Shown: in pieces, positions 1-64,000 of the stretch
Numbering within the stretch: position 1 is the stretch's first letter
Layout: every line of letters starts with the position of its first letter
Notes under the pieces: generated by a model
What the model was told of the DNA's origin: nothing
The model's database searches: none
Seen by the model: only the letters and a program-made list of their open reading frames with translations
From: Bdellovibrio sp.
GTDB lineage: Bacteria > Bdellovibrionota > Bdellovibrionia > Bdellovibrionales > Bdellovibrionaceae
Length of the DNA: 64,000 bases
Direction of reading: 5' to 3'
Assembly (NCBI GenBank): GCA_036677065.1
Contig: JAKFBS010000011.1
Span: 1 to 64,000, forward strand
Translations under genes and position numbers: made by a program

Positions 1-3000
1 AGTCATTGTATCGCCAGCGCGATTAACCGGAACATAACCTAAAGCTGAAGTCACATTTGAATTCGTTAATGAAATCTCACCAGCACCAGTTACCGTGATG
101 TTACTTCCGATTGAAACAACACCCGTGTTCGTCGCATCAGCTACACGTAAAGTTTGTGACGAAACCGAAGTTAAGCGGCCAAATGCATCTACTGTAATGA
201 TCGGAATTGTGAATGATGTTCCGTATGTAGCAGCTGTTACGCCACTGTTTGCTAAACCGATCACCGGAGCTGATGCCGGGCCAGTCACTGTGATTGGAAC
301 TGTCGATGAAACTGCTCCGCCTGGTGCGAAACCTAAAGCTGCTGTTATGTCAGATGATACTAATTGTGAACCGCTTGTAACACGGCCTTTACCATCTACA
401 GTTACTTTCGTGTATTGTGTTCCGCTGGTTACGCCAGCGCCTACAGAAATTAACTGTAAGTCACCAGTGTTTGACATTGTCGCATCGCCATTCATGTAAA
501 CAGCTGTGGCAACACCAGAAGCATTACCTACGAACATTGTGCCGCTGGCAATTGCCGCGCTCATGATCGGAACCCAAGTTGTTTGCACCATACCCGCAGT
601 TGCAGAAGAAATACCTAATGCATAACCTGCAGGTGGAACCACACCGTTATTTGGTAAAATGATGTCGTAGTTCGGCGTACCGATTGGCGTGAAGATACCG
701 ATTGAATTTGTTAAACCATTTTGAATACGTAAGTTACGTTGTACAGTCATATCCTGTACTGTCGTGATGTTATTTGCGATGAAGTTACCATTAGAATCGC
801 GGCGTACAATTGTACCACTTGAATTTTGGTCAGTAGCATTGATTGTATCACTTACGCTTTGTGAAATTTGCGCAGAAGTTTTTTCGCCCACTGTAGCTAC
901 AACAGTTGCTGAAAGTGAACCGGTTACATCACCTGATAAAGAGGCGCCTAAGGCTGTGATCACGTTACCGCTAGTGATTGAAATTACACCCGCAGTTACA
1001 GTGATATTATCACCAACTTGCACCACACCGTTTTCAGTAGTTGATGCAGAACGAAGAGCTGCTGATGTTACGCCAGTTGTGCGCCCGAAAGCGTCTACAG
1101 TTACAACTGGAACAGTTGCTGAAGAACCGAATGTTCCTGCCGTTACCCCGCTATTTGCCAAACCGATTACCGGAGTTGAAACGCCGCCTGTGATCACGAT
1201 TTGACCCACAACACCTGATACTGCAGTTACTTTATCAACGAATGATTGAAATTCAGTATTTGTAATCGCACCCTGAGTTACTCCGGCACTTGCTGCCATC
1301 GGGAAGTTAAATGTATGCAATCCATTTGCAGTTGCAACCGCAAAAGATGTTCCTGCGGAACCTGTGGCGAAAGCTTGTGTTCCAGAAGTTGATCCATTTA
1401 ATGAAGTGACAGCGCCCGAGTTGTTTAAAACAGTTTTCCAGTCACTGTCTGCGCTATCGTAATACTGGATTGTTTTGTTATCAGTATTGTAAATTTGCAG
1501 ACCATCAGTTGTCGCACCAGAAACGATAGCATTACGTTGCACTGTCGTCATACGCGGAATCAAGATACCTTTAGTAGTCGATGCGATATCTAAAATTGCT
1601 GAAGCGTTTGCAGCTGCAGTACCAAGGGCAATTGTGTTCGATACTACTAATGATGGAGTAGTTAATCCACCAGTCATTGTATCGCCAGCAAGATTTACCG
1701 GAGTAAAACCTAACGCTGAAGTTACATTTGAATTTGTTAAAGAAATTTGGCCAGCACCATTTACAGTGATGTTACTTCCGATTGAAACAACACCCGTATT
1801 CACGGTGTCTGCTACACGTAAAGATTCTGAAGTTACTGATGTAATACGCCCAAAAACATCTACTGTGATGATCGACATTGTACCAGAAGCCCCGTAAGTC
1901 GCGGCGGTTACGCCACTGTTTGCCATACCGATGACAGAATTCGATGCGCCACCTGTTACCGTTAACGGTGCTGTAGTCGAAACTACTCCGCTTGGAGTGT
2001 AGCCTAAAGCTGAAATCACATCTGCAGAATCTAATTGGGCACCACTTGTTACGCGGCCTTTACCATCAACAGTTACTTTCGTGTATTGCGCCCCAGAAGT
2101 TACATTTGCACCGACACTAGAAAGAGTCAGTTCACCTGTATTTGATAAAGTGGCATCACCTGAAAGAAGGACTCCTACCGCAGAACCTGATGCGCTACCT
2201 ACGTAAATATGTGCGCTTGATAACATATCTGTTAATACATTAGCCCAACGTGTATTAATCACAGTTCCTGTTGAACCTGAAGCTACCGCTAATACTTGGC
2301 CCACTGTTGGAGCGACGGCATTGCTTGGTAATACGATATCATAACTTGGCGTAGCAATCGGCGTTGTGATACCGATGTAATTTGTCATACCGTTTTGTAC
2401 ACGCAAGTTACGTTGTACGGTCATATCCTGCACTGTTGTGATGTTATTAGCAGAAAAATCACCGTTATTATCACGGCGTACAATTGTTGAACTAGAATTT
2501 AAATGAGTTGCCGTGATTGTATCACTTACACTTTGTGAAATCTGTGCTGCAGTTTTTCCACCCACAGTTTGTACTACCGTTGCATCAAGTGTTCCTGATA
2601 CATCGCCACCTAAAGATCCTACGGCTGCGATCACGTTACCACTTGTGACTGAAATTGTTCCGGCAGATAAAGTAATGTTTGAACCAATTTGCACGATACC
2701 TTTTGAACCAGCTGTTGCATCCGCATAAGCTTGTGCAGTTGCTGAAGTAATTCTACCCCAGGCATCAACAACAAAATTTGGAATCAACGTATCAGAGCCG
2801 TAAGAACCTGCAGTTACACCACTGTTTGCTAAAGTAATTACCGGTTGCGAACTTGTTCCAGTTAATACGATGGGCGCTGCTGCTGATACTATACCAACAG
2901 GAGTGTAACCTAAACCTGTAACTACATCAGCAAAAGCTAAATCGCTTCCGCTTGTTACACGGCCCCAAAGATCTACTGATACTTTTGGATATGTTCCTGA

Positions 3001-6000
3001 TGTTACTCCGCTAAACGCTAAACCAATCGTTGGATTTGATGAGCCACCAGTTAAGGTAATTGGTGAAGTTGATGAAACCGAACTCATTGGTAAATAACCT
3101 AACGCGGCTACGACATCTGCATTATCTAACTGCGCACCACTTGTTACACGGCCTTTACCATCTACCGTTAATTTCGTGTATTGAGAGCCAGAGACCACGC
3201 CTGCGAAATCTAATAAGCGGGCGTCAGCGATAATCCCGGTAGCACTTGCGCTTCCCAAATCAACAAAGTCTGCAGTTGCAAATGTACCTAAACCTAAATT
3301 TGTACGTGCCGTAGCACTTGAAGCTAAATCACTTAAGTCGTTAGCTCTTCTTAAGAATGTACCAGAGACAGCATCATCCATTGGCGTATAACCTAAGCCG
3401 GTAGCGATATCTGTGAATGCTAAATTACTTCCGCTTGTTACACGACCCCAGATATCAACTGAAACTTTTGGATATGTTCCTGAAATTACACCTGAAATGT
3501 CTAAACTGATCATTGGATTAGATACACCGCCCGTGATTGATAACGGAGACGACACACTGACTGAATTCATTGGTGTGTAACCTAAACCTGTTGTGATATC
3601 GGCAACGTTTAAATCGCTTCCGCTAGTTACGCGGCCCCAAAGATCTACTGATACTTTTGGATATGTTCCTGAAGTTACACCTGAATTTGCTAAACTGATG
3701 ACTGGATTTGAGGCCGTGCCCGTTAAAACTAACGGCGTCGCCGCTGAAACACTGGCTACCGGTGAATATCCTAAACCTGTAGTCACATCTGTAAAATCTA
3801 AAAGGCTACCGCTTGTTACACGACCCCAAAGATCAACAGACACTTTCGGATATGTTCCTGAAGTCACACCACTGAAAGCTAAACCGATTATTGGATTTGA
3901 TGCGCCACCAGTTAATGTGATTGGTAAAGTTGATGAAACCGAACTCATTGGTGCAAAACCTAATGCTGTTACGATATCTGCATTATCTAACTGGGCACCA
4001 CTTGTTACGCGGCCTTTACCATCTACTGTTAATTTCGTGTATTGAGTTCCAGAAGTTACATTTGAAAAATCTTGTAATCTTGCATCAGCGATAATTCCTG
4101 TAGCCGATGCACTGCCAAGATCAACAGTATCTGCTGTTGCGAATGTTCCTAAACCTAAATTTGTACGAGCTGTAGCTGAAGAAGTTAAATCACTTAAATT
4201 ATTTGCTCTGCGCACGTAAGTTCCTGAAGCGGCATCATCAGCCGGTGTATAGCCTAAAGCTGTCACTACATCTAAAGCAGCTAATTGACCACCACTGACT
4301 ACGCGGCCTTTACCATCAACCGTAACTTTCGTATATTCAGTACCCGAAGTTACATTTGCACCAACATTGATTAATTGCAAACTACCAGAACTAGACATTG
4401 TCGCATCGCCAGTAACTTGCATACCGACGGCTGCACCAGAAGCACTACCTACGAAAATGTAACCTGGATTTAACATGTCTGTTAATGTGCTATACCAACG
4501 AGTTGCGATCACAGTTCCTGTTGAACCTGAAGCCACCGCTAAAACCTGGCCCACTGTTGGTGGCACCGCATTGTTTGGTAAGATAATATCGTAATTAGGT
4601 GTTGCGATCGGTGTTGTGATACCGATGTAATTTGTCATGCCGTTTTGTACACGTAAGTTACGTTGTACAGTCATATCCTGAACTGTCGTGATGTTATTCG
4701 CCGTAAAGTCACCGTTGTTATCACGGCGAACAATTGTTGAACTAGAATTTAAATGAGTTGCATTGATTGTATCACTTACGCTTTGTGAAATCTGCGCTGA
4801 AGTTTTTCCGCCAACAGTCATTACAACAGTGTTGTCTAATGTACCTGATACGTCTCCGCCTAGTGCACCCATCGCTGCAATTACATTTGCGCTGGTGATC
4901 GAAATTACACCTGTCGACAATGTGATATTGTCACCGATTTGCACGATACCTTTAGTACCCGAAGTTGCATCAGCGTAAACTTGTGTACCTGCAGAAGAAA
5001 TTCTACCAAATGCATCCACTGTAAAATATGGAATCAACGTATTCGATCCGTAAGTGCCGGCGATCACACCACTGTTTGATAAGCTGATTACTGGATTCGA
5101 AGCTGTACCCGTTAACACTAACGGAGAAGTTGCTGATACGCTGGCTACTGGCGAATAACCTAAACCAGTTGTCACATCTGCAAAGTCTAAAACTGTTCCG
5201 CTTGTTACACGGCCCCATAGATCTACTGAAACTTTAGGATATGTTCCTGACGTTACGCCGCTAAATTCTAACCCAATTGTTGGATTCGAAGCACCGCCAG
5301 TTAATGTGATTGGCGAAGTCGAAGACACACTGTTCATCGGAACATAGCCTAACGCTGCATTTACATCGGCATTCGTTAATTGCGCGCCGCTTGTTACACG
5401 GCCTTTGCCATCAACCATTATTTTTGTATATTCAGTACCTGAAACTACTCCGGCAAAATCCTGTAATCTTGCATCAGCGATAATTCCTGTAGCCGAAGCA
5501 CTTCCAAGATCAACAGTATCTGCTGTTGCGAACGTTCCTAAACCTAAATTAGTTCTGGCTGTAGCACTATTTGTTAAATCACTTAAATTATTTGCTCTTC
5601 TTACGTAAGTACCAGAAACCGCATCATCAGCCGGTGCATAACCTAAAGCCGTCACCACATCTGCATTATTTAATTGAGTTCCGCTAGTTACGCGGCCTTT
5701 ACCATCGACTGTAACTTTCGTGTACTGCGCACCCGAAGTTACACCGGCACCTATAGAAACTAATTGGAAATTACCTGTGTTTGAGATAGTCGCATCACCA
5801 CTCATGGCCATGCCTTCGGCTGTACCTGACGCATTACCTACGAAAATGTAACCCGGAGCCAAAACATCTGTTAATGCATTCATCCAACGAGTGGCAATTA
5901 TAGTTGCTGTTGAACCTGAAGCCACCGCTAAAACCTGACCTACTGTTGGAGCCACAGTGTTATTTGGTAAGATAATATCGTAATTTGGCGTAGCAATCGG

Positions 6001-9000
6001 CGTTGTGATACCGATGTAATTTGTCATGCCGTTTTGTACACGTAAGTTACGTTGTACAGTCATATCCTGAACTGTTGTGATGTTATTCGCCGTGAAGTCA
6101 CCGTTGTTATCACGGCGAACAATTGTTGAACTAGAATTTAAATGAGTTGCATCAATGGTATCACTGACTGATTGAGAAATCTGCGCTGAAGTTTTTCCGC
6201 CAACAGTCAGTACAACTGTGTTATCAAGAGTTCCTGAAACGTCTCCGCCTAGTGCGCCCATCGCTGCGATCACGTTTGCGCTCGTGATTGAAATTGTTCC
6301 TGTTGATAATGTAATGTTATCGCCGATTTGCACGATACCTTTAGCCGCATTTGTTGCGGCTGCATAAACTTGAGAACCTGCAGATGTGATTCGACCGAAA
6401 GCATCTACAGTAAAATATGGAATTAAAGTATTTGTACCGTAAGTCGTTGCAACCACACCGCTGTTTTCAAAACCAATCACCGGATTTGAAGCGCCACCAG
6501 TTAAAGTGATTGGCGCAGTTGATGATACTGTATTCATTGCCACGTAACCTAAGCCCGCGGTTACATCGGCATTATTTAATTGTGCGCCACTTGTTACGCG
6601 GCCTTTACCATCAACTGTAACTTTCGTATATTGTGCGCCTGAAGTTACTCCGGCACCTACAGAGGCTAACTGAATATTGCCAGTATCAGAAATAGTCGCA
6701 TCACCAGTCATCGCTACCGGTGTCGCAGTGCCTGAAGCATTGCCGACAATGATATATCCGGAAGCCAATATATCAGTTAAAGCATTAATCCAATTTGTCG
6801 CAATCAATGTTCCTGTTGAACCAGAGGCCACTGATAGAACCTGACCCACAGAGGGCGCCACAGAATTATTCGGTAAAATAATATCGTAATTCGGAGAAGC
6901 AATGGGTGCCGTAATACCGATATAATTTGTTAAACCATTTTGTACACGTAAGTTACGTTGTACAGTCATATCCTGAACTGTTGTGATGTTATTCGCCGTA
7001 AAGTCACCGTTGTTATCACGGCGAACAATTGTTGAACTAGAATTTAAATGAGTTGCATTAATTGTATCGCTGACTGATTGAGAAATCTGCGCTGCAGTTT
7101 TTCCGCCAACAGTCATTACAACTGTATTATCAAGTGTTCCTGAAACATCTCCGCCTAAAGAGCCCATCGCTGCAATCACATTTGCGCTCGTGATCGAAAT
7201 TACACCTGTCGACAATGTGATATTGTCACCGATTTGCACGATACCTTTAGTACCCGAAGTTGTATCAGCGTAAACTTGAGAACCTGCTGAAGTAATTCTA
7301 CCGAATGCGTCTACTGTAAAATATGGAATTAAAGTATTTGTACCGTAAGTCGTTGCAATCACACCGCTGTTTTCAAAACCAATCACCGGATTTGAAGCGC
7401 CACCAGTTAAAGTGATCGGCGAAGTCGATGAAACCGAATTCATCGGCACGTAACCAAGACCCGCTGTAACGTCAGCATTATTTAATTGAGAACCTGAAAT
7501 CACACGGCCTTTGCCATCAACTGTAACTTTCGTGTATTCAGTACCACTTGTTACACCGGCACCTACTGAAATTAACTGAAAGTTACCCGTATTCGACATC
7601 GTCGCATCACCGGTCATAGCTACACCTGATGCAATACCTGCAGCATTACCAACAAAGATGCTTCCTGAAGCTAATGAATCTGTTAAAGCACTGATCCAAG
7701 TTGTTAAAACTGTTGCGCTCGTTGTACCGGATGCTGCAGATAATACCTGGCCTACAGCCGGAGCCCCATTACCTGGTAAAACGATATCGTAATTTGAAAT
7801 ACCAATCGGAGTCGTAAGTCCGATGTAACCGCCAACCAATCCATCTTGTACACGCAAATTACGTTGTACAGTCATATCTTGAACTGTCGTAATATTATTT
7901 GCAGTGAAGTCACCGTTATTATCACGACGAACAATTGTGCCGCTTGAATTCAAATGAGTCGCATCAATTGTATCACTGACTGATTGAGAAATTTGAGCTG
8001 AATTTTTTCCGCCAACAGTCATCACAACGGTATTATCAAGGGTTCCTGAAACATCTCCGCTTAAAGAGCCTAATGCAGTAATGACGTTACCACTTGTGAT
8101 CGAAATCACACCGGCTGTAACGGTAATGTTATTACCGATTTGCACGATACCTTTAGTTACATTCGTAGCATCAGCATAGGTTGTTGAAGTTGCTGAAGTG
8201 ATGCGCCCAAATTCATCAATCATAAAATTTGGAATTAATGTATTCGAGCCGTAGGCGCCAGAAACAACACCGCTAAATTCAAAACCAATCACTGGATTTG
8301 AAGTGCCACCAGTAAGTGTGATCGGAGAAGTAGATGATACAGTGTTCATAGGCACATAACCTAAGCCTGCTACCACGTCGGCATTAGTTAACTGGCTTCC
8401 ACTTGTTACGCGGCCTTTGCCATCGACTGTGACTTTCGTATACTCGGTACCACTTGTTACTGCAGCCCCAACACCAACTAATTGCAAATCACCAGTATCA
8501 GATAATGTCGCATCGCCTGACATAGCTACAGCTGTTGCTGTACCAGAAGCGTTACCGACAAAAAAGTTACCCGGCGCTAAAACATCAGAAAGTGCCGTAA
8601 CCCAAGTTGTAAAAATTGTTGAACTGGTTGTGCCGGAAGCCGCCGACAACACCTGCCCGATTGATGGCGCGCCGTTACCCGGTAACACGATATCGTAATT
8701 TGAAATACCTATCGGAGTCGTAAGGCCAATGTAACCGCCAACCAATCCATCTTGTACACGCAAATTACGTTGTACAGTCATATCCTGAACTGTCGTGATA
8801 TTATTTGCAGTGAAGTCACCATTATTATCACGCATCACTAATGTTGCACTTGAGTTGGCAGACGAAGCTAATTTACAGATCCAGCTGGTTCCGTTAAAAT
8901 ACGGGACTTCATTAGCAGTACAAACTGTACTGGTTAACGAAGCACCACCTGAAGTCACAGTAACAAATCCGTCACCAGTTAAAGCATTTGATCCTGTACC

Positions 9001-10719
9001 ACCACGTGCGATCGGCAATGTACCTGTCGTAATTTTTGAAGCATCTAAATCAGGGACATCAGAAGCTAATAAAGAAGTACCGCTTGTAACAATACCTTTA
9101 TTATCTACTGTGAATTTGGTGTATGTACCTGCAGATACACCGCTGTCCTGTAAACCCAGTTGCGGTGTCATTGAGGTACCGGCAATTGTTAAAGGAGCTG
9201 TAACTGTAACTGAAGCGACTTTATTATTAAAAATTGTAAAATTAACTGCTGATAAAAAACCATCAACTGCAGTGGTTGCTTCAGGAATAGAAATTGTCGG
9301 AGTCTGGCCACCCGTTGAAACTAAAGGTGCCGTTGCAGATACATTAGTTACGTTACCTGTCGTAGGCGAAATCCAAGAAGTTATTCCGTTAGCATCAGTA
9401 GCTAACACAAATCCATTGATAGGCACGGTGCTCGGTAAAGTTAATGTGTAACTTACAGCTAGAGCTGCCGGCACATTAATTGTGGCATTTTGCGTGTTTG
9501 CCGCATTAAAAAGTAAAATGTTTCTTGTTGAGTTATTCGTTGAAGAAATTGTGTTAACCGTAACATTACCCGAGCCATCACGCTTAACTAATGTTCCATT
9601 CACCAACGCTGAAGTTGCGGCAATTGTATCACCAACACTAGTTGAAATCGCAGAAGCAGATCTACCGCCTACGGTTGCAACGACTGTTGCCGAAATTACA
9701 CCTGTAACGTCGCCGCCTAAGGCTGTTGTTGTTTGAACTGCATTCACAATGCGTGGATCATTACCGGCCGCAACGGTGTTTGCTACAGCGCCGACATTCA
9801 CTGTTAAAAGTGGATCAATTGTCGGGTCATTTGAAGGAGGGCCGCCCGATACCGTTAAGTATGGGTTTGTCGAAGTTACAGATTTTACTGTTCCCGCAAT
9901 ACCTGGTTTAGCAATCCAGGCTGCGCCGTCGAAATACATAACTTCGCCACCAACATAAGTGCCACCAGCCGGATTAACTGTTCGGCCCATGATTCGGCTA
10001 ACAACTGTTGCAGACTGACCACCGGTGACCTCGCCAGATAATGGCACCGAGAAGTAAGCGACGGTCCCTTGTGAAGTTACATAGTATGAACTCTGACCTT
10101 TGATCGTCGCATCTAATTCTTCGTACAACGGACGAGTGATCGCCGGAACTGCATATGGAACCGGTACGCCGAAGCCATTGATTTCAACAACTCTTAATAA
10201 ACTTGGAGCACCGAATCCACCAACAGCATTCGTGTTTAAGGCCTCAATGGCCAATGGCACATAATTAATGGCCTGAGAAGGCAATGGCTCATAAGCGGCC
10301 CCGCCCGGTGGAACAAAAAATACATTCAACCGGCGAGAATTAACAGTACCTGGAACAGTACCCCCGTTAATACAATTAATTGTTCTTGTTGAATCAGTAA
10401 TAAAAATATCAGAAAACGGATTTAACAGCACAGCCGGTAAAGTCGAGCTTCCGCCATTCACTGTTAATACGAAGTTGCCATCAGCTGCCGTTAAATTCTG
10501 TGTTTGTGTCTCTTGATAAAGCACACATGTAGGCACGTCAGGATGAACAACTTGAATTAAGAATTGAATAGTTCCGCTGACCGGCGCATTAGCTGCGGCC
10601 GTATCTAAGATACGTCCATGGTAAGTTAATTGCGGGCCAAATTGGGCATTAGCCAATAATGGCGCGAAAAATAATAAAGCAATAAATAAACGATTGATGT
10701 AAGAGATTAGATTAATCAT
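1..10719 (-). CDS. Giant phage-tail-fibre-like surface adhesin (Bdellovibrio mosaic adhesive trimer-type fibre), >3573 aa, 3' end outside window
   Basis: ATG at 10719 overlaps the TGA of the upstream gene (ATGA). It reads MINLISYINRLFIALLFFAPLLANA-QFGPQLTYHGRILD...CVLYQETQ, i.e. a signal peptide plus the LTY(Q/H)GRI N-terminus typical of Bdellovibrio fibres. The same frame reads ALGYVPVNRAGDTMT at base 1. It contains many YTKVTVDGKGRVTSG and NLSDL..ARTNLGLG tail-fibre motifs. The ORF track lists no stop-terminated ORF in this frame, consistent with an open frame to the edge. Confidence 0.9.
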   Translation of the reverse strand, partial: MINLISYINRLFIALLFFAPLLANAQFGPQLTYHGRILDTAAANAPVSGTIQFLIQVVHPDVPTCVLYQETQTQNLTAADGNFVLTVNGGSSTLPAVLLNPFSDIFITDSTRTINCINGGTVPGTVNSRRLNVFFVPPGGAAYEPLPSQAINYVPLAIEALNTNAVGGFGAPSLLRVVEINGFGVPVPYAVPAITRPLYEELDATIKGQSSYYVTSQGTVAYFSVPLSGEVTGGQSATVVSRIMGRTVNPAGGTYVGGEVMYFDGAAWIAKPGIAGTVKSVTSTNPYLTVSGGPPSNDPTIDPLLTVNVGAVANTVAAGNDPRIVNAVQTTTALGGDVTGVISATVVATVGGRSASAISTSVGDTIAATSALVNGTLVKRDGSGNVTVNTISSTNNSTRNILLFNAANTQNATINVPAALAVSYTLTLPSTVPINGFVLATDANGITSWISPTTGNVTNVSATAPLVSTGGQTPTISIPEATTAVDGFLSAVNFTIFNNKVASVTVTAPLTIAGTSMTPQLGLQDSGVSAGTYTKFTVDNKGIVTSGTSLLASDVPDLDASKITTGTLPIARGGTGSNALTGDGFVTVTSGGASLTSTVCTANEVPYFNGTSWICKLASSANSSATLVMRDNNGDFTANNITTVQDMTVQRNLRVQDGLVGGYIGLTTPIGISNYDIVLPGNGAPSIGQVLSAASGTTSSTIFTTWVTALSDVLAPGNFFVGNASGTATAVAMSGDATLSDTGDLQLVGVGAAVTSGTEYTKVTVDGKGRVTSGSQLTNADVVAGLGYVPMNTVSSTSPITLTGGTSNPVIGFEFSGVVSGAYGSNTLIPNFMIDEFGRITSATSTTYADATNVTKGIVQIGNNITVTAGVISITSGNVITALGSLSGDVSGTLDNTVVMTVGGKNSAQISQSVSDTIDATHLNSSGTIVRRDNNGDFTANNITTVQDMTVQRNLRVQDGLVGGYIGLTTPIGISNYDIVLPGNGAPAVGQVLSAASGTTSATVLTTWISALTDSLASGSIFVGNAAGIASGVAMTGDATMSNTGNFQLISVGAGVTSGTEYTKVTVDGKGRVISGSQLNNADVTAGLGYVPMNSVSSTSPITLTGGASNPVIGFENSGVIATTYGTNTLIPYFTVDAFGRITSAGSQVYADTTSGTKGIVQIGDNITLSTGVISITSANVIAAMGSLGGDVSGTLDNTVVMTVGGKTAAQISQSVSDTINATHLNSSSTIVRRDNNGDFTANNITTVQDMTVQRNLRVQNGLTNYIGITAPIASPNYDIILPNNSVAPSVGQVLSVASGSTGTLIATNWINALTDILASGYIIVGNASGTATPVAMTGDATISDTGNIQLASVGAGVTSGAQYTKVTVDGKGRVTSGAQLNNADVTAGLGYVAMNTVSSTAPITLTGGASNPVIGFENSGVVATTYGTNTLIPYFTVDAFGRITSAGSQVYAAATNAAKGIVQIGDNITLSTGTISITSANVIAAMGALGGDVSGTLDNTVVLTVGGKTSAQISQSVSDTIDATHLNSSSTIVRRDNNGDFTANNITTVQDMTVQRNLRVQNGMTNYIGITTPIATPNYDIILPNNTVAPTVGQVLAVASGSTATIIATRWMNALTDVLAPGYIFVGNASGTAEGMAMSGDATISNTGNFQLVSIGAGVTSGAQYTKVTVDGKGRVTSGTQLNNADVVTALGYAPADDAVSGTYVRRANNLSDLTNSATARTNLGLGTFATADTVDLGSASATGIIADARLQDFAGVVSGTEYTKIMVDGKGRVTSGAQLTNADVNAALGYVPMNSVSSTSPITLTGGASNPTIGLEFSGVTSGTYPKVSVDLWGRVTSGTVLDFADVTTGLGYSPVASVSATSPLVLTGTASNPVISLSNSGVIAGTYGSNTLIPYFTVDAFGRISSAGTQVYADATSGTKGIVQIGDNITLSTGVISITSANVIAAMGALGGDVSGTLDNTVVMTVGGKTSAQISQSVSDTINATHLNSSSTIVRRDNNGDFTANNITTVQDMTVQRNLRVQNGMTNYIGITTPIATPNYDIILPNNAVPPTVGQVLAVASGSTGTVIATRWYSTLTDMLNPGYIFVGSASGAAVGMQVTGDATMSSSGSLQLINVGANVTSGTEYTKVTVDGKGRVVSGGQLAALDVVTALGYTPADDAASGTYVRRANNLSDLTSSATARTNLGLGTFATADTVDLGSASATGIIADARLQDFSNVTSGTQYTKLTVDGKGRVTSGAQLDNADIVTALGFAPMSSVSSTLPITLTGGASNPIIGLAFSGVTSGTYPKVSVDLWGRVTSGSLLDFTDVTTGLGYSPVASVSAATPLVLTGTASNPVISLANSGVTSGTYPKVSVDLWGRVTSGSDLNVADITTGLGYTPMNSVSVSSPLSITGGVSNPMISLDISGVISGTYPKVSVDIWGRVTSGSNLAFTDIATGLGYTPMDDAVSGTFLRRANDLSDLASSATARTNLGLGTFATADFVDLGSASATGIIADARLLDFAGVVSGSQYTKLTVDGKGRVTSGAQLDNADVVAALGYLPMSSVSSTSPITLTGGSSNPTIGLAFSGVTSGTYPKVSVDLWGRVTSGSDLAFADVVTGLGYTPVGIVSAAAPIVLTGTSSQPVITLANSGVTAGSYGSDTLIPNFVVDAWGRITSATAQAYADATAGSKGIVQIGSNITLSAGTISVTSGNVIAAVGSLGGDVSGTLDATVVQTVGGKTAAQISQSVSDTITATHLNSSSTIVRRDNNGDFSANNITTVQDMTVQRNLRVQNGMTNYIGITTPIATPSYDIVLPSNAVAPTVGQVLAVASGSTGTVINTRWANVLTDMLSSAHIYVGSASGSAVGVLLSGDATLSNTGELTLSSVGANVTSGAQYTKVTVDGKGRVTSGAQLDSADVISALGYTPSGVVSTTAPLTVTGGASNSVIGMANSGVTAATYGASGTMSIITVDVFGRITSVTSESLRVADTVNTGVVSIGSNITVNGAGQISLTNSNVTSALGFTPVNLAGDTMTGGLTTPSLVVSNTIALGTAAANASAILDIASTTKGILIPRMTTVQRNAIVSGATTDGLQIYNTDNKTIQYYDSADSDWKTVLNNSGAVTSLNGSTSGTQAFATGSAGTSFAVATANGLHTFNFPMAASAGVTQGAITNTEFQSFVDKVTAVSGVVGQIVITGGVSTPVIGLANSGVTAGTFGSSATVPVVTVDAFGRTTGVTSAALRSASTTENGVVQVGDNITVTAGVISITSGNVITALGASLSGDVTGSLSATVVATVGEKTSAQISQSVSDTINATDQNSSGTIVRRDSNGNFIANNITTVQDMTVQRNLRIQNGLTNSIGIFTPIGTPNYDIILPNNGVVPPAGYALGISSATAGMVQTTWVPIMSAAIASGTMFVGNASGVATAVYMNGDATMSNTGDLQLISVGAGVTSGTQYTKVTVDGKGRVTSGSQLVSSDITAALGFAPGGAVSSTVPITVTGPASAPVIGLANSGVTAATYGTSFTIPIITVDAFGRLTSVSSQTLRVADATNTGVVSIGSNITVTGAGEISLTNSNVTSALGYVPVNRAGDTMT
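728..8830 (-). repeat. Seven copies of a large intragenic repeat module in the fibre gene
   Basis: The near-identical DNA core (c)gtaagttacgttgtacagtcatatcctg, encoding NNITTVQDMTVQRNLR, occurs at about 730, 2401, 4651, 6041, 6947, 7853 and 8758. Spacing is about 906 bp for the first three intervals and longer where extra sub-modules are inserted. Confidence 0.9.
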
Positions 10720-11840
10720 GGATTGTCTCCATACATTAATCCCTGGCCGTTCAGATAAACTCTGAACAACGAAGACGCAGATGGAACAGAAGTGCGCTCC
10801 ATGGGGCTTGCAAGCGAAGCCTGAACAAAATATCTGTTCGAATCAACACAAGGTTCAGCCAATGGCGACATGGGTACACCGCCAGCTAAACAACTTGCCG
10901 AATGAACCGCAGGTGGTTTGAATTCTTGTGAACTGCCGGCAACGAATTCACGAACTCTAAATTGGTAGCGGTCTAACGTACGCACAAAAACATGTTGGGT
11001 TTCTTCAAGCGGAACTGTCGGATTTTTTTTATTAAACATGTTGCGGGCTGTGATATAAATTTCATAAACCGAACTGTCTTCTAAGATGTGATCAGGGCTT
11101 GTGATCCAAAATGGGCTGCTTACGTTACCGATTTCAACAAATGTTGGCTGAGATGTTGAAGACGAAGCCTGGTATGCCGGCATGATACCCGTAAACGCTG
11201 CAGGTTGTAGCGATTGGTCAGTAATTTTTTTATAATATAAATAATATCTGGCTGAAGAGCCGTCCATGTAGTCAGCGTTTGTCCAGTTCACTAAAATAGA
11301 TTTTCTTAAACCTTCTGTGCTAGTGATTCTGAATGGCCCGGGCTTTTCAACACGGCGAACAGTTAACTGAAAACTTGTGCCTACCGTTGACCAGTAATCA
11401 AAAACTTCAACAGTGATAGTAATTTGTTTTGAAGCTGTTACAGACCCCGCAGTCACACTTAATGTACAATTTGGGTATGTTCCGGTCACAACCATATTTT
11501 TCGGGTCAATCACCGTATGTTCAGATGAGCGTGCGGCCACGTTAATACCGCTGCAAAACAGAAATGTATCTGGATCAGAAAGCTGGAACGGCATTGATAC
11601 AGTGTCGTTCTCATCCATTTCTAAATCACTGAACGGAGAAATTGTTGGCGGAGCAGATTCAGTACGCAAACCCGGATTGTATCCAGTTGAGATTTCAGAA
11701 TTTTTTCCGCCAAGTAAATTAAAATTACAACCAGAAATAAAAAATGTTTGCGCTAAAATAAAAAGAGACACAAACGCAGATTTGTTGCATTTGCAATTAT
11801 TAAATAAAAATGAAATGTACTTCATTTTAATTGGCTTCAA
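10716..11840 (-). CDS. Lipoprotein with Ig-like/fibronectin-III-like domains, coupled to the fibre gene
   Basis: Lipobox FISG-C; beta-rich segments (PPTISPFSDLEMDEND, ITITVEVFD, ILVNWTNA...YYLYY); stop overlaps the fibre start codon. Start is TTG 11840 or ATG 11825. Confidence 0.7.
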   Translation of the reverse strand: MKPIKMKYISFLFNNCKCNKSAFVSLFILAQTFFISGCNFNLLGGKNSEISTGYNPGLRTESAPPTISPFSDLEMDENDTVSMPFQLSDPDTFLFCSGINVAARSSEHTVIDPKNMVVTGTYPNCTLSVTAGSVTASKQITITVEVFDYWSTVGTSFQLTVRRVEKPGPFRITSTEGLRKSILVNWTNADYMDGSSARYYLYYKKITDQSLQPAAFTGIMPAYQASSSTSQPTFVEIGNVSSPFWITSPDHILEDSSVYEIYITARNMFNKKNPTVPLEETQHVFVRTLDRYQFRVREFVAGSSQEFKPPAVHSASCLAGGVPMSPLAEPCVDSNRYFVQASLASPMERTSVPSASSLFRVYLNGQGLMYGDNP

Positions 11841-12082
11841 ACTTATTTTCTCTCCCGTAACGTTCCACAGTTTGCGCTTTCTTAAATATTACCATGACTT
11901 AGCACATGGTTTATTTTTAAAGGCATAAATCATGCCTTGTAATTTTTAGGCGTATCAACACGATACACGTACTAACATTTTGTCTTGTTTTGATAATTTT
12001 TTTAAGGGGTACAAATAGAACTAGACATGTTCTAGCCTTAAGAATTAAGACTAGCCTCGACTTTAATGTCTTGATGTATGAC

Positions 12083-13381
12083 TTAATTTGATAGGCTGTC
12101 AGCCTTGATAGAAGCTTCAGACCAGTCTTTAAGCTTCCAAGAATATGTAAAAAGTAATGCTAACTCTTTTGCGTTTTGAGTCTCAATTGAAGTATCTTGA
12201 GATGACATTGAATAACGAACTGTTCCCTTTAAATACTCTTCAATACGATCGTGAGTTACAGAAAATTCTAAACTTTGCCCAGACCCTGCATTAACATCGA
12301 CGTTACTGACTTTAGTCGGGGCCAATGTGAAGTATTTCAATTCAGTATCGAATCTGAATTTACCCGCCTGATGAATCATGTAACTTAAATCGACAAATAA
12401 TGAAGTCACATTCGCCGAATAAACGACGACTCCGCACTGAGAAACATCATTCACAGTACAAATGCTACCTAAGATTAAATTGGCAAAGTTAAATACGTAA
12501 TACAATTTATCAAACTGACGAAGACCTACTCCCATGCCCCAGTTGCCTTTTTCAAAGCGGGCTTCAGCAGATAAACTTGTCAGCAAGCGGTCGCCACCTT
12601 CGATAGGTACACTTTTAATATCCGGCAACATCTGATTATTTTGTAATTCAGCATACAAAACAGTTTTTACATTTTCATTCCAGTAATTATTCCAGCCAAA
12701 ACCCGCGGCTAAATTTAATTTTGAAAGCAGCAACCCATCTTTTTGCGCGCCAGGAGCAGCATTTGAATCCACACCCTCGTAACGATTGTTGTAGCCACCA
12801 AGACTAGTAAAAATTGATGAATAGCGCGTGATACACTCTGATCCCGTCCATTCACCTTCACAAATCATACGGTAACGAAGCGCTTCAGAAATATTATCTT
12901 GCGATTTAGAGCTGGCTTCAACATCTTGGATTTGTTCTTCAGCGGGCTTACCCACGATTTGATTAAAGGTATCGGGCTGAGGCGCCACAGGAACTTCGAC
13001 CGGAGCTTCTGCTCTTACTTCTGTGACGGGTACTTTTTCATCCGTGATTTCACGGTAATCTTTTTCATTCACAACCACTTTAAACGGCGTAACTTCTTGT
13101 TCACAATCAAACGGTAAAGTAATTACCGTGCCTGGGTCGACCAGATCGGGATTTTTAAATTTATTAAACTTAAGAAGAACATTCATCGAGCCTTTGTTAC
13201 CGAACACAGGCTCTAAGCCGAATTTACGCAACACTGCTGCTGGATAATCACCTTTTACCATGCGATATTTTGTAATTTTAACTACAGGAGAACAGACTGG
13301 TATAACAGGAGCTGCTTCGGCCACCACAGATATAAACAAGCCGGCGAGTATAACCCACAGTATCAAACTTCTTCTTCGCAT
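12083..13381 (-). CDS. Secreted protein with N-terminal LysM-like domain and probable C-terminal outer-membrane beta-barrel
   Basis: Signal peptide; YRMVKGD...NKFKNPDLVDPGTVITLP is LysM-like; amphipathic beta strands with an aromatic ending (LLFTYSW). Confidence 0.6.
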   Translation of the reverse strand: MRRRSLILWVILAGLFISVVAEAAPVIPVCSPVVKITKYRMVKGDYPAAVLRKFGLEPVFGNKGSMNVLLKFNKFKNPDLVDPGTVITLPFDCEQEVTPFKVVVNEKDYREITDEKVPVTEVRAEAPVEVPVAPQPDTFNQIVGKPAEEQIQDVEASSKSQDNISEALRYRMICEGEWTGSECITRYSSIFTSLGGYNNRYEGVDSNAAPGAQKDGLLLSKLNLAAGFGWNNYWNENVKTVLYAELQNNQMLPDIKSVPIEGGDRLLTSLSAEARFEKGNWGMGVGLRQFDKLYYVFNFANLILGSICTVNDVSQCGVVVYSANVTSLFVDLSYMIHQAGKFRFDTELKYFTLAPTKVSNVDVNAGSGQSLEFSVTHDRIEEYLKGTVRYSMSSQDTSIETQNAKELALLFTYSWKLKDWSEASIKADSLSN

Positions 13382-13418
13382 TCTTAATTATCTGTTAACA
13401 TTTCGAATTTAATCAACG

Positions 13419-15164
13419 TTATCGGTCGTCTAGACTAGCCGGAAGTCGATTTCCGTTACCGTCTGTTTGTAAGCGCTCTTGCTGAGATTGAAATTTGAAA
13501 TAATCGAATTCTGACTTAATTTTTGCATCAGCTTGCAATGCCGAAGCCTTTTGCTGAAACTGCTGGTTTTTCGAAGTTAAGACATTTCTTTGATAAATTT
13601 CTGCCAAAGATTCGGCAAAAAAAACTTCATTTGGGTCAGCATCATAGAATTCTTCGAATAATTTAACCGCACCGGCCATTTTATCTTGTTGTAATAAAGC
13701 CCAGGCCAATAGCGGTTTGATATTTTTGTTTCTAGTTTTAAGCTCTAATGCTTTTTGGGCCAAGTATTCAAGTTCAGAGTATGGCTTTTTCTTTTCATAC
13801 CATAATTCAGCTAACACCGAATAAATTTCTGAATTTTCAGGATTAATCTTTTGTGCCAATTCAATTTGGCGCTTAAAACTTTTCATATTATTCATTTTAA
13901 AATGAATGTACGCAGCTAAAATTCTTAATTTGTCATCTTGCGGGTAAGATCTGATTCCCTGCTCAATTAAAGCAATTGATTCTACGTATCTTTTGCTCCA
14001 GATCATGTACTGGCCATACTCTTGATATAGCTCTAATGAATCTGGTCGCAATTGATGGGCACGGCGTAAACGATTTAAAGCCAAGTCACTTTGATTGTTT
14101 TTCCATTCTAAACGCGCCAGTTGCACCTGAGCTGTAGGATAATATTCAGACCATGATGCTAAATTTTCTAAAGTGCTTGAAGCTTCGCCGATATCATTTT
14201 GTGCTAAGTGAATTTGCGAAATATAAAAAACTGACTGATCAGATTTTGTGATCTCGTAAAGTTCTTTATACATTTCTTCGGCATTCGAAAAATCACGTTT
14301 TAAAAAAAGCACGTGGGCAATTTTAAATTCGATACCGATCGAATCAGGAAAAATTTCTTTTTGTTTTTTTAATTCAGCAATCGCATCATTATAGGCCCCA
14401 ATGCGAATACAGGCTTGCGATAGACGCTCAGACACATCTAAATCATACGGGTGATACTTAGAAAATTTTATACCTAAGGCATACAGATCTTGCCACTTGC
14501 GCAATTCGTACTGAATTGACGTCATTTTTTTCATCGTCACTAAATCAAATGGCTTTGCCTGTTCTGCGTATTGAAGCTCAATTAAAGCTAATTCGAACTG
14601 ATTTGATCTTTGTAAAACTTCATAGCGGCCTAAATGCACACGAAAGGCTTCTTCGCCGTTTTTTTCTAAGTGATCTAAGTTTAACATCGCTTGATCAAGG
14701 CGCTTCATGTTTAAATTCATCTGATAGATTTTCCATAACGGAAAATTCTCTTTCTTTAATTCATAAAGTCTTTGGTTCACGGCAACGACTTTTTCAAACG
14801 AATCTGCCGATTCGTAAATATCTGAAACTAATTTAAGACGCGGGTATTCTAAATTTACGGCATCTAATTTTTCGAGTTCGATCAAAGCTAAGTTGTTCTG
14901 ATTTTTCTTAAAAAAAGAAACGCTTAACCAATAGCGTGAGTCATTATTATTTGGATCATGCAGTAATGATAATTTAAAATACTCGACAGCTTTGTCATAG
15001 TTATTATCATTTAAAAATCCAAGCCCCACATCTTTGTAATACCCAGTGCGTGTAGAATTTTGTGGAAAAAGATCTGAATAAATCGTCTTCTCAGGAATAA
15101 CCGGTGCCGAGGCACAGCCCCAAACCAAACTACCCAGTATTAATATAGAAAAGATCTTTTTCAT
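13419..15164 (-). CDS. Tetratricopeptide-repeat lipoprotein
   Basis: Lipobox VWG-C; repeated TPR patterns (AVEYFKLSLLHDPNN, ALNRLRRAHQLRPDS, IELAQKINPEN); ends in the RLPAS motif frequent in Bdellovibrio exported proteins. Confidence 0.85.
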   Translation of the reverse strand: MKKIFSILILGSLVWGCASAPVIPEKTIYSDLFPQNSTRTGYYKDVGLGFLNDNNYDKAVEYFKLSLLHDPNNNDSRYWLSVSFFKKNQNNLALIELEKLDAVNLEYPRLKLVSDIYESADSFEKVVAVNQRLYELKKENFPLWKIYQMNLNMKRLDQAMLNLDHLEKNGEEAFRVHLGRYEVLQRSNQFELALIELQYAEQAKPFDLVTMKKMTSIQYELRKWQDLYALGIKFSKYHPYDLDVSERLSQACIRIGAYNDAIAELKKQKEIFPDSIGIEFKIAHVLFLKRDFSNAEEMYKELYEITKSDQSVFYISQIHLAQNDIGEASSTLENLASWSEYYPTAQVQLARLEWKNNQSDLALNRLRRAHQLRPDSLELYQEYGQYMIWSKRYVESIALIEQGIRSYPQDDKLRILAAYIHFKMNNMKSFKRQIELAQKINPENSEIYSVLAELWYEKKKPYSELEYLAQKALELKTRNKNIKPLLAWALLQQDKMAGAVKLFEEFYDADPNEVFFAESLAEIYQRNVLTSKNQQFQQKASALQADAKIKSEFDYFKFQSQQERLQTDGNGNRLPASLDDR

Positions 15165-15172
15165 CACTCTTC

Positions 15173-15199
15173 TATTCGGCCAAAGCCCGACTGGACTGA
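15173..15199 (-). promoter_or_regulatory. Possible sigma-28 (FliA) promoter for the TPR/LysM operon
   Basis: Minus strand TCAG-N15-GCCGAATA versus consensus TAAA-N15-GCCGATAA, immediately upstream of the start. Confidence 0.45.
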
Positions 15200-15280
15200 A
15201 CTAGGCTGTTGTCTAGTTAGTGGTCCAGATCTTGTAGTATCTCACCTTGTGACGTTTATAAACTAAACAAAGGATTACTC

Positions 15281-15733
15281 ATGAAAAAGATGTTAACCAT
15301 TTTAAGCCTAGTGTCGATTTCTTTAACAGCATTCGGTAAAGAGAAGTGCGTGTCTGCTGACATTTTGACAGAGCAACAACGCATTAACCAAACTGAAGGT
15401 CTTAGCGATGAATCGCGCAGATTCTTATTAAACGGCACCTTCAGCCTTAAGATGGTTCAAATCCTGGCTTGCACAAGCATGAAGAAAAAGATCAGTAAAG
15501 CTGATTCTGAATTCGCAGTAGCCTATATGGAAGACGATGCTAAAACTAAAATCGCTAAACTTGAACGTGATGCTGAATACATGCAAACGGCTTTAAACGA
15601 CCAAGAAACTAACGATATCATCCGCACTGTTTACACAAAAAGCTTAGAGTTGATTCCACAAGAAATTGAGCGCGAAAAACAAACTACTCAAGCGATCATT
15701 AAAGACATCAAAAAATTAACGAGAAATTTTTAA
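15281..15733 (+). CDS. Hypothetical secreted helical protein
   Basis: SD AAGGA upstream, Sec signal MKKMLTILSLVSISLTAFG, 150 aa. Confidence 0.7.
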   Translation: MKKMLTILSLVSISLTAFGKEKCVSADILTEQQRINQTEGLSDESRRFLLNGTFSLKMVQILACTSMKKKISKADSEFAVAYMEDDAKTKIAKLERDAEYMQTALNDQETNDIIRTVYTKSLELIPQEIEREKQTTQAIIKDIKKLTRNF

Positions 15734-15776
15734 ATTGCAGGCGCCAACGATCGCAGTGACTGCTGGCGCTAAAATC

Positions 15777-16775
15777 TTAAAATAATTCCGCACAGGCTGC
15801 TTCGACGTTACCTTCAACTAAGTTCTGCACTTGCGAAAGCATTGCATCACACGAGCCCACCACTTGCGCTGTCTGGCGGTTTAACGGCCCGAAATGCGCT
15901 CGTAGAAGGCGAATTAAAGTCATTGTGTATTCAGTCGCAAAGGCTGGGCAACGTTTAACAAAAGTTTGGTAATCGGCTCCCGCACCGGTTCCTAAAATCG
16001 ATCGCGCTGTACAAGTTACGCCTTCTTTGAAGGTGGCCAACAGACAACGGCTTTCGTCAGCTTTATATTCGTCATAAAGTTTTTTTAGTTCAGTCGATGC
16101 ATTCATTGAATTGTAACTGGCTTGAAATAATCCAGCTTCTGCTTCTGCAGAGGTTCGATCGGTTCCAGCGGCAGTGTCATAACCTTCGCAATACTTGCCT
16201 GAACTTTCACGCATACCTAAACCCATGCCGATCACATAAGTTGCATGCAGTGGTTCATCCCCTGTAGAGCTAATGCGAAGACCAGAGTTGGCTAAAATAC
16301 TAGAGTAATGCGCAAGCACATCTTTAGCCGCATCTCCTGAACTTGGCGCCGCTAAAATCGCAGCTGCAGGCTTTACAGGGTTAGCGCGAATACGACATAA
16401 ACTGCGGGCATAACTTAAAGCCATTCCTTTAATGTAAGCCGCAGGCGCGCGACCGCGGTCTATCCAAGAAGTTTGCGCGCAACTTGATTTCGCGGCGATA
16501 TCTTTAATTGAAGCTGTGTATCCAGAGCTCGGAGCCGGGGTCGGCGTTGGTAAGGGAGTGGGCGTTGGAGTTGGAGTTGGGGTCGGTGTTACGACAGGTG
16601 GTTGCGATACTGTTGGAGTACCGGATACTGAAGTTGAGTTATTGTCATCAGTTGAAGACGAAGGACTAGTTACAGACGATAGGTCTGGGGTTAGACAGCC
16701 AGATAATAAAAAAGCTGCGATGTAAATTGTTAATGTTTTTACGATTAAATGTTGTTGTTTTGTGCTTTTCTTCAT
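15777..16775 (-). CDS. Lipoprotein with Pro/Thr linker and putative lysozyme-like (lytic transglycosylase/muramidase) domain
   Basis: Lipobox LSG-C; (PT)n linker; GMRESSG and AGLFQASY resemble the catalytic ES and GL(M/F)Q motifs of lysozyme-fold enzymes. Confidence 0.6.
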   Translation of the reverse strand: MKKSTKQQHLIVKTLTIYIAAFLLSGCLTPDLSSVTSPSSSTDDNNSTSVSGTPTVSQPPVVTPTPTPTPTPTPLPTPTPAPSSGYTASIKDIAAKSSCAQTSWIDRGRAPAAYIKGMALSYARSLCRIRANPVKPAAAILAAPSSGDAAKDVLAHYSSILANSGLRISSTGDEPLHATYVIGMGLGMRESSGKYCEGYDTAAGTDRTSAEAEAGLFQASYNSMNASTELKKLYDEYKADESRCLLATFKEGVTCTARSILGTGAGADYQTFVKRCPAFATEYTMTLIRLLRAHFGPLNRQTAQVVGSCDAMLSQVQNLVEGNVEAACAELF

Positions 16776-16981
16776 AGAAAAGCAGTTTCAACTACACGAC
16801 TTAAGAACCGCCACCAGTATGAGTTTCTGGTCTAGTCTAGTTTTTGTGAACTATGAATAAATTCGACTACAGCGTTGTTTATAATTGTGAAAAAAGTTTG
16901 TTTGTCAGTAAGATTGCATTTACTTTTTGCTCGACTAAAGACCATTCAAAAGACAGAAAAAAATTCCGATAGATAAGTACT

Positions 16982-17659
16982 ATGTCAGACATTACAGTAC
17001 TAAAACAGATTACCGATGGTGCCTTTAAGCAAAAAGTTTTCATGAAACTTTTAAATTCAGATGCTTTGATTTTACTTAAAGATAAGTTCGATCGTCACTT
17101 GCCTTTAAAAGTAACTCATGCAGAAAACGAAAAGTTTTACTGTAAAGGTGCCGTGAAACTTGATTTAGATTTTTCTTATTCAGAAACCTACACAGCCCAT
17201 TTCACCGTTGATAACGAAAAGTATTTAATGGAAGCCGTTCCTAAAATGGAAGACGGCCAAGTCGTGTTAAGTCTAAAACGCGTATTTCATTTACAACTTC
17301 GCAAAACTGTTCGCTACAAAGTGCCCCACAATTCACAGATTAAATTATTAATTGGTTCACACAACGAACAAGGCTGTTTAATTAATTGTGAAGTTACAGA
17401 TTTAAATTCATTAGGCTGCTCATTGATCATGAATTCTGCACAGACGGCTTTTCAGGCTGGTGATCTTATCGATGCGACTTTAATCAACGGCAACGATGGT
17501 TCTTTGCAACTGCAAGCTGTGATTAGAAATGTACGCAAACACGGGCCAGAGCAATTTGCGATCGGTGTTGAGTTTCATCACATGTTATATTGCGGCGAAG
17601 AAAAGCTAACTTCAATGATTTCTGAGCTTCATCAAAAAGCACATCTTAAATCATCATAG
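16982..17659 (+). CDS. PilZ-domain (YcgR-like) c-di-GMP receptor protein
   Basis: RKTVR (RxxxR) and DLNSLG (near D/NxSxxG), then AVIRNVR...IGVEF typical of PilZ. Confidence 0.8.
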   Translation: MSDITVLKQITDGAFKQKVFMKLLNSDALILLKDKFDRHLPLKVTHAENEKFYCKGAVKLDLDFSYSETYTAHFTVDNEKYLMEAVPKMEDGQVVLSLKRVFHLQLRKTVRYKVPHNSQIKLLIGSHNEQGCLINCEVTDLNSLGCSLIMNSAQTAFQAGDLIDATLINGNDGSLQLQAVIRNVRKHGPEQFAIGVEFHHMLYCGEEKLTSMISELHQKAHLKSS

Positions 17660-20600
17660 ATTTTTCAGGTACCATTTTTCCATCATTGATTTAATGACTT
17701 CGACCTTTACAGGTTTAGCCAGGTAATCATCCATACCGGCATCAAGACAACGCTGGCGATCTGATTCAAGGGCATAGGCTGTTAAAGCAATAATCGGCGG
17801 AGTTTTAATATTCTCTGCACGCAGCTTGCGACAGGCATCAAAACCATCAACCACAGGCATCTGGCAATCTAAAAAAGCTAAGTCGAATTTTTCTTGCTGG
17901 ATCTTTTCAATAAATTTTTCGCCATTTTCAGTGATCGTCACTTCGCAGTTTAATCCCTCTAACATTTTTCGAATAATCATCTGATTCACCTGATTATCTT
18001 CAGCCACAAGAACTTTAAGCGGGCTGCTCCATTGCAAAGCAAGCTCTTCTTTGACCGTAGTGGATTTCGCAGTTTGTTCGACTTCACGTTTTAAGGTGAT
18101 TTCAAACCAGAATGTTGAACCTTTATCTTTTTCACTATGCAGTCCAATTTCGCCGCCCATGAGTTCGACAAGCTTAGAACAAATTGACAACCCTAAGCCG
18201 GTGCCTGCCGCTTTTTTCTTAGACGAGCCATCTAATTGAGAAAAATTTTGAAACAGCTTTTGAAAATCATCTTCAGCAATTCCACAACCGGTATCAACAA
18301 TTTCTAGCCGATATTGAACATGTTCGGCATTAATTTGATTCGTAACACGCACAAGCACCGAACCTTGATCGGTGAATTTAATCGCATTAGTAATTAAATT
18401 CGCTAAAATTTGACGAATACGTAAAGCATCACCATTGACTTTAATGTTGTCTAATTTCTCAATATCGTGCTGAAGCAAAATATTCTTTTTATCAGCAGAC
18501 ACGCGGTACAAATCACAGCACTGCAGAACAATATCTGAAACCAGCATGGTTTCATTTTGCAAAGTCTGGCGACCTGCTTCGATTTTTGTTAAATCTAAAA
18601 TATCATTCACAATGCGAAGCAGATTTTCAGACGAACTTTCTAAGGCTTCTAAAAAGGTCGTCTGATCTTTTGTCAGCGACGTACCTTTAAGTAATGAAAT
18701 TGTGCCCATCACACCATTTAATGGCGTTCTAATTTCATGCGACATATTGGCTAAAAATTCTGATTTGGCTTTTGAAGCCAGGCTTGCCTGGCGTTCTGCT
18801 TCGATTAATTCCATATTCTTTTGTTCAGTCAGATTAATCGCATTTTTAATACGTAAAGCCAAATCCTGATTTAATAATTGAATCTGAGTATGCTGCTGGC
18901 GCTGTTCGATCGCCGAGGTCACTAGCCTAACCAGTGTTTCGATCTGGCCAGCTTCTTGGATAAATTCGGCATACGATAATTCATCAGCGCAAATTATATA
19001 AATAAAGCCGTACGTATTCGCCTGGCGGCGCACCGGTAAAATCACAATTGTTTCTTGTTCGCGCTGTTTGGCCAAAACCGCTTCACGCAAATTCAGGCTC
19101 TCTTCAAAACAAGCTGTTAATGATTTATAACTTTGTCCTGAAGTTTCCAGAACCGGCAAAAAATCATGCGAAGTATTATTTGAAAAATACTCAACCACGC
19201 CGACACTTCGGCGCAATGAAGATAAATGCGATGTAAAATGATAAAGTTTTTCTAAACCATCACGAGGAGTTTTAATATTTGAAATTTCATTTAAAAAATA
19301 GCCCACTGACTTTTCGTTATGGCTGCGGTTCACATCAGGCAAAATAAAATTATCGGCATCGGTAATTTTATCAATTTCAAAAGCCATCTTACGCTGAACA
19401 TGATCCGGTAAATCCTTGCCCCAGACCTTCCATAACTCGTAAGAATTAACAACTTCCCATTGCGCTTTCTGTTGTACGGCGAAGTCCAGACTTTTTTGTA
19501 ATATCGTCATCGCTTTTTTTCTCTGACCAAGGTAGTACAGGCGATAAGCTTCTTCGCGCAATGCATGAGGTAAGTTGTTTTTATAAAAGCGCGCTTTAAA
19601 TAAACTTTGGCGCGTGTGTTTTTTTAATAATTTAAAGCTTTTTGCAGTTTCTGACGGCGTTAAAAATGTCTGTTGGATTTTTAAACGCAAGATCGTCGCA
19701 GACCATGGCCATAGCGGAGTCACGTACTCTTGGCGAAGCCCTTGGCTGCTTACAATATTTTTGGCATTTTCAATCGCCAGAAGTGCATCATCAAACTTTT
19801 TATGATTTGCTAAGTATGTAGCCTTAGCGATTGATAGTTCGGCTAGAGCATGCGCATCAGTTAACTGCAAACGTTCGATCTTTTCGATCTCATGAATATC
19901 AACTGATTGCCCGTTAGAAGCTTTACCGATAATTCCCAGACAAATCGCAGCACTTTGATTGTCGTTTAAACTTTTTCCGCTGTTAAATATTTTTTGGCTT
20001 TGCGTGATAGCTTCTTTTAAACGTCCTTGGCGGTATAACGAAATAGCCACATGCCAGCCAGCAGTGTTGGCCTCCCACATATCACCTTCTTTAACTAAGG
20101 TGTCATAGGCTTCTGAACAAACTTGTTCAGCTTCCTGATAACGAGAAGATCCGTATAAGCTGGTTCCTAAAAATCCTTTAGATTGGCCCACGCCCCAACG
20201 ACTGTTTAAACTTTCACGAATTTTCATCGATTGGTAAGCATAATTAATCCCACGCTCAAACCATGGAATCATCGTCATGACCGGCGCGTGTTCTGAATAA
20301 GCCTGGGCTTTTTCTAATGAATCAGAAAAATGTTCGACCGCATTTAATTCTTTGATATGAGCCCAACCGCAATAGATAGCACCTTTACCGAACCAATAAC
20401 AATAAGCCAAACGACTGAGCAGCCTTGCCGTTAAAGCATCTTTTCCGGTTATCGCCGGGCGTACGCCGGGTTTTAAAAACAAGGTGTGCCAGGTTTGAAT
20501 CAAAACTTCTTTAAGCAAAAACGCACAGGTCACAACTTTATTTTTTGGCACCGGCACCTGTAGAATGCTTAAAGCTTTTTCAGTCAGGGCTGTGGCCGTT

Positions 20601-22075
20601 GCGATATTACCTTGTTTAAATTCAATTTCACCCAGTTTACCGGTGTATTCAGAGCGAAGTATTTTAATTTCACAACATTCAATAGCTTCGTTAAAAACAT
20701 GTGACGAGCGTTCATATTTGCCAATTAATAAATACGCTTCACCTAAGCGCGCCAGTACATTAGCACGACGCTGATTATTCGATATAACAAACGATAGCGC
20801 GATTTGAAAATTCTGAATAGCCAGATCGTAGCTGGCGCTGCTAAACGCCTCTTCACCCGCCTGTAGCGAGTATTTAATGGCTTTTTCAGAATCATTGGCC
20901 TGAGCACAGTGATAAGCTAATTTAAATAAATCAGGCTTGCTTTGTTTTTCTAAAAAACTGGCAATTAAACTATGATACTTTTGTGCACTCGATGAACTTA
21001 ACTGCGAAATGAGGGCTTCACGAATTTTATCATGGTTAAAACGAATCTCAGGTAAATGTGGCCCCGTAACATCAACTAAAATACGTAAATCTTTACTGGT
21101 TAATTCAGCAAAGGCTTCGTCGAGCGGCACCCCCGCAATGATTGCCAAATCGCTGATCGCTGCAGACTTACCAAACACCGCTAAATGCAATAACAAAAGC
21201 TGTTGCGTTTTGTTCAAGGCAAAAAAATGGCGGCTGATTGTTGCTGCCAGCGATGCCGTAGGTTGCGCTAGATCTTTGTTTTGCGCACTCATATCACTGG
21301 CTAAAAAATGAATCGCAAAGGGATTACCCGCTGTCAGACTTATGATGCTTTCAATTTGATGGGGGCTTGTGACTAAATTAAATTTTTGCAAATACTCAGA
21401 GGTCTCTGCCACGGTGAACGGGCGAATTTCAATATGATCATTTAATAATTCTTTTTTTAAATACGACAATTGTTCGCTGTTTTCTTTACGGCAACACACG
21501 ATCACACCAAAATGACTTGAGATATTTTTTTCTGATTCTAACCACATCTTTAAAGTTTGTTTTGATAATTCATCGGCCCACTGAAAATCATCTAAGATCA
21601 AAAGCACCGGACGATTTTCGTTAGCAATCATTGAAAATATTTTTGCCAGACAAGTGGCAATACGATTTAACGCAAAAAAGTTTAATCCACCGTCGGTGCT
21701 GTCTTGCGAAGTTTCAGCATCAGCACGCAACAATGATATTCCCGGAAAGATGCGCGTAATGTCTTCGAAATAATACTGAATATGTTCACGCAGAGGTTTT
21801 GACCATTGATCTGAATTTAAAAGATATTTTGATAGCCCCGTTAAAATGTAGCCCGGGGTCATTGCAGACATCTGCACACCCTGGCCCGCGATCACTTCAA
21901 TTTGACTTTGAGTAATTTCAGCAAGACTTTTTTGTAAGAATAAAGTTTTACCGCCACCCGATGGAGCTTCAATAACTAATACACCACTGCCACCAGAAGC
22001 AATTTCTGAAATAAAACTTTCAAGCCTACGAGTTTCTGACTCGCGGCCGACAAACCGATTCAATGGTTTAAACAT
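17654..22075 (-). CDS. Hybrid histidine kinase with N-terminal AAA/STAND ATPase and TPR region, HisKA, HATPase_c and receiver domain
   Basis: Walker A APSGGGKT, Walker B LILDDFQWAD, TPR-like helices, H-box MSHEIRTPLN, N-box NLITNAIKFT, G-boxes DTGCGI/GTGLGL, receiver VAEDN...FLDCQMP...AKP. Confidence 0.92.
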   Translation of the reverse strand: MFKPLNRFVGRESETRRLESFISEIASGGSGVLVIEAPSGGGKTLFLQKSLAEITQSQIEVIAGQGVQMSAMTPGYILTGLSKYLLNSDQWSKPLREHIQYYFEDITRIFPGISLLRADAETSQDSTDGGLNFFALNRIATCLAKIFSMIANENRPVLLILDDFQWADELSKQTLKMWLESEKNISSHFGVIVCCRKENSEQLSYLKKELLNDHIEIRPFTVAETSEYLQKFNLVTSPHQIESIISLTAGNPFAIHFLASDMSAQNKDLAQPTASLAATISRHFFALNKTQQLLLLHLAVFGKSAAISDLAIIAGVPLDEAFAELTSKDLRILVDVTGPHLPEIRFNHDKIREALISQLSSSSAQKYHSLIASFLEKQSKPDLFKLAYHCAQANDSEKAIKYSLQAGEEAFSSASYDLAIQNFQIALSFVISNNQRRANVLARLGEAYLLIGKYERSSHVFNEAIECCEIKILRSEYTGKLGEIEFKQGNIATATALTEKALSILQVPVPKNKVVTCAFLLKEVLIQTWHTLFLKPGVRPAITGKDALTARLLSRLAYCYWFGKGAIYCGWAHIKELNAVEHFSDSLEKAQAYSEHAPVMTMIPWFERGINYAYQSMKIRESLNSRWGVGQSKGFLGTSLYGSSRYQEAEQVCSEAYDTLVKEGDMWEANTAGWHVAISLYRQGRLKEAITQSQKIFNSGKSLNDNQSAAICLGIIGKASNGQSVDIHEIEKIERLQLTDAHALAELSIAKATYLANHKKFDDALLAIENAKNIVSSQGLRQEYVTPLWPWSATILRLKIQQTFLTPSETAKSFKLLKKHTRQSLFKARFYKNNLPHALREEAYRLYYLGQRKKAMTILQKSLDFAVQQKAQWEVVNSYELWKVWGKDLPDHVQRKMAFEIDKITDADNFILPDVNRSHNEKSVGYFLNEISNIKTPRDGLEKLYHFTSHLSSLRRSVGVVEYFSNNTSHDFLPVLETSGQSYKSLTACFEESLNLREAVLAKQREQETIVILPVRRQANTYGFIYIICADELSYAEFIQEAGQIETLVRLVTSAIEQRQQHTQIQLLNQDLALRIKNAINLTEQKNMELIEAERQASLASKAKSEFLANMSHEIRTPLNGVMGTISLLKGTSLTKDQTTFLEALESSSENLLRIVNDILDLTKIEAGRQTLQNETMLVSDIVLQCCDLYRVSADKKNILLQHDIEKLDNIKVNGDALRIRQILANLITNAIKFTDQGSVLVRVTNQINAEHVQYRLEIVDTGCGIAEDDFQKLFQNFSQLDGSSKKKAAGTGLGLSICSKLVELMGGEIGLHSEKDKGSTFWFEITLKREVEQTAKSTTVKEELALQWSSPLKVLVAEDNQVNQMIIRKMLEGLNCEVTITENGEKFIEKIQQEKFDLAFLDCQMPVVDGFDACRKLRAENIKTPPIIALTAYALESDRQRCLDAGMDDYLAKPVKVEVIKSMMEKWYLKNL

Positions 22076-22137
22076 GAGTTAATTATAGATAAGTTTACTG
22101 CAGAAAATAAGAGGGGCAGACCTGATGTGTAGAAAAC

Positions 22138-22168
22138 TACAAAGCCCCCTTTAGATAGGGGCTTTGTA
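22138..22168 (-). terminator. Rho-independent terminator downstream of the metallopeptidase
   Basis: TACAAAGCCCC-N9-GGGGCTTTGTA inverted repeat followed on the minus strand by GTTTTCT. Confidence 0.75.
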
Positions 22169-22189
22169 TTGAATTTAACGTAATTTTAA

Positions 22190-23578
22190 CTACTCACTGG
22201 CTATTTGCGGTGTGTCGCCATCTGTACACGGCTCGCTAGGAACTGTCGGGTCTGAATTGGTCGGGTTCTCAGACTGACCAACTGAGACCGAAAACGCTGC
22301 GACTTTAGCCGCACTTGCATTCAGAATTTTTGCACTGTTGTTCGAAGTTGTACCGGTTGCGTAACTATTATAGTCAAAACCTGGGTTCGAAAAACGAGGT
22401 ATGCGAGTGTAAGTTCCGTAAGCCATAACGGTTCTGAATTTACCCGAAGAGTTTTCATAACCATCACTATGATTTAAGCCCATGTTATGACCTAACTCAT
22501 GCGTAAATGAAAATTGTTTAAACGCTGTCGTTTTCGTGATCGAAAAACCGGTGCTGAATGAAGATCCAACATAACCAATACCTGCAGTCGATGAATTATA
22601 ATAAGCCACCAATGAAACTAAATCGGCGCCGACTCTTTTACGTTCAGCATGAACCGCATCCCATTTACCATCGCTCGTGCCTTTTAAAGCCGACAAGTCA
22701 GATGAGAATGTGCTTTCACTTTGAGTTAAAGCCATGATTCCTACTAACCGAATGGCTAAATTCGCACCACTGGTTTGATACGCTTTATTTGAATCAGCAA
22801 TACCCATTTGAATTAAAGCTTTCATCGCATCCACGCCACCCACATTTTTTAAAGCATTGGGCGCATAGGCTACTAAGACATCCACCGTCGGAACCGCATC
22901 CATTGCCGTAACATCTTGAGCAGCCGCTTCAGTTTCCAGTGGTTGCGCAAAGTTTTGTGCGTTTTCGCCTTCTTCAGTTAAACAGTCTTCGCTGTGGTCA
23001 TGAATACTTTTAACTGTATGGGTGCCATCACCGGCAAAACGAATCTCGTAAGATTCCTGCGTTCCGTTTTCGCTAATATTGGCCGTTAACACATTATTGT
23101 TGATTACTAAAGTTACATTACTTAAGTCATCGTTATCAATTCTTCCCGTAGCTACGATGTTGTTCGCAGAATATTTCTTAACATCTTGTAATACGACGTT
23201 CACTGATTTGTTGTTCAGGAGGGGCAGATGAAAATTATTACTAGTTCTACTTAATAGACGTTGTCTCAATTGACCGACGTTAATACGAACTTGTCGTGTT
23301 GGCGTTTCATCTTGGTCATTGTTGTTTGTGTTTTCAGTATTGCTACGCACAGCAAAGTGAGTAACATCTTCAAAAAGATCATCGTTATTTTGAATATTAT
23401 TTGTATCCATTGCAGCAGCCATTGTTGTGGCTTCGCAGCTATTTGCCCCGTTCGTTGCCGAAGCAGCGTAAGGCTTGTCAGAAGATGACGAAAGTAAACA
23501 GGATTGTAATACACTCGTCAGAGTTAATGTTAATACCACGTTTCGTAAATTGTTTTTTGTTACTCTTGTGTTTTTCAT
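22190..23578 (-). CDS. Reprolysin-like (M12/metzincin) zinc metallopeptidase, probable lipoprotein
   Basis: HELGHNMGLNH zinc motif, Met-turn TVMAY, VDVLVAY start of the catalytic domain, lipobox-like LQS-C. Confidence 0.9.
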   Translation of the reverse strand: MKNTRVTKNNLRNVVLTLTLTSVLQSCLLSSSSDKPYAASATNGANSCEATTMAAAMDTNNIQNNDDLFEDVTHFAVRSNTENTNNNDQDETPTRQVRINVGQLRQRLLSRTSNNFHLPLLNNKSVNVVLQDVKKYSANNIVATGRIDNDDLSNVTLVINNNVLTANISENGTQESYEIRFAGDGTHTVKSIHDHSEDCLTEEGENAQNFAQPLETEAAAQDVTAMDAVPTVDVLVAYAPNALKNVGGVDAMKALIQMGIADSNKAYQTSGANLAIRLVGIMALTQSESTFSSDLSALKGTSDGKWDAVHAERKRVGADLVSLVAYYNSSTAGIGYVGSSFSTGFSITKTTAFKQFSFTHELGHNMGLNHSDGYENSSGKFRTVMAYGTYTRIPRFSNPGFDYNSYATGTTSNNSAKILNASAAKVAAFSVSVGQSENPTNSDPTVPSEPCTDGDTPQIASE

Positions 23579-24017
23579 GTGCAATTAGTGTTACGGGCGT
23601 TTTGCGAAATCACCAAGTCTTCGAAGAAAAACTAACCGAAGGTCTTTGCGCACATTGTTTTTTTAAATTGATAGAAGTGTAATTTAGCGAATTTAATTTC
23701 AGTGAACTAAAATATTTGCTACAATAGTTTTTATAAAATTCGCGCTTGTTTGTTTGAAAAAAATTTGCGAAGTTGCAACACCTTCACGCCGTTCTTGTTG
23801 TTAAAATCTTCACAATATTTCTTAACACCCGTTATATTTAAGTTAAGAACCCTATAAAAACCGCTACTGGTCTGAAAAATAGGGAAAATTGCCCGTGTAC
23901 AAAGTGCACAAAACCTATAAAAGAATTTTTATTTAGTACTTTTCGCTGGACGCTTTCTTTGAATTAAGGCATAAATCATTAAATAAATTCTTATTTGCAC
24001 TTAAGGGGTAAGCACCG

Positions 24018-26027
24018 GTGATCATTCAAAAACCATATAACAAGAGCTTTTTTAATGTAACTCAACTTGTACCCGTTACAGCTAAAACTCACACAACTGC
24101 TGAGCACGAGGGAATCTTTAACGAGATGCCTTTGCCAGCGTGTATGGTTGATTTAAAGAATAAAATTATTACAAAAATTAATCCGGCCCTTGAAAAGTTT
24201 TTGAATCACCGTGATCTAAAATTAAATGAATTAGATCTGGCTGTAGATCGCTTAGCTGACGGCGACTGGCTTATCAGCGAAGAATACACTGTAAAGTCAC
24301 CTAAGGGTGATTTTATCACTTATCTGTTAACATCCGGTGAACCTGTTCGCATTGGCGCTACTGAAATAAATATCCTTTATTTCAATGATGTGACGTTTTT
24401 AAAAAAAATGGAAACGGATCTTCAGCATAGCGAAGCCCGCTTTGCTAATTCACTGTTAACAGCCCATATTGGCTTATGGGATGCCGATCCCGTATCGGGC
24501 TTAACTTATATTTGCCCTCGTATGGCCAAAGACTGGGGCTTTGATCACTCACAAAACCCGGTGCAATCAACGACCATCGTGCAAGCCATTCACCCCGAAG
24601 ATCGCCCGGCAGTTTGGGCTTCAGTTGAAAAAGCCATGTTAGAAGGGCTTCCCTATCACGCTGAATACCGTGTGGTGCGCCCTGATGGATCTATTATTTG
24701 GATCGAAGGCCGTGGTGAATACATCAAAGATATCAATGGCTATCCCTTTCGTTTTTCAGGAACATCAATGAATATTACCGAGACCGTCGAAACCAAATTA
24801 AAATTAATGCAAGAACTCGAAGAACAAAAAGAGATCGTTAAGAGCTTAAAACAAATTCAACAAACAGCAGACTGCGCTCATAAAAACAAAAATGTTTTTT
24901 TAGCGAATGTCAGTCACGAAATCAGAACACCCTTAACCGCCATTTTAGGTTTTGCTGATTTACTTAAAGATGGGCCGATCTCAGAAATTGAAAAAACTCA
25001 GTTTATTGAAACGATTAGCCGCAATGGCAATACCTTGATTAAAATTATCGACGATTTATTAGATCTATCAAAAGTAGAAGCCAATTGTCTTGAACTAGAA
25101 AAAATTGAAATACCCATTCAACCGCTACTACATAGTGTCGTTCAACAATTTAAAGATAAAGCGCGCAGTAAAAATCTTTATATCTTATTAGATATCCAAA
25201 ATGAACTGCCGCACGCCATTTTGTCTGACAGTGTTCGCATCCAACAGGTTTTATCCAATTTATTAAGTAACGCCGTAAAATTCACCGATCAAGGCGGCGT
25301 TATCGTGCAAGTTAAGTCGATCATAAAAAAGCAATCAAAGACCGAAATTCAAATTCGTGTGACCGATACCGGAATTGGCTTAACCGAAGAGCAAAAAGTT
25401 CGTCTGTTTCAGCCCTATGCGCAAGCTGAATCCAGCACCACCAGAAAATTTGGCGGTACGGGTTTAGGTTTAGCCTTATCAAAACATTTGGCTCAGGCGC
25501 TAGATGGTGATCTAATTATTGAACGCTATGAAAAAGATGCGGGCTGTACGTTTACCTTTACTCTGACAGCAGAAATTCCAGCCGTTGCAAGAATCACCGC
25601 TTGTGACGCAACAAAGGCTTTACTACAGATGAATTTTGCACCGTTAGCCGGATTTAAAATTTTATTAGCTGAAGACTCATTAGATAATCAGTATTACGTT
25701 GAAAAATTCTTATCAAAAAATGGGGCTATCGTAACGGTGGCCGACAATGGTAATGAAGCTATTGAAAAATGCACCAAAGAACAATACGACGTTATTCTTA
25801 TGGATATCGAAATGCCGGTCATGGATGGCTATGAAGCCACTCGTAAACTTCGCCAATTAGGTTACAAGATGCCAATATTAGCGCTTACAGCCCATGCTAT
25901 GGCCGAAGAGCGGGGTAAAACGCGTGAAGCTGGCTGCGATGGCCACTTAACAAAACCTATTGATACACACCAGCTCTTATCTGCCTTAGAAAGCGTTTTA
26001 AAGACCTCTCTCAAAAAGAAACACTAA
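24018..26027 (+). CDS. Cytoplasmic PAS-domain hybrid histidine kinase/response regulator
   Basis: PAS/PAC (IHPEDR...EYRVVRPDGSIIWI), H-box VSHEIRTPL, NLLSNAVKFT, GTGLGL, receiver LAEDS...LMDIEMP...TKP. Confidence 0.93.
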   Translation: MIIQKPYNKSFFNVTQLVPVTAKTHTTAEHEGIFNEMPLPACMVDLKNKIITKINPALEKFLNHRDLKLNELDLAVDRLADGDWLISEEYTVKSPKGDFITYLLTSGEPVRIGATEINILYFNDVTFLKKMETDLQHSEARFANSLLTAHIGLWDADPVSGLTYICPRMAKDWGFDHSQNPVQSTTIVQAIHPEDRPAVWASVEKAMLEGLPYHAEYRVVRPDGSIIWIEGRGEYIKDINGYPFRFSGTSMNITETVETKLKLMQELEEQKEIVKSLKQIQQTADCAHKNKNVFLANVSHEIRTPLTAILGFADLLKDGPISEIEKTQFIETISRNGNTLIKIIDDLLDLSKVEANCLELEKIEIPIQPLLHSVVQQFKDKARSKNLYILLDIQNELPHAILSDSVRIQQVLSNLLSNAVKFTDQGGVIVQVKSIIKKQSKTEIQIRVTDTGIGLTEEQKVRLFQPYAQAESSTTRKFGGTGLGLALSKHLAQALDGDLIIERYEKDAGCTFTFTLTAEIPAVARITACDATKALLQMNFAPLAGFKILLAEDSLDNQYYVEKFLSKNGAIVTVADNGNEAIEKCTKEQYDVILMDIEMPVMDGYEATRKLRQLGYKMPILALTAHAMAEERGKTREAGCDGHLTKPIDTHQLLSALESVLKTSLKKKH

Positions 26028-26052
26028 TGTTATCCTTTTAACAGATTTTTTA

Positions 26053-26077
26053 TTTGTAAATACAAAATTATTTGTAT
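26053..26077. promoter_or_regulatory. Overlapping inverted repeats, candidate operator upstream of the diiron-enzyme operon
   Basis: ATACAAA-ATTA-TTTGTAT (26060-26077) overlaps TTTGTA-AA-TACAAA (26053-26066). Confidence 0.4.
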
Positions 26078-26189
26078 CATTTCGATCCTGCATATTTTTT
26101 AACACAGTCATGTTTGTTATTCTTAATCTTGGCGCTATCTAAAAAACCGGCGCTATCAACAATAACAACTAACGTGATTTGGGGTGTAA

Positions 26190-26837
26190 ATGACCGCTGT
26201 TAAAAAAATGTTTCAAGACGAAATGAATGCTGTTCAAAAAATGATTGTTGAAATGGACTGGAAAGACCCAGAGTTTTACGCCGAATGGCTGGCTCAGACT
26301 TACTTCTTTGTCTGTCACTCAACACGCATCATCGCCACCGCAGGAGTGAAGTTTCCGATAGAAAAAAATGCACTTCATAACCGGTTTTTACAGCATGCTA
26401 CCGAAGAAAAAAATCATGAAATCATCGCTATCAAAGATCTGAAACATTTAGGCCGCGATATTAAAGAGTTCTCGCCGCTTCCGGCAACACAGGCTTTTTA
26501 TCAGTCGCAATACTATTGGATCGATCAAGTTAACCCGGCATCTGTCTATGGCTATTTTTTAGTGTTAGAATGCCTGGCAATTCAATGCGGGCCGGTGTTA
26601 ATGCAAAAATTAAAACCGCATCATCCCGAAAAAAGTTTAACCTTCTTACGTATTCACGTTGAAGAAGATGAAGACCATATCAATGAACATAACGAAGTTT
26701 TAGATACTTTTAATCAAAAAGAAACTGAATACATTATCGAAAATTTAAAAGTCAGTGCTTATATGTATATACAAATTCTAAAAAGTGTTGAAGAAAAAGT
26801 TAGATCTAAGCGTTCATTCAACAAGAAATCTGCCTAA
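26190..26837 (+). CDS. Heme-oxygenase-like diiron (iron-containing redox enzyme; CADD/PqqC/TenA-fold) protein
   Basis: All-helical; metal-ligand motifs HATEEKNHE, LVLE and FLRIHVEEDEDH match the EExxH / E / HxxxDxxH pattern. Confidence 0.8.
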   Translation: MTAVKKMFQDEMNAVQKMIVEMDWKDPEFYAEWLAQTYFFVCHSTRIIATAGVKFPIEKNALHNRFLQHATEEKNHEIIAIKDLKHLGRDIKEFSPLPATQAFYQSQYYWIDQVNPASVYGYFLVLECLAIQCGPVLMQKLKPHHPEKSLTFLRIHVEEDEDHINEHNEVLDTFNQKETEYIIENLKVSAYMYIQILKSVEEKVRSKRSFNKKSA

Positions 26838-26849
26838 TTGGGTGCTTCG

Positions 26850-27572
26850 ATGAAAACAAATAGTTTATCTAATATTGATTTTACCTATCATGTGTTTTCA
26901 CCCAAAGCCTGGCGAGAAAAAAATCAGCCCGAACAAATGCAACAGGCCTTTGAAACGTGGCTAAAAGTTTGGACCGACACCTATAAAGGAAGGGATTTCG
27001 AAGTTAAAGCTGAAGAATTTATTCGCCACGATTTAATTTGCGCCGTGATGGCAAATGGTGAAGCGGCTGCAGTTCACTGTTACAGTTTTTTTGATATCGA
27101 CTCTAAACCCGATGTCAGCACTAAATATTTTCAGTTTTTTTCGCCAGAGTTTGTGAACAAGATGAAAGCTAAAAATATTCACACCGTCATGTCGATGGAA
27201 TACTTAACCGTGAATGAAAAATTTCGTTCTAGTGTAATCGGCTTTTCGCTTGGGCGTGCGCTGATCCAACTGGGTGTGCGTTTATTCGAACATTCTCCAG
27301 GGCATGCGATCGTGGCCCCGGCCAGAAAAGACGTCAAAGTTCATGAAATGGCTTATGACTGCGGTTTTACGTGCATTGAAGCGGATGTGATTCAGCGTGG
27401 ATTTGCCTGTGACATGATTGCTTATTTTAAAGGTGATCACAAAAATGTATCCGACCCATTCTTAAGCCGGATATGCGATCGTCTCTGGGATAATCGGGTG
27501 ATTTCTGAATCCATCGCTGAGCATGTTTTTGATAACGTGCCTGCCGCGATTCCTATTCGAAAAGTGGTCTAA
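26850..27572 (+). CDS. GNAT-fold acyltransferase, LuxI/FeeM (N-acyl synthase)-like
   Basis: SMEYLTVNEKFR..IGFSLGRALI (GNAT motif A) and EMAYDCGF (motif B); 240 aa with an insertion before motif A as in acyl-ACP-dependent synthases; 12 bp after the diiron enzyme gene. Confidence 0.6.
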   Translation: MKTNSLSNIDFTYHVFSPKAWREKNQPEQMQQAFETWLKVWTDTYKGRDFEVKAEEFIRHDLICAVMANGEAAAVHCYSFFDIDSKPDVSTKYFQFFSPEFVNKMKAKNIHTVMSMEYLTVNEKFRSSVIGFSLGRALIQLGVRLFEHSPGHAIVAPARKDVKVHEMAYDCGFTCIEADVIQRGFACDMIAYFKGDHKNVSDPFLSRICDRLWDNRVISESIAEHVFDNVPAAIPIRKVV

Positions 27573-28356
27573 CGTTATTCGTAAGAAATTTTTCTTCTGA
27601 AAAACGTTTTAATTCATACTCTTCTTGACGTCTTTGGCGCTCAAGTTCATCCGGGGTATTTACTAATTTTGCCGACAGGACTGCCACAAAGCAGTCCTGG
27701 GCATTATGATCTAGATCAGTCAGCGGAGCCACGAATTCTAATTTATACATAAATTCATTTTTTAAGGCTGATGCTGTTTCAACCACGGCATGCGGCGGAA
27801 TTTCTGAATGCACAATACGACGCTCAGCTAAAGCCACAGCCACATCGCCAAAGATTTTTTCGACAACTGTCGCGTCTTTACGGGCAAACAATTGATCCCA
27901 GGGTGTAGTTTCTAATTCATCTAAAGAATAACTGCATAATGAATAATAATTAAATGTGCGGTAAACCTGACGGGTTCCCATATACACTTCAACAATATGA
28001 TCGTTTTCTAAAATATTAAAAAATTCAGCCGGCGGCGCTAAACGTAATGAACGAAGCGCAAACCATAATAACTGTTTTTCTTGTACGGTATTGAAAAGTT
28101 CTTTTTGCTGTGAAGCCATCTGAAAAACATCTTTATAGATTTTCAGGCGATTTGAAATAGATGTGAACTCTGAATCATCTAACTTTAATGATTTAATATC
28201 AGCCGTATTAGAAAAAACTCTGAAAGTAGATCCAAGTTTAGCGGCCAGTTCATGCATGCGCAAAACTGTCGAACAAAACTCTTTGAATGTATTTGATAAT
28301 TCTCTTGCTGCGGGACTCGTTGAATTTCTAAGAATCGATTCCGTAACCTGAGACAT
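27553..28356 (-). CDS. Hypothetical protein with a PAS-like domain
   Basis: IVEVY...QVYRTFNYYSLCSYSLDELETTPWDQLF resembles the PAS signature N..F..(G/S)YS.EEL.G......L; SD GAGGTG before ATG 28356. Confidence 0.55.
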   Translation of the reverse strand: MSQVTESILRNSTSPAARELSNTFKEFCSTVLRMHELAAKLGSTFRVFSNTADIKSLKLDDSEFTSISNRLKIYKDVFQMASQQKELFNTVQEKQLLWFALRSLRLAPPAEFFNILENDHIVEVYMGTRQVYRTFNYYSLCSYSLDELETTPWDQLFARKDATVVEKIFGDVAVALAERRIVHSEIPPHAVVETASALKNEFMYKLEFVAPLTDLDHNAQDCFVAVLSAKLVNTPDELERQRRQEEYELKRFSEEKFLTNNVRPLFE

Positions 28357-28386
28357 AAACACCTCTTCTGAATCAAAAAAACAGAA

Positions 28387-28668
28387 TTAACTAGCTTTGG
28401 TTTTTTTCTTTTTCTTAAAGATCTTAGCTTCAATAGAACGCTTAGAATCCGAAACCATTGCCGTGACAACTTGGTCGCGACTTAATGCAAGCACGTCGAT
28501 CAAATGGTGAAAACAATGTGATGGTGGCGCACATAAACCGCGCTCCCAGTTAGAAACAAATTGCACATGCACTTTCAATGACTGAGATAATTCAGTCTGC
28601 GTAAAGCCTGCGCTTAATCTTTTTTCTTTTAAATAAACACCTAAGTTTTGAAAATCGCCTGTTTTCAT
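28387..28668 (-). CDS. XRE/Cro-C1 family helix-turn-helix transcriptional regulator
   Basis: LGVYLKEKRLSAGFTQTELSQSLKVHVQFVSNWERG is a canonical HTH_3 pattern. Confidence 0.92.
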   Translation of the reverse strand: MKTGDFQNLGVYLKEKRLSAGFTQTELSQSLKVHVQFVSNWERGLCAPPSHCFHHLIDVLALSRDQVVTAMVSDSKRSIEAKIFKKKKKTKAS

Positions 28669-28783
28669 TTATTTCGTGCCCCTATAATTACTATGATGAT
28701 TTACCGTTATACTAAAATATAATTCAGTTTAAAACACATCTTTGATATAAGTCTATTTTCAGTAAATACTTACATCACTGTCA

Positions 28784-28801
28784 ATTCTATAGACATAGAA
28801 T
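28784..28801. promoter_or_regulatory. Inverted repeat upstream of the XRE gene, candidate operator
   Basis: ATTCTAT-AGAC-ATAGAAT (7-4-7). Confidence 0.35.
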
Positions 28802-28845
28802 GTATTGTTTTTTTGTGCAAATAAAATATTATTTAAAAACTATGG

Positions 28846-30027
28846 CTAAACTTCAAAACGTTTAATATGCAAATAAGCAGGAATTTCAAGACCATAGATG
28901 CCATCCACCAATGTTTTTGCCGCATTAAAACTTAACCCCATGCCATGGCCTGAACAGCCTGCTAGATAATGTAAATTGGGCTCGTCAGAAACTGCCCCAA
29001 TTAACATTTGCCCATCGGGCGAATAGCCCATAATTCCCGCCCATTGCCTTGCGATTTTAGCCTGCGGCCCAAAGCGAAAGTGAGTCTTAACAAATTCAAA
29101 CAAAGCTGCCTGAATAACTTCTGTTGTTTGATCGGCGTGGGTCTTCTCGGTTTCTGAAGCCAGGTTTCGGAAACCACCAATTAATAATTCACCCGTTGGC
29201 AGCTGACGAAAATAACAAAGATGCTTAGTTAAATAACATGGCCCCTTAACAAATTGGGGTAATGGCTTTGTTAAAAGTATTTGTCCGCGACCAGGAACAA
29301 TCAATGTTGAAAACTTTGGATTAACCAAAGGCAAATAAGCATTCACTGTGATCACCACATGCGCTGCTTGCAATTCTTCTTTGTCTGTTTTGATAACAAA
29401 TTTGTCGCTGATTTTGCTTACACTTTGAACTTCAGAGTTTTCATGAATATAAATATTAATTTTTTTTAAGATTTCACCTAGTAATTTCACCGGATGAATA
29501 TACCCATCCCCTGCATAAACTACTCCGCCTTCAAAACCTGTCACGCCGTAATCGCGATCCATATCTGAAGCATTTACTCCATACACATCGATGCCCTCAG
29601 CCCGCATGGTTTTTATCATCTCTTGATAATGCGTCCAACGTTCGCTGTTTGCAGCCACGGTGCATGAACCCGTAATTTTAAAATCAAGCTTGTTAGCTTG
29701 ATCCTGGATAATGTGCTCTTGCAAAAGTTTACGGTTAGTTTCTGAAAATTTCCAGATCTCGACAGCTTTGTCTAACCCAAATTGATCTTTAAGTTTAATA
29801 AAATGTTCTGTTGAACCACAAGTGACAAAACCTGCGTTTCTGCCCGAAGCGCCGTAACCGATCTGATTTTTTTCAACGATACCTATTTTTAAATCTGGAT
29901 TTTTTTGTAACAGCCAATAAGCTGTTGATAAGCCGGCAATGCCGCCACCCACGATCACATAATCATAATTTTTTAATTTGGCTGTGCCGGTGTTTAATTT
30001 AAAATCTTGCCAAAATGACTGAGTCAT
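28846..30027 (-). CDS. FAD-dependent oxidoreductase, DAO/glycine-oxidase/PuuB-like family
   Basis: VIVGGGIAG dinucleotide motif, GASGRNAG, WAGIMGYSPDG, GCSGHGMG. Confidence 0.9.
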   Translation of the reverse strand: MTQSFWQDFKLNTGTAKLKNYDYVIVGGGIAGLSTAYWLLQKNPDLKIGIVEKNQIGYGASGRNAGFVTCGSTEHFIKLKDQFGLDKAVEIWKFSETNRKLLQEHIIQDQANKLDFKITGSCTVAANSERWTHYQEMIKTMRAEGIDVYGVNASDMDRDYGVTGFEGGVVYAGDGYIHPVKLLGEILKKINIYIHENSEVQSVSKISDKFVIKTDKEELQAAHVVITVNAYLPLVNPKFSTLIVPGRGQILLTKPLPQFVKGPCYLTKHLCYFRQLPTGELLIGGFRNLASETEKTHADQTTEVIQAALFEFVKTHFRFGPQAKIARQWAGIMGYSPDGQMLIGAVSDEPNLHYLAGCSGHGMGLSFNAAKTLVDGIYGLEIPAYLHIKRFEV

Positions 30028-30575
30028 AAATATTTAATCATCTCTACAGCCGTACAGCGGCAGGGTTTTCCGTCACGTACACAAGTATAATCCACATCTA
30101 TCCAATAGTTAGGATGCGTGGCCACGGGCTCAAAACCAAACTTAGTTAAATAACGAATCGAAGAATTATTTGGCGATTCTTGCCAGGCATGCGTAACGAT
30201 GGCTTCGGTTCCAATGGCTTTTAAACACTTGATCGAAGCCTCTGACAGCTGTGGCCCCCAACCTAAACCTTGAACTTCTGCAGATAAAAATAAACTTTGA
30301 AAGTACCCTGCTTTATCTTGTGGAACTTTCCATAGTTCAGGACGAAGTTTTGCACCTTTGCCTTTGCTCCAGCTTCCCGGAGGGTAAGCTAATCGCAATC
30401 CCTGGATTTTATTATTTGCATCCACTAAAACAAAAGAATACATGACACCGTTTAATAGTGATTTTTGATAACACTCGTTAAGTTCTTCTAAACTAAAATA
30501 ATTTTCACCGATCGTGGCATCGGTGAAAACTTTAATTTGTGTTAAATCATCTAAATGCAATGGACGAATCTGCAT
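30024..30575 (-). CDS. GNAT family N-acetyltransferase
   Basis: MQIRPL start, LFLSAEVQGLGWG motif A, NNSSIRYLTKFGF motif B; 4-bp overlap with the oxidoreductase. Confidence 0.85.
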   Translation of the reverse strand: MQIRPLHLDDLTQIKVFTDATIGENYFSLEELNECYQKSLLNGVMYSFVLVDANNKIQGLRLAYPPGSWSKGKGAKLRPELWKVPQDKAGYFQSLFLSAEVQGLGWGPQLSEASIKCLKAIGTEAIVTHAWQESPNNSSIRYLTKFGFEPVATHPNYWIDVDYTCVRDGKPCRCTAVEMIKYL

Positions 30576-30596
30576 TTAGTTATCTGCTCATATCAG

Positions 30597-31226
30597 CTAA
30601 TCAGTGTCAATTTGGTAATCACTGGGCTGACGCTGCACTGTCGTGGCTTCGACAGACTTGCCGAATTTATTTTCGCTGCCATAACCAGTGACTTCTACAT
30701 ATTGGCCGACATCATAGGCCTGAGTTGGTCTTCTGATATCCATCGGCAGTCTTACCACTGAACCTTCAGTTAATAAAAATCCAGAAATTTCACCAGAGGG
30801 TTCAATCAACAGTGTGTCGATTTCACCATGAACCGTCATGTTATTAAGATCTTTAAAAGCTTCGCGGCGTTCGCGTTTAGGTGCGAGCATTTTTCCTTTA
30901 GCTTCAGAAGTGATTAAAATTTCACCGGCATTTTTGGATGTAATGATTTGTTTGGCCCACATCGAATTTGACGATGTCTCTTCACCCTTGACCGTAACAT
31001 CATCACCAACCGCCACTGAATCCGTGATCAAAGTTGACATATGTCCAGGAAAACGAATCTGCATTCCATCTTCTAAAATAAAACCATCGACTGCGCCATC
31101 AGCTGTGGTGATAAATCGATCGACAATACCTGAAGCTTGCCACGCTGTCTTTTGCCCCATGCTTGTACAACCAGAAGTCATTATTCCCCAAATAGCAAAA
31201 ACGACTAGATTAATCAATAGGTTCAT
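30597..31226 (-). CDS. Hypothetical lipoprotein with two repeated OB-fold-like modules
   Basis: Lipobox TSG-C; GAVDGFILEDGMQIRFP...VGDDVTVKG is repeated as GEISGFLLTEGSVVRLP...VGQYVEVTG. Confidence 0.7.
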   Translation of the reverse strand: MNLLINLVVFAIWGIMTSGCTSMGQKTAWQASGIVDRFITTADGAVDGFILEDGMQIRFPGHMSTLITDSVAVGDDVTVKGEETSSNSMWAKQIITSKNAGEILITSEAKGKMLAPKRERREAFKDLNNMTVHGEIDTLLIEPSGEISGFLLTEGSVVRLPMDIRRPTQAYDVGQYVEVTGYGSENKFGKSVEATTVQRQPSDYQIDTD

Positions 31227-31286
31227 AAATAGTTCTCCTAATTCAATATCAGTGAATGTTAATCTAAATTCAGCAAGGAAAGTGCC

Positions 31287-32891
31287 ATGAAAAAAAAGGC
31301 CGAACTGCCTTACAATCTTGAAGAAGGAACTCCTCTAACTTACTACCGATTAATTTTGGCGATCAGTGGTGTAGTTTATCTTTTATGGTGGTACCTGACG
31401 GGTTACTTTTTACCACATTCTTTTAATCCGATTTACAGCCGCCTAGTTGCAGCCTCTTGTCTTTGGCTAATTTTTATCGCTACGTATTTTTCTGAACATG
31501 TTCGTAAACATATCGACTTTTGGTTTTCAGTCGGCGCCTGGGCAGTGACTCTGCATTTTTATTATTTATTTTACAACAACCGCGCAGACCTAACCTGGGT
31601 TTGGGGCTGCTATATGGCGGTCGTCGCCGTCGCTGCCATGATGCAAACCATGCGTTCGATGGTGAGTTATGTTATTTACGTGGCCGTACTTTCAATTATC
31701 ATCAATTATTTTAGTCCAAATTTAAATACCGTATTGTTCTTACCAGGAATTCTAACAATATTGGTTGTTGGTTTTGTGGGGCTGCGCTCACGCTTAAAAC
31801 TGATCACCCAGGTTCGCGAAAGTGCCCTGCAAATTCGTCGTTTATTAGACGCCACGGTTGAAGGAATGGCGCTTCATGATGGTGAATTTATTTTAGATGC
31901 CAATGAATCACTTTCGCTTATGTTTGGCTATAGCCGCAAAGAAATCATCGGCAAAAGTATTTATACAATCTGCACACTTGAATCAGGTCAAATCGTTGCA
32001 GCTCACATTGCTCAGCAATCAGAGTCTTCTTATGAAGCGATCGGTATTCGCAAAGATGGTTCACGCTTTCATATTGAAATTCGCGGCAAAAAACACATGC
32101 TGAAAAATGGCGTACTTGGCCGAGTGGCAGCTATTCAAGACATTACAGAGCGTAAAAAAAATGAACAGACAAAAATTTTATTTGAAGCTTCGCAAGAAGC
32201 GTTACGCATTAGAAATGAATTTATTTCGATCGCTTCTCACGAATTAAAAACGCCGTTAACAAGTATTAAACTGCAAACGCAGATGACTCAAATAGCTGCT
32301 GAAAAAAATGAAGCGCAAGCCTACAGTCCCGAACGGATGAAAAAGTTTGTGAATCAAATTGACCGGCAGGCCGATCGTTTAGCCAATTTAATCGAAGACA
32401 TGTTAGATGTTTCGCGAATTTCTTTAGGAAAACTATCTTTAGATATACAGCCGACTTCATTAAATTCATTAATCGAAGAGACCCTGGAATCGATGGCTGA
32501 ATTAATTAAGCAAAATGGTAACGAAATTATTCGCACGCTCGACACTAATGTCGTGGCAAACATTGATCGTTTTCGCATGGAGCAGGTTTTAATTAATTTA
32601 CTGACGAATGCCATCAAATACGGCGAAGGTAAACCAATCACTATCAGCTTAAGCAAACGCGGTAGCGAAGCTTCAATTTCAGTACAGGATCAAGGCATGG
32701 GTATCGCCAAAGAAAATCAAGAAAGAATTTTTGCCCGCTTTGAACGCGCTGTGACCGCAAAAAACATTAGTGGACTAGGCTTAGGACTCTATATTTCACA
32801 GCAAATTGTTCAGGCTCATCGTGGAACCATTATAGTAAAAAGTGCCCCGAACGAAGGGGCTTGTTTTATCGTAAATATTCCAGCAGAATGA
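31287..32891 (+). CDS. Membrane PAS-domain sensor histidine kinase
   Basis: About 6 TM helices, PAS (ANESLSLMFGYSRKEIIG), ASHELKTPL, NLLTNAIKY, DQGMGI, GLGLGL. Confidence 0.93.
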   Translation: MKKKAELPYNLEEGTPLTYYRLILAISGVVYLLWWYLTGYFLPHSFNPIYSRLVAASCLWLIFIATYFSEHVRKHIDFWFSVGAWAVTLHFYYLFYNNRADLTWVWGCYMAVVAVAAMMQTMRSMVSYVIYVAVLSIIINYFSPNLNTVLFLPGILTILVVGFVGLRSRLKLITQVRESALQIRRLLDATVEGMALHDGEFILDANESLSLMFGYSRKEIIGKSIYTICTLESGQIVAAHIAQQSESSYEAIGIRKDGSRFHIEIRGKKHMLKNGVLGRVAAIQDITERKKNEQTKILFEASQEALRIRNEFISIASHELKTPLTSIKLQTQMTQIAAEKNEAQAYSPERMKKFVNQIDRQADRLANLIEDMLDVSRISLGKLSLDIQPTSLNSLIEETLESMAELIKQNGNEIIRTLDTNVVANIDRFRMEQVLINLLTNAIKYGEGKPITISLSKRGSEASISVQDQGMGIAKENQERIFARFERAVTAKNISGLGLGLYISQQIVQAHRGTIIVKSAPNEGACFIVNIPAE

Positions 32892-32898
32892 CCAAGCC

Positions 32899-33273
32899 AT
32901 GAACGCCATCACTAATAAAATTCTTCTTGTTGAAGATGACATTGATATACAAGACAATCTAAGAGCTTTTCTTGAAATGGAAAACTTCGAAGTCGAGTCT
33001 GTTGCCAATGGCAAACAAGCCATCGAGCTGATGCAAAAAGAAGGACGCCCGCGTCTTATTTTGTTAGACCTGATGATGCCGATCATGAACGGTTATGAAA
33101 TGTTAGCCGAGATGAAAAAAATGAATCTTTTCAAAGGTAATCCTTCACCAATTATTTTATTATCTGCTGCAACTGATATCGAAGAAACTGCTCGCCAACA
33201 GGTGACTAAATTTATTCGTAAACCCATTGCCTTAGATAAGTTGTTGCTTACGATCAAAGAAATCTACGGCTAA
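32899..33273 (+). CDS. Single-domain response regulator
   Basis: LLVEDD, LLDLMMP, RKP; directly after the kinase. Confidence 0.93.
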   Translation: MNAITNKILLVEDDIDIQDNLRAFLEMENFEVESVANGKQAIELMQKEGRPRLILLDLMMPIMNGYEMLAEMKKMNLFKGNPSPIILLSAATDIEETARQQVTKFIRKPIALDKLLLTIKEIYG

Positions 33274-33347
33274 GTCGTGTCGTAGACACGCTAATCACGG
33301 CGTGAAAAATGCTACATACGTCTCGTAATTAAATTTATGAGGTGTTT

Positions 33348-34478
33348 ATGCAAACAAGAGTCAAAAACGAACTTTTAATGCTTTGTGGTTTAGGGACATT
33401 AGCCCTACTGCGTGCAAAGAGAAAACGATTAGCCCTAGTGCCTGCGATGGCCAGCGGCTATCTGTTAACCCGTTTATTAATTGAAAGTACAAACCCGCAA
33501 TCTTTTCGCGGGCAATCGGCCATCATCACTGGCGGTTCACGCGGGTTAGGCCTTGCCTTAGCGCGCGAACTCGTCAACGAAAACTGTAATGTCACTTTAC
33601 TTGCGCGTGACGAAGACGAATTAAAACGCGCAAAAAAAGAATTAGATAAATTCAACAGAGGCGAAGTCCATATTGTCGTCTGCGATATCACCGATAATGT
33701 GCAGTTAAGTAAAGCCATTCATGAAGCGGCTGATTTATACGATGGTGTGGATTTATTAATTAATAATGCCGGCGCAATTGTTGTTGGCCCATGGGAGAGC
33801 ATGACGCAACAAGATTTTGAAGCGCAAATGAATGTTCACTTATATGCCACGATGAATTCTATTCGCGTAGCCTTGCCATTCTTGCGTCAAAAAACCAGTG
33901 CGAAGCGTATCGTAAATATTTGTTCAATGGGCGGACGCGTAGCGGTGCCGCATATGTTACCTTATGACACTTCAAAATTTGCGCTGTCTGGATTTTCACA
34001 AGGCCTTGCCACTGAGCTGTATGACGAAGGCATTTCGGTAACAACAGTTTATCCGGGAATGATGCGCACAGGATCACCGATACAAGCAGTGTTTAAGGGC
34101 GAACATGAAAAAGAATTTGCCTGGTTTCAAGCTGCAGATGTGATTCCGGGATTTTCAACTTCAGCGCGCGATGCCGCCAAAGAAATTATTCAAGCGGCGC
34201 GTGAACGGCGCTTTGAATTAATGCCTTTTTTACCTGCGAAATTACGCTTAGGCTTAGCTTCGTTTTTTCCAGAACTGGTGGCTTATACAATGGTGTTATT
34301 AAATCGTTTGTTACCACAAGGACAATCTGGCGAATATAAAACCGGCGCGCAAAGCCGAGAAATTTTTGATAAATCGATTCTGACCAAAGCATTTAAATCT
34401 TCAGCGCGCAAAGCCGAAAAAGATTCAAATCAGTGGCCAAAAATCGACGCCAAAGAAAGTATGGGAGTGCTACACTGA
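33348..34478 (+). CDS. SDR family oxidoreductase with N-terminal membrane anchor
   Basis: TGGSRGLG, NNAG, catalytic YDTSK. Confidence 0.9.
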   Translation: MQTRVKNELLMLCGLGTLALLRAKRKRLALVPAMASGYLLTRLLIESTNPQSFRGQSAIITGGSRGLGLALARELVNENCNVTLLARDEDELKRAKKELDKFNRGEVHIVVCDITDNVQLSKAIHEAADLYDGVDLLINNAGAIVVGPWESMTQQDFEAQMNVHLYATMNSIRVALPFLRQKTSAKRIVNICSMGGRVAVPHMLPYDTSKFALSGFSQGLATELYDEGISVTTVYPGMMRTGSPIQAVFKGEHEKEFAWFQAADVIPGFSTSARDAAKEIIQAARERRFELMPFLPAKLRLGLASFFPELVAYTMVLLNRLLPQGQSGEYKTGAQSREIFDKSILTKAFKSSARKAEKDSNQWPKIDAKESMGVLH

Positions 34479-34505
34479 TGGCGCACGCCAGAAAGCAAAG
34501 TTGGA

Positions 34506-35783
34506 CTATGCAGTCTCTAATATCGCGGCCACGCCCATTCCACCTGCAGTACAGATGGAAATTAGGCCGCGTTTTTTTCCGCCACTTGCTAATAACTTAG
34601 CGAGTGTGCCGGTAACACGCGTGCCGGTAGCGGCAAATGGATGTCCCATCGCGATACTGCTACCAACCACATTCATTTTACTTCTGTCGATAGAACCAAT
34701 TGGTGATTTTAATCCTAAGACATCTTTGCAATAGGCAGCAGATTCCCACGCTTTTAAGTTACAAAGAACTTGCGCAGCAAACGCTTCGTGAATTTCAAAA
34801 TAATCAAAATCTTTAAATGTTAATTGATTGCGTGTTAATAATTGTGAAACGGCTTTTGTCGGCGCCATTAATAAACCGGCACCATGAACAAAATCAACTG
34901 CTGCCACTTGCACATCAATCACTTTAGCCATCGGGAATAATCCCATTTTTTGCGCCGCTGCTTCGCTGCCTAAAAGTACACACGAGGCACCATCTGTTAA
35001 CGGCGAGCTATTTCCTGCTGTTAGAGTTCCGTTTTGCGGATCAAATGAAGGTTTTAATTTGGCTAAACGCTCTTTACTGGTGTCAGCACGTAAAGTCGCA
35101 TCGCGGGTGATGTTATGAAATGGAATCACTAAGTCTTCAAAAAAACCACCATCATAAGCTTTTGCGCCATTGATGTGACTGTTGTAAGCCACTTCATCTT
35201 GCTCTTCGCGCGCAATTTTCCATTCTTTCGCCATCAGTTCACAGTGCTGGCCCATGGACATCAACGTGCGCGGCTCAGTCACTGATGCGGCTCTTGGCTT
35301 AAACATGCCAAGAGAAGCTCCTGACAATGCACTCATGCGCGCACCGAAAGTTTTTGCATTGTTCATTTTCATTAAAAATTTTCTGAATTTATCAGAAACT
35401 TCAATTGGAAAATCACTGTTCGTATCGACACCGCCGGCAATTCCGATATCAATTGCGCCGGTATGAATTTTCATCGCGATTTGCCAAACATTATCAAGAC
35501 TTGTGGCGCACGCTCGTTGCGTGTTGTAAGCCGGAGTATTTGGATCAAGTTCGGTTTCTAAAACGCATTCACGCGCTAAATTCCAATCTGCAGAGCTATT
35601 CATCAGGCAGCCTAACGCCACATCGCCGATCAGTTTTTTTTGCAGATTATTTTTACGAATAAGCCCGTTTAATGCGGCCACCATTAATTCTTTACGGGTC
35701 ACATCGGCATAAACCGTTTGGCTTTTCGCAAAAGGTGTTCTTGAACTTCCTAAAACATATACTTGGTTTGCATCTGATTTCAT
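34506..35783 (-). CDS. Acetyl-CoA C-acyltransferase (thiolase, FadI-like)
   Basis: RTPFAK, QRACATS, HEAFAAQ, GHPFAATG, ICTAGG. Confidence 0.93.
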   Translation of the reverse strand: MKSDANQVYVLGSSRTPFAKSQTVYADVTRKELMVAALNGLIRKNNLQKKLIGDVALGCLMNSSADWNLARECVLETELDPNTPAYNTQRACATSLDNVWQIAMKIHTGAIDIGIAGGVDTNSDFPIEVSDKFRKFLMKMNNAKTFGARMSALSGASLGMFKPRAASVTEPRTLMSMGQHCELMAKEWKIAREEQDEVAYNSHINGAKAYDGGFFEDLVIPFHNITRDATLRADTSKERLAKLKPSFDPQNGTLTAGNSSPLTDGASCVLLGSEAAAQKMGLFPMAKVIDVQVAAVDFVHGAGLLMAPTKAVSQLLTRNQLTFKDFDYFEIHEAFAAQVLCNLKAWESAAYCKDVLGLKSPIGSIDRSKMNVVGSSIAMGHPFAATGTRVTGTLAKLLASGGKKRGLISICTAGGMGVAAILETA

Positions 35784-35898
35784 AACCTGATGCTAGCACT
35801 GCAACATACGCTCGCCAACCTTAGACCTTAGTCGTAGTTCGTCAAATGCCGCTTTGGTCAGTTTGTCATCTGACTTTGTTCTACGTCATAATATGGAT

Positions 35899-37608
35899 AT
35901 GAAATCTATATACATCTTATTGTGTAGTTTAATTATCTTTGCGGCCTGCGAAAAAAAAGAAACTGGTGAAATGACTACGGTAACATTGACGATGCCTGAT
36001 CTTTCGCTCAACGGCAGACAAAATGTTTACACACGTGTTGCTTCTGCACCGGCCACAATTGACGACGTGAATTGTTTTGCGGTGATGGTTTCAGGCCCAG
36101 AACCTTTTTTAAATCGCACAAGCTGTTCAGTGGTTGATAGCGTTGGTTCTCAAGTTGCTGCGGCGAAAAGAACTGGTCTATTTCGGGGCTTAATTCCTAG
36201 TGGCGGCGTGATTACGTTAGCGATTCCTGCCGGAGCAAGTCGTCAATTTACCCTGCTTGGTGTAAAAGCAAATCCACTTTCGGCTTGTATTGATTTTAAT
36301 AGCCCAAATGCTTCAACAGAATTTACTTCTGATTTATTTCTTGTCGGTGAATCCGCTTCAGTTGATTTGCAACCTGGAGTGACGGTGGCGGTGCCTATTA
36401 AATTACCGACGGCAGGCACTGCCTTTAACACAGGAAGTTCTCGCATTGGTGATTGCACCGGTCCTGATTCTCCATATAAAACGCGCATTCTGCCGACGAA
36501 AGCCGAAATTGTTAAAGATTTTTTTACCTACGATGCCTTTCCGGCTAATTCTTGCAGCTCAGTAAATATTAATTTTACTGATGATGTCGGTCGTTCAGGC
36601 GCAACAGCGTTTCCTTATAATATGATTCTAGAACGCGCCGAAGTAGATGGCGGAGGAGCTGTTGGATCATTCACCTCATTTGCGATGTTCACTCAACCAA
36701 ATTGTTCGGTCTCATTATTTAACGAAATTTCAGTGCCTGCAAACACACGTTCAATACCAGTGTACTTTAATACTACGGCTTCACCTTCAGTTTCGGGTTT
36801 TCAATTTCGCTTAAGACCGGGAACAACGGCGCCTTCTCCATATGCACAAACCACTACACCGACTTTTTTACTTCAGGAAAATAGTTCTGCCTCGATTGAT
36901 ATTTTTGGCCCACGCCGAGTGATCAAAGATATGTGTTATAACTTAGTTGGCACATTTAAAACTGCAGATAAAACTGTGATCAGCGGAACTGCTTACACGC
37001 CTTCTTATCCTGATATTCAAGGCCGCGTGTTTCCTGAAAAATTTTGCACAAACACCTCGATTGCCAGCGGTACTGCGCATGCAATTACCATCAATTCAAA
37101 TTTTGATTTTTCGATGAGATACGATCAAGATGTTTTTACCCCGACGCACTTTACTTTAACACCAACAATCACTTCAGCTACGCAGACTTTTCCGGCAAGA
37201 TACCCAGTTCAAGTTGTCGGCGGATCTCGTAGCCCGACTTTTTTGCGTCCCGAATTACCACCAAGTTTACCGGCCGCAACCACTGGATGTTTTGGACCAT
37301 TTCAGGTCTTAGTTGAAAACGAACGCGGCGCCGCCTTAGTGACTGAAGGGGCGATTGTAGTTTCATTACTTTCTGGGGCACCCTCAAATGTAGCGATTTT
37401 TAATAATAATATTTGTAATCAGACTTATGCTTCATCATTTGCTGATGATTATCGCCGGGTATTTTATGTGGGCGTAAGTACAACAGCAATTGTTGCTAAT
37501 ACGACAGTCAGTTTTAGTACCGCTGGCCAGATTGACCATCCGGATGCACCAGGCAACACAACTTACACCACAAGTCTAACGACTGTGGTGAATCTTCAAT
37601 TTAAATAG
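35899..37608 (+). CDS. Hypothetical beta-rich, Cys-containing lipoprotein
   Basis: Lipobox FAA-C after MKSIYILLCSLII; Thr/Ser/Pro-rich beta-sandwich-like sequence. Confidence 0.7.
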   Translation: MKSIYILLCSLIIFAACEKKETGEMTTVTLTMPDLSLNGRQNVYTRVASAPATIDDVNCFAVMVSGPEPFLNRTSCSVVDSVGSQVAAAKRTGLFRGLIPSGGVITLAIPAGASRQFTLLGVKANPLSACIDFNSPNASTEFTSDLFLVGESASVDLQPGVTVAVPIKLPTAGTAFNTGSSRIGDCTGPDSPYKTRILPTKAEIVKDFFTYDAFPANSCSSVNINFTDDVGRSGATAFPYNMILERAEVDGGGAVGSFTSFAMFTQPNCSVSLFNEISVPANTRSIPVYFNTTASPSVSGFQFRLRPGTTAPSPYAQTTTPTFLLQENSSASIDIFGPRRVIKDMCYNLVGTFKTADKTVISGTAYTPSYPDIQGRVFPEKFCTNTSIASGTAHAITINSNFDFSMRYDQDVFTPTHFTLTPTITSATQTFPARYPVQVVGGSRSPTFLRPELPPSLPAATTGCFGPFQVLVENERGAALVTEGAIVVSLLSGAPSNVAIFNNNICNQTYASSFADDYRRVFYVGVSTTAIVANTTVSFSTAGQIDHPDAPGNTTYTTSLTTVVNLQFK

Positions 37609-37609
37609 C

Positions 37610-38029
37610 TTATTTTTTTACGGGTTGGCGGTTTACTAAAACCGTCAATGTGAAACTTTCAGGACCATCGTCTTCACCGACAGTGATGCTTCCTGATTTA
37701 CCATTCGTTACGATCATCTCTGGCGTTGAAAGAATTTCGCGAACGCCTTTAACTAATCTTCCGATAACTAATTTTAAATGGATTTTATCAAGTTCGCCGT
37801 CGATTTCTTCTGGAGTGACTTCCATAAAGCTTCCGGTGCCATTTGAATATTTTTGTTGAACTTCAGATTTTTCGCCTTCATTGGCTAATAAACCTTGAGA
37901 TGCGACATGCTTGCCGTTCAAAGTCAGATCAACATTTAATTTATAGATTGGTAAACCCTGTTTAGGGTTGGTAGCCGCTATTGCGGTAGAAAGAAAGAAA
38001 AACGAAACTAATAACGTCGACTTAAACAT
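37610..38029 (-). CDS. Hypothetical secreted protein
   Basis: Signal peptide, SD AAGGAG; ILSTPEMIVTNGKSGSITVG resembles a secretin-like strand pair. Confidence 0.65.
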   Translation of the reverse strand: MFKSTLLVSFFFLSTAIAATNPKQGLPIYKLNVDLTLNGKHVASQGLLANEGEKSEVQQKYSNGTGSFMEVTPEEIDGELDKIHLKLVIGRLVKGVREILSTPEMIVTNGKSGSITVGEDDGPESFTLTVLVNRQPVKK

Positions 38030-38201
38030 CTGAGACTCCTTAAGCTTGATAAAACTTAAGAAAGTTTAAACGACAAAATGTGAAAAATCATGCATAGCTT
38101 TGCATAATCATTTCTTAAAAACAGATACTCATACTAAAGTCTAGTAACGAAAATTCAGTCACAATAGAATTTAATTACACTTTTACCCTTCATCATAAGA
38201 T

Positions 38202-38234
38202 TTGCTGGCCTCGAGCCTATCTCTAGGCCAGCAA
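38202..38234 (-). terminator. Stem-loop downstream of the flagellin pair
   Basis: TTGCTGGCCT...AGGCCAGCAA 10-bp inverted repeat; U-tract is weak. Confidence 0.5.
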
Positions 38235-38277
38235 TCCCAAGGATTTATGGATAAAACGTGGATCAGAATCTACTCAA

Positions 38278-39111
38278 CTACCCTAACAACTTAAGTGCTA
38301 GTTGAGTTTGTGTATTGGCTTGTCCCAATACTGAGGTCGCAGCTTGCATAAGAACATTGTTCTTCGCTAATTCTGTCGACTCTGCGGCTACATCTGTATC
38401 ACGGATACGAGAGTTCGCTGCTGCGTAATTCTCCTCAGCTGTCGCTAAGTTTTGAGAAGTTGATTGTAAACGATTTTGGAATGCACCCAAGTTCGCTCTG
38501 ATAGAATTTACGTTGTTAATCGCGTCATCTACTGAAGCTAAGCTTAATTGTGCAGACTCTTTATTACCCACGCCGGCTTCGGTCAATCGCAACGCTTCTA
38601 ATGTTGCATTTGATTCACCACTTTTAAAGCTGATGCGATCTAGTTCTGGATCATTTTGGGTACCGATTTGGATATCCAAAACTCCGCCTAGGCCGTTCAA
38701 CAGTGGCGTGCCATTGAATTTCGTGCTCTGAGAGATACGTTGCATCTCTTCTTTAAGCTGTTGAAACTCGATGTTTGTTAACCCGCGCTCACGATCACTG
38801 ATCGTGTCAGAAGCAGCTTGTACACCCAGCTCGCGCAAGCGAACTAACATGTTAGCCATTTCTTGCAAGCCGCCTTCGGCAACTTGTACTAATGAAATAC
38901 CGTCATTAGCGTTTCGGTTGGCTTGTCTAAGGCCTCTGATTTGAGCTTTAATGTTTTCAGAGATAGCTAAACCAGCTGCATCGTCAGACGCTTGGTTTAC
39001 TCTGAACCCCGATGATAGACGTGCCATCGCGGTATTTTGTTTTATGCCTAAACTATACAGATTCTTACCTGCATTAATCGCGGCTACGTTGGTTGCAATT
39101 CGCAATCCCAT
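38278..39111 (-). CDS. fliC: Flagellin (277 aa)
   Basis: MGLRIATNVAA, RLSSGFRVNQASDDAAGLAISE, RANLGAFQNRL, SRIRDTDVA, QANTQ..LKLLG. Confidence 0.97.
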   Translation of the reverse strand: MGLRIATNVAAINAGKNLYSLGIKQNTAMARLSSGFRVNQASDDAAGLAISENIKAQIRGLRQANRNANDGISLVQVAEGGLQEMANMLVRLRELGVQAASDTISDRERGLTNIEFQQLKEEMQRISQSTKFNGTPLLNGLGGVLDIQIGTQNDPELDRISFKSGESNATLEALRLTEAGVGNKESAQLSLASVDDAINNVNSIRANLGAFQNRLQSTSQNLATAEENYAAANSRIRDTDVAAESTELAKNNVLMQAATSVLGQANTQTQLALKLLG

Positions 39112-39182
39112 ATTATCCTCCTTGTATTGTATTCATCCGTGAATGTCCCCGATCCTTGGTTAGAGCAGAATCCGTTCTGCTT
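39112..39182 (-). promoter_or_regulatory. CsrA-type translational operator (GGA-loop hairpins) in the flagellin leader
   Basis: Minus strand GCAGA-ACGGAT-TCTGC, CC-AAGGATC-GG, ATTC-ACGGAT-GAAT, then SD AAGGAGGA. Confidence 0.7.
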
Positions 39183-39219
39183 ATTTAAAAAACTTTAAAA
39201 AACTAATTACACTAATCCT

Positions 39220-39386
39220 ATGCCTGTACCCCAAAAGTCGCCGCTCGCACGACGGCCTTTGGTGGACAAATTCCAATACGGATTTGTCCCTTTTGTCAGA
39301 CTCATTTCAGTAAGTCCAACCCCTTTGCTCAGTCTCAGTTTAGTGAGACCAATCCCAGGTTATAGATTCAATCAGTCGAATCTATC
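39220..39386 (-). other. Structured intergenic RNA (array of five hairpins) between the flagellin genes
   Basis: Consecutive inverted repeats TAGATTC..GAATCTA, GTCTCA..TGAGAC, GACTTA..TGAGTC, GGACAAAT..ATTTGTCC, GCCGTC..GCGGC. Confidence 0.55.
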
Positions 39387-39388
39387 TA

Positions 39389-40228
39389 CTATCCTTTGTT
39401 CAACAACTGAAGAGCTAAGCCCGGTTGTTGATTCGCCTGTGCCAGTACTGATGTTCCAGCTTGCAGAAGAATATTCTGCTTCGCTAATTCAGTACTTTCA
39501 TCCGCGATGTCCGCATCTCTAATGCGTGAATTCGATGCTGACAAGTTCTCTAAGTTCGTTTGCAATCCCTCAACAGTTGAGTTCAATCTGTTTTGGATCG
39601 CCCCGAAACCTGCCCGTAGCTGATTCACGTAGTTGATCGCGCTATCTACATTGGCTAAGCTGCTCTGAGCAGACGTCTTATCCAAAATACTTGTTAAATC
39701 CAATCCCAGTGCGCCCGTACTCGCATCTGTTAATGTGGCGTCAAAAGAAATTCGGTCAAAGTCGGCCGAGTTCTTTACACCAATCTGGAAGTCCAACAAT
39801 CCGCCCGTTCCGTTAAGTAATGGCGTTCCGTTAAATTCTGCACTTCCTGTCATACGATCGATCTCTTCTAGTAGCTGCACGTATTCGACATTTGCCAATC
39901 CGCGCTCTCTATCCCCGATCGTATCTGATGCTGCTTGCACCCCTAATTCACGTAATCTAATGAGCATGTTACTAACTTCGCTTAATGATCCTTCTGCAGT
40001 CTGAATCATTGAGATACCGTCTTGCGCATTTCTGTTGGCCTGTTTAAGACCTCTCATTTGCGCTTTCATGTTTTCAGAAATCGCTAATCCCGCCGCATCG
40101 TCAGATGCTTTGTTGATTCTGCTTCCTGAAGACAATCTGGCCATCGCCGTATCCATTTTGTTCTTCGTACCCCATAATGCCTTTTGAGCATTTAGCGCCG
40201 TAACATTTGTACCAATTCTTAATCCCAT
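39389..40228 (-). CDS. fliC: Flagellin (279 aa)
   Basis: MGLRIGTNV start at 40228 with SD GGAGG; RLSSGSRINKASDDAAGLAISE; SRIRDADIA; QANQQPGLALQLL. Confidence 0.97.
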   Translation of the reverse strand: MGLRIGTNVTALNAQKALWGTKNKMDTAMARLSSGSRINKASDDAAGLAISENMKAQMRGLKQANRNAQDGISMIQTAEGSLSEVSNMLIRLRELGVQAASDTIGDRERGLANVEYVQLLEEIDRMTGSAEFNGTPLLNGTGGLLDFQIGVKNSADFDRISFDATLTDASTGALGLDLTSILDKTSAQSSLANVDSAINYVNQLRAGFGAIQNRLNSTVEGLQTNLENLSASNSRIRDADIADESTELAKQNILLQAGTSVLAQANQQPGLALQLLNKG

Positions 40229-40359
40229 AACTTCCTCCATGAAGCTGTTCCGGTGTGCTACTACTCTGTGAGACTCCTGTCTCACTTCGTTTCATACCGA
40301 AGCGGTTTGTTTTGAGAATCCATCCGTGAATTCTCAGAATCGTATTACTCTTAAACACT

Positions 40360-40386
40360 TTTTCGGCTCATCCTGAGAAAACTTGA
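40360..40386 (-). promoter_or_regulatory. Sigma-28 (FliA) promoter of the flagellin locus
   Basis: TCAAGTTT-N11-GCCGAAAA versus consensus TAAAGTTT-N11-GCCGATAA. Confidence 0.8.
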
Positions 40387-40553
40387 GACGTTCGTATCAA
40401 GAAAGATCACTTTTGGTCTTAGGTCTGTCCTGTAATGCAATTAAACACGTCCTGATGAATGTTTTGTCAAATTTTCGGACTAAAGTCTTTTGTTCAAAAC
40501 AGGCGTTTGTACGTGACTCTGTTGTTAAATTTCAGTAATTTTCATACTCATAT

Positions 40554-41834
40554 ATGGAAATACGCGATCCCATTCACGGTAGTATTTATCTCTCAGACGG
40601 CGAAGAAGCGATCATCGAATCAGTTGAATTTCAACGTCTGCGCGAAATCAAACAATTAGGTTTTTCTGAATTTAGTTTTCCGGGAGCAACTCATAATAGA
40701 TTTTTACATTCTATTGGTGTGAGCCATGTTTCGGGGTTAGTGTTTGACAGTATTTTCAGAGCGTATCCGTTAAAGTCTTCAAATAAAATTCGTTTTCGCC
40801 AGATGGTAAAATTAGCTGCGTTACTTCATGATGTGGGTCACGGCCCGCTATCACACACGACAGAACAAGTGATGCCCCAGCTTGATAAACTAAAGATTAA
40901 AATCTACCAAGAGCAAGGCGTTGATCAAAATCGCCAGGCCAATCACGAAGACTACACGATCAAGTTTGTGACTGATTCAAATATCGCAGACATTATTAAA
41001 AAATATTATTCTGATATCGACCCGTTACATGTGGCTTGTCTGATTGATAAAGAATTAAAATGTTCACCAGACGTTTTTACTGACGGGATCATTAACTTCA
41101 GACCTTTATTAAGTCAGATCGTAAGTTCAGAACTAGACGCTGATCGTATGGATTATCTAGAGCGCGATTCTTATTTCTGCGGGATTAACTACGGTAAGAT
41201 CGATCGTGATTGGTTAGTGCAGAACTTAACTTTGCATATTAAAGACCATAACGCATATTTAGCCCTCAATAGACGCGCACTGTATGCCTTTGATGATTTT
41301 TTAATTTCTCGTCATCATATGTACCTGATGGTGTACTTTCATCATAAGAGCATCATCTATGATGAAATGCTGAACCTGTACTTAGGTTCTAACGAGGCTA
41401 GTTTCAAAATTCCTGCTGAACTTGAAAGTTATATTCCGTACACCGACTATAAACTTTACGAACATTTAGACACGGTTCAAAACCCATGGGCTAAACGTAT
41501 TGCTGAACGTAAACCTTACCGCGTGGCGATTGAATTACATAACCAAGATAAAGCCCGCGTTGAAAATGTTCGCCGTTTATTAACAGACTCACAAATTCAT
41601 TCAATCTGGGCCAGCTCTGACGTTCGTCTATCTAAATACCACCAAACGATTTCAGATAACGATATCAACATCTTCGTGGTTGATCAGTACGACAAATGGG
41701 ATAAACCATCTCCGATCAACAATGCGACGCAGATCTTTCAAAAATACGAAGGCTCGCGCGTAATCGACCGCGTCTACGTAGCCCCTGAAAACTTCGATAC
41801 TGCCAAAAAGATTTTGTCAGAACAAAAGTACTAA
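40554..41834 (+). CDS. HD-domain phosphohydrolase (dNTP triphosphohydrolase/SAMHD1-like)
   Basis: IRDPIHG, FQRLREIKQLG, HNRFLHSIG, LLHDVGHGPLSH, DADRMDYL. Confidence 0.92.
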   Translation: MEIRDPIHGSIYLSDGEEAIIESVEFQRLREIKQLGFSEFSFPGATHNRFLHSIGVSHVSGLVFDSIFRAYPLKSSNKIRFRQMVKLAALLHDVGHGPLSHTTEQVMPQLDKLKIKIYQEQGVDQNRQANHEDYTIKFVTDSNIADIIKKYYSDIDPLHVACLIDKELKCSPDVFTDGIINFRPLLSQIVSSELDADRMDYLERDSYFCGINYGKIDRDWLVQNLTLHIKDHNAYLALNRRALYAFDDFLISRHHMYLMVYFHHKSIIYDEMLNLYLGSNEASFKIPAELESYIPYTDYKLYEHLDTVQNPWAKRIAERKPYRVAIELHNQDKARVENVRRLLTDSQIHSIWASSDVRLSKYHQTISDNDINIFVVDQYDKWDKPSPINNATQIFQKYEGSRVIDRVYVAPENFDTAKKILSEQKY

Positions 41835-41940
41835 ACCGTCGCCCGGATTCCAAATACATATAAAGCGTTTAAACAGCATTCACAGCTGTTCCGTCCATTG
41901 CATTGTTTTTACCGCACTGTTTTATAGCCAAAGTTGCTAT

Positions 41941-41950
41941 TGTATATACA
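41941..41950. promoter_or_regulatory. Palindromic operator in the toxin-antitoxin promoter
   Basis: TGTATATACA palindrome lying between TTGCTA (-35) and TAGGAT (-10). Confidence 0.6.
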
Positions 41951-41965
41951 TTGTGGTAGGATGAT

Positions 41966-42247
41966 ATGAAGTTTGAATGGGACCCCGAAAAAGCACAGAA
42001 TAATTTAATCAAACACGGAGTTCTTTTTGAAGAAGCCCAAACAGTTTTTTTAGATCTTCGTTCACTTGAACTTTTTGATCACAGCACTGAACACGAAGAT
42101 CGCTTTATTCAAGTTGGTTATTCTTATAAGACTCGATTATTAACTGTTGTCTTTTGCGAACGTGATAACGAACACATTAGAATTATTTCTGCACGAAGAG
42201 CTTCTGCAGAAGAAAGGAAACTTTATGAAGAAAGATTTAGATCTTAA
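41966..42247 (+). CDS. brnT: BrnT family toxin
   Basis: MKFEWDPEKAQNNLIKHGVLFEEA...IRIISARRA signature. Confidence 0.93.
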   Translation: MKFEWDPEKAQNNLIKHGVLFEEAQTVFLDLRSLELFDHSTEHEDRFIQVGYSYKTRLLTVVFCERDNEHIRIISARRASAEERKLYEERFRS

Positions 42248-42452
42248 AAAAATGAAGCAACGACCTGGAAGGGTTTATCCTGAAGCTGCAAAAACTGCCA
42301 TCAACGTAAGACTAGATACAAGCGTCGTTGCTGATATTAAATACGAAGCGCATCGATTAGGTATACCGTATCAAACGCTGATAAACAGTGTTTTACACCG
42401 CTTTACTACAGGTGAACTTATCGACAAAGGTATTAAAAAAACAGGTTCGTAA
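42225..42452 (+). CDS. BrnA/CopG-like ribbon-helix-helix antitoxin
   Basis: KTAINVRLD...GIPYQTLINSVLH; ATG 42225 with SD AAGGA overlaps the toxin 3' end. Confidence 0.85.
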   Translation: MKKDLDLKKMKQRPGRVYPEAAKTAINVRLDTSVVADIKYEAHRLGIPYQTLINSVLHRFTTGELIDKGIKKTGS

Positions 42453-42731
42453 CTATTTTTTCAATGTGCAGGTCTTTTTATAACAGATCGCTTCGCGTTT
42501 ACGTTTATCGATCGGCATGCAATCTACGTAAGGCATGATTTTTTTTGCATGCTCTTCAAATTGAATTTTATATTTCTTATTCACTGCGTCCGGACCACAA
42601 GCGCCTGCGCCAATAGTACAATCAGAATCTTTGGCGCATTTAAACCAAATCTTTTTGTCTGGTTCAGGTCCTGATTCAGCATGCGCAAAGCCGATAACCA
42701 TGTATATAGACAAAAAGATTAATGTTTTCAT
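42453..42731 (-). CDS. Small secreted six-cysteine protein
   Basis: Signal peptide (AHA cleavage), C-x5-C-x6-C...C...C-x4-C; abuts the thiolase stop. Confidence 0.65.
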   Translation of the reverse strand: MKTLIFLSIYMVIGFAHAESGPEPDKKIWFKCAKDSDCTIGAGACGPDAVNKKYKIQFEEHAKKIMPYVDCMPIDKRKREAICYKKTCTLKK

Positions 42732-43913
42732 TTATACTCGCTCTAATATCATGGCGATACCTTGACCGCCGCCGATACAGGCTGAACCTAGTGCATACTT
42801 TGCTTGGCGCTTTTGTAATTCATACGCCAATAGATTCATAATGCGCGTACCTGAGGCTCCGAGTGGATGCCCCACGGCAATCGCTCCTCCGCGCACGTTG
42901 GTTTTTTCTTTATTTAATTTTAATTCTTTCTCTACGGCTAAGTACTGGGCTGCGAAAGCTTCGTTCACTTCGACTAGATCCATTTGATCAATGCCAAGAC
43001 CTGCGCGCTCTAAAGCTTTTCTTGCTGCGGGTGCTGGGCCGATGCCCATGATTTTTGGATCGCAACCAACTGAGGCCCAAGAAACAATTCTAGCCATTGG
43101 TTTTAAGCCGTGGGCTTTTACAAATGATTCGCTGGCGATCAATGAAGTTGCTGCACCGTCGACGATTCCTGATGCTGTGGCTGCAGTTACTAAACCATCT
43201 TTTTTAAACATGGCCTTCATAGCTCCGATTTTTTCTACAGTGACTTCTGGTTTTGGGTGTTCATCTTTATCGATGATCACTTCACCCTTTTTTGTCGTGA
43301 TTTTTACAGGCGTGATTTCATCTTTGAAAAGACCTGCATCTAAAGCTTTTTTATATTTTTGCTGAGTAAAGACTGAGTATTCATCACATTGCTGTCTTGT
43401 GATGCCGTACATCTCACCTAGATTTTCTGCGGTGATCGCCATTGGTGTTCCTGTGTACAGATCAGTTAACGCTGAAGTCATTGCGTCTTCTAATTCGAAA
43501 TTTCCCATGCGCATGCCATCAAATCTAACTTTTCTGGCAACATAGGGAATTTGTGACATTTGTTCTACGCCACCGGCTAAGATACATTGTGCTTGGCCAG
43601 TTAAAATCATTTCTGCCGCACTGGCGATAGATTGAAACCCTGATCCACATAAACGATTAACTAAATAAGCACCGCGCTCGACCGGAATTCCAAGTTTTAA
43701 TCCCACATGCCTTGCGACATACGCAGCATCGGCTCCGCTTTGTACAACATTACCAATAATTGTGTGATCGATTTTATCTGCAGTGATACCTGCAGCTTCT
43801 AATGTGGCTTTGCCTGCTGCGACTGTTAAGTCAGTTGCCGACACATCTTTTAAGCCACCACCAAATGAACCAAACGCTGTTCTTTTACCAGATACTAAAT
43901 AAATTTTTTCCAT
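42732..43913 (-). CDS. Acetyl-CoA C-acetyltransferase (thiolase)
   Basis: RTAFGSFGG, NRLCGSG, NEAFAAQ, GHPLGASG, CIGGGQG. Confidence 0.95.
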   Translation of the reverse strand: MEKIYLVSGKRTAFGSFGGGLKDVSATDLTVAAGKATLEAAGITADKIDHTIIGNVVQSGADAAYVARHVGLKLGIPVERGAYLVNRLCGSGFQSIASAAEMILTGQAQCILAGGVEQMSQIPYVARKVRFDGMRMGNFELEDAMTSALTDLYTGTPMAITAENLGEMYGITRQQCDEYSVFTQQKYKKALDAGLFKDEITPVKITTKKGEVIIDKDEHPKPEVTVEKIGAMKAMFKKDGLVTAATASGIVDGAATSLIASESFVKAHGLKPMARIVSWASVGCDPKIMGIGPAPAARKALERAGLGIDQMDLVEVNEAFAAQYLAVEKELKLNKEKTNVRGGAIAVGHPLGASGTRIMNLLAYELQKRQAKYALGSACIGGGQGIAMILERV

Positions 43914-43952
43914 ACGTTATTAGATCTTAGAAAGTCAGACGAGACAATGAAA

Positions 43953-44507
43953 TTACCATTTCCATTTAAGCGATACGGCAGACTTCTGTTCGTGATTAGA
44001 CATTTCGTGCGAAAGCACTAAATCATTTTTATCAGATAAGGCTTCTGAGACTTCTGCTGCTGCGCGCGCTGCCTTTAAGTCGTAATTAAGTGCGGCATTT
44101 ACCCAACCCGTGTATTGAATCTTAGCCAAAGCCTGGATAGCTAAGACTTTAAAATTGAAGCGGTGATCGACTTGATTTTCGTCTTTAAACGAAGCTTCAA
44201 CGTTTAATTTTTTCTCTGCTGATTCAACGGCTTTCCCTGCTGTTGAATGACGAAGTGGCGAATGTTTCCAGTATAATGATAAACTGTTATCAGCCACTTT
44301 TGTTAAAAAAGACTGTGAAGTTTCATCTGCAGAGATTCGTTCTGGCAAAATTTCGCCAGCAAAAACATCCGATAATGATTCCGCACCAGCCTTTGCCGGT
44401 AATACTAATTTTTTCGTGTTCGCAACGTTCACTTTTGCCGAGGCCAAACTGCCTAAGCTTAAAACTGAGAACATTGTAAATAGGGTTAAAACGAATCTAA
44501 CAACCAT
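43953..44507 (-). CDS. Hypothetical exported protein
   Basis: Hydrophobic signal-like N-terminus from ATG 44507 (ORF extends to TTG 44552); beta-strand C-terminus ending WKW. Confidence 0.6.
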   Translation of the reverse strand: MVVRFVLTLFTMFSVLSLGSLASAKVNVANTKKLVLPAKAGAESLSDVFAGEILPERISADETSQSFLTKVADNSLSLYWKHSPLRHSTAGKAVESAEKKLNVEASFKDENQVDHRFNFKVLAIQALAKIQYTGWVNAALNYDLKAARAAAEVSEALSDKNDLVLSHEMSNHEQKSAVSLKWKW

Positions 44508-44679
44508 ACCTGATATATATTCAAGTCCTGGGCCACTCTTAGACGGTGGCAAAGCGACCTATTCGACCTAATAGGCTTATTATGAGACACACTGTCAAAC
44601 CTGTTGCCAGGTGGTGATATTGTTTTAACCTTAGAGTCAGGTTGATACGTCTTAGAAGTAGCTTCAAGGAGGAGGCAAC

Positions 44680-44814
44680 ATGAACAAAACAATGTTTTTC
44701 TTAATGGCAGCTATGGTGTTTTTCGCATTCTTTTCAGGGTGTGCTTCGATCCAAAATTCAGAAAGTAAACCTAGCACTAGAGTAACCAATTACGATCGAC
44801 TTCCGTTTCTGTAA
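44680..44814 (+). CDS. Small lipoprotein (44 aa), absent from the ORF track
   Basis: SD AAGGAGGAGG; MNKTMFFLMAAMVFFAFFSG-CASIQNSESKPSTRVTNYDRLPFL; lipobox FSG-C. Confidence 0.75.
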   Translation: MNKTMFFLMAAMVFFAFFSGCASIQNSESKPSTRVTNYDRLPFL

Positions 44815-44859
44815 TATTACATTTGATTCGGCATACAAACTCCATAACAATGGGTTTGT

Positions 44860-45924
44860 ATGCGTAACCTATCTTTAAAATTAATTTTATTTTTTGTTTG
44901 TTGTCTTATTACTTCGAGCCTTCAGGCGCAAATTTCTGTCGGTTTAAGAGAATCCGCAATGGGTAACAGTGGTGCGGCTATTACTGAATCCTCGGCCCCT
45001 TCATTTTACAATCCAGCACTGTTAGCTGAACGACAAAAAAGTTATTTCAGTGTCACTGGAACAACTTTAACTTCGTTTAAATCTAAAAGCGATACCGAAG
45101 AATTCAATTCAACAAAGTTTGCGCCGAATTATTTGTCGAGCATTCATGCCTTTGAAAATTATGTTCACGAATTTTCGCTTGTGAACCAGATCTCTCTTGA
45201 TGCAAGAACGTCTTCACCTATCACCGATGGCACAAAAAACACGAGCATTAGAACAGACCAGTACAACCTGGCTTATTCTTTTGCGTTTCGAAATTTTCCG
45301 TTCGGATTTCAGTTAGGTCTGCGCATTAATGAAAGCAGCTTTAATGTTAATCAATCCACCAATGATGGCAACATTGCCACCGGAGCTAATTTCGATATCT
45401 CGCGAAGAACCGGGCATTTGTTCGCAGGGTTTGGCGGCATTCACCAATTTGGCAGCAGCTATCGTTTTGGTTATAAATATGAATCAACTGGATTACGCGT
45501 TTATGATAAGACTGAACAAGCTGGATCATATTATTATTACGATAAAGGTAATAACTTATTTACTTCAGGCCAAACAGAAGGTTCAGTTGGCGATAATCCT
45601 ATCTACACGCAAGCTGTCATCTTCGGACACAGTTTTTTAGCGGCTGATCATGAGTTTCTAACTGATTCACGGTTCAATGCAACTGATGCAAGTGAAAACA
45701 CTTATAATTTTTTTCAAACTTTTGGATATAAATTAAACTTCTCGAACCAAATGCAATTTATGACCGGTGCATCTTATGAATTCGACACCAATGCAAAATA
45801 TGTTTCTGCTGGGTATTCTTGGCTGACGAACACTTTACGTTCAACGATCAGTGCATATCACGCCGAAGATGGCAGCGATATGCAATCCACAGGGTTTACC
45901 TTCGGCAGTGAATTTATTTATTAA
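44860..45924 (+). CDS. Outer-membrane beta-barrel, FadL/TodX-like
   Basis: Signal peptide; GLRESAMGNSGAA...FYNPALL hatch motif; terminal aromatic strand FGSEFIY. Confidence 0.7.
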   Translation: MRNLSLKLILFFVCCLITSSLQAQISVGLRESAMGNSGAAITESSAPSFYNPALLAERQKSYFSVTGTTLTSFKSKSDTEEFNSTKFAPNYLSSIHAFENYVHEFSLVNQISLDARTSSPITDGTKNTSIRTDQYNLAYSFAFRNFPFGFQLGLRINESSFNVNQSTNDGNIATGANFDISRRTGHLFAGFGGIHQFGSSYRFGYKYESTGLRVYDKTEQAGSYYYYDKGNNLFTSGQTEGSVGDNPIYTQAVIFGHSFLAADHEFLTDSRFNATDASENTYNFFQTFGYKLNFSNQMQFMTGASYEFDTNAKYVSAGYSWLTNTLRSTISAYHAEDGSDMQSTGFTFGSEFIY

Positions 45925-47197
45925 GCGTTACACTTTCAAATAATGTTCCGATAGTGCGCTGCAAATTAAAATGCATTGAAACTAAATTTCTTTTTAGCTG
46001 CAAATTTGATTGCCAGTAATTAGAACGCGTATCGACTGCAGCGATCATATCTTTAAATTCAACATCTTCGCCTTTTTCTATTTTGCGAAATATTTCTGTG
46101 ATACGCGCATCGGCTTGCTGTAAATTTTGTTGTTGCAAGCTATGTAAATGCTCTAGATTGGCTAAGGCTTGATAGCGTGAATTTAAACTGTATTGCACAT
46201 CCGCTAAAGTGGCATCGCGCTCACTGCGAGTCGCCGCTAAATCTTTGTTACCGGCACGGTTACGATACACAGAACCAGCACCGATCGTGTATGTTACTGA
46301 AAGGCCCACGTAAGCGCCTTTTGATTGCATGGGGTCACTGCCCGATGTACGCGTATTGTTACCACTGTAACTGGCATTTAAATCCACTTGTGGACGAAAC
46401 ATTCTTCTTTTATCAGCTTCGCGTTCATGTGTTTCTGCGGCTAAACGATGATCCATACTTTGAATATCCGGGCTTTTACTTATAGCTAATTCAAAAGCTT
46501 GTTCAGCATTATTCGGAATCGTTAATCCTTTGCGCATTTGCTCTAAATTTTCCAGACTTGAAGCTTGTGGAGCGGCCAATGTCGTAAAGTAGGTAAAATC
46601 CTTTTGCGCTTCACTAATACCGAAATCAACATTAACGTTAGCTGTCTGCAAATCATTGATTCTTTGATCCAGAGTTTTTCCTTCTTCTTCATTCAATGAT
46701 GCTTTTTTCAGAAACTCTAATTTTTTTTCCAGATCAACAACAAAACTTTTTTGCTCATAATTTTCTACGAGCCCAATGTAGGCTTCAAAAACAGAACTGG
46801 CAAAACTTCCGCGCGTATTCGGAATACGTGAATTACTTGAATTATATTCAGCATCCATGGCTTTTAAACGCTCTTCAGAAGCCCGCAGTGACTCTACATC
46901 GGCCCCGCCATTATAAAGATTCATTGATATGCCAACGCTGTTACTACGCCCCGTTGAGCGATTGGTTCCGGGCACACCACCAACTTCGCGGGTCGAATGA
47001 TACACTGAACTAGAAATATTCAGCGAGGGAAATAAATCCATGTATTGGGCTTTTTTACGGTCTTGCATAGCCTGAACTCGTAAATCTATAGCTGCTGTAC
47101 GTGGGTTATTTTGAATAGCGCTTTTAATCGCATCTTTTAATCCAATGCCATAAGAGGTAGAGGCACTCAACGTAACGTACAGAATCAGTTTTTTCAT
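45914..47197 (-). CDS. TolC family outer-membrane protein
   Basis: LKDAIKSAIQNNP, DLFPSLNIS, NLYNGG, second repeat AISKSPDI...FRPQVDLNASY. Confidence 0.85.
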   Translation of the reverse strand: MKKLILYVTLSASTSYGIGLKDAIKSAIQNNPRTAAIDLRVQAMQDRKKAQYMDLFPSLNISSSVYHSTREVGGVPGTNRSTGRSNSVGISMNLYNGGADVESLRASEERLKAMDAEYNSSNSRIPNTRGSFASSVFEAYIGLVENYEQKSFVVDLEKKLEFLKKASLNEEEGKTLDQRINDLQTANVNVDFGISEAQKDFTYFTTLAAPQASSLENLEQMRKGLTIPNNAEQAFELAISKSPDIQSMDHRLAAETHEREADKRRMFRPQVDLNASYSGNNTRTSGSDPMQSKGAYVGLSVTYTIGAGSVYRNRAGNKDLAATRSERDATLADVQYSLNSRYQALANLEHLHSLQQQNLQQADARITEIFRKIEKGEDVEFKDMIAAVDTRSNYWQSNLQLKRNLVSMHFNLQRTIGTLFESVTLNK

Positions 47198-47307
47198 ATT
47201 TACTCCTGAACCGGAGTGAGTTTACAAAGACCGTGCCGAGGCCTATTCGATTAAGTTAGAAAGGAGTGTCTTATGTTTAGACAATGAACGACGATTTGCT
47301 GATCTTG

Positions 47308-48312
47308 TTATTCGTTGTCTAAGATATAGTTCGCAGGATTTACGGCAATACCGTTCACGCGAACTTCATAATGACAGTGTGGGCCCGTCGATCTACCCGT
47401 GCTTCCAACGGCGGCGATCACATCATAACGTGAAACTTTTTGCCCGACTTGCACAAAGATTTGTGAATTATGCGCAAAACGCGTTAGCACGCCGTAACCG
47501 TGATCGATCGAAACAAGCTTACCGAATTGATCATCCCAGCCGGCAAAACTAACAATTCCATCAGCAGGCGCACGCACTGGTGTTCCCGGAGGAGCGGTAA
47601 TATCTAAACCTGCATGCATTTTTTGACGACCGTTAATCGGATCAATGCGATAACCAAAACGTGACCCGATCGGCCCGCGTGCTGGTTGAATACTTGGCGT
47701 TGCTGCTAATAAACTTTGGCGATCTGATAACAGCTCCCATAATTCAATCACAGATTGTTCTTTTAAATTCGAATCTTTCACCGCTTGATCAATGCGAATC
47801 ACTAAGGATGCATAATTAGCTGAAGATTTTTCTGAAGCCACTTCGCCTTTTAACGGATTCAGCGGAGTTTCAGTTTCAATGACCGGATCATCGCGTTCCA
47901 TATCATCTAAGCTCATACGCGGATTTGGATCATCAAGCCTTGAACCCACTACTTGCGCTGCCGGAAAATTTAATTTTTCTGGACGGTCTTTTAACTGAAC
48001 ATCTGTAATTAATTTTAATTTATTAGAAACATTTGTGACCCGGTCCATTGCTGATTGTAATGAATCTAGCTTGGCTTCAACCACCTGGAATTGGTTTTTT
48101 AATTCGATGTTTTCTAATTTTAATTTTTTATTTTCTAACGACTGGGCAAGTAAACCAAAATAATCAATGAAGCCTGCCATTAATAAAACGGCAAATAGCC
48201 CTACAAAAAATAACGAAATTTTAAAATAGGCGACCGGTAAGCTGATCTTTTTAGTTTCGCTTTCATTACTAGTAACAAAATAAAGAGTGATCTGTTTACG
48301 TGGTTCGCTCAT
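47308..48312 (-). CDS. M23 family metallopeptidase with TM anchor and coiled coil
   Basis: HAGLD (HxxxD), GSTGRSTGPHCHYEV (HxH). Confidence 0.93.
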   Translation of the reverse strand: MSEPRKQITLYFVTSNESETKKISLPVAYFKISLFFVGLFAVLLMAGFIDYFGLLAQSLENKKLKLENIELKNQFQVVEAKLDSLQSAMDRVTNVSNKLKLITDVQLKDRPEKLNFPAAQVVGSRLDDPNPRMSLDDMERDDPVIETETPLNPLKGEVASEKSSANYASLVIRIDQAVKDSNLKEQSVIELWELLSDRQSLLAATPSIQPARGPIGSRFGYRIDPINGRQKMHAGLDITAPPGTPVRAPADGIVSFAGWDDQFGKLVSIDHGYGVLTRFAHNSQIFVQVGQKVSRYDVIAAVGSTGRSTGPHCHYEVRVNGIAVNPANYILDNE

Positions 48313-48316
48313 GCTT

Positions 48317-49042
48317 TTATGTTTCGCTGAAATTCAACACAAGAACAGTGACGTTGTCATCACCGCCGTGAGCTAATGCCTGCTGAATAAACACCGGAGT
48401 AGTTTTATCCGGAGTATTATCATTAAAAATCTGGCACATCTCCTGATCCGTGATCATTCCTGTTAAACCATCCGAACACATTAGAAAAATATCACCAGGT
48501 GAAACTTCGCGTTCAATAATATCTGGATACACATCACGTTCAAAACCCACACTGCGGGTAATAACATTTTTTCCAATTGTAGCTTTGGCTTTTTCTTCAG
48601 ATAAAAATCCAAGCCGAATTTGTTCATTAATTAAAGAATGATCTTCGGTTAATTGCCACACGTAAGGTTTACGGTACAAATAACAACGGCTATCACCAAC
48701 GTTAGCGATGTATAATCGTGAATCACGAAAATAACCCATCACCATCGTTGTGCCCATACCATTTAATTTTGATTCTTGAGCGGCACGATCGAAAATGCGA
48801 TGTGAAGCTTCTTGGTATGCCTGCATTAATACTTCTCGCGGAGAAAATTGTAACGCTTTCGGATGTCCCAAAACTTCCCGAACAGTCTCAACTGCTAGGG
48901 CAGAAGCGACCTCGCCACCCATGTGACCACCCACGCCATCTGCGACTACAAAAACACCAATTCGTTCGTCAATCAGAAATGAATCCTGATTGCCGGAGCG
49001 TTTAAGCCCTTTATCTGTTAAGCACCAACATTGAAATCTCAT
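48317..49042 (-). CDS. PP2C-type Ser/Thr protein phosphatase (Stp1/IreP family)
   Basis: NQD, VADGVGG, MGTT, NVGDSR, CSDGL, GGDDNVT. Confidence 0.93.
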   Translation of the reverse strand: MRFQCWCLTDKGLKRSGNQDSFLIDERIGVFVVADGVGGHMGGEVASALAVETVREVLGHPKALQFSPREVLMQAYQEASHRIFDRAAQESKLNGMGTTMVMGYFRDSRLYIANVGDSRCYLYRKPYVWQLTEDHSLINEQIRLGFLSEEKAKATIGKNVITRSVGFERDVYPDIIEREVSPGDIFLMCSDGLTGMITDQEMCQIFNDNTPDKTTPVFIQQALAHGGDDNVTVLVLNFSET

Positions 49043-49263
49043 TCCTATACAGTGTCGTTGCGATTACCATCCGAGTCAAAGGGCACAAATTAAACCATTA
49101 CTTATGGCTTACCTAGACGCTGGTCTAGTTCTTAAAAAATACGACCAAAGGTCATCACCGAAACCTCAATTTCAAACGTCATACAACCGATAGTCTAGTA
49201 AGAGATTTGCTTAACTATCTAGTGTAACAAAAAACAAACACTAGCTACCAAACAAAGGTCGAT

Positions 49264-50148
49264 ATGAAACGTACAAGTCGCCTTAAAATTTTTATTACTC
49301 TATCTATTGCCATACATATGGGATTAGCAGCGGTAGTTTTTGTTTTACCAAAAATTCAACAACACTATGCACCTATCGAAGTTGTGCTTGTTGAGCCCGA
49401 AGAAATTATCGAAGACGCTGCCAAAGACGAAAAAAATCCAACTCGTATTGTTGAGACTGACGAAAAATCAGCTAACGAACAAGTTAATGAAAACGCAAAA
49501 TATTTAAGTGCAAAAAATAATTCAGTTGAAAAAGAAACGATTGCTAAGCTTGGTGAAACTTTTAAAAACGCACAAGCTATTGCAAAAAAATCTGTAAAAG
49601 CTGTTAAAAAATCTTCGCCGACTTTATTCGGTGAAAAATTTAATGCTTACGATGCGATGGCAAAAAAAGCGGCGAACGGTAAATCAGATATCAACGGCAA
49701 ACAACAAAACCAATCGCAAACTGCCCAAAACGGAAACGATCGCGGTGTTGAAGCCACAGCAACAGATCAACTAGCACAAGTTGAACAGACTTTAAAAACT
49801 CAACTGAACACGCGCGAATACAAATATTACGGCTATTACCAACGCATTAAAAATCAGCTAAATCAATTTTGGCAGCCAGAAGTTAAGCAAAAAGTATCAC
49901 GTCTTATGACACAAGGTAGAACAATTGCCTCTGATTCGAACAATAAAGTCACTAAATTGATCATTGTTCTTAACGACGCCGGCACGTTAGTGAAAGTACA
50001 GGTCATTGGTGAATCTGGAGTTCGCGATCTCGATGAGGCCGCTGTAGATGCCTTTAGACAGGCTGCTCCCTTCCCAAATCCCCCGAAAGGGATGGTTGAA
50101 AATGACGGCACCATTAAGATCCGCTGGGACTTCGTGGTGGAGTCCTAG
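49264..50148 (+). CDS. TonB family energy transducer
   Basis: N-terminal TM SIAIH motif; C-terminal SGVRDLDEAAVDAFRQAAPFPNPP. Confidence 0.85.
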   Translation: MKRTSRLKIFITLSIAIHMGLAAVVFVLPKIQQHYAPIEVVLVEPEEIIEDAAKDEKNPTRIVETDEKSANEQVNENAKYLSAKNNSVEKETIAKLGETFKNAQAIAKKSVKAVKKSSPTLFGEKFNAYDAMAKKAANGKSDINGKQQNQSQTAQNGNDRGVEATATDQLAQVEQTLKTQLNTREYKYYGYYQRIKNQLNQFWQPEVKQKVSRLMTQGRTIASDSNNKVTKLIIVLNDAGTLVKVQVIGESGVRDLDEAAVDAFRQAAPFPNPPKGMVENDGTIKIRWDFVVES

Positions 50149-50289
50149 AAGCCGGCCAAAAAACCAAAGCCAAATCTAAAAAATCTGCAGCCGCAGATGA
50201 AATAAAGTCTTTACTCTAAATACATAAAGTTTTATCTCTATAGCGTTGAATTTTTAGCGACTGTTTTAAGTTATAAAAAGGGACCACTT

Positions 50290-53100
50290 ATGTCTGGAAA
50301 AGAAATCACACTCAAGGATCTTAAAGATCTGAACAAAGATACATTAGACTCGATCGCAAAACGCGCGCATTACTTAGCGACGCAAATGATCTTTCAAGCC
50401 AACATCCGCGAAAAAGATAAAGGCGATCCAAAAATCGGCGGCCATCAATCGGCATCAGCTTCTGCCTTACACATCATGGGCGCATTACACTTAATCGTAA
50501 AATCAGGTTTTGATCATATCGCGAATAAGCCACATGCATCCCCTACTGATCACTCATATAATTATTTATTAGATTTATTTTTAAAATCTGATTTATCAAA
50601 ATTATCTGAAGAAGATAAAAACATCGCGATGATGGGCTTACGTAAGTATTCTAAAAACGGCGAACCGGTTTTTCAATCTTACCACTCAACTTACGATTCT
50701 GATCACCACAACTTCTTCCCGTCTGGCACCGTGGGCATTCCACCAGTTCAAGCCGGTTACTTAGCCTTAGCGTACCGTTTTGCTAAAGAGCATAACTACG
50801 ATATTCCAGATGCTCACTTCTGGGCTCTATCAGGAGATTCTGAATTCCGCGAAGGTTCAATGTATGAAGCTGTTCCAGATTTTGCTGAACGTGAAATCGG
50901 AAACCTAACTTGGATGGTCGACTACAACCGTCAATCGTTAGATGGTCACCGTATCGTGAATCAAAAAATCATGGAAGGCACTGATGCCGATCGTATTGAA
51001 AAATCGATGGCAGCCAATGGTTGGGAAGTGATTCAAGTACGTCACGGTTCTAAACGATTAGCCTTATTTAAAAAACCAGGCGGCGATGCTTTCAAAAAAT
51101 TATTAGAACACGAATTAGTCGATTACGATCTACAAGCGTTCTTATTAATTCAAGATCCAAAAGCTTTAAAAGCGGGAATGGCCAAAGACAATCCACAAAT
51201 TAAAAAATTCTTAGACGGCGTGTCTGGCGAAGAATTATACGAAGGCTTACGCGATTTCGGTGGTCACGACATGATTCAACTTGCTGAAGCGATGTTGAAA
51301 TCAAAAGAATCAAAACGTAAACCAACAATCATCATCGTTCATACGTTAAAAGGCTGGGGCTTAAAAATGGCCGCTCAACCTGGTAACCACTCGGCTTTAA
51401 ATAACCAAGAAGAGATGGACGAACTAAAAGCTAAACAAGGTATCAAAGGCGAAACTCTATTCGCAGGCTTTGATCCTAAAACTGCTGAAGGTAAATTTTT
51501 ACAAGCCCGTGGCGAAAAATTATATTCTGAAATCAAAGCGCAAAATGCTTTGAAAGATAAAAATAAAAATTTCTTCGCTAAAGAATTTGAAAAAATCGGT
51601 GGCTTTCCTGAAAAGTTAGACATCAACACAAAAATGGCCAGCTACCCGCACACACAATGGATGCTTGGTCAGTTAACTGCAAAATTAACTCGTATCGCAA
51701 ATGCTGATGTGACTAAATTAAATGATTTCGAAAAACGCTGGAAGACAGCGGGCGAATTATTTATGACCATGGCGCCAGACGTAGGAACTTCAACGAATTT
51801 AAATCCAGCAATGGATGGTAAAATCTTCGGAGCACCAACTGTTACTGACGTTGAAGCTGAATACGGCGTTAAAGACACGAAACTTCCTGATCTTGTTCCG
51901 GGCGAAGAAGAATCAGATCGTTTCTTACGTTTTGAAATCGCTGAAGGTAACGTAATGTCATGCGTGGGTTCGTTCGGTCGTATCCGCGACACCTTAGGCG
52001 TTCCTGTTATGCCTTTAATGACGGTTTACGATTTCTTTATTAAACGTGCCCTAGATCAGTACTTCTACAATCTTTACTGGAAGTCTTCTTTCATCTGCGT
52101 AGGTACTCCATCAGGTGTGACGTTATCTCCAGAAGGTGCGCAGCATGGTTGGAAGTCTGACTTCCAAATCCCTGGTCAAATCACTTGGGAGCCGTTCTTC
52201 TGTTTAGAGCTTGATTGGATTTTATGTGAATCATTCAAACGTCACTTATTAAACGACAATGCAGGCCGTAACGGTACATTACTTCGTTTAGTAACTCGTG
52301 GTGCTGACCAAAAAGATTTAATGAAATACTTAAATAAACAATTACGTTTCAAAGCTAATCCAGAATCAAAATTAGCCCGCGCTGAATTTCCAGTTGCAGG
52401 TGGTGTAAACGAAGAAGAAGTAACAGCAAAATCTGAAACTGAAATTCACGCTGTCATGCGCGAAGAAGTTTTAAAAGGCGCTTACTACTTAATCGACTAC
52501 CGAGGTTATGCTGGTTATGAACCAGGTGATAACGTTGTAAATATTTTCTCGATGGGTTCAATGACTACTGAAGCAATCAAAGCTTCAGAAGATTTATTAA
52601 CTCGCGGAATTTACGCAAACGTGATCGTTGTAACTTCGCCTGATTTATTATGCGGTATTTTAGCTCATGAAAATGACTACAACTACTTACGTAACGAATT
52701 AGGAATCACGTCTGATTTATATTTAAACCGTCAAGGTGACGTTGGTTCTGCAGATCTAGTGATGGCTTCAGGCCGCCGTATTCCGATCGTGTCAGTACAC
52801 GATGGTGAAGCAGGTCTACTTGATAATTTAGGTTCAATCGTTGGCGTAAGACAAGAATCATGCGCAGTACGTAAACACTCTAAGTGTGGTCGTCCGGTCG
52901 AGATCTATCACTTCCACAGCATCGACACTGAAGCAGTTGTTGAAGCCTGCGGAAAAGTATTATCAGAAACAGCATTAGAAAAAGTAATCGTAAATAAAAC
53001 TACGATGGAAGAAACAGCGCAAGCGACAGCTTCTAACGGCGAACAACGTCCTCACTGGACAGAGTTATGGCCTTCTAAAACACAAAATCAAAAGCACTAG
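50290..53100 (+). CDS. aceE: Pyruvate dehydrogenase E1 component (homodimeric AceE type)
   Basis: IGGHQSAS, TPP motif GDSE...NRQSLDG, TLSPEGAQH; highly expressed codon style. Confidence 0.85.
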   Translation: MSGKEITLKDLKDLNKDTLDSIAKRAHYLATQMIFQANIREKDKGDPKIGGHQSASASALHIMGALHLIVKSGFDHIANKPHASPTDHSYNYLLDLFLKSDLSKLSEEDKNIAMMGLRKYSKNGEPVFQSYHSTYDSDHHNFFPSGTVGIPPVQAGYLALAYRFAKEHNYDIPDAHFWALSGDSEFREGSMYEAVPDFAEREIGNLTWMVDYNRQSLDGHRIVNQKIMEGTDADRIEKSMAANGWEVIQVRHGSKRLALFKKPGGDAFKKLLEHELVDYDLQAFLLIQDPKALKAGMAKDNPQIKKFLDGVSGEELYEGLRDFGGHDMIQLAEAMLKSKESKRKPTIIIVHTLKGWGLKMAAQPGNHSALNNQEEMDELKAKQGIKGETLFAGFDPKTAEGKFLQARGEKLYSEIKAQNALKDKNKNFFAKEFEKIGGFPEKLDINTKMASYPHTQWMLGQLTAKLTRIANADVTKLNDFEKRWKTAGELFMTMAPDVGTSTNLNPAMDGKIFGAPTVTDVEAEYGVKDTKLPDLVPGEEESDRFLRFEIAEGNVMSCVGSFGRIRDTLGVPVMPLMTVYDFFIKRALDQYFYNLYWKSSFICVGTPSGVTLSPEGAQHGWKSDFQIPGQITWEPFFCLELDWILCESFKRHLLNDNAGRNGTLLRLVTRGADQKDLMKYLNKQLRFKANPESKLARAEFPVAGGVNEEEVTAKSETEIHAVMREEVLKGAYYLIDYRGYAGYEPGDNVVNIFSMGSMTTEAIKASEDLLTRGIYANVIVVTSPDLLCGILAHENDYNYLRNELGITSDLYLNRQGDVGSADLVMASGRRIPIVSVHDGEAGLLDNLGSIVGVRQESCAVRKHSKCGRPVEIYHFHSIDTEAVVEACGKVLSETALEKVIVNKTTMEETAQATASNGEQRPHWTELWPSKTQNQKH

Positions 53101-53107
53101 GATATAA

Positions 53108-53857
53108 ATGTTTCCTGACAAAGGTGAATTGTTTAAAGCGGCAGATAAAAAATCAGATCATCTGGTTTTTTTCTGCCACTTTTTTAAAGGCCACAAAAAA
53201 GCCTTACGCCGCCATATCGATTTAGTAAACGATCTTGGTTTTGATGCTTACGCGTTTAATTTAAAAGATGATTTAAAAGATCATAAGTATGTGCCCTACT
53301 CTAAAAAATCAAAAAAGTTCGGCATGAAGCACGCTTTAGCTGAACAAATCGGTCAGCACTTAGAATTATTATCAGAATATAAAACTAAAATCCTTTTTGC
53401 TTTCTCGAATGTCGCAGGTTGTGCGATCGAAGCTCACACACTACGCCTTAAAGAAGGCAAGAATGATGTGATAGCGATGGTTTGTGATAGCGGACCAGGT
53501 GCGGGTAACTTTTTTCAATCTTCGTACATGTTACTAGAAGATCAAATCGGCGTTAAATCATTACCCCTAAAAATTATCGGCACACCGGCAGTTGCCTTTG
53601 GCTGGAGTCCGAAATTAAATTCTGATATTCGTCATGACTTAGATAGTTTTCCACAGGGATTTCCATTATTAAGTATTCGTGGCTGGCGCGATCGTTTGAT
53701 CACACCACAAGATATCGACAAAGTTTTTGATCATCATAAGAATTTAAATTGGAAAAAGCTTTCGTTACCTGAAGCAGGTCACTTAAATGGTCTTCGCGAT
53801 TTTCCGAGCGAATACAAACCTGCGGTCGAAGATTTTTTAAATCAGTTTATTCATTAG
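53108..53857 (+). CDS. Alpha/beta hydrolase fold protein
   Basis: AFSN nucleophile elbow, VCDSGP, GWRDRL (acid), AGHL (His). Confidence 0.7.
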   Translation: MFPDKGELFKAADKKSDHLVFFCHFFKGHKKALRRHIDLVNDLGFDAYAFNLKDDLKDHKYVPYSKKSKKFGMKHALAEQIGQHLELLSEYKTKILFAFSNVAGCAIEAHTLRLKEGKNDVIAMVCDSGPGAGNFFQSSYMLLEDQIGVKSLPLKIIGTPAVAFGWSPKLNSDIRHDLDSFPQGFPLLSIRGWRDRLITPQDIDKVFDHHKNLNWKKLSLPEAGHLNGLRDFPSEYKPAVEDFLNQFIH

Positions 53858-53874
53858 TTAAGTATCTTACTTCA

Positions 53875-54927
53875 TTAATTCGATGTATTTTGCATATAGA
53901 TCTTGTAATGCCCTGCAAGGCTTTGGCAGCCATCACTCTGATCTGTAATAGTGCGTTTTGTAATTAAATAATTTTTCTCAGTTAACCGAAAAGACACCAT
54001 ATAAGAGCATGTTGTGTCTGAACCTTGATTAACGGCATGAATTCCATTTTGATTAACCACAATTTGATTAGTACTGAAAACTTCATTCTTGCCATTAGTC
54101 ACCCACGCCTCTTCTGCCAGGTTTATTTTATCGCCAAAAATATCTTCAGTAGATTTGAGTGAATACAAAAAAGAACCTTTTACGCCCCCGTTATCTGTGA
54201 TGCCGTCGGGAAAATATCCAAAACCAGAAGTCAAACTTCCACCACTCATTGCTCCGGCAAACCTCATCCAATTGCCTAAAAGTTCTTTCAACTGGGGAAT
54301 ACGTGCCTTTGAAAAAGCTTCTTCTGCAGCCTCAAAACTAAAGTAAGCGCTATTGCCATTTAGTGGTGGATTTTTTTGAGCAGCAGCAGCTGTTTTATAT
54401 ATTCTATAATTCTTATCGCCACCCTTGCATGTAGAGCTCTGAGTAATCTGAGTTTTGGTAATTAACATATTGTCTTTTGTAATACGAAAAACTAACGTTT
54501 GTTCACAAAATTCATCTGTTTCAGGAGTAAGACGAGTCACTTCTGATTTATATGTCACTAAGCGTGTAGAGTCCCAGATATTATTGTATTTGCCCTCTGC
54601 GGTGCGAACCCTTTCGAACAATAGGGTACTGGTACCAAAAATATCTTTCGCGAACATAAAGAAATTCCAGATGTAGCCTTTGTTGCCCGCATTACTTGTT
54701 ACAATGCCATCTGGAAAATAACCAACTTCCCAACTTGGCGTCTGACTATCTGTGGCTCCACCAATCATCATCCAAGCACCAACAAGCTCTTGAGTTTTAG
54801 GAACATGAGCGTCAGCAAATATTTTTTGTGCTTTAGCAAAATCAAAGTTACCTGCTTCATTTGATTGAGCAACAGATGTTATAGATACGAGCATAGACAT
54901 TGCAAAAATCATTACGATTTTTATCAT
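53875..54927 (-). CDS. Secreted hypothetical protein built of two tandem homologous domains
   Basis: SD AGGAG, signal peptide from ATG 54927; FDFAKAQKIFADAHVP..ELVGAW..GYFPDGI is repeated as FSFEAAEEAFSKARIP..ELLGNW..GYFPDGI. Confidence 0.7.
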   Translation of the reverse strand: MIKIVMIFAMSMLVSITSVAQSNEAGNFDFAKAQKIFADAHVPKTQELVGAWMMIGGATDSQTPSWEVGYFPDGIVTSNAGNKGYIWNFFMFAKDIFGTSTLLFERVRTAEGKYNNIWDSTRLVTYKSEVTRLTPETDEFCEQTLVFRITKDNMLITKTQITQSSTCKGGDKNYRIYKTAAAAQKNPPLNGNSAYFSFEAAEEAFSKARIPQLKELLGNWMRFAGAMSGGSLTSGFGYFPDGITDNGGVKGSFLYSLKSTEDIFGDKINLAEEAWVTNGKNEVFSTNQIVVNQNGIHAVNQGSDTTCSYMVSFRLTEKNYLITKRTITDQSDGCQSLAGHYKIYMQNTSN

Positions 54928-55064
54928 GGGATTTATTCTCCTGAGTAAATGAAATTTTATTGAACATAGCTTATTCTGTTTAATTTGAGAACCGAAATTG
55001 GGGTTACCATGATTTTTTTGGCAATAGTTTGGCACGACGCTTAGATTCAGGCGAGGACGCTCAT

Positions 55065-55463
55065 CTAATTACCTTTTTTCTCCAACAAAATTCTCTCCAC
55101 ATCCTTCTCTGTCCAGAAGTGACCTTGAGAACTTGATAATCTAAAATGACTGCTATCTCCTACGGTGTAATCTAATTTGTTCCCATCACCATCAAGAAAG
55201 TTCTTATCCTCAAGCTTTCTATTTGGTTGATAGCAAGTATTTCCAACTTTCAATATATCGATTCCTTCTGATTGGCTTGGGAAACGATTACACCCTCTAA
55301 AGAAGTCCGCGAGTGCATATCGTAATGGCATTGCATTATTCTTTGTACGGCTCCAACTTGCTTCTGTTCGATATAAAATTTGATTGCCGATTAGGTATAC
55401 TAGTAAAATGACAAAAATTAGAGTCATGACAACTATTGATACTACACGTGCTTTATTTTTCAT
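55065..55463 (-). CDS. Membrane-anchored protein directly downstream of Rhs toxin (putative immunity; GspG-pseudopilin-like domain)
   Basis: Starts 1 bp after the Rhs stop; N-terminal TM; ALADF..NRFPSQSEGIDIL...DGDGNKLDY resembles the GspG pattern AL..Y....RYP..EQGL.AL...DPWG..Y.Y. Confidence 0.55.
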   Translation of the reverse strand: MKNKARVVSIVVMTLIFVILLVYLIGNQILYRTEASWSRTKNNAMPLRYALADFFRGCNRFPSQSEGIDILKVGNTCYQPNRKLEDKNFLDGDGNKLDYTVGDSSHFRLSSSQGHFWTEKDVERILLEKKGN

Positions 55464-58400
55464 TTATTTTCTTCCAACACATTTTAAAAACCTATCTCCA
55501 TAATCTTGAGAGAACTGATTTGCATCCAAAGTTATACGAGAATGGAAAGCATTTTTATTAAAAATTGCATCCCACACGCTTCTTACTGCGCCCACTTTAC
55601 CGGCTTTATAATGCAATCCTTCATGATAAACAGTATCTAAAAGATCCACCATTTGCTCATTATTTAATTTTCCTAAATACTTTGTATTTAGCAAGATCTG
55701 ATTTCTCAACACACTAGTTTCACCTACATCGTTGGGGTGTTCGAATGTACCAAATTTAACCGAATTCAACTCTGGAATGAAATTTTTAACAAACTCGATT
55801 GCATTATCAATATCTTCCTGTGTTAATCCGGTCGGATCTACATAACTTATAGGATCTCCTCCTACATAACTATATAAATTCGTATCGCCACCGCTAAATC
55901 CAATCGGATCTTTACTAATCCAGCGCCCGATCTCTGGATCATACCAACGCGCTCCAAAATGAACTAAATTCGTATGATGATCATACAATCCACCTGCGAA
56001 ACCAAATGGTTGAAAACCTGGATTCGTATTTTTTAAAATTCTTCCGAATTCATCATGCAACATTTCTTGCATAATTGTGCCGTCGCTAATTCTAACAACC
56101 AATCTTACGCTTCCCAGATGATCAGTAACAATACGATAAACCATGCCCTTCATAATCATGAAGTCTGGTGCATGAGATTTCGACGCATAACCAAATCGCT
56201 GTAATACGTTACCTTCAGCATCTAATACACCAGTCAGCCTTAGTGGGCCTTGATATATATAAGTGCTTTGCAATACTCCGTTTACAAAATTCTGCGCTCT
56301 TCTTCTAAGACCATCGTACTCATAACTAATTGCTGTCGAACCTAATTTAACTGCCGCAAGCTGACCTAACGAATTAAAAACATAAGATGTTTCTTGGTTA
56401 GTTATCGAATTTTTCTTCGAAACAAGATCACCTTTTAAGTTATATTTATAATTCTGTGTGTTGTATGCAGAAAGCCGGTCTTGCGAATCAAACACCGACT
56501 TAATCGATTGAGTACTTACATTTCCACCAACACGATTTCCATTAGCATCATAAACATACCTAGAAGCAATGGTTCCATTAGTTTGTGCTTCAATCAGTTT
56601 GCCACCCAAGTCGTACGCGTAGTCATACGTTACCTCGACGTTATTAATTGATTCGATTTTTTTAACTATTCTACCTAACTCATCACGAATTAATTTGTAT
56701 GAATATAAAGCTGGATCGACCAAAACAGCTTTATTGTGATATTTTAGAACATAAGAATTTAATTCTCCCAATTGATTGTACGAAAATTCGTCTCTAGCTG
56801 TGTTTTCACCTTCGAAGACTTTAGTTTCACTGATTTGTCCTGAGTCAGATGCATATAAAATATCTTCGTTACCTATGCGGCTGATTTTTCCTGCAGGCCC
56901 ATAATTATATTTGAAAATAATTCTAGGCGAGCCTTTAACGCCGTTTACAACTACATCTTCAACAAGTCGTCCTAACGAATTAGGAAATGCCATATATGCA
57001 CCGACAACAGCGTTCTCTTTTTCTAAAACATCCTGATTTAAAAACCCACCTTCAAGCGGGTATAAATACGACGCTAAAGTAGTTGGAGTTTTAATTCCAT
57101 CATAAATTCCAAACTTAGAATTAAATCTGTAGTTGTAAGTGCCTTCTGGAGTTACAATACTTTCAAGTGTGCCGTTGGCTTGGTGATAATTGAAAATATT
57201 CATACTGCCATCCGGGAATGTAATTGCAGTTAGTTGTTTATCAACATTGTACGAGTAGTTTGTCGGAGTTGATTCTTCACCTTCCAACATGGGTGGAGAA
57301 TAACTTATTGGTAATTCTAATGCGTTGAAACTAAAGTTATGTTTTTGCTTGTTTGCTGGAGTGATAGCAATCAATTTGTCATTTTCATCGTAATTATAGA
57401 TAACTTTTCTGCCATCGGGATATTGAATAGAATCTAATTTTCCAGTTTTAGTATAAGTATAATCAGTTGATTGGCCTAGAACATCTCTTGTTGAAGTTAA
57501 CAAATTTGTTAATGGATCATAAATATTCTCAATAATACGATTGCCCTGAGATATACGAACCAGTTTGTCTTGCTTATACAAAAACGTTGTCGGCACATAG
57601 CTTCCCCATTGAAAAGCTACAACTCTTTCAAATTCATCAATTTGTGATTTAAAATTAATGCCATCTGCAGTTTGTGTGGTGAATATTCTTTTTTCGCCAT
57701 TGTAACTTGTTACAGTATTCTCTCCAAACGCATCAGTTAGTTTAGAAGAATAATTCTTGATCGAAAAAGGATTGGTAGGATCATTTAATTCAAAATTTTC
57801 TAATGTTTTTGCCTTTGTATTTAAAGTTGTTCCAGAAGCTACGTTGCGTGTGACAGTGCGGGCGAAATCCTTAAATCTCAGATCTGGCGTATAGTAAGTA
57901 GAATAATCTATTCCGTTTTTTCTTTCAGACAATTCACTCTCAGCAGCCCACGACTGTACCACGGTTTGATACGGATTCAGAACACGCTTATAATAATAGA
58001 CCTCGTCTTTTCCATCAGCGTTTTTGTACGTTTGATTATCAGTTGTATAGTTTGTGATACGGCCCATTGGCGATTTAGAATTAATTTGTGTTGGTTTGCC
58101 AGGCGCAACATTCTTTTCTAAATTGATACTATATCCGCCTGAATGAGCATCGTAAATTAAATTACCTAGATTATCATATGAAAACGAACTGACTTGCCCT
58201 TGGGGCTTTCTGAATGTTTTTAATAAACCTAATTCGTTATGGTAAGTTACTGAGTACGTTTGACCCGCAGGATTTTTAATCGCAGAAATAAATTTAAAAT
58301 TATTCAGAGTTATTTGCGTTACTTGGCCACCAGGTGCAGTAATTGAAACTAAATCCCCTTCTGCGTTACGATTGAACAGAGTTCTTTTGCCGAATGCATC

Positions 58401-59414
58401 TGAAATTGAATTCAATAATCCATTTACACCATGCTCAAATGAATATACTAAAGCACCTAACCAAAAAGTTTTAGTTTGAAGATGTTTACCACTTAACGAA
58501 TCAAAAATATAAATAAGCGATCTATCAGAATCGATCACTCGCAATTGATTATTAGCCAATAGTTCTGCTTTTGCTGTTAAACTTGAACCATCCCCTCTTA
58601 ACACTTGTTTGCGATTTAAATCATAGAAGTGGTAAATAGTCGGAAGCCAAAGTCCAAATCCTAAATACTTCGCTTGCAAGCTCCCCATCGGAACTTGGAA
58701 AGATGTTGCAACTCCTGTTGGAAATTGCTTAACAAAAACCTCGGCTGCAATAGACCCGATGTTTTGACTTCCATTTACTTTTCCATTCCAAACATATTGA
58801 GAACTAAGATTCGTAGAAATTGGAAGAGCTTTATTCTCAACCATTTCGCCGTTTATTTTAATCGCGTATTTAACTTGAGTAGCACCAGCATCAAGTTTAT
58901 CTGAAGTCAGCGGAATTCTTAGAGTGTAATCACCAATTCTTCCAGAAACCTTATTCGTAAAATAAGCTAATGAAAAATTAGTACCGACGATTCGCACTTC
59001 TTCCCCAAGCACTTGGTTATCTGTAAAAATAATTGAGCCTGTTTTACATGAAGGTTTATCAACAGAAGGTTTTGTAATCGTTACCGGAGTTGGATCATAT
59101 TTCGGTGACGTCGGTGGTTGTGGTGTTGGCGTCGGGGTTGGAGGAGTTGGCGTTGGAGTTGGAGCTCCACCATCGCAGTAAGCTGTGGCTCTTCCTACAT
59201 CTACAGCTCCCTGCCAACTAATAGTACATTCAGATTCAAATCCCCCCTCAAAATAGCGGACGACTTTAAATTCTCTCTTCATATCTGGAGGACCACTTAT
59301 TTCAAGACATTGCTTTTTATGACGTTCGATCTCGTCCTTACAAGAAACTGCTTGAGCTTGAGAATTGAAAGCTAAAACTACAATTAACAATAACGAACGA
59401 AAAATAGAATTCAT
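55464..59414 (-). CDS. Sec-exported RHS/YD-repeat (teneurin-like) protein with C-terminal HExxH toxin domain
   Basis: Signal peptide MNSIFRSLLLIVVLAFNSQAQA, YD repeats, core PFGFAGGLYD...ARWYDPEIGRWISKDPIG...NLYSYVGGDPISYVDPTG, then a 120-aa tip with HEGLH. Confidence 0.92.
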   Translation of the reverse strand: MNSIFRSLLLIVVLAFNSQAQAVSCKDEIERHKKQCLEISGPPDMKREFKVVRYFEGGFESECTISWQGAVDVGRATAYCDGGAPTPTPTPPTPTPTPQPPTSPKYDPTPVTITKPSVDKPSCKTGSIIFTDNQVLGEEVRIVGTNFSLAYFTNKVSGRIGDYTLRIPLTSDKLDAGATQVKYAIKINGEMVENKALPISTNLSSQYVWNGKVNGSQNIGSIAAEVFVKQFPTGVATSFQVPMGSLQAKYLGFGLWLPTIYHFYDLNRKQVLRGDGSSLTAKAELLANNQLRVIDSDRSLIYIFDSLSGKHLQTKTFWLGALVYSFEHGVNGLLNSISDAFGKRTLFNRNAEGDLVSITAPGGQVTQITLNNFKFISAIKNPAGQTYSVTYHNELGLLKTFRKPQGQVSSFSYDNLGNLIYDAHSGGYSINLEKNVAPGKPTQINSKSPMGRITNYTTDNQTYKNADGKDEVYYYKRVLNPYQTVVQSWAAESELSERKNGIDYSTYYTPDLRFKDFARTVTRNVASGTTLNTKAKTLENFELNDPTNPFSIKNYSSKLTDAFGENTVTSYNGEKRIFTTQTADGINFKSQIDEFERVVAFQWGSYVPTTFLYKQDKLVRISQGNRIIENIYDPLTNLLTSTRDVLGQSTDYTYTKTGKLDSIQYPDGRKVIYNYDENDKLIAITPANKQKHNFSFNALELPISYSPPMLEGEESTPTNYSYNVDKQLTAITFPDGSMNIFNYHQANGTLESIVTPEGTYNYRFNSKFGIYDGIKTPTTLASYLYPLEGGFLNQDVLEKENAVVGAYMAFPNSLGRLVEDVVVNGVKGSPRIIFKYNYGPAGKISRIGNEDILYASDSGQISETKVFEGENTARDEFSYNQLGELNSYVLKYHNKAVLVDPALYSYKLIRDELGRIVKKIESINNVEVTYDYAYDLGGKLIEAQTNGTIASRYVYDANGNRVGGNVSTQSIKSVFDSQDRLSAYNTQNYKYNLKGDLVSKKNSITNQETSYVFNSLGQLAAVKLGSTAISYEYDGLRRRAQNFVNGVLQSTYIYQGPLRLTGVLDAEGNVLQRFGYASKSHAPDFMIMKGMVYRIVTDHLGSVRLVVRISDGTIMQEMLHDEFGRILKNTNPGFQPFGFAGGLYDHHTNLVHFGARWYDPEIGRWISKDPIGFSGGDTNLYSYVGGDPISYVDPTGLTQEDIDNAIEFVKNFIPELNSVKFGTFEHPNDVGETSVLRNQILLNTKYLGKLNNEQMVDLLDTVYHEGLHYKAGKVGAVRSVWDAIFNKNAFHSRITLDANQFSQDYGDRFLKCVGRK

Positions 59415-59500
59415 ATGGGCTCCCTCAGAACCCAACGGTATAAATAAATATTAATTTATAAGCAACAGAATTTATCGAAGCCCGAAATCAGGCATCTTCT

Positions 59501-60154
59501 TCATTTCTTAACAACCAGAAGAAGTCCCTCTTCAGTCGGCACAAACGACGCAGAAAAATTCGCATCCGCGAAAATATCCTTCGTCATCTCTTTCACCGTC
59601 TGAACTTGTTTATCGCTGAACTTCTGTTTTGACAGATCTCCCCAGACACTTCCTGCTAAAAACACATTGTCGATGAGGATCATTCCACCTGATCGGATAT
59701 TGTTTTTTGCCCACAGCCAGTAATCTTTATAGGCCGCTTTATTACCGTCGATGAAGATCGCATCAAACGGCCCTTGGCTTGATAGCTTAGGCAGCTCTTC
59801 ACGAGCATCACCGGCCACTATCATGCATTGGCCGCGGTCGATCCAGGGCTTTAAAGCTTGGCTTGCAAGCGCTATATGTTCAGTAGACTTTTCTAATGTG
59901 TAAATGATGCCATCTTGTTGTAATGATTGAAGAAAGTACTGACAAGATAGGCCTGTAAGGGTGCCGATTTCTACTACTTTTTTCGGTTTAATTAGGCCCA
60001 CTAAAAACCCCATTAAATGGGCTTCGGTATGAGAAACAGAAATCCCACCTAAACCCAATTGATCTGCGAATTTGCGTGAAAGCTGCATGTGTTCGTTTTC
60101 AAGTTGATAACAATTTTCAATGTAGGTGTACGAGGGCTGGATTGAATTTCTCAT
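59501..60154 (-). CDS. Class I SAM-dependent O-methyltransferase (caffeoyl-CoA OMT-like)
   Basis: VEIGTLTG, FDAIFIDGNK, IDNV. Confidence 0.9.
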   Translation of the reverse strand: MRNSIQPSYTYIENCYQLENEHMQLSRKFADQLGLGGISVSHTEAHLMGFLVGLIKPKKVVEIGTLTGLSCQYFLQSLQQDGIIYTLEKSTEHIALASQALKPWIDRGQCMIVAGDAREELPKLSSQGPFDAIFIDGNKAAYKDYWLWAKNNIRSGGMILIDNVFLAGSVWGDLSKQKFSDKQVQTVKEMTKDIFADANFSASFVPTEEGLLLVVKK

Positions 60155-60225
60155 GCTTATTGTTTACGTCGAAAAAATTGGATTTTCAATTGCTGATCAT
60201 TAGGCAAACCATTATAACTGACTGC

Positions 60226-61218
60226 ATGTCTGAAACATTACTAGAAGTTACAAATTTACGTACTCGTTATAAAACTGATGATGGCAATATCTTTCCGGTA
60301 GATGACATCTCTTTTCGTGTGAAAAAGGGTCAAACTCTAGGCATCGTGGGCGAATCAGGTTGTGGCAAATCACAAACTGCGCTTTCAATTATGCGCCTTA
60401 TTCAAAAACCAGGTGAGATCGTTTCTGGCGATGTGGTTTTTAAAGGCGAAAGCTTATTGAAAAAAACTGAAGATCAAATGCGTGAGATTTTAGGTAATCA
60501 AATGGCGATGATTTTTCAAGAGCCAATGACTTCGTTAAATCCGGTTTACACGATCGGTGATCAAATCGAAGAAAGCATTCGTCTTCACCAAAAAGGTTTA
60601 ACTAATTTAGAAATTAAAAATAAAGCGATCGATATGTTAAAGCTTGTGGGTATTCCTGCAGCTGACAAACGTTACCATGAGTATCCGCACCAGTTATCAG
60701 GCGGTATGCGCCAACGTGTGATGATCGCGATGGCAATGAGCTGTACACCGCAATTATTAATCGCGGATGAACCAACGACAGCACTTGATGTAACTATCCA
60801 AGCGCAGATCTTAGATCTAATGCGCAAAGTACAAAAAGAATTTCAAGCCGGTATGATTTTGATTACGCATGATCTAGGCGTAGTGGCTGAAATGTGCCAA
60901 GACGTTATTGTTATGTACGCTGGTAAAATTGTTGAGTACGGCACTGTAGAAGATATTTTCTACCGCCCGAAACATCCATACACTAAAGGTTTACTTGATT
61001 CTATTCCGCACTTTGAAACTGGCTCGCGCATGAAACAGTTAAATACAATTCCAGGCTTAGTTCCAAGCTTATACAGCCTACCTGTAGGTTGCCGTTTTCA
61101 AGAGCGTTGCAAATTCGTGCAAGAAAACTGTCGTCGTGCAGAACCTAATTTAGAAAACTTACGTGGCATTCATAAGGTCGCTTGTTATCATCCAGTTCAA
61201 TCAGAAGGAAATAACTAA
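60226..61218 (+). CDS. oppD: Oligo/dipeptide ABC transporter ATP-binding subunit (OppD/DppD)
   Basis: [35 protein letters not shown]-terminal CRFQERC Fe-S motif; real start MSETLL at 60226. Confidence 0.92.
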
Positions 61219-61220
61219 TC

Positions 61221-62192
61221 ATGGCACAACAACCACTTCTTACCGTTGATAATGTTGTAAAACACTTTCCGATTCATGGCGGATTATTTTCTCGTCAAAT
61301 CGCCGCTGTTAAGGCCGTACAAAATATTTCATTTACTTTAAACAAAGGTGAAACGCTTGGCCTAGTTGGCGAATCAGGTTGTGGTAAATCTACACTTGGT
61401 CGTTGTTTGATTCGTTTAATCGAACCAACTTCTGGAAAAATTATTTTCAACGGCGAAGACATCACGCATGTTGATTCAAACCGTATGCGCGATTTACGTC
61501 GTAAAATGCAAATCATCTTCCAAGATCCGTATGCTTCTTTAAATCCGCGCATGACGATCGGTGCGATTTTAGAAGAGCCTTTAGTTATTCATAATCTTTA
61601 CCCGAATGAAAAAGAGCGCCAAGAACGCGTGCAAGAATTAGTTAAACTTGTTGGTCTTCGCCCTGAACATTTATCACGCTACCCGCATGAGTTTTCAGGC
61701 GGACAACGTCAACGTGTGGGTATTGCCCGTGCGTTAGCGGTAAATCCAGAAATCATCATCTGTGATGAACCGGTTTCTGCCTTAGACGTTTCTATCCAAG
61801 CGCAAGTGATTAACTTGCTAATGGAACTTCAGCAAAAACTGGGTTTAACTTATATCTTCATCGCCCATGACTTAAAAGTTGTTGAGCACGTTTCAACAAA
61901 AGTGGCGGTGATGTACTTAGGTCAAATCGTTGAGATGGCTGAAGCTGATGAACTTTATAAAAATCCGCAACATCCTTACACAAAAGCGTTGCTGTCAGCC
62001 ATTCCGGTACCAGACCCTAAACCACGCCCAGAGCGCATTATCCTTACAGGGGATGTGCCATCGCCAATCGCGCCGCCTCCAGGTTGTTATTTTAACCCAC
62101 GCTGCCCGATGGCTACTGCAGAATGTACGATGACAAAACCTGAGTTAGTTGAAAAATCACCGGGCCACTTTGTAAGTTGTTTAAAGGTTTAA
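61221..62192 (+). CDS. oppF: Oligo/dipeptide ABC transporter ATP-binding subunit (OppF/DppF)
   Basis: [44 protein letters not shown]. Confidence 0.92.
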   Translation: MAQQPLLTVDNVVKHFPIHGGLFSRQIAAVKAVQNISFTLNKGETLGLVGESGCGKSTLGRCLIRLIEPTSGKIIFNGEDITHVDSNRMRDLRRKMQIIFQDPYASLNPRMTIGAILEEPLVIHNLYPNEKERQERVQELVKLVGLRPEHLSRYPHEFSGGQRQRVGIARALAVNPEIIICDEPVSALDVSIQAQVINLLMELQQKLGLTYIFIAHDLKVVEHVSTKVAVMYLGQIVEMAEADELYKNPQHPYTKALLSAIPVPDPKPRPERIILTGDVPSPIAPPPGCYFNPRCPMATAECTMTKPELVEKSPGHFVSCLKV

Positions 62193-62193
62193 G

Positions 62194-62469
62194 ATGAAAT
62201 TATTTTTATCGCTTATTACGTTAGTTAGTTTTATTTCAAACGCCCAAGCTGAAGAGACTTTGGTTGAAAAAGCAGAAGCTACAGCTAAATCTGTAGTTCG
62301 TGAAGTTAAAAAAGGCGCTAACCGCGCCGAAGAAATGGCTTGCGGTAAATTAACAGGTGATAGCAAGGCAACTTGTCTTGCTAAAAAAGCTAAAAACCGT
62401 GTTACTGAAACGACAGACACCGTTGTCGATAAAGCTGACGAAATCAAAAAATCAGTCGATTCTAAATAG
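62194..62469 (+). CDS. Small secreted helical protein with two Cys
   Basis: Signal peptide (AQA), Lys/Glu/Ala-rich. Confidence 0.7.
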   Translation: MKLFLSLITLVSFISNAQAEETLVEKAEATAKSVVREVKKGANRAEEMACGKLTGDSKATCLAKKAKNRVTETTDTVVDKADEIKKSVDSK

Positions 62470-62477
62470 TTTTTTGC

Positions 62478-62502
62478 GTGGTCACTGTCTCATAGTGACC
62501 AC
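62478..62502 (+). terminator. Stem-loop after the oppDF-small protein operon
   Basis: GTGGTCACT-N7-AGTGACCAC perfect inverted repeat followed by TGTCTTATCTT. Confidence 0.55.
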
Positions 62503-62599
62503 TGTCTTATCTTAATTTGAGAATATTAAACTATACGTGGTTTTCACGTTTTCTGCTCTGATATCCTATAGGTAGCTATCTTTTCTTAAGGGAGTACTT

Positions 62600-63730
62600 A
62601 TGGGACGTCTTGCCTGGAATTTTCAGCTTTCGTTTTTATTAATTTTTTTATTGGCGATGAATGTTAATGCTGGTGGTGCCATCGCCGGTAAAGTCACAAT
62701 TCTAAAAGGCAAAGTTTTTTTCGAACGCGGCGGACAAAAAATCCAAATTAAAAAAGACGATACGGTTTTAGAATCAGACACCATCGAAGCTGAAGTGGGA
62801 ACTGCGCGCATTACGATGATTGATTCTAACTTAATCGATATTTACCCGAAGACAAAAATTACAATCTCAAAATATGTTTACAAGCCAAATCAAGATCAAA
62901 AAGAAGTCGATTTAAAAATCGATTTTGGTAAAATCAAATCCACTGTTATTCAAAAATATGATGGCGCTAAAAGTAAGTTTCAAATCAAAACTCCTGCAGC
63001 TGTTGCCGGTGTACGCGGAACAGTATTTACTGCTGAATATGATAACATTAAAAAAGTTGCTAAAATTGTAACGATTGAAGGTTTAGTTGCCGTTGCTAAA
63101 TTACTTGAAGACAACAAACAATCGGCGCCAGTGTTTGTACGCCCTGATCAAGTGGTCAAAGTTGATGCCGAGCAAACCAACTCTGAACAGCCCCGTGATC
63201 TAACGCCCGAAGAGCACGATAGCCGCAAAAAAGAAGATAAAGATTTAGGTTATCAGTATGATCCAAAAAATGAAGCAACACCGCCGACACCGCCAAGCGC
63301 TAACAATCCACCACCACAGCCACCGGCAGGCGGTCCTGCGCAAGGACAACCGAATCAACCACCAGTCACTGCTGGCGACACGCAAAGCAATCCACCAGCT
63401 ACGACCGAAACTGCAAATCGCGGCGCAAATCCAGAGCCACCCAAAGAGCCCGTTAAACAAATCAAAGAATCTGTGACTTCAACTGTGAAGCATTCAAGTG
63501 ATCGCCAGCAACAGCAACAACAGCAGCTAGCACAACGTCGCCAAAAACAGCTCGAAGACGAGCAAGCCAGAAAACAGAAACAGTTAGAAGAAGAAATGAG
63601 AAAACGTCAGCAATTAGAAGCGCAAAGAGCCGAGGCCGCCCGACGTCTGGCAGAAACTACGATTATCAATAGACCCCCGGCGACCACCGTGCCATCGACT
63701 CCAAGCCCGGGCGCGAATTCTCCGTATTAG
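62600..63730 (+). CDS. FecR-domain secreted protein with Pro/Gln-rich disordered C-terminus
   Basis: Signal peptide; GKVTILKG...FQIKTPAAVAGVRGTVF...IEGLVAV FecR-like motifs; Pro-rich and poly-Q tail. Confidence 0.85.
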   Translation: MGRLAWNFQLSFLLIFLLAMNVNAGGAIAGKVTILKGKVFFERGGQKIQIKKDDTVLESDTIEAEVGTARITMIDSNLIDIYPKTKITISKYVYKPNQDQKEVDLKIDFGKIKSTVIQKYDGAKSKFQIKTPAAVAGVRGTVFTAEYDNIKKVAKIVTIEGLVAVAKLLEDNKQSAPVFVRPDQVVKVDAEQTNSEQPRDLTPEEHDSRKKEDKDLGYQYDPKNEATPPTPPSANNPPPQPPAGGPAQGQPNQPPVTAGDTQSNPPATTETANRGANPEPPKEPVKQIKESVTSTVKHSSDRQQQQQQQLAQRRQKQLEDEQARKQKQLEEEMRKRQQLEAQRAEAARRLAETTIINRPPATTVPSTPSPGANSPY

Positions 63731-63888
63731 CGTAATTGGTTGATACTAAATAAATTTTAATTCAATAGTTTGCTTTTATTGTCGAACAATAAATCACCTC
63801 GCATCTTAATTTGAGAATGTTAAAGAATACATGGTTTTCGCATTTTTCCCGCTGCTATCCTGTAGGTAGATATTTAACGGGGAGATCT

Positions 63889-64000
63889 ATGGCACGTCTT
63901 TTGGGAAAGTTACGACTTTCATTCTTAACAGTTTTTTTACTAGTCTTTAACGCAAATGCAGCTGGCACGATTGCTGGCAAAGTTACGATTTTGAAAGGCC
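63889..64000 (+). CDS. Paralogous FecR-domain protein, 5' fragment (runs off window)
   Basis: SD GGGGAG; MARLLGKLRLSFLTVFLLVFNANAAGTIAGKVTILKG parallels the N-terminus of 62600..63730. Confidence 0.8.
   Translation, partial: MARLLGKLRLSFLTVFLLVFNANAAGTIAGKVTILKG

Follow-up and report, generated by a model that had tools for sequence, protein, structure and literature searches.

A candidate cassette of Bdellovibrionota for the synthesis and sensing of an unsaturated fatty-acyl small molecule

In LuxI/LuxR systems, the genes of synthase and sensor are often convergent, and a lux box precedes the synthase gene. In the VqmA-DPO system the autoinducer receptor is a PAS domain, fused in VqmA to a LuxR-type HTH. 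The FeeM/NasY clusters comprise, in the accessible text of PMC12479983, the stieleriacine, thalassotalic acid and tyrazolone pathways, which include a desaturating oxidase. Heme-oxygenase-like diiron oxidases (HDOs) are defined by a 3H/3C ligand set (PMC13108848, part consulted), and one of them, MboA, is presented as a desaturase/acetylenase in the available portion of PMC13185094. Finally, an N-acyl-cyclolysine (ACL) system is described in Bacteroidota (PMC13419125, accessible part).

The cassette analysed here has likenesses to all of these. With LuxI/LuxR (LasI, and the CoA-dependent RpaI and BjaI) it shares, judging from a structure model, a GNAT fold with a C-terminal extension, as well as synthase and sensor genes that are often convergent, a palindromic box before the synthase, and orphan sensors in its kin. 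It differs from them in that its synthase has no PF00765 match and a dedicated oxidase partner, and in its sensor, a separate PAS protein with an XRE regulator instead of LuxR; PAS and HTH, joined in one protein in VqmA, are likewise separate here. Like the FeeM/NasY clusters, it pairs an N-acyl synthase fold with a proposed product desaturase, but there the oxidase is a nitroreductase, accompanied by a ThiF-like cyclase (PMC12479983, as far as accessible), whereas an HDO or a fatty-acid desaturase is found here, together with a linked sensor and regulator and no PF21926 match. The three-histidine, three-carboxylate ligand set of UndA, CADD and MboA is common to the oxidase, and the accessible parts of PMC13108848 and PMC13185094 yielded no characterised HDO with this set of partners. 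Compared by description and not by sequence, ACL, like the proposed product, is an N-acyl signal that spans a phylum and is not an AHL, but it belongs to another phylum (PMC13419125, same part).

The window is a stretch of 64,000 nucleotides of Bdellovibrio sp. (assembly GCA_036677065.1, contig JAKFBS010000011.1, positions 1 to 64,000). It contains the following features:

23980..23997, no strand: candidate XRE box TAAATA-N6-TATTTG, between divergent M12B metalloprotease and PAS hybrid kinase genes
24018..26027, + strand: cytoplasmic PAS-HisKA-HATPase-receiver hybrid kinase (Pfam)
26057..26074, no strand: candidate XRE box TAAATA-N6-TATTTG, upstream of the oxidase-synthase operon
26190-26837, + strand: diiron oxidase ORF, 215 aa
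26850-27572, + strand: GNAT-like synthase ORF (GN1), 240 aa from ATG
28362-27553, - strand: PAS-like protein ORF, 269 aa from GTG
28668-28387, - strand: XRE ORF, 93 aa
28818..28835, no strand: candidate XRE box CAAATA-N6-TATTTA, upstream of the XRE-PAS operon

An ORF check of the window confirmed the four ORFs and the convergent overlap of the synthase and PAS gene 3' ends (27553-27572, 20 bp). An in-frame TTG at 26838 would give a synthase of 244 aa. If the PAS-like protein is started at the ATG at 28356, it has 267 aa, as in database entry P0021. The convergent overlap is the most frequent layout (83 of 121 junctions convergent, 52 overlapping), but it is not invariant. The hybrid kinase gene has a box 38 bp upstream and adjoins PAS and XRE only in close kin (L039-L042); it is a candidate XRE target, outside the cassette core. 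Promoter- and terminator-like matches were no more numerous than expected by chance. In a soil RNA library, at a small share (0.05), contigs 85-99% alike covered the kinase, the oxidase, the synthase and a portion of the PAS gene, whereas XRE had none; as contigs of one study cannot show transcription, they were left out of the evidence.

The preliminary description had proposed that these genes form a unit. Among the 201 genomes of the order, 133 have the synthase family and 127 have the PAS family, and the two tallies track each other over 13 families. A PAS gene lies within 3 kb of 109 of the 146 synthase copies examined (67 from listed coordinates, plus 42 of 79 fetched loci), and synthase and oxidase were both present within 3 kb at 52 of 81 PAS-centred loci. 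Given that the 3.39-Mb genome has just one synthase-family gene and two PAS-family genes, this grouping is not due to chance. It recurs in many gene orders and orientations and in several taxonomic orders, and the linkage of synthase, PAS and oxidase holds across the order and the phylum. The XRE gene, on the other hand, is optional: for 20 of the 57 PAS genes adjacent to a synthase, no XRE lies within 3 kb. Partial loci were also scored: a nearby synthase is lacking for 31 of 88 PAS genes, both oxidase and PAS are lacking for 15 of the 79 fetched copies of the synthase, and about a third of the genomes of the order have no match. In the close kin L040-L042 the enzymes were lost at this place and PAS and XRE kept, while in G198 the enzymes are located elsewhere. 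Both families are concentrated in Bdellovibrionota, and related cassettes are found in cultured Bdellovibrio and Bacteriovorax relatives (L201, L213, L231). Pairwise identities of synthase and PAS were weakly correlated (rho 0.20, above all 300 permutations); for the other four of the five pairs (GN1-HDO, HDO-PAS, PAS-XRE and GN1-XRE), correlations were within the permutation range. A DNA search of 20 relatives gave short, weak matches only, the cassette being detectable at the protein level alone, and a plasmid collection gave no synthase match.

From its structure model, the 240-aa protein is a putative N-acyl synthase with a shape like that of LuxI and FeeM; we call its family GN1, as it has no established name. 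Neither this protein nor the PAS protein has a Pfam or NCBIfam match, and searches of PDB sequences with the two profiles gave weak, unrelated matches only. Its AF2 model (pLDDT 92) was aligned to RpaI with a Z-score of 15.7 (rmsd 3.4, 198 residues), to BjaI with 15.0, to FeeM with 14.8 (rmsd 3.4, 176 residues) and to LasI with 13.0 (178 residues). The Z-scores of ordinary GNATs (14.7-15.2) tie with those of the AHL synthases (15.0-15.7). The RpaI and BjaI alignments extend over 190-198 residues and reach about residue 230 of the model, compared to 137-176 aligned residues for the remaining GNAT rows, LasI excepted; the model thus appears to carry the LuxI-type C-terminal extension. At E 0.01, none of 142 GN1 members matched PF00765 or PF21926. 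PF00765 had no match in the genome itself and none above cut-off in the 201 genomes of the order; the sole above-cut-off match to PF21926 in the genome is a different gene (L199). The LuxI/FeeM likeness first proposed is therefore retained for the fold, with RpaI, BjaI and FeeM among the top-scoring structures, and not for family membership by profile. As to an ordinary protein acetyltransferase, small-molecule N-acyl synthases match best over the full length, but ordinary GNATs equal them on Z-score. GN1 comprises 687 clusters at 50% identity. Residues W37, W41, F57, R59, Y93, E117, R126, R159, G172 and W213 are at least 90% conserved. E117 (96%, on strand 112-121) may be the counterpart of the catalytic Glu of FeeM on its beta-bulge strand; in a comparison with LuxI by eye, W37, W41 and H76 presumably replace Arg, Phe and Arg, with E117 retained.

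The heme-oxygenase-like diiron protein announced in the preliminary description was recovered as such: the oxidase matches PF14518 (E 2e-11, 44.3 bits for a cut-off of 28.9), and its ligands E73, H76, E127, H156, D160 and H163, which form the three-histidine, three-carboxylate set of an HDO in an HO-like bundle, do not vary in any of the 47 cassette oxidases that were aligned. Its family profile matches PDB 3dde (E 1e-18), MboA (E 9e-8) and, weakly, UndA. In other cassettes, a membrane fatty-acid desaturase repeatedly stands in for the HDO. In L179 and L161, HDO and desaturase take up the same slot, and the synthases of these two loci are sister tips; the desaturase-only cassettes occupy 9 tips and require 7 changes on the GN1 tree. 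One or the other enzyme is present at 64 of 79 fetched synthase loci, and each is found fused to the synthase (GN1-HDO in L122, desaturase-GN1 in P0136). A second cassette in the genome combines a desaturase with a distant synthase homologue, GN2. Because of this repeated exchange, and of the likeness to MboA, the HDO of the window is predicted to be a desaturase. The oxidised product first suggested is thus narrowed, oxidation being more likely a desaturation than unspecified.

The 269-aa protein is a candidate for a stand-alone sensor. Its AlphaFold model (pLDDT 88) has a helical N-terminal domain (about 22-115) followed by a PAS fold (about 118-233), the Foldseek matches listed are PAS/LOV-containing chains (best E 2e-3), and its Atlas neighbours are PAS_9 and MEKHLA. 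Scores for the PAS core are moderate (VIA Z 5.3-7.6; rmsd 2.7 over 104). Model and fold searches thus agree with the PAS call made initially. A search for longer, fused proteins of the PAS family found none, which is weak evidence; one natural XRE-PAS fusion exists, in L081. At 8 oxidase and synthase loci devoid of PAS, a kinase of roughly 470 aa with 4-7 hydrophobic segments is adjacent, and the exchange of PAS for such a multi-TM kinase occurred at 3 places on the GN1 tree.

The 93-aa protein is an XRE regulator, as first described: HTH_3 scores 29.4 bits (cut-off 23), the recognition helix QF[IV]SNWERG is conserved, and NCBIfam matches are weak and below cut-off. A palindrome, YAAATA-N6-TATTTR, precedes the genes of the oxidase, of the XRE regulator and of the kinase upstream, with 3 matches in the window for 0.07 expected, the pattern having been picked after two were seen. 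A box is found at the place matching 23980 in G194, G186 and G198; the 26057 box is identical in sequence in G186, and L039 has one 51 bp before the oxidase; the 28818 box is identical in G194 and G186 and varies in G198. Other cassettes are marked by a variant one base shorter. TAAAY-N7-RTTTA precedes 20 of 65 synthesis units with XRE nearby and 3 of 73 that lack it; the count is 4 of 214 among the remaining genes of the same loci, and 0-2 for control spacings. Fisher P values for this enrichment are overstated, since kin are not independent. In 25 loci unused in discovery, 15 box sites were counted compared to 1.0 per control spacing, and the box was present in 7 of 16 of these with XRE and in 5 of 9 where none was seen, XRE absence being uncertain in such short loci. 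The motif is AT-rich and was defined post hoc. Genome-wide, box counts in five kin were 9-17, only 1.1-2.8 times those of the reversed control (5-9), and the wider set of 15 boxes in the genome gave no coherent regulon and no clear output genes. A direct repeat, GGCGCTATC at 26131/26149, was rejected as operator: it is absent from L201 and L202 and has 30 copies in the genome. The candidate operator common to the synthesis and sensing units would fit the feedback initially proposed.

We consider it probable, with a fair measure of doubt, that an unsaturated N-acyl signal is made by this cassette, sensed by the PAS protein and relayed to XRE. That an unsaturated fatty-acyl small molecule is made is likely, and its sensing for self-control is predicted. 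The GNAT-fold enzyme would join a fatty-acyl group, from acyl-ACP or acyl-CoA, to a small amine, presumably other than SAM-derived homoserine lactone, and the diiron oxidase would introduce a double bond. Release of the product from the cell is suggested by the exchange of PAS for multi-TM membrane kinases. The PAS protein would be the receptor for the product and may contact XRE directly. The predicted sites of action of XRE are the palindromic boxes before both operons, where it would repress until PAS with bound ligand lifts the repression; positive feedback, as in autoinduction, would result. Such a circuit would be quorum-sensing-like and of undescribed design. The first reading is supported in part, by the folds, the co-occurrence and the shared candidate box, with the qualification that the synthase is no LuxI or FeeM member by profile and that XRE is optional.

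Alternatively, the locus could serve to tailor lipids or metabolites under a local regulator, making an unsaturated N-acyl lipid or an antimicrobial, with PAS and XRE sensing oxygen, redox or the intracellular product and no signal passing between cells. Both oxidase types require O2, PAS domains can also bind haem or flavin, and H189 (89% conserved) and C141 (69%) of the PAS protein could hold a cofactor; AMP-ligases or transporters join some cassettes. Clusters of an N-acyl synthase and a desaturating oxidase lead, moreover, to N-acyl dehydrotyrosines, whose function is unsettled in the accessible text of PMC12479983. We nevertheless hold this explanation to be unlikely: it sits poorly with the exchange of PAS for membrane kinases, the orphan PAS and XRE units resemble solo receptors, and synthesis units of two genes at most loci, repeated moves of the cassette and the presence in a single genome of as many as 4 matches for the synthase and 6 for PAS are more signal-like than lipid-gene-like.

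Less plausible still is a life-cycle cue in prey, whose product, by accumulating within the closed bdelloplast or by indicating how much prey lipid is available, would set the time of growth or exit instead of counting free predators. Confinement would concentrate any acyl product, the concentration of the families in Bdellovibrionota agrees with such a role, and the HD100 oxidase and synthase, assigned by gene order, drop to 0.77 and 0.64 at prey entry (PMC2797640, part of the supplement). These shifts are small, however, and the mapping is inferred; a core developmental timer also fits poorly with the third or so of genomes devoid of a match and the enzyme loss in L040-L042. It is very improbable that the GNAT acylates a protein (PAS, XRE or a host target), in a modification or toxin-antitoxin-like module producing no small molecule. 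XRE proteins frequently serve as antitoxins, the NCBIfam matches here being below cut-off, and protein N-acetyltransferases are among the fold matches (Z 13-14.5), but the longest matches are small-molecule synthases, and the GNAT is fused to a fatty-acid desaturase or an HDO in the cases above. That the two operons are unrelated neighbours, as the kin keeping PAS and XRE alone and the displaced enzymes of G198 might suggest, is largely refuted by the linkage counts, about three quarters of synthase copies being linked in varied orders and orientations, with a box in common.

Returning to the proposed N-acyl signal, our literature search, whose scope left aside most subscription papers and bioRxiv supplements, found no description of the cassette and no autoinducer produced by these predators. 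Tentatively, and with rather less assurance than for the cassette itself, Bdellovibrionota may own a phylum-wide quorum-sensing language, in which GN1 and exchangeable desaturases make unsaturated N-acyl signals, a split receptor of PAS with XRE or a multi-TM kinase receives them, and genomes have several channels as well as orphan receptors with which to eavesdrop on other predators. If the reading of the cassette is true, a much-studied 'living antibiotic' lineage would have a signal of its own, made by synthases of a new family that counts about 690 clusters, with an HDO performing a fatty-acid desaturase's job, and read by a receptor assembled from separate PAS and XRE proteins. Self-counting by a predator would then be directly testable, with two small enzymes, an 18-bp candidate operator and cultured relatives.

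The preliminary description had claimed four open reading frames with a 20-bp overlap of their convergent 3′ ends, and both were confirmed in the window sequence. The window corresponds to G000:C11:1-64000, and both the names of homologues and the Atlas assign its lineage to Bdellovibrionota. In Pfam searches, the oxidase matched PF14518 and the XRE protein HTH_3, each above cut-off, which supports the helix-turn-helix assignment. Six ligands of the oxidase were kept in 47 of 47 sequences and agree with the three-His/three-carboxylate motif typical of heme-oxygenase-like diiron oxidases (HDOs; excerpt of PMC13108848), so that its assignment as such a protein also stands. Its profile matched PDB 3dde (E 1e-18) and MboA (E 9e-8), an HDO that turns a side chain of a peptide into an alkyne by desaturation (excerpt of PMC13185094). 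For the putative synthase and the PAS-like protein, neither Pfam nor NCBIfam gave a match.

The 240-aa putative synthase, modelled with AlphaFold from 142 sequences, is a GNAT (pLDDT 92). Foldseek ranked RpaI, FeeM and LasI on top (E ~2e-6), other GNATs coming close after. VIA aligned the model with RpaI (Z 15.7, rmsd 3.4, 198 residues), BjaI (Z 14.9-15.0, 190-195 residues) and FeeM (Z 14.8, 176 residues); generic GNATs were equal in Z, but aligned fewer residues and mostly ended near model residue 195. On these alignments, the modelled protein is N-acyl-synthase-shaped. None of the 142 family members matched PF00765 or PF21926, meaning that the proposed LuxI/FeeM likeness holds for shape and not, by profile, for family membership. 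In the model of the PAS protein, built for its 267-aa form (pLDDT 88), the N-terminal domain is helical and a PAS core spans about 118-233. The structural matches listed all contain PAS or LOV domains and score moderately (Foldseek, best E 2e-3; VIA, Z 5.3-7.6). A PAS fold is predicted, as the preliminary description had proposed.

One set of 201 genomes represented the order. PAS was found in 127 of them (253 matches, 150 of them listed) and the synthase in 133 (180 matches, 150 listed); broken down by taxonomic family, the two tallies were almost equal. Of 151 genomes sampled across the phylum, 47 had the synthase, whose family forms 687 clusters at 50% identity. Linkage was scored at 81 PAS-centred loci, namely 80 regions picked for diversity among listed matches plus the second locus of our genome. 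Within 3 kb, a synthase was seen at 53 of them, an HDO or desaturase at 56, the two together at 52 (35 of these with an XRE as well) and none at 24. Conversely, 67 of the 150 listed synthase matches lie at most 3 kb from a listed PAS match. Of the other 83, 80 were fetched (three at contig ends were dropped) and 79 re-detected, with an oxidase in 64 and a PAS gene in 42. The predicted co-occurrence is therefore borne out, PAS being linked to 109 of 146 synthase copies examined among the matches listed. Gene order varies; synthesis-sensor junctions were convergent in 83 of 121 cases and overlapping in 52. Bdellovibrio sp. qaytius (L201) has the layout of the window, B. bacteriovorus YOA24 (L231) lacks an adjacent XRE, and a Bacteriovorax stolpii assembly (L213) also carries the cassette.

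Some loci hold only part of the set. Orphan synthases, with no oxidase or PAS nearby, were seen at L136-L140, L144, L146, L147, L149, L150, L152 and L154, several preceded by a zinc carboxypeptidase gene. Close kin (L040, L041, L042) retain PAS and XRE as putative solo receptors, oxidase and synthase missing at this place; in genome G198 a near-identical oxidase-synthase pair sits elsewhere (L121).

A second cassette was found in the same genome:

G000:C2:466493-469654 (L001 5494-8654), desaturase, GN2, PAS and XRE genes

GN2, a distant synthase homologue (hhalign probability 94.6, E 7e-8), is divergent from the desaturase gene and converges on PAS and XRE, the latter 62% identical to the window XRE. 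The oxidase here is a membrane fatty-acid desaturase. Loci L161 and L179 have flanking genes in common and carry sister synthases, with a desaturase in one and an HDO in the other. Nine desaturase-only tips correspond to 7 changes on the synthase tree and scatter like shuffled labels, which argues for repeated HDO/desaturase exchange; from these sequence comparisons, we infer a desaturating role for the HDO. The parts are also linked by fusions: synthase-HDO (L122), desaturase-synthase (P0136) and, in a single draft genome, XRE-PAS (L081). At 8 PAS-less oxidase-synthase loci, the adjoining gene encodes a kinase of ~470 aa with 4-7 hydrophobic segments in a crude hydropathy scan. A membrane kinase sensor in the PAS slot suggests that the product is encountered outside the cell.

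Several variants were recorded besides. At L088 and L090, two cassettes stand in tandem; an AMP-binding ligase gene comes before each of them, and an MFS transporter lies in between. A 514-aa HDO (L238 4297-5841) has a fused C-terminal domain, by eye SAM-dependent methyltransferase-like. Distant HDO relatives are carried on plasmids (L279, L280, L281, L282): in Vibrio and Pantoea within clusters of "thermostable hemolysin", AMP-ligase, HDO and SDR, in Methylibium beside a crotonase, and, on a plasmid of Bdellovibrio sp. HM001, in an arrangement resembling the cassette.

A dyad scan detected TAAA-N9-TTTA in 26 of 72 regions upstream of synthesis units (2.7 in shuffles). The tighter form TAAAY-N7-RTTTA precedes 20 of 65 synthesis units with XRE nearby versus 3 of 73 without. 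It was also seen before 14 of 106 sensing units, and before 4 of 214 genes of other kinds; among cassette genes, the count for control spacings was 0-2. Twenty-five held-out loci, not used in discovery, yielded 15 sites versus 1.0 per control spacing, and these short loci showed no link to XRE presence. The window, when searched, had no such form. It holds a candidate box one base longer, YAAATA-N6-TATTTR, listed here with features nearby:

26057, candidate box
28818, candidate box
23980, candidate box, between the next gene and a hybrid kinase gene
22190-23584, minus strand, gene for an M12B-type metalloprotease, pointing away from the hybrid kinase gene
26114-26168, upstream of the oxidase, inverted repeat (TTGTTATT...AATAACAA) around a duplicated GGCGCTATC

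The three boxes compare with 0.07 expected, for a pattern set after the first two were seen. Another lies upstream of the second-cassette desaturase, within the divergent promoter. The genome has 15 copies, 12 of them non-coding (other spacings, 2-5). All three window boxes recur in genomes G194 and G186, and two are kept in G198, which lacks the enzymes at this place. The longer spacer could be due to an altered turn preceding the recognition helix in the window's XRE clade. Genome-wide counts in kin are only 1.1-2.8-fold the reversed control, so many copies are due to chance. The metalloprotease gene, which adjoins the intergenic region of the box at 23980, could be an output gene. Among genes further away, the strongest candidate for an XRE target encodes a lipoprotein-like product of 369 aa with a weak beta-propeller match; two boxes 30 bp apart precede it (L285 1631-1678, L291 1653-1700), an arrangement kept in genome G086. 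Another box lies between divergent SIR2-like (453 aa) and reverse transcriptase (601 aa) genes, possibly a defence module (L287, G000:C8:42878-46301). Neither L201 nor L202 retains the GGCGCTATC duplication.

The cassette would work like a LuxI/LuxR circuit, yet is none, because no PF00765 match over cut-off occurs in the 201 genomes and the receptor differs. Nearest in chemistry are pathways pairing an N-acyl synthase with a desaturating oxidase (excerpt of PMC12479983). We found no description of the cassette in the literature searched; the part seen of a 2026 review of known signal classes leaves Bdellovibrio unmentioned (PMC13419125), and PMC8461301, from its excerpt, concerns inhibition of the predator by Pseudomonas quinolone signals. 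The only FeeM-profile match over cut-off in the genome (L199 1147-1998) is unrelated to the cassette; by eye it resembles an OlsB-type ornithine-lipid acyltransferase, and an arginase-like gene adjoins.

For HD100, we considered excerpted array data (PMC2797640) on the gene interval flanked by slt (Bd2462) and thioredoxin (Bd2468). Gene order shared with L231 would make Bd2464 the oxidase, Bd2465 the synthase and Bd2467 the PAS gene. Fold changes at prey entry were 0.77, 0.64 and 1.04 respectively, and the putative PAS gene rose 2.4/1.8-fold in host-independent growth. With this presumptive mapping, the data do not separate a signal circuit from other readings.

Several counts speak against a signalling mechanism. 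Of 57 PAS genes linked to a synthase, 20 lack an XRE in the vicinity, and 31 of 88 PAS genes are without a neighbouring synthase; among the 79 fetched synthases, 15 are solitary. Correlated divergence, weak as it is (rho 0.20), was seen for the synthase-PAS pair only. The cassette is real, lineage-wide and undescribed, and we lean towards a signal circuit. In the most likely mechanism, the synthase would transfer an acyl group from an ACP or CoA donor to a small amine, and the oxidase would desaturate the acyl chain or the product, which would leave the cell and then bind the PAS pocket; liganded PAS would release XRE from its boxes, leading to more synthesis.
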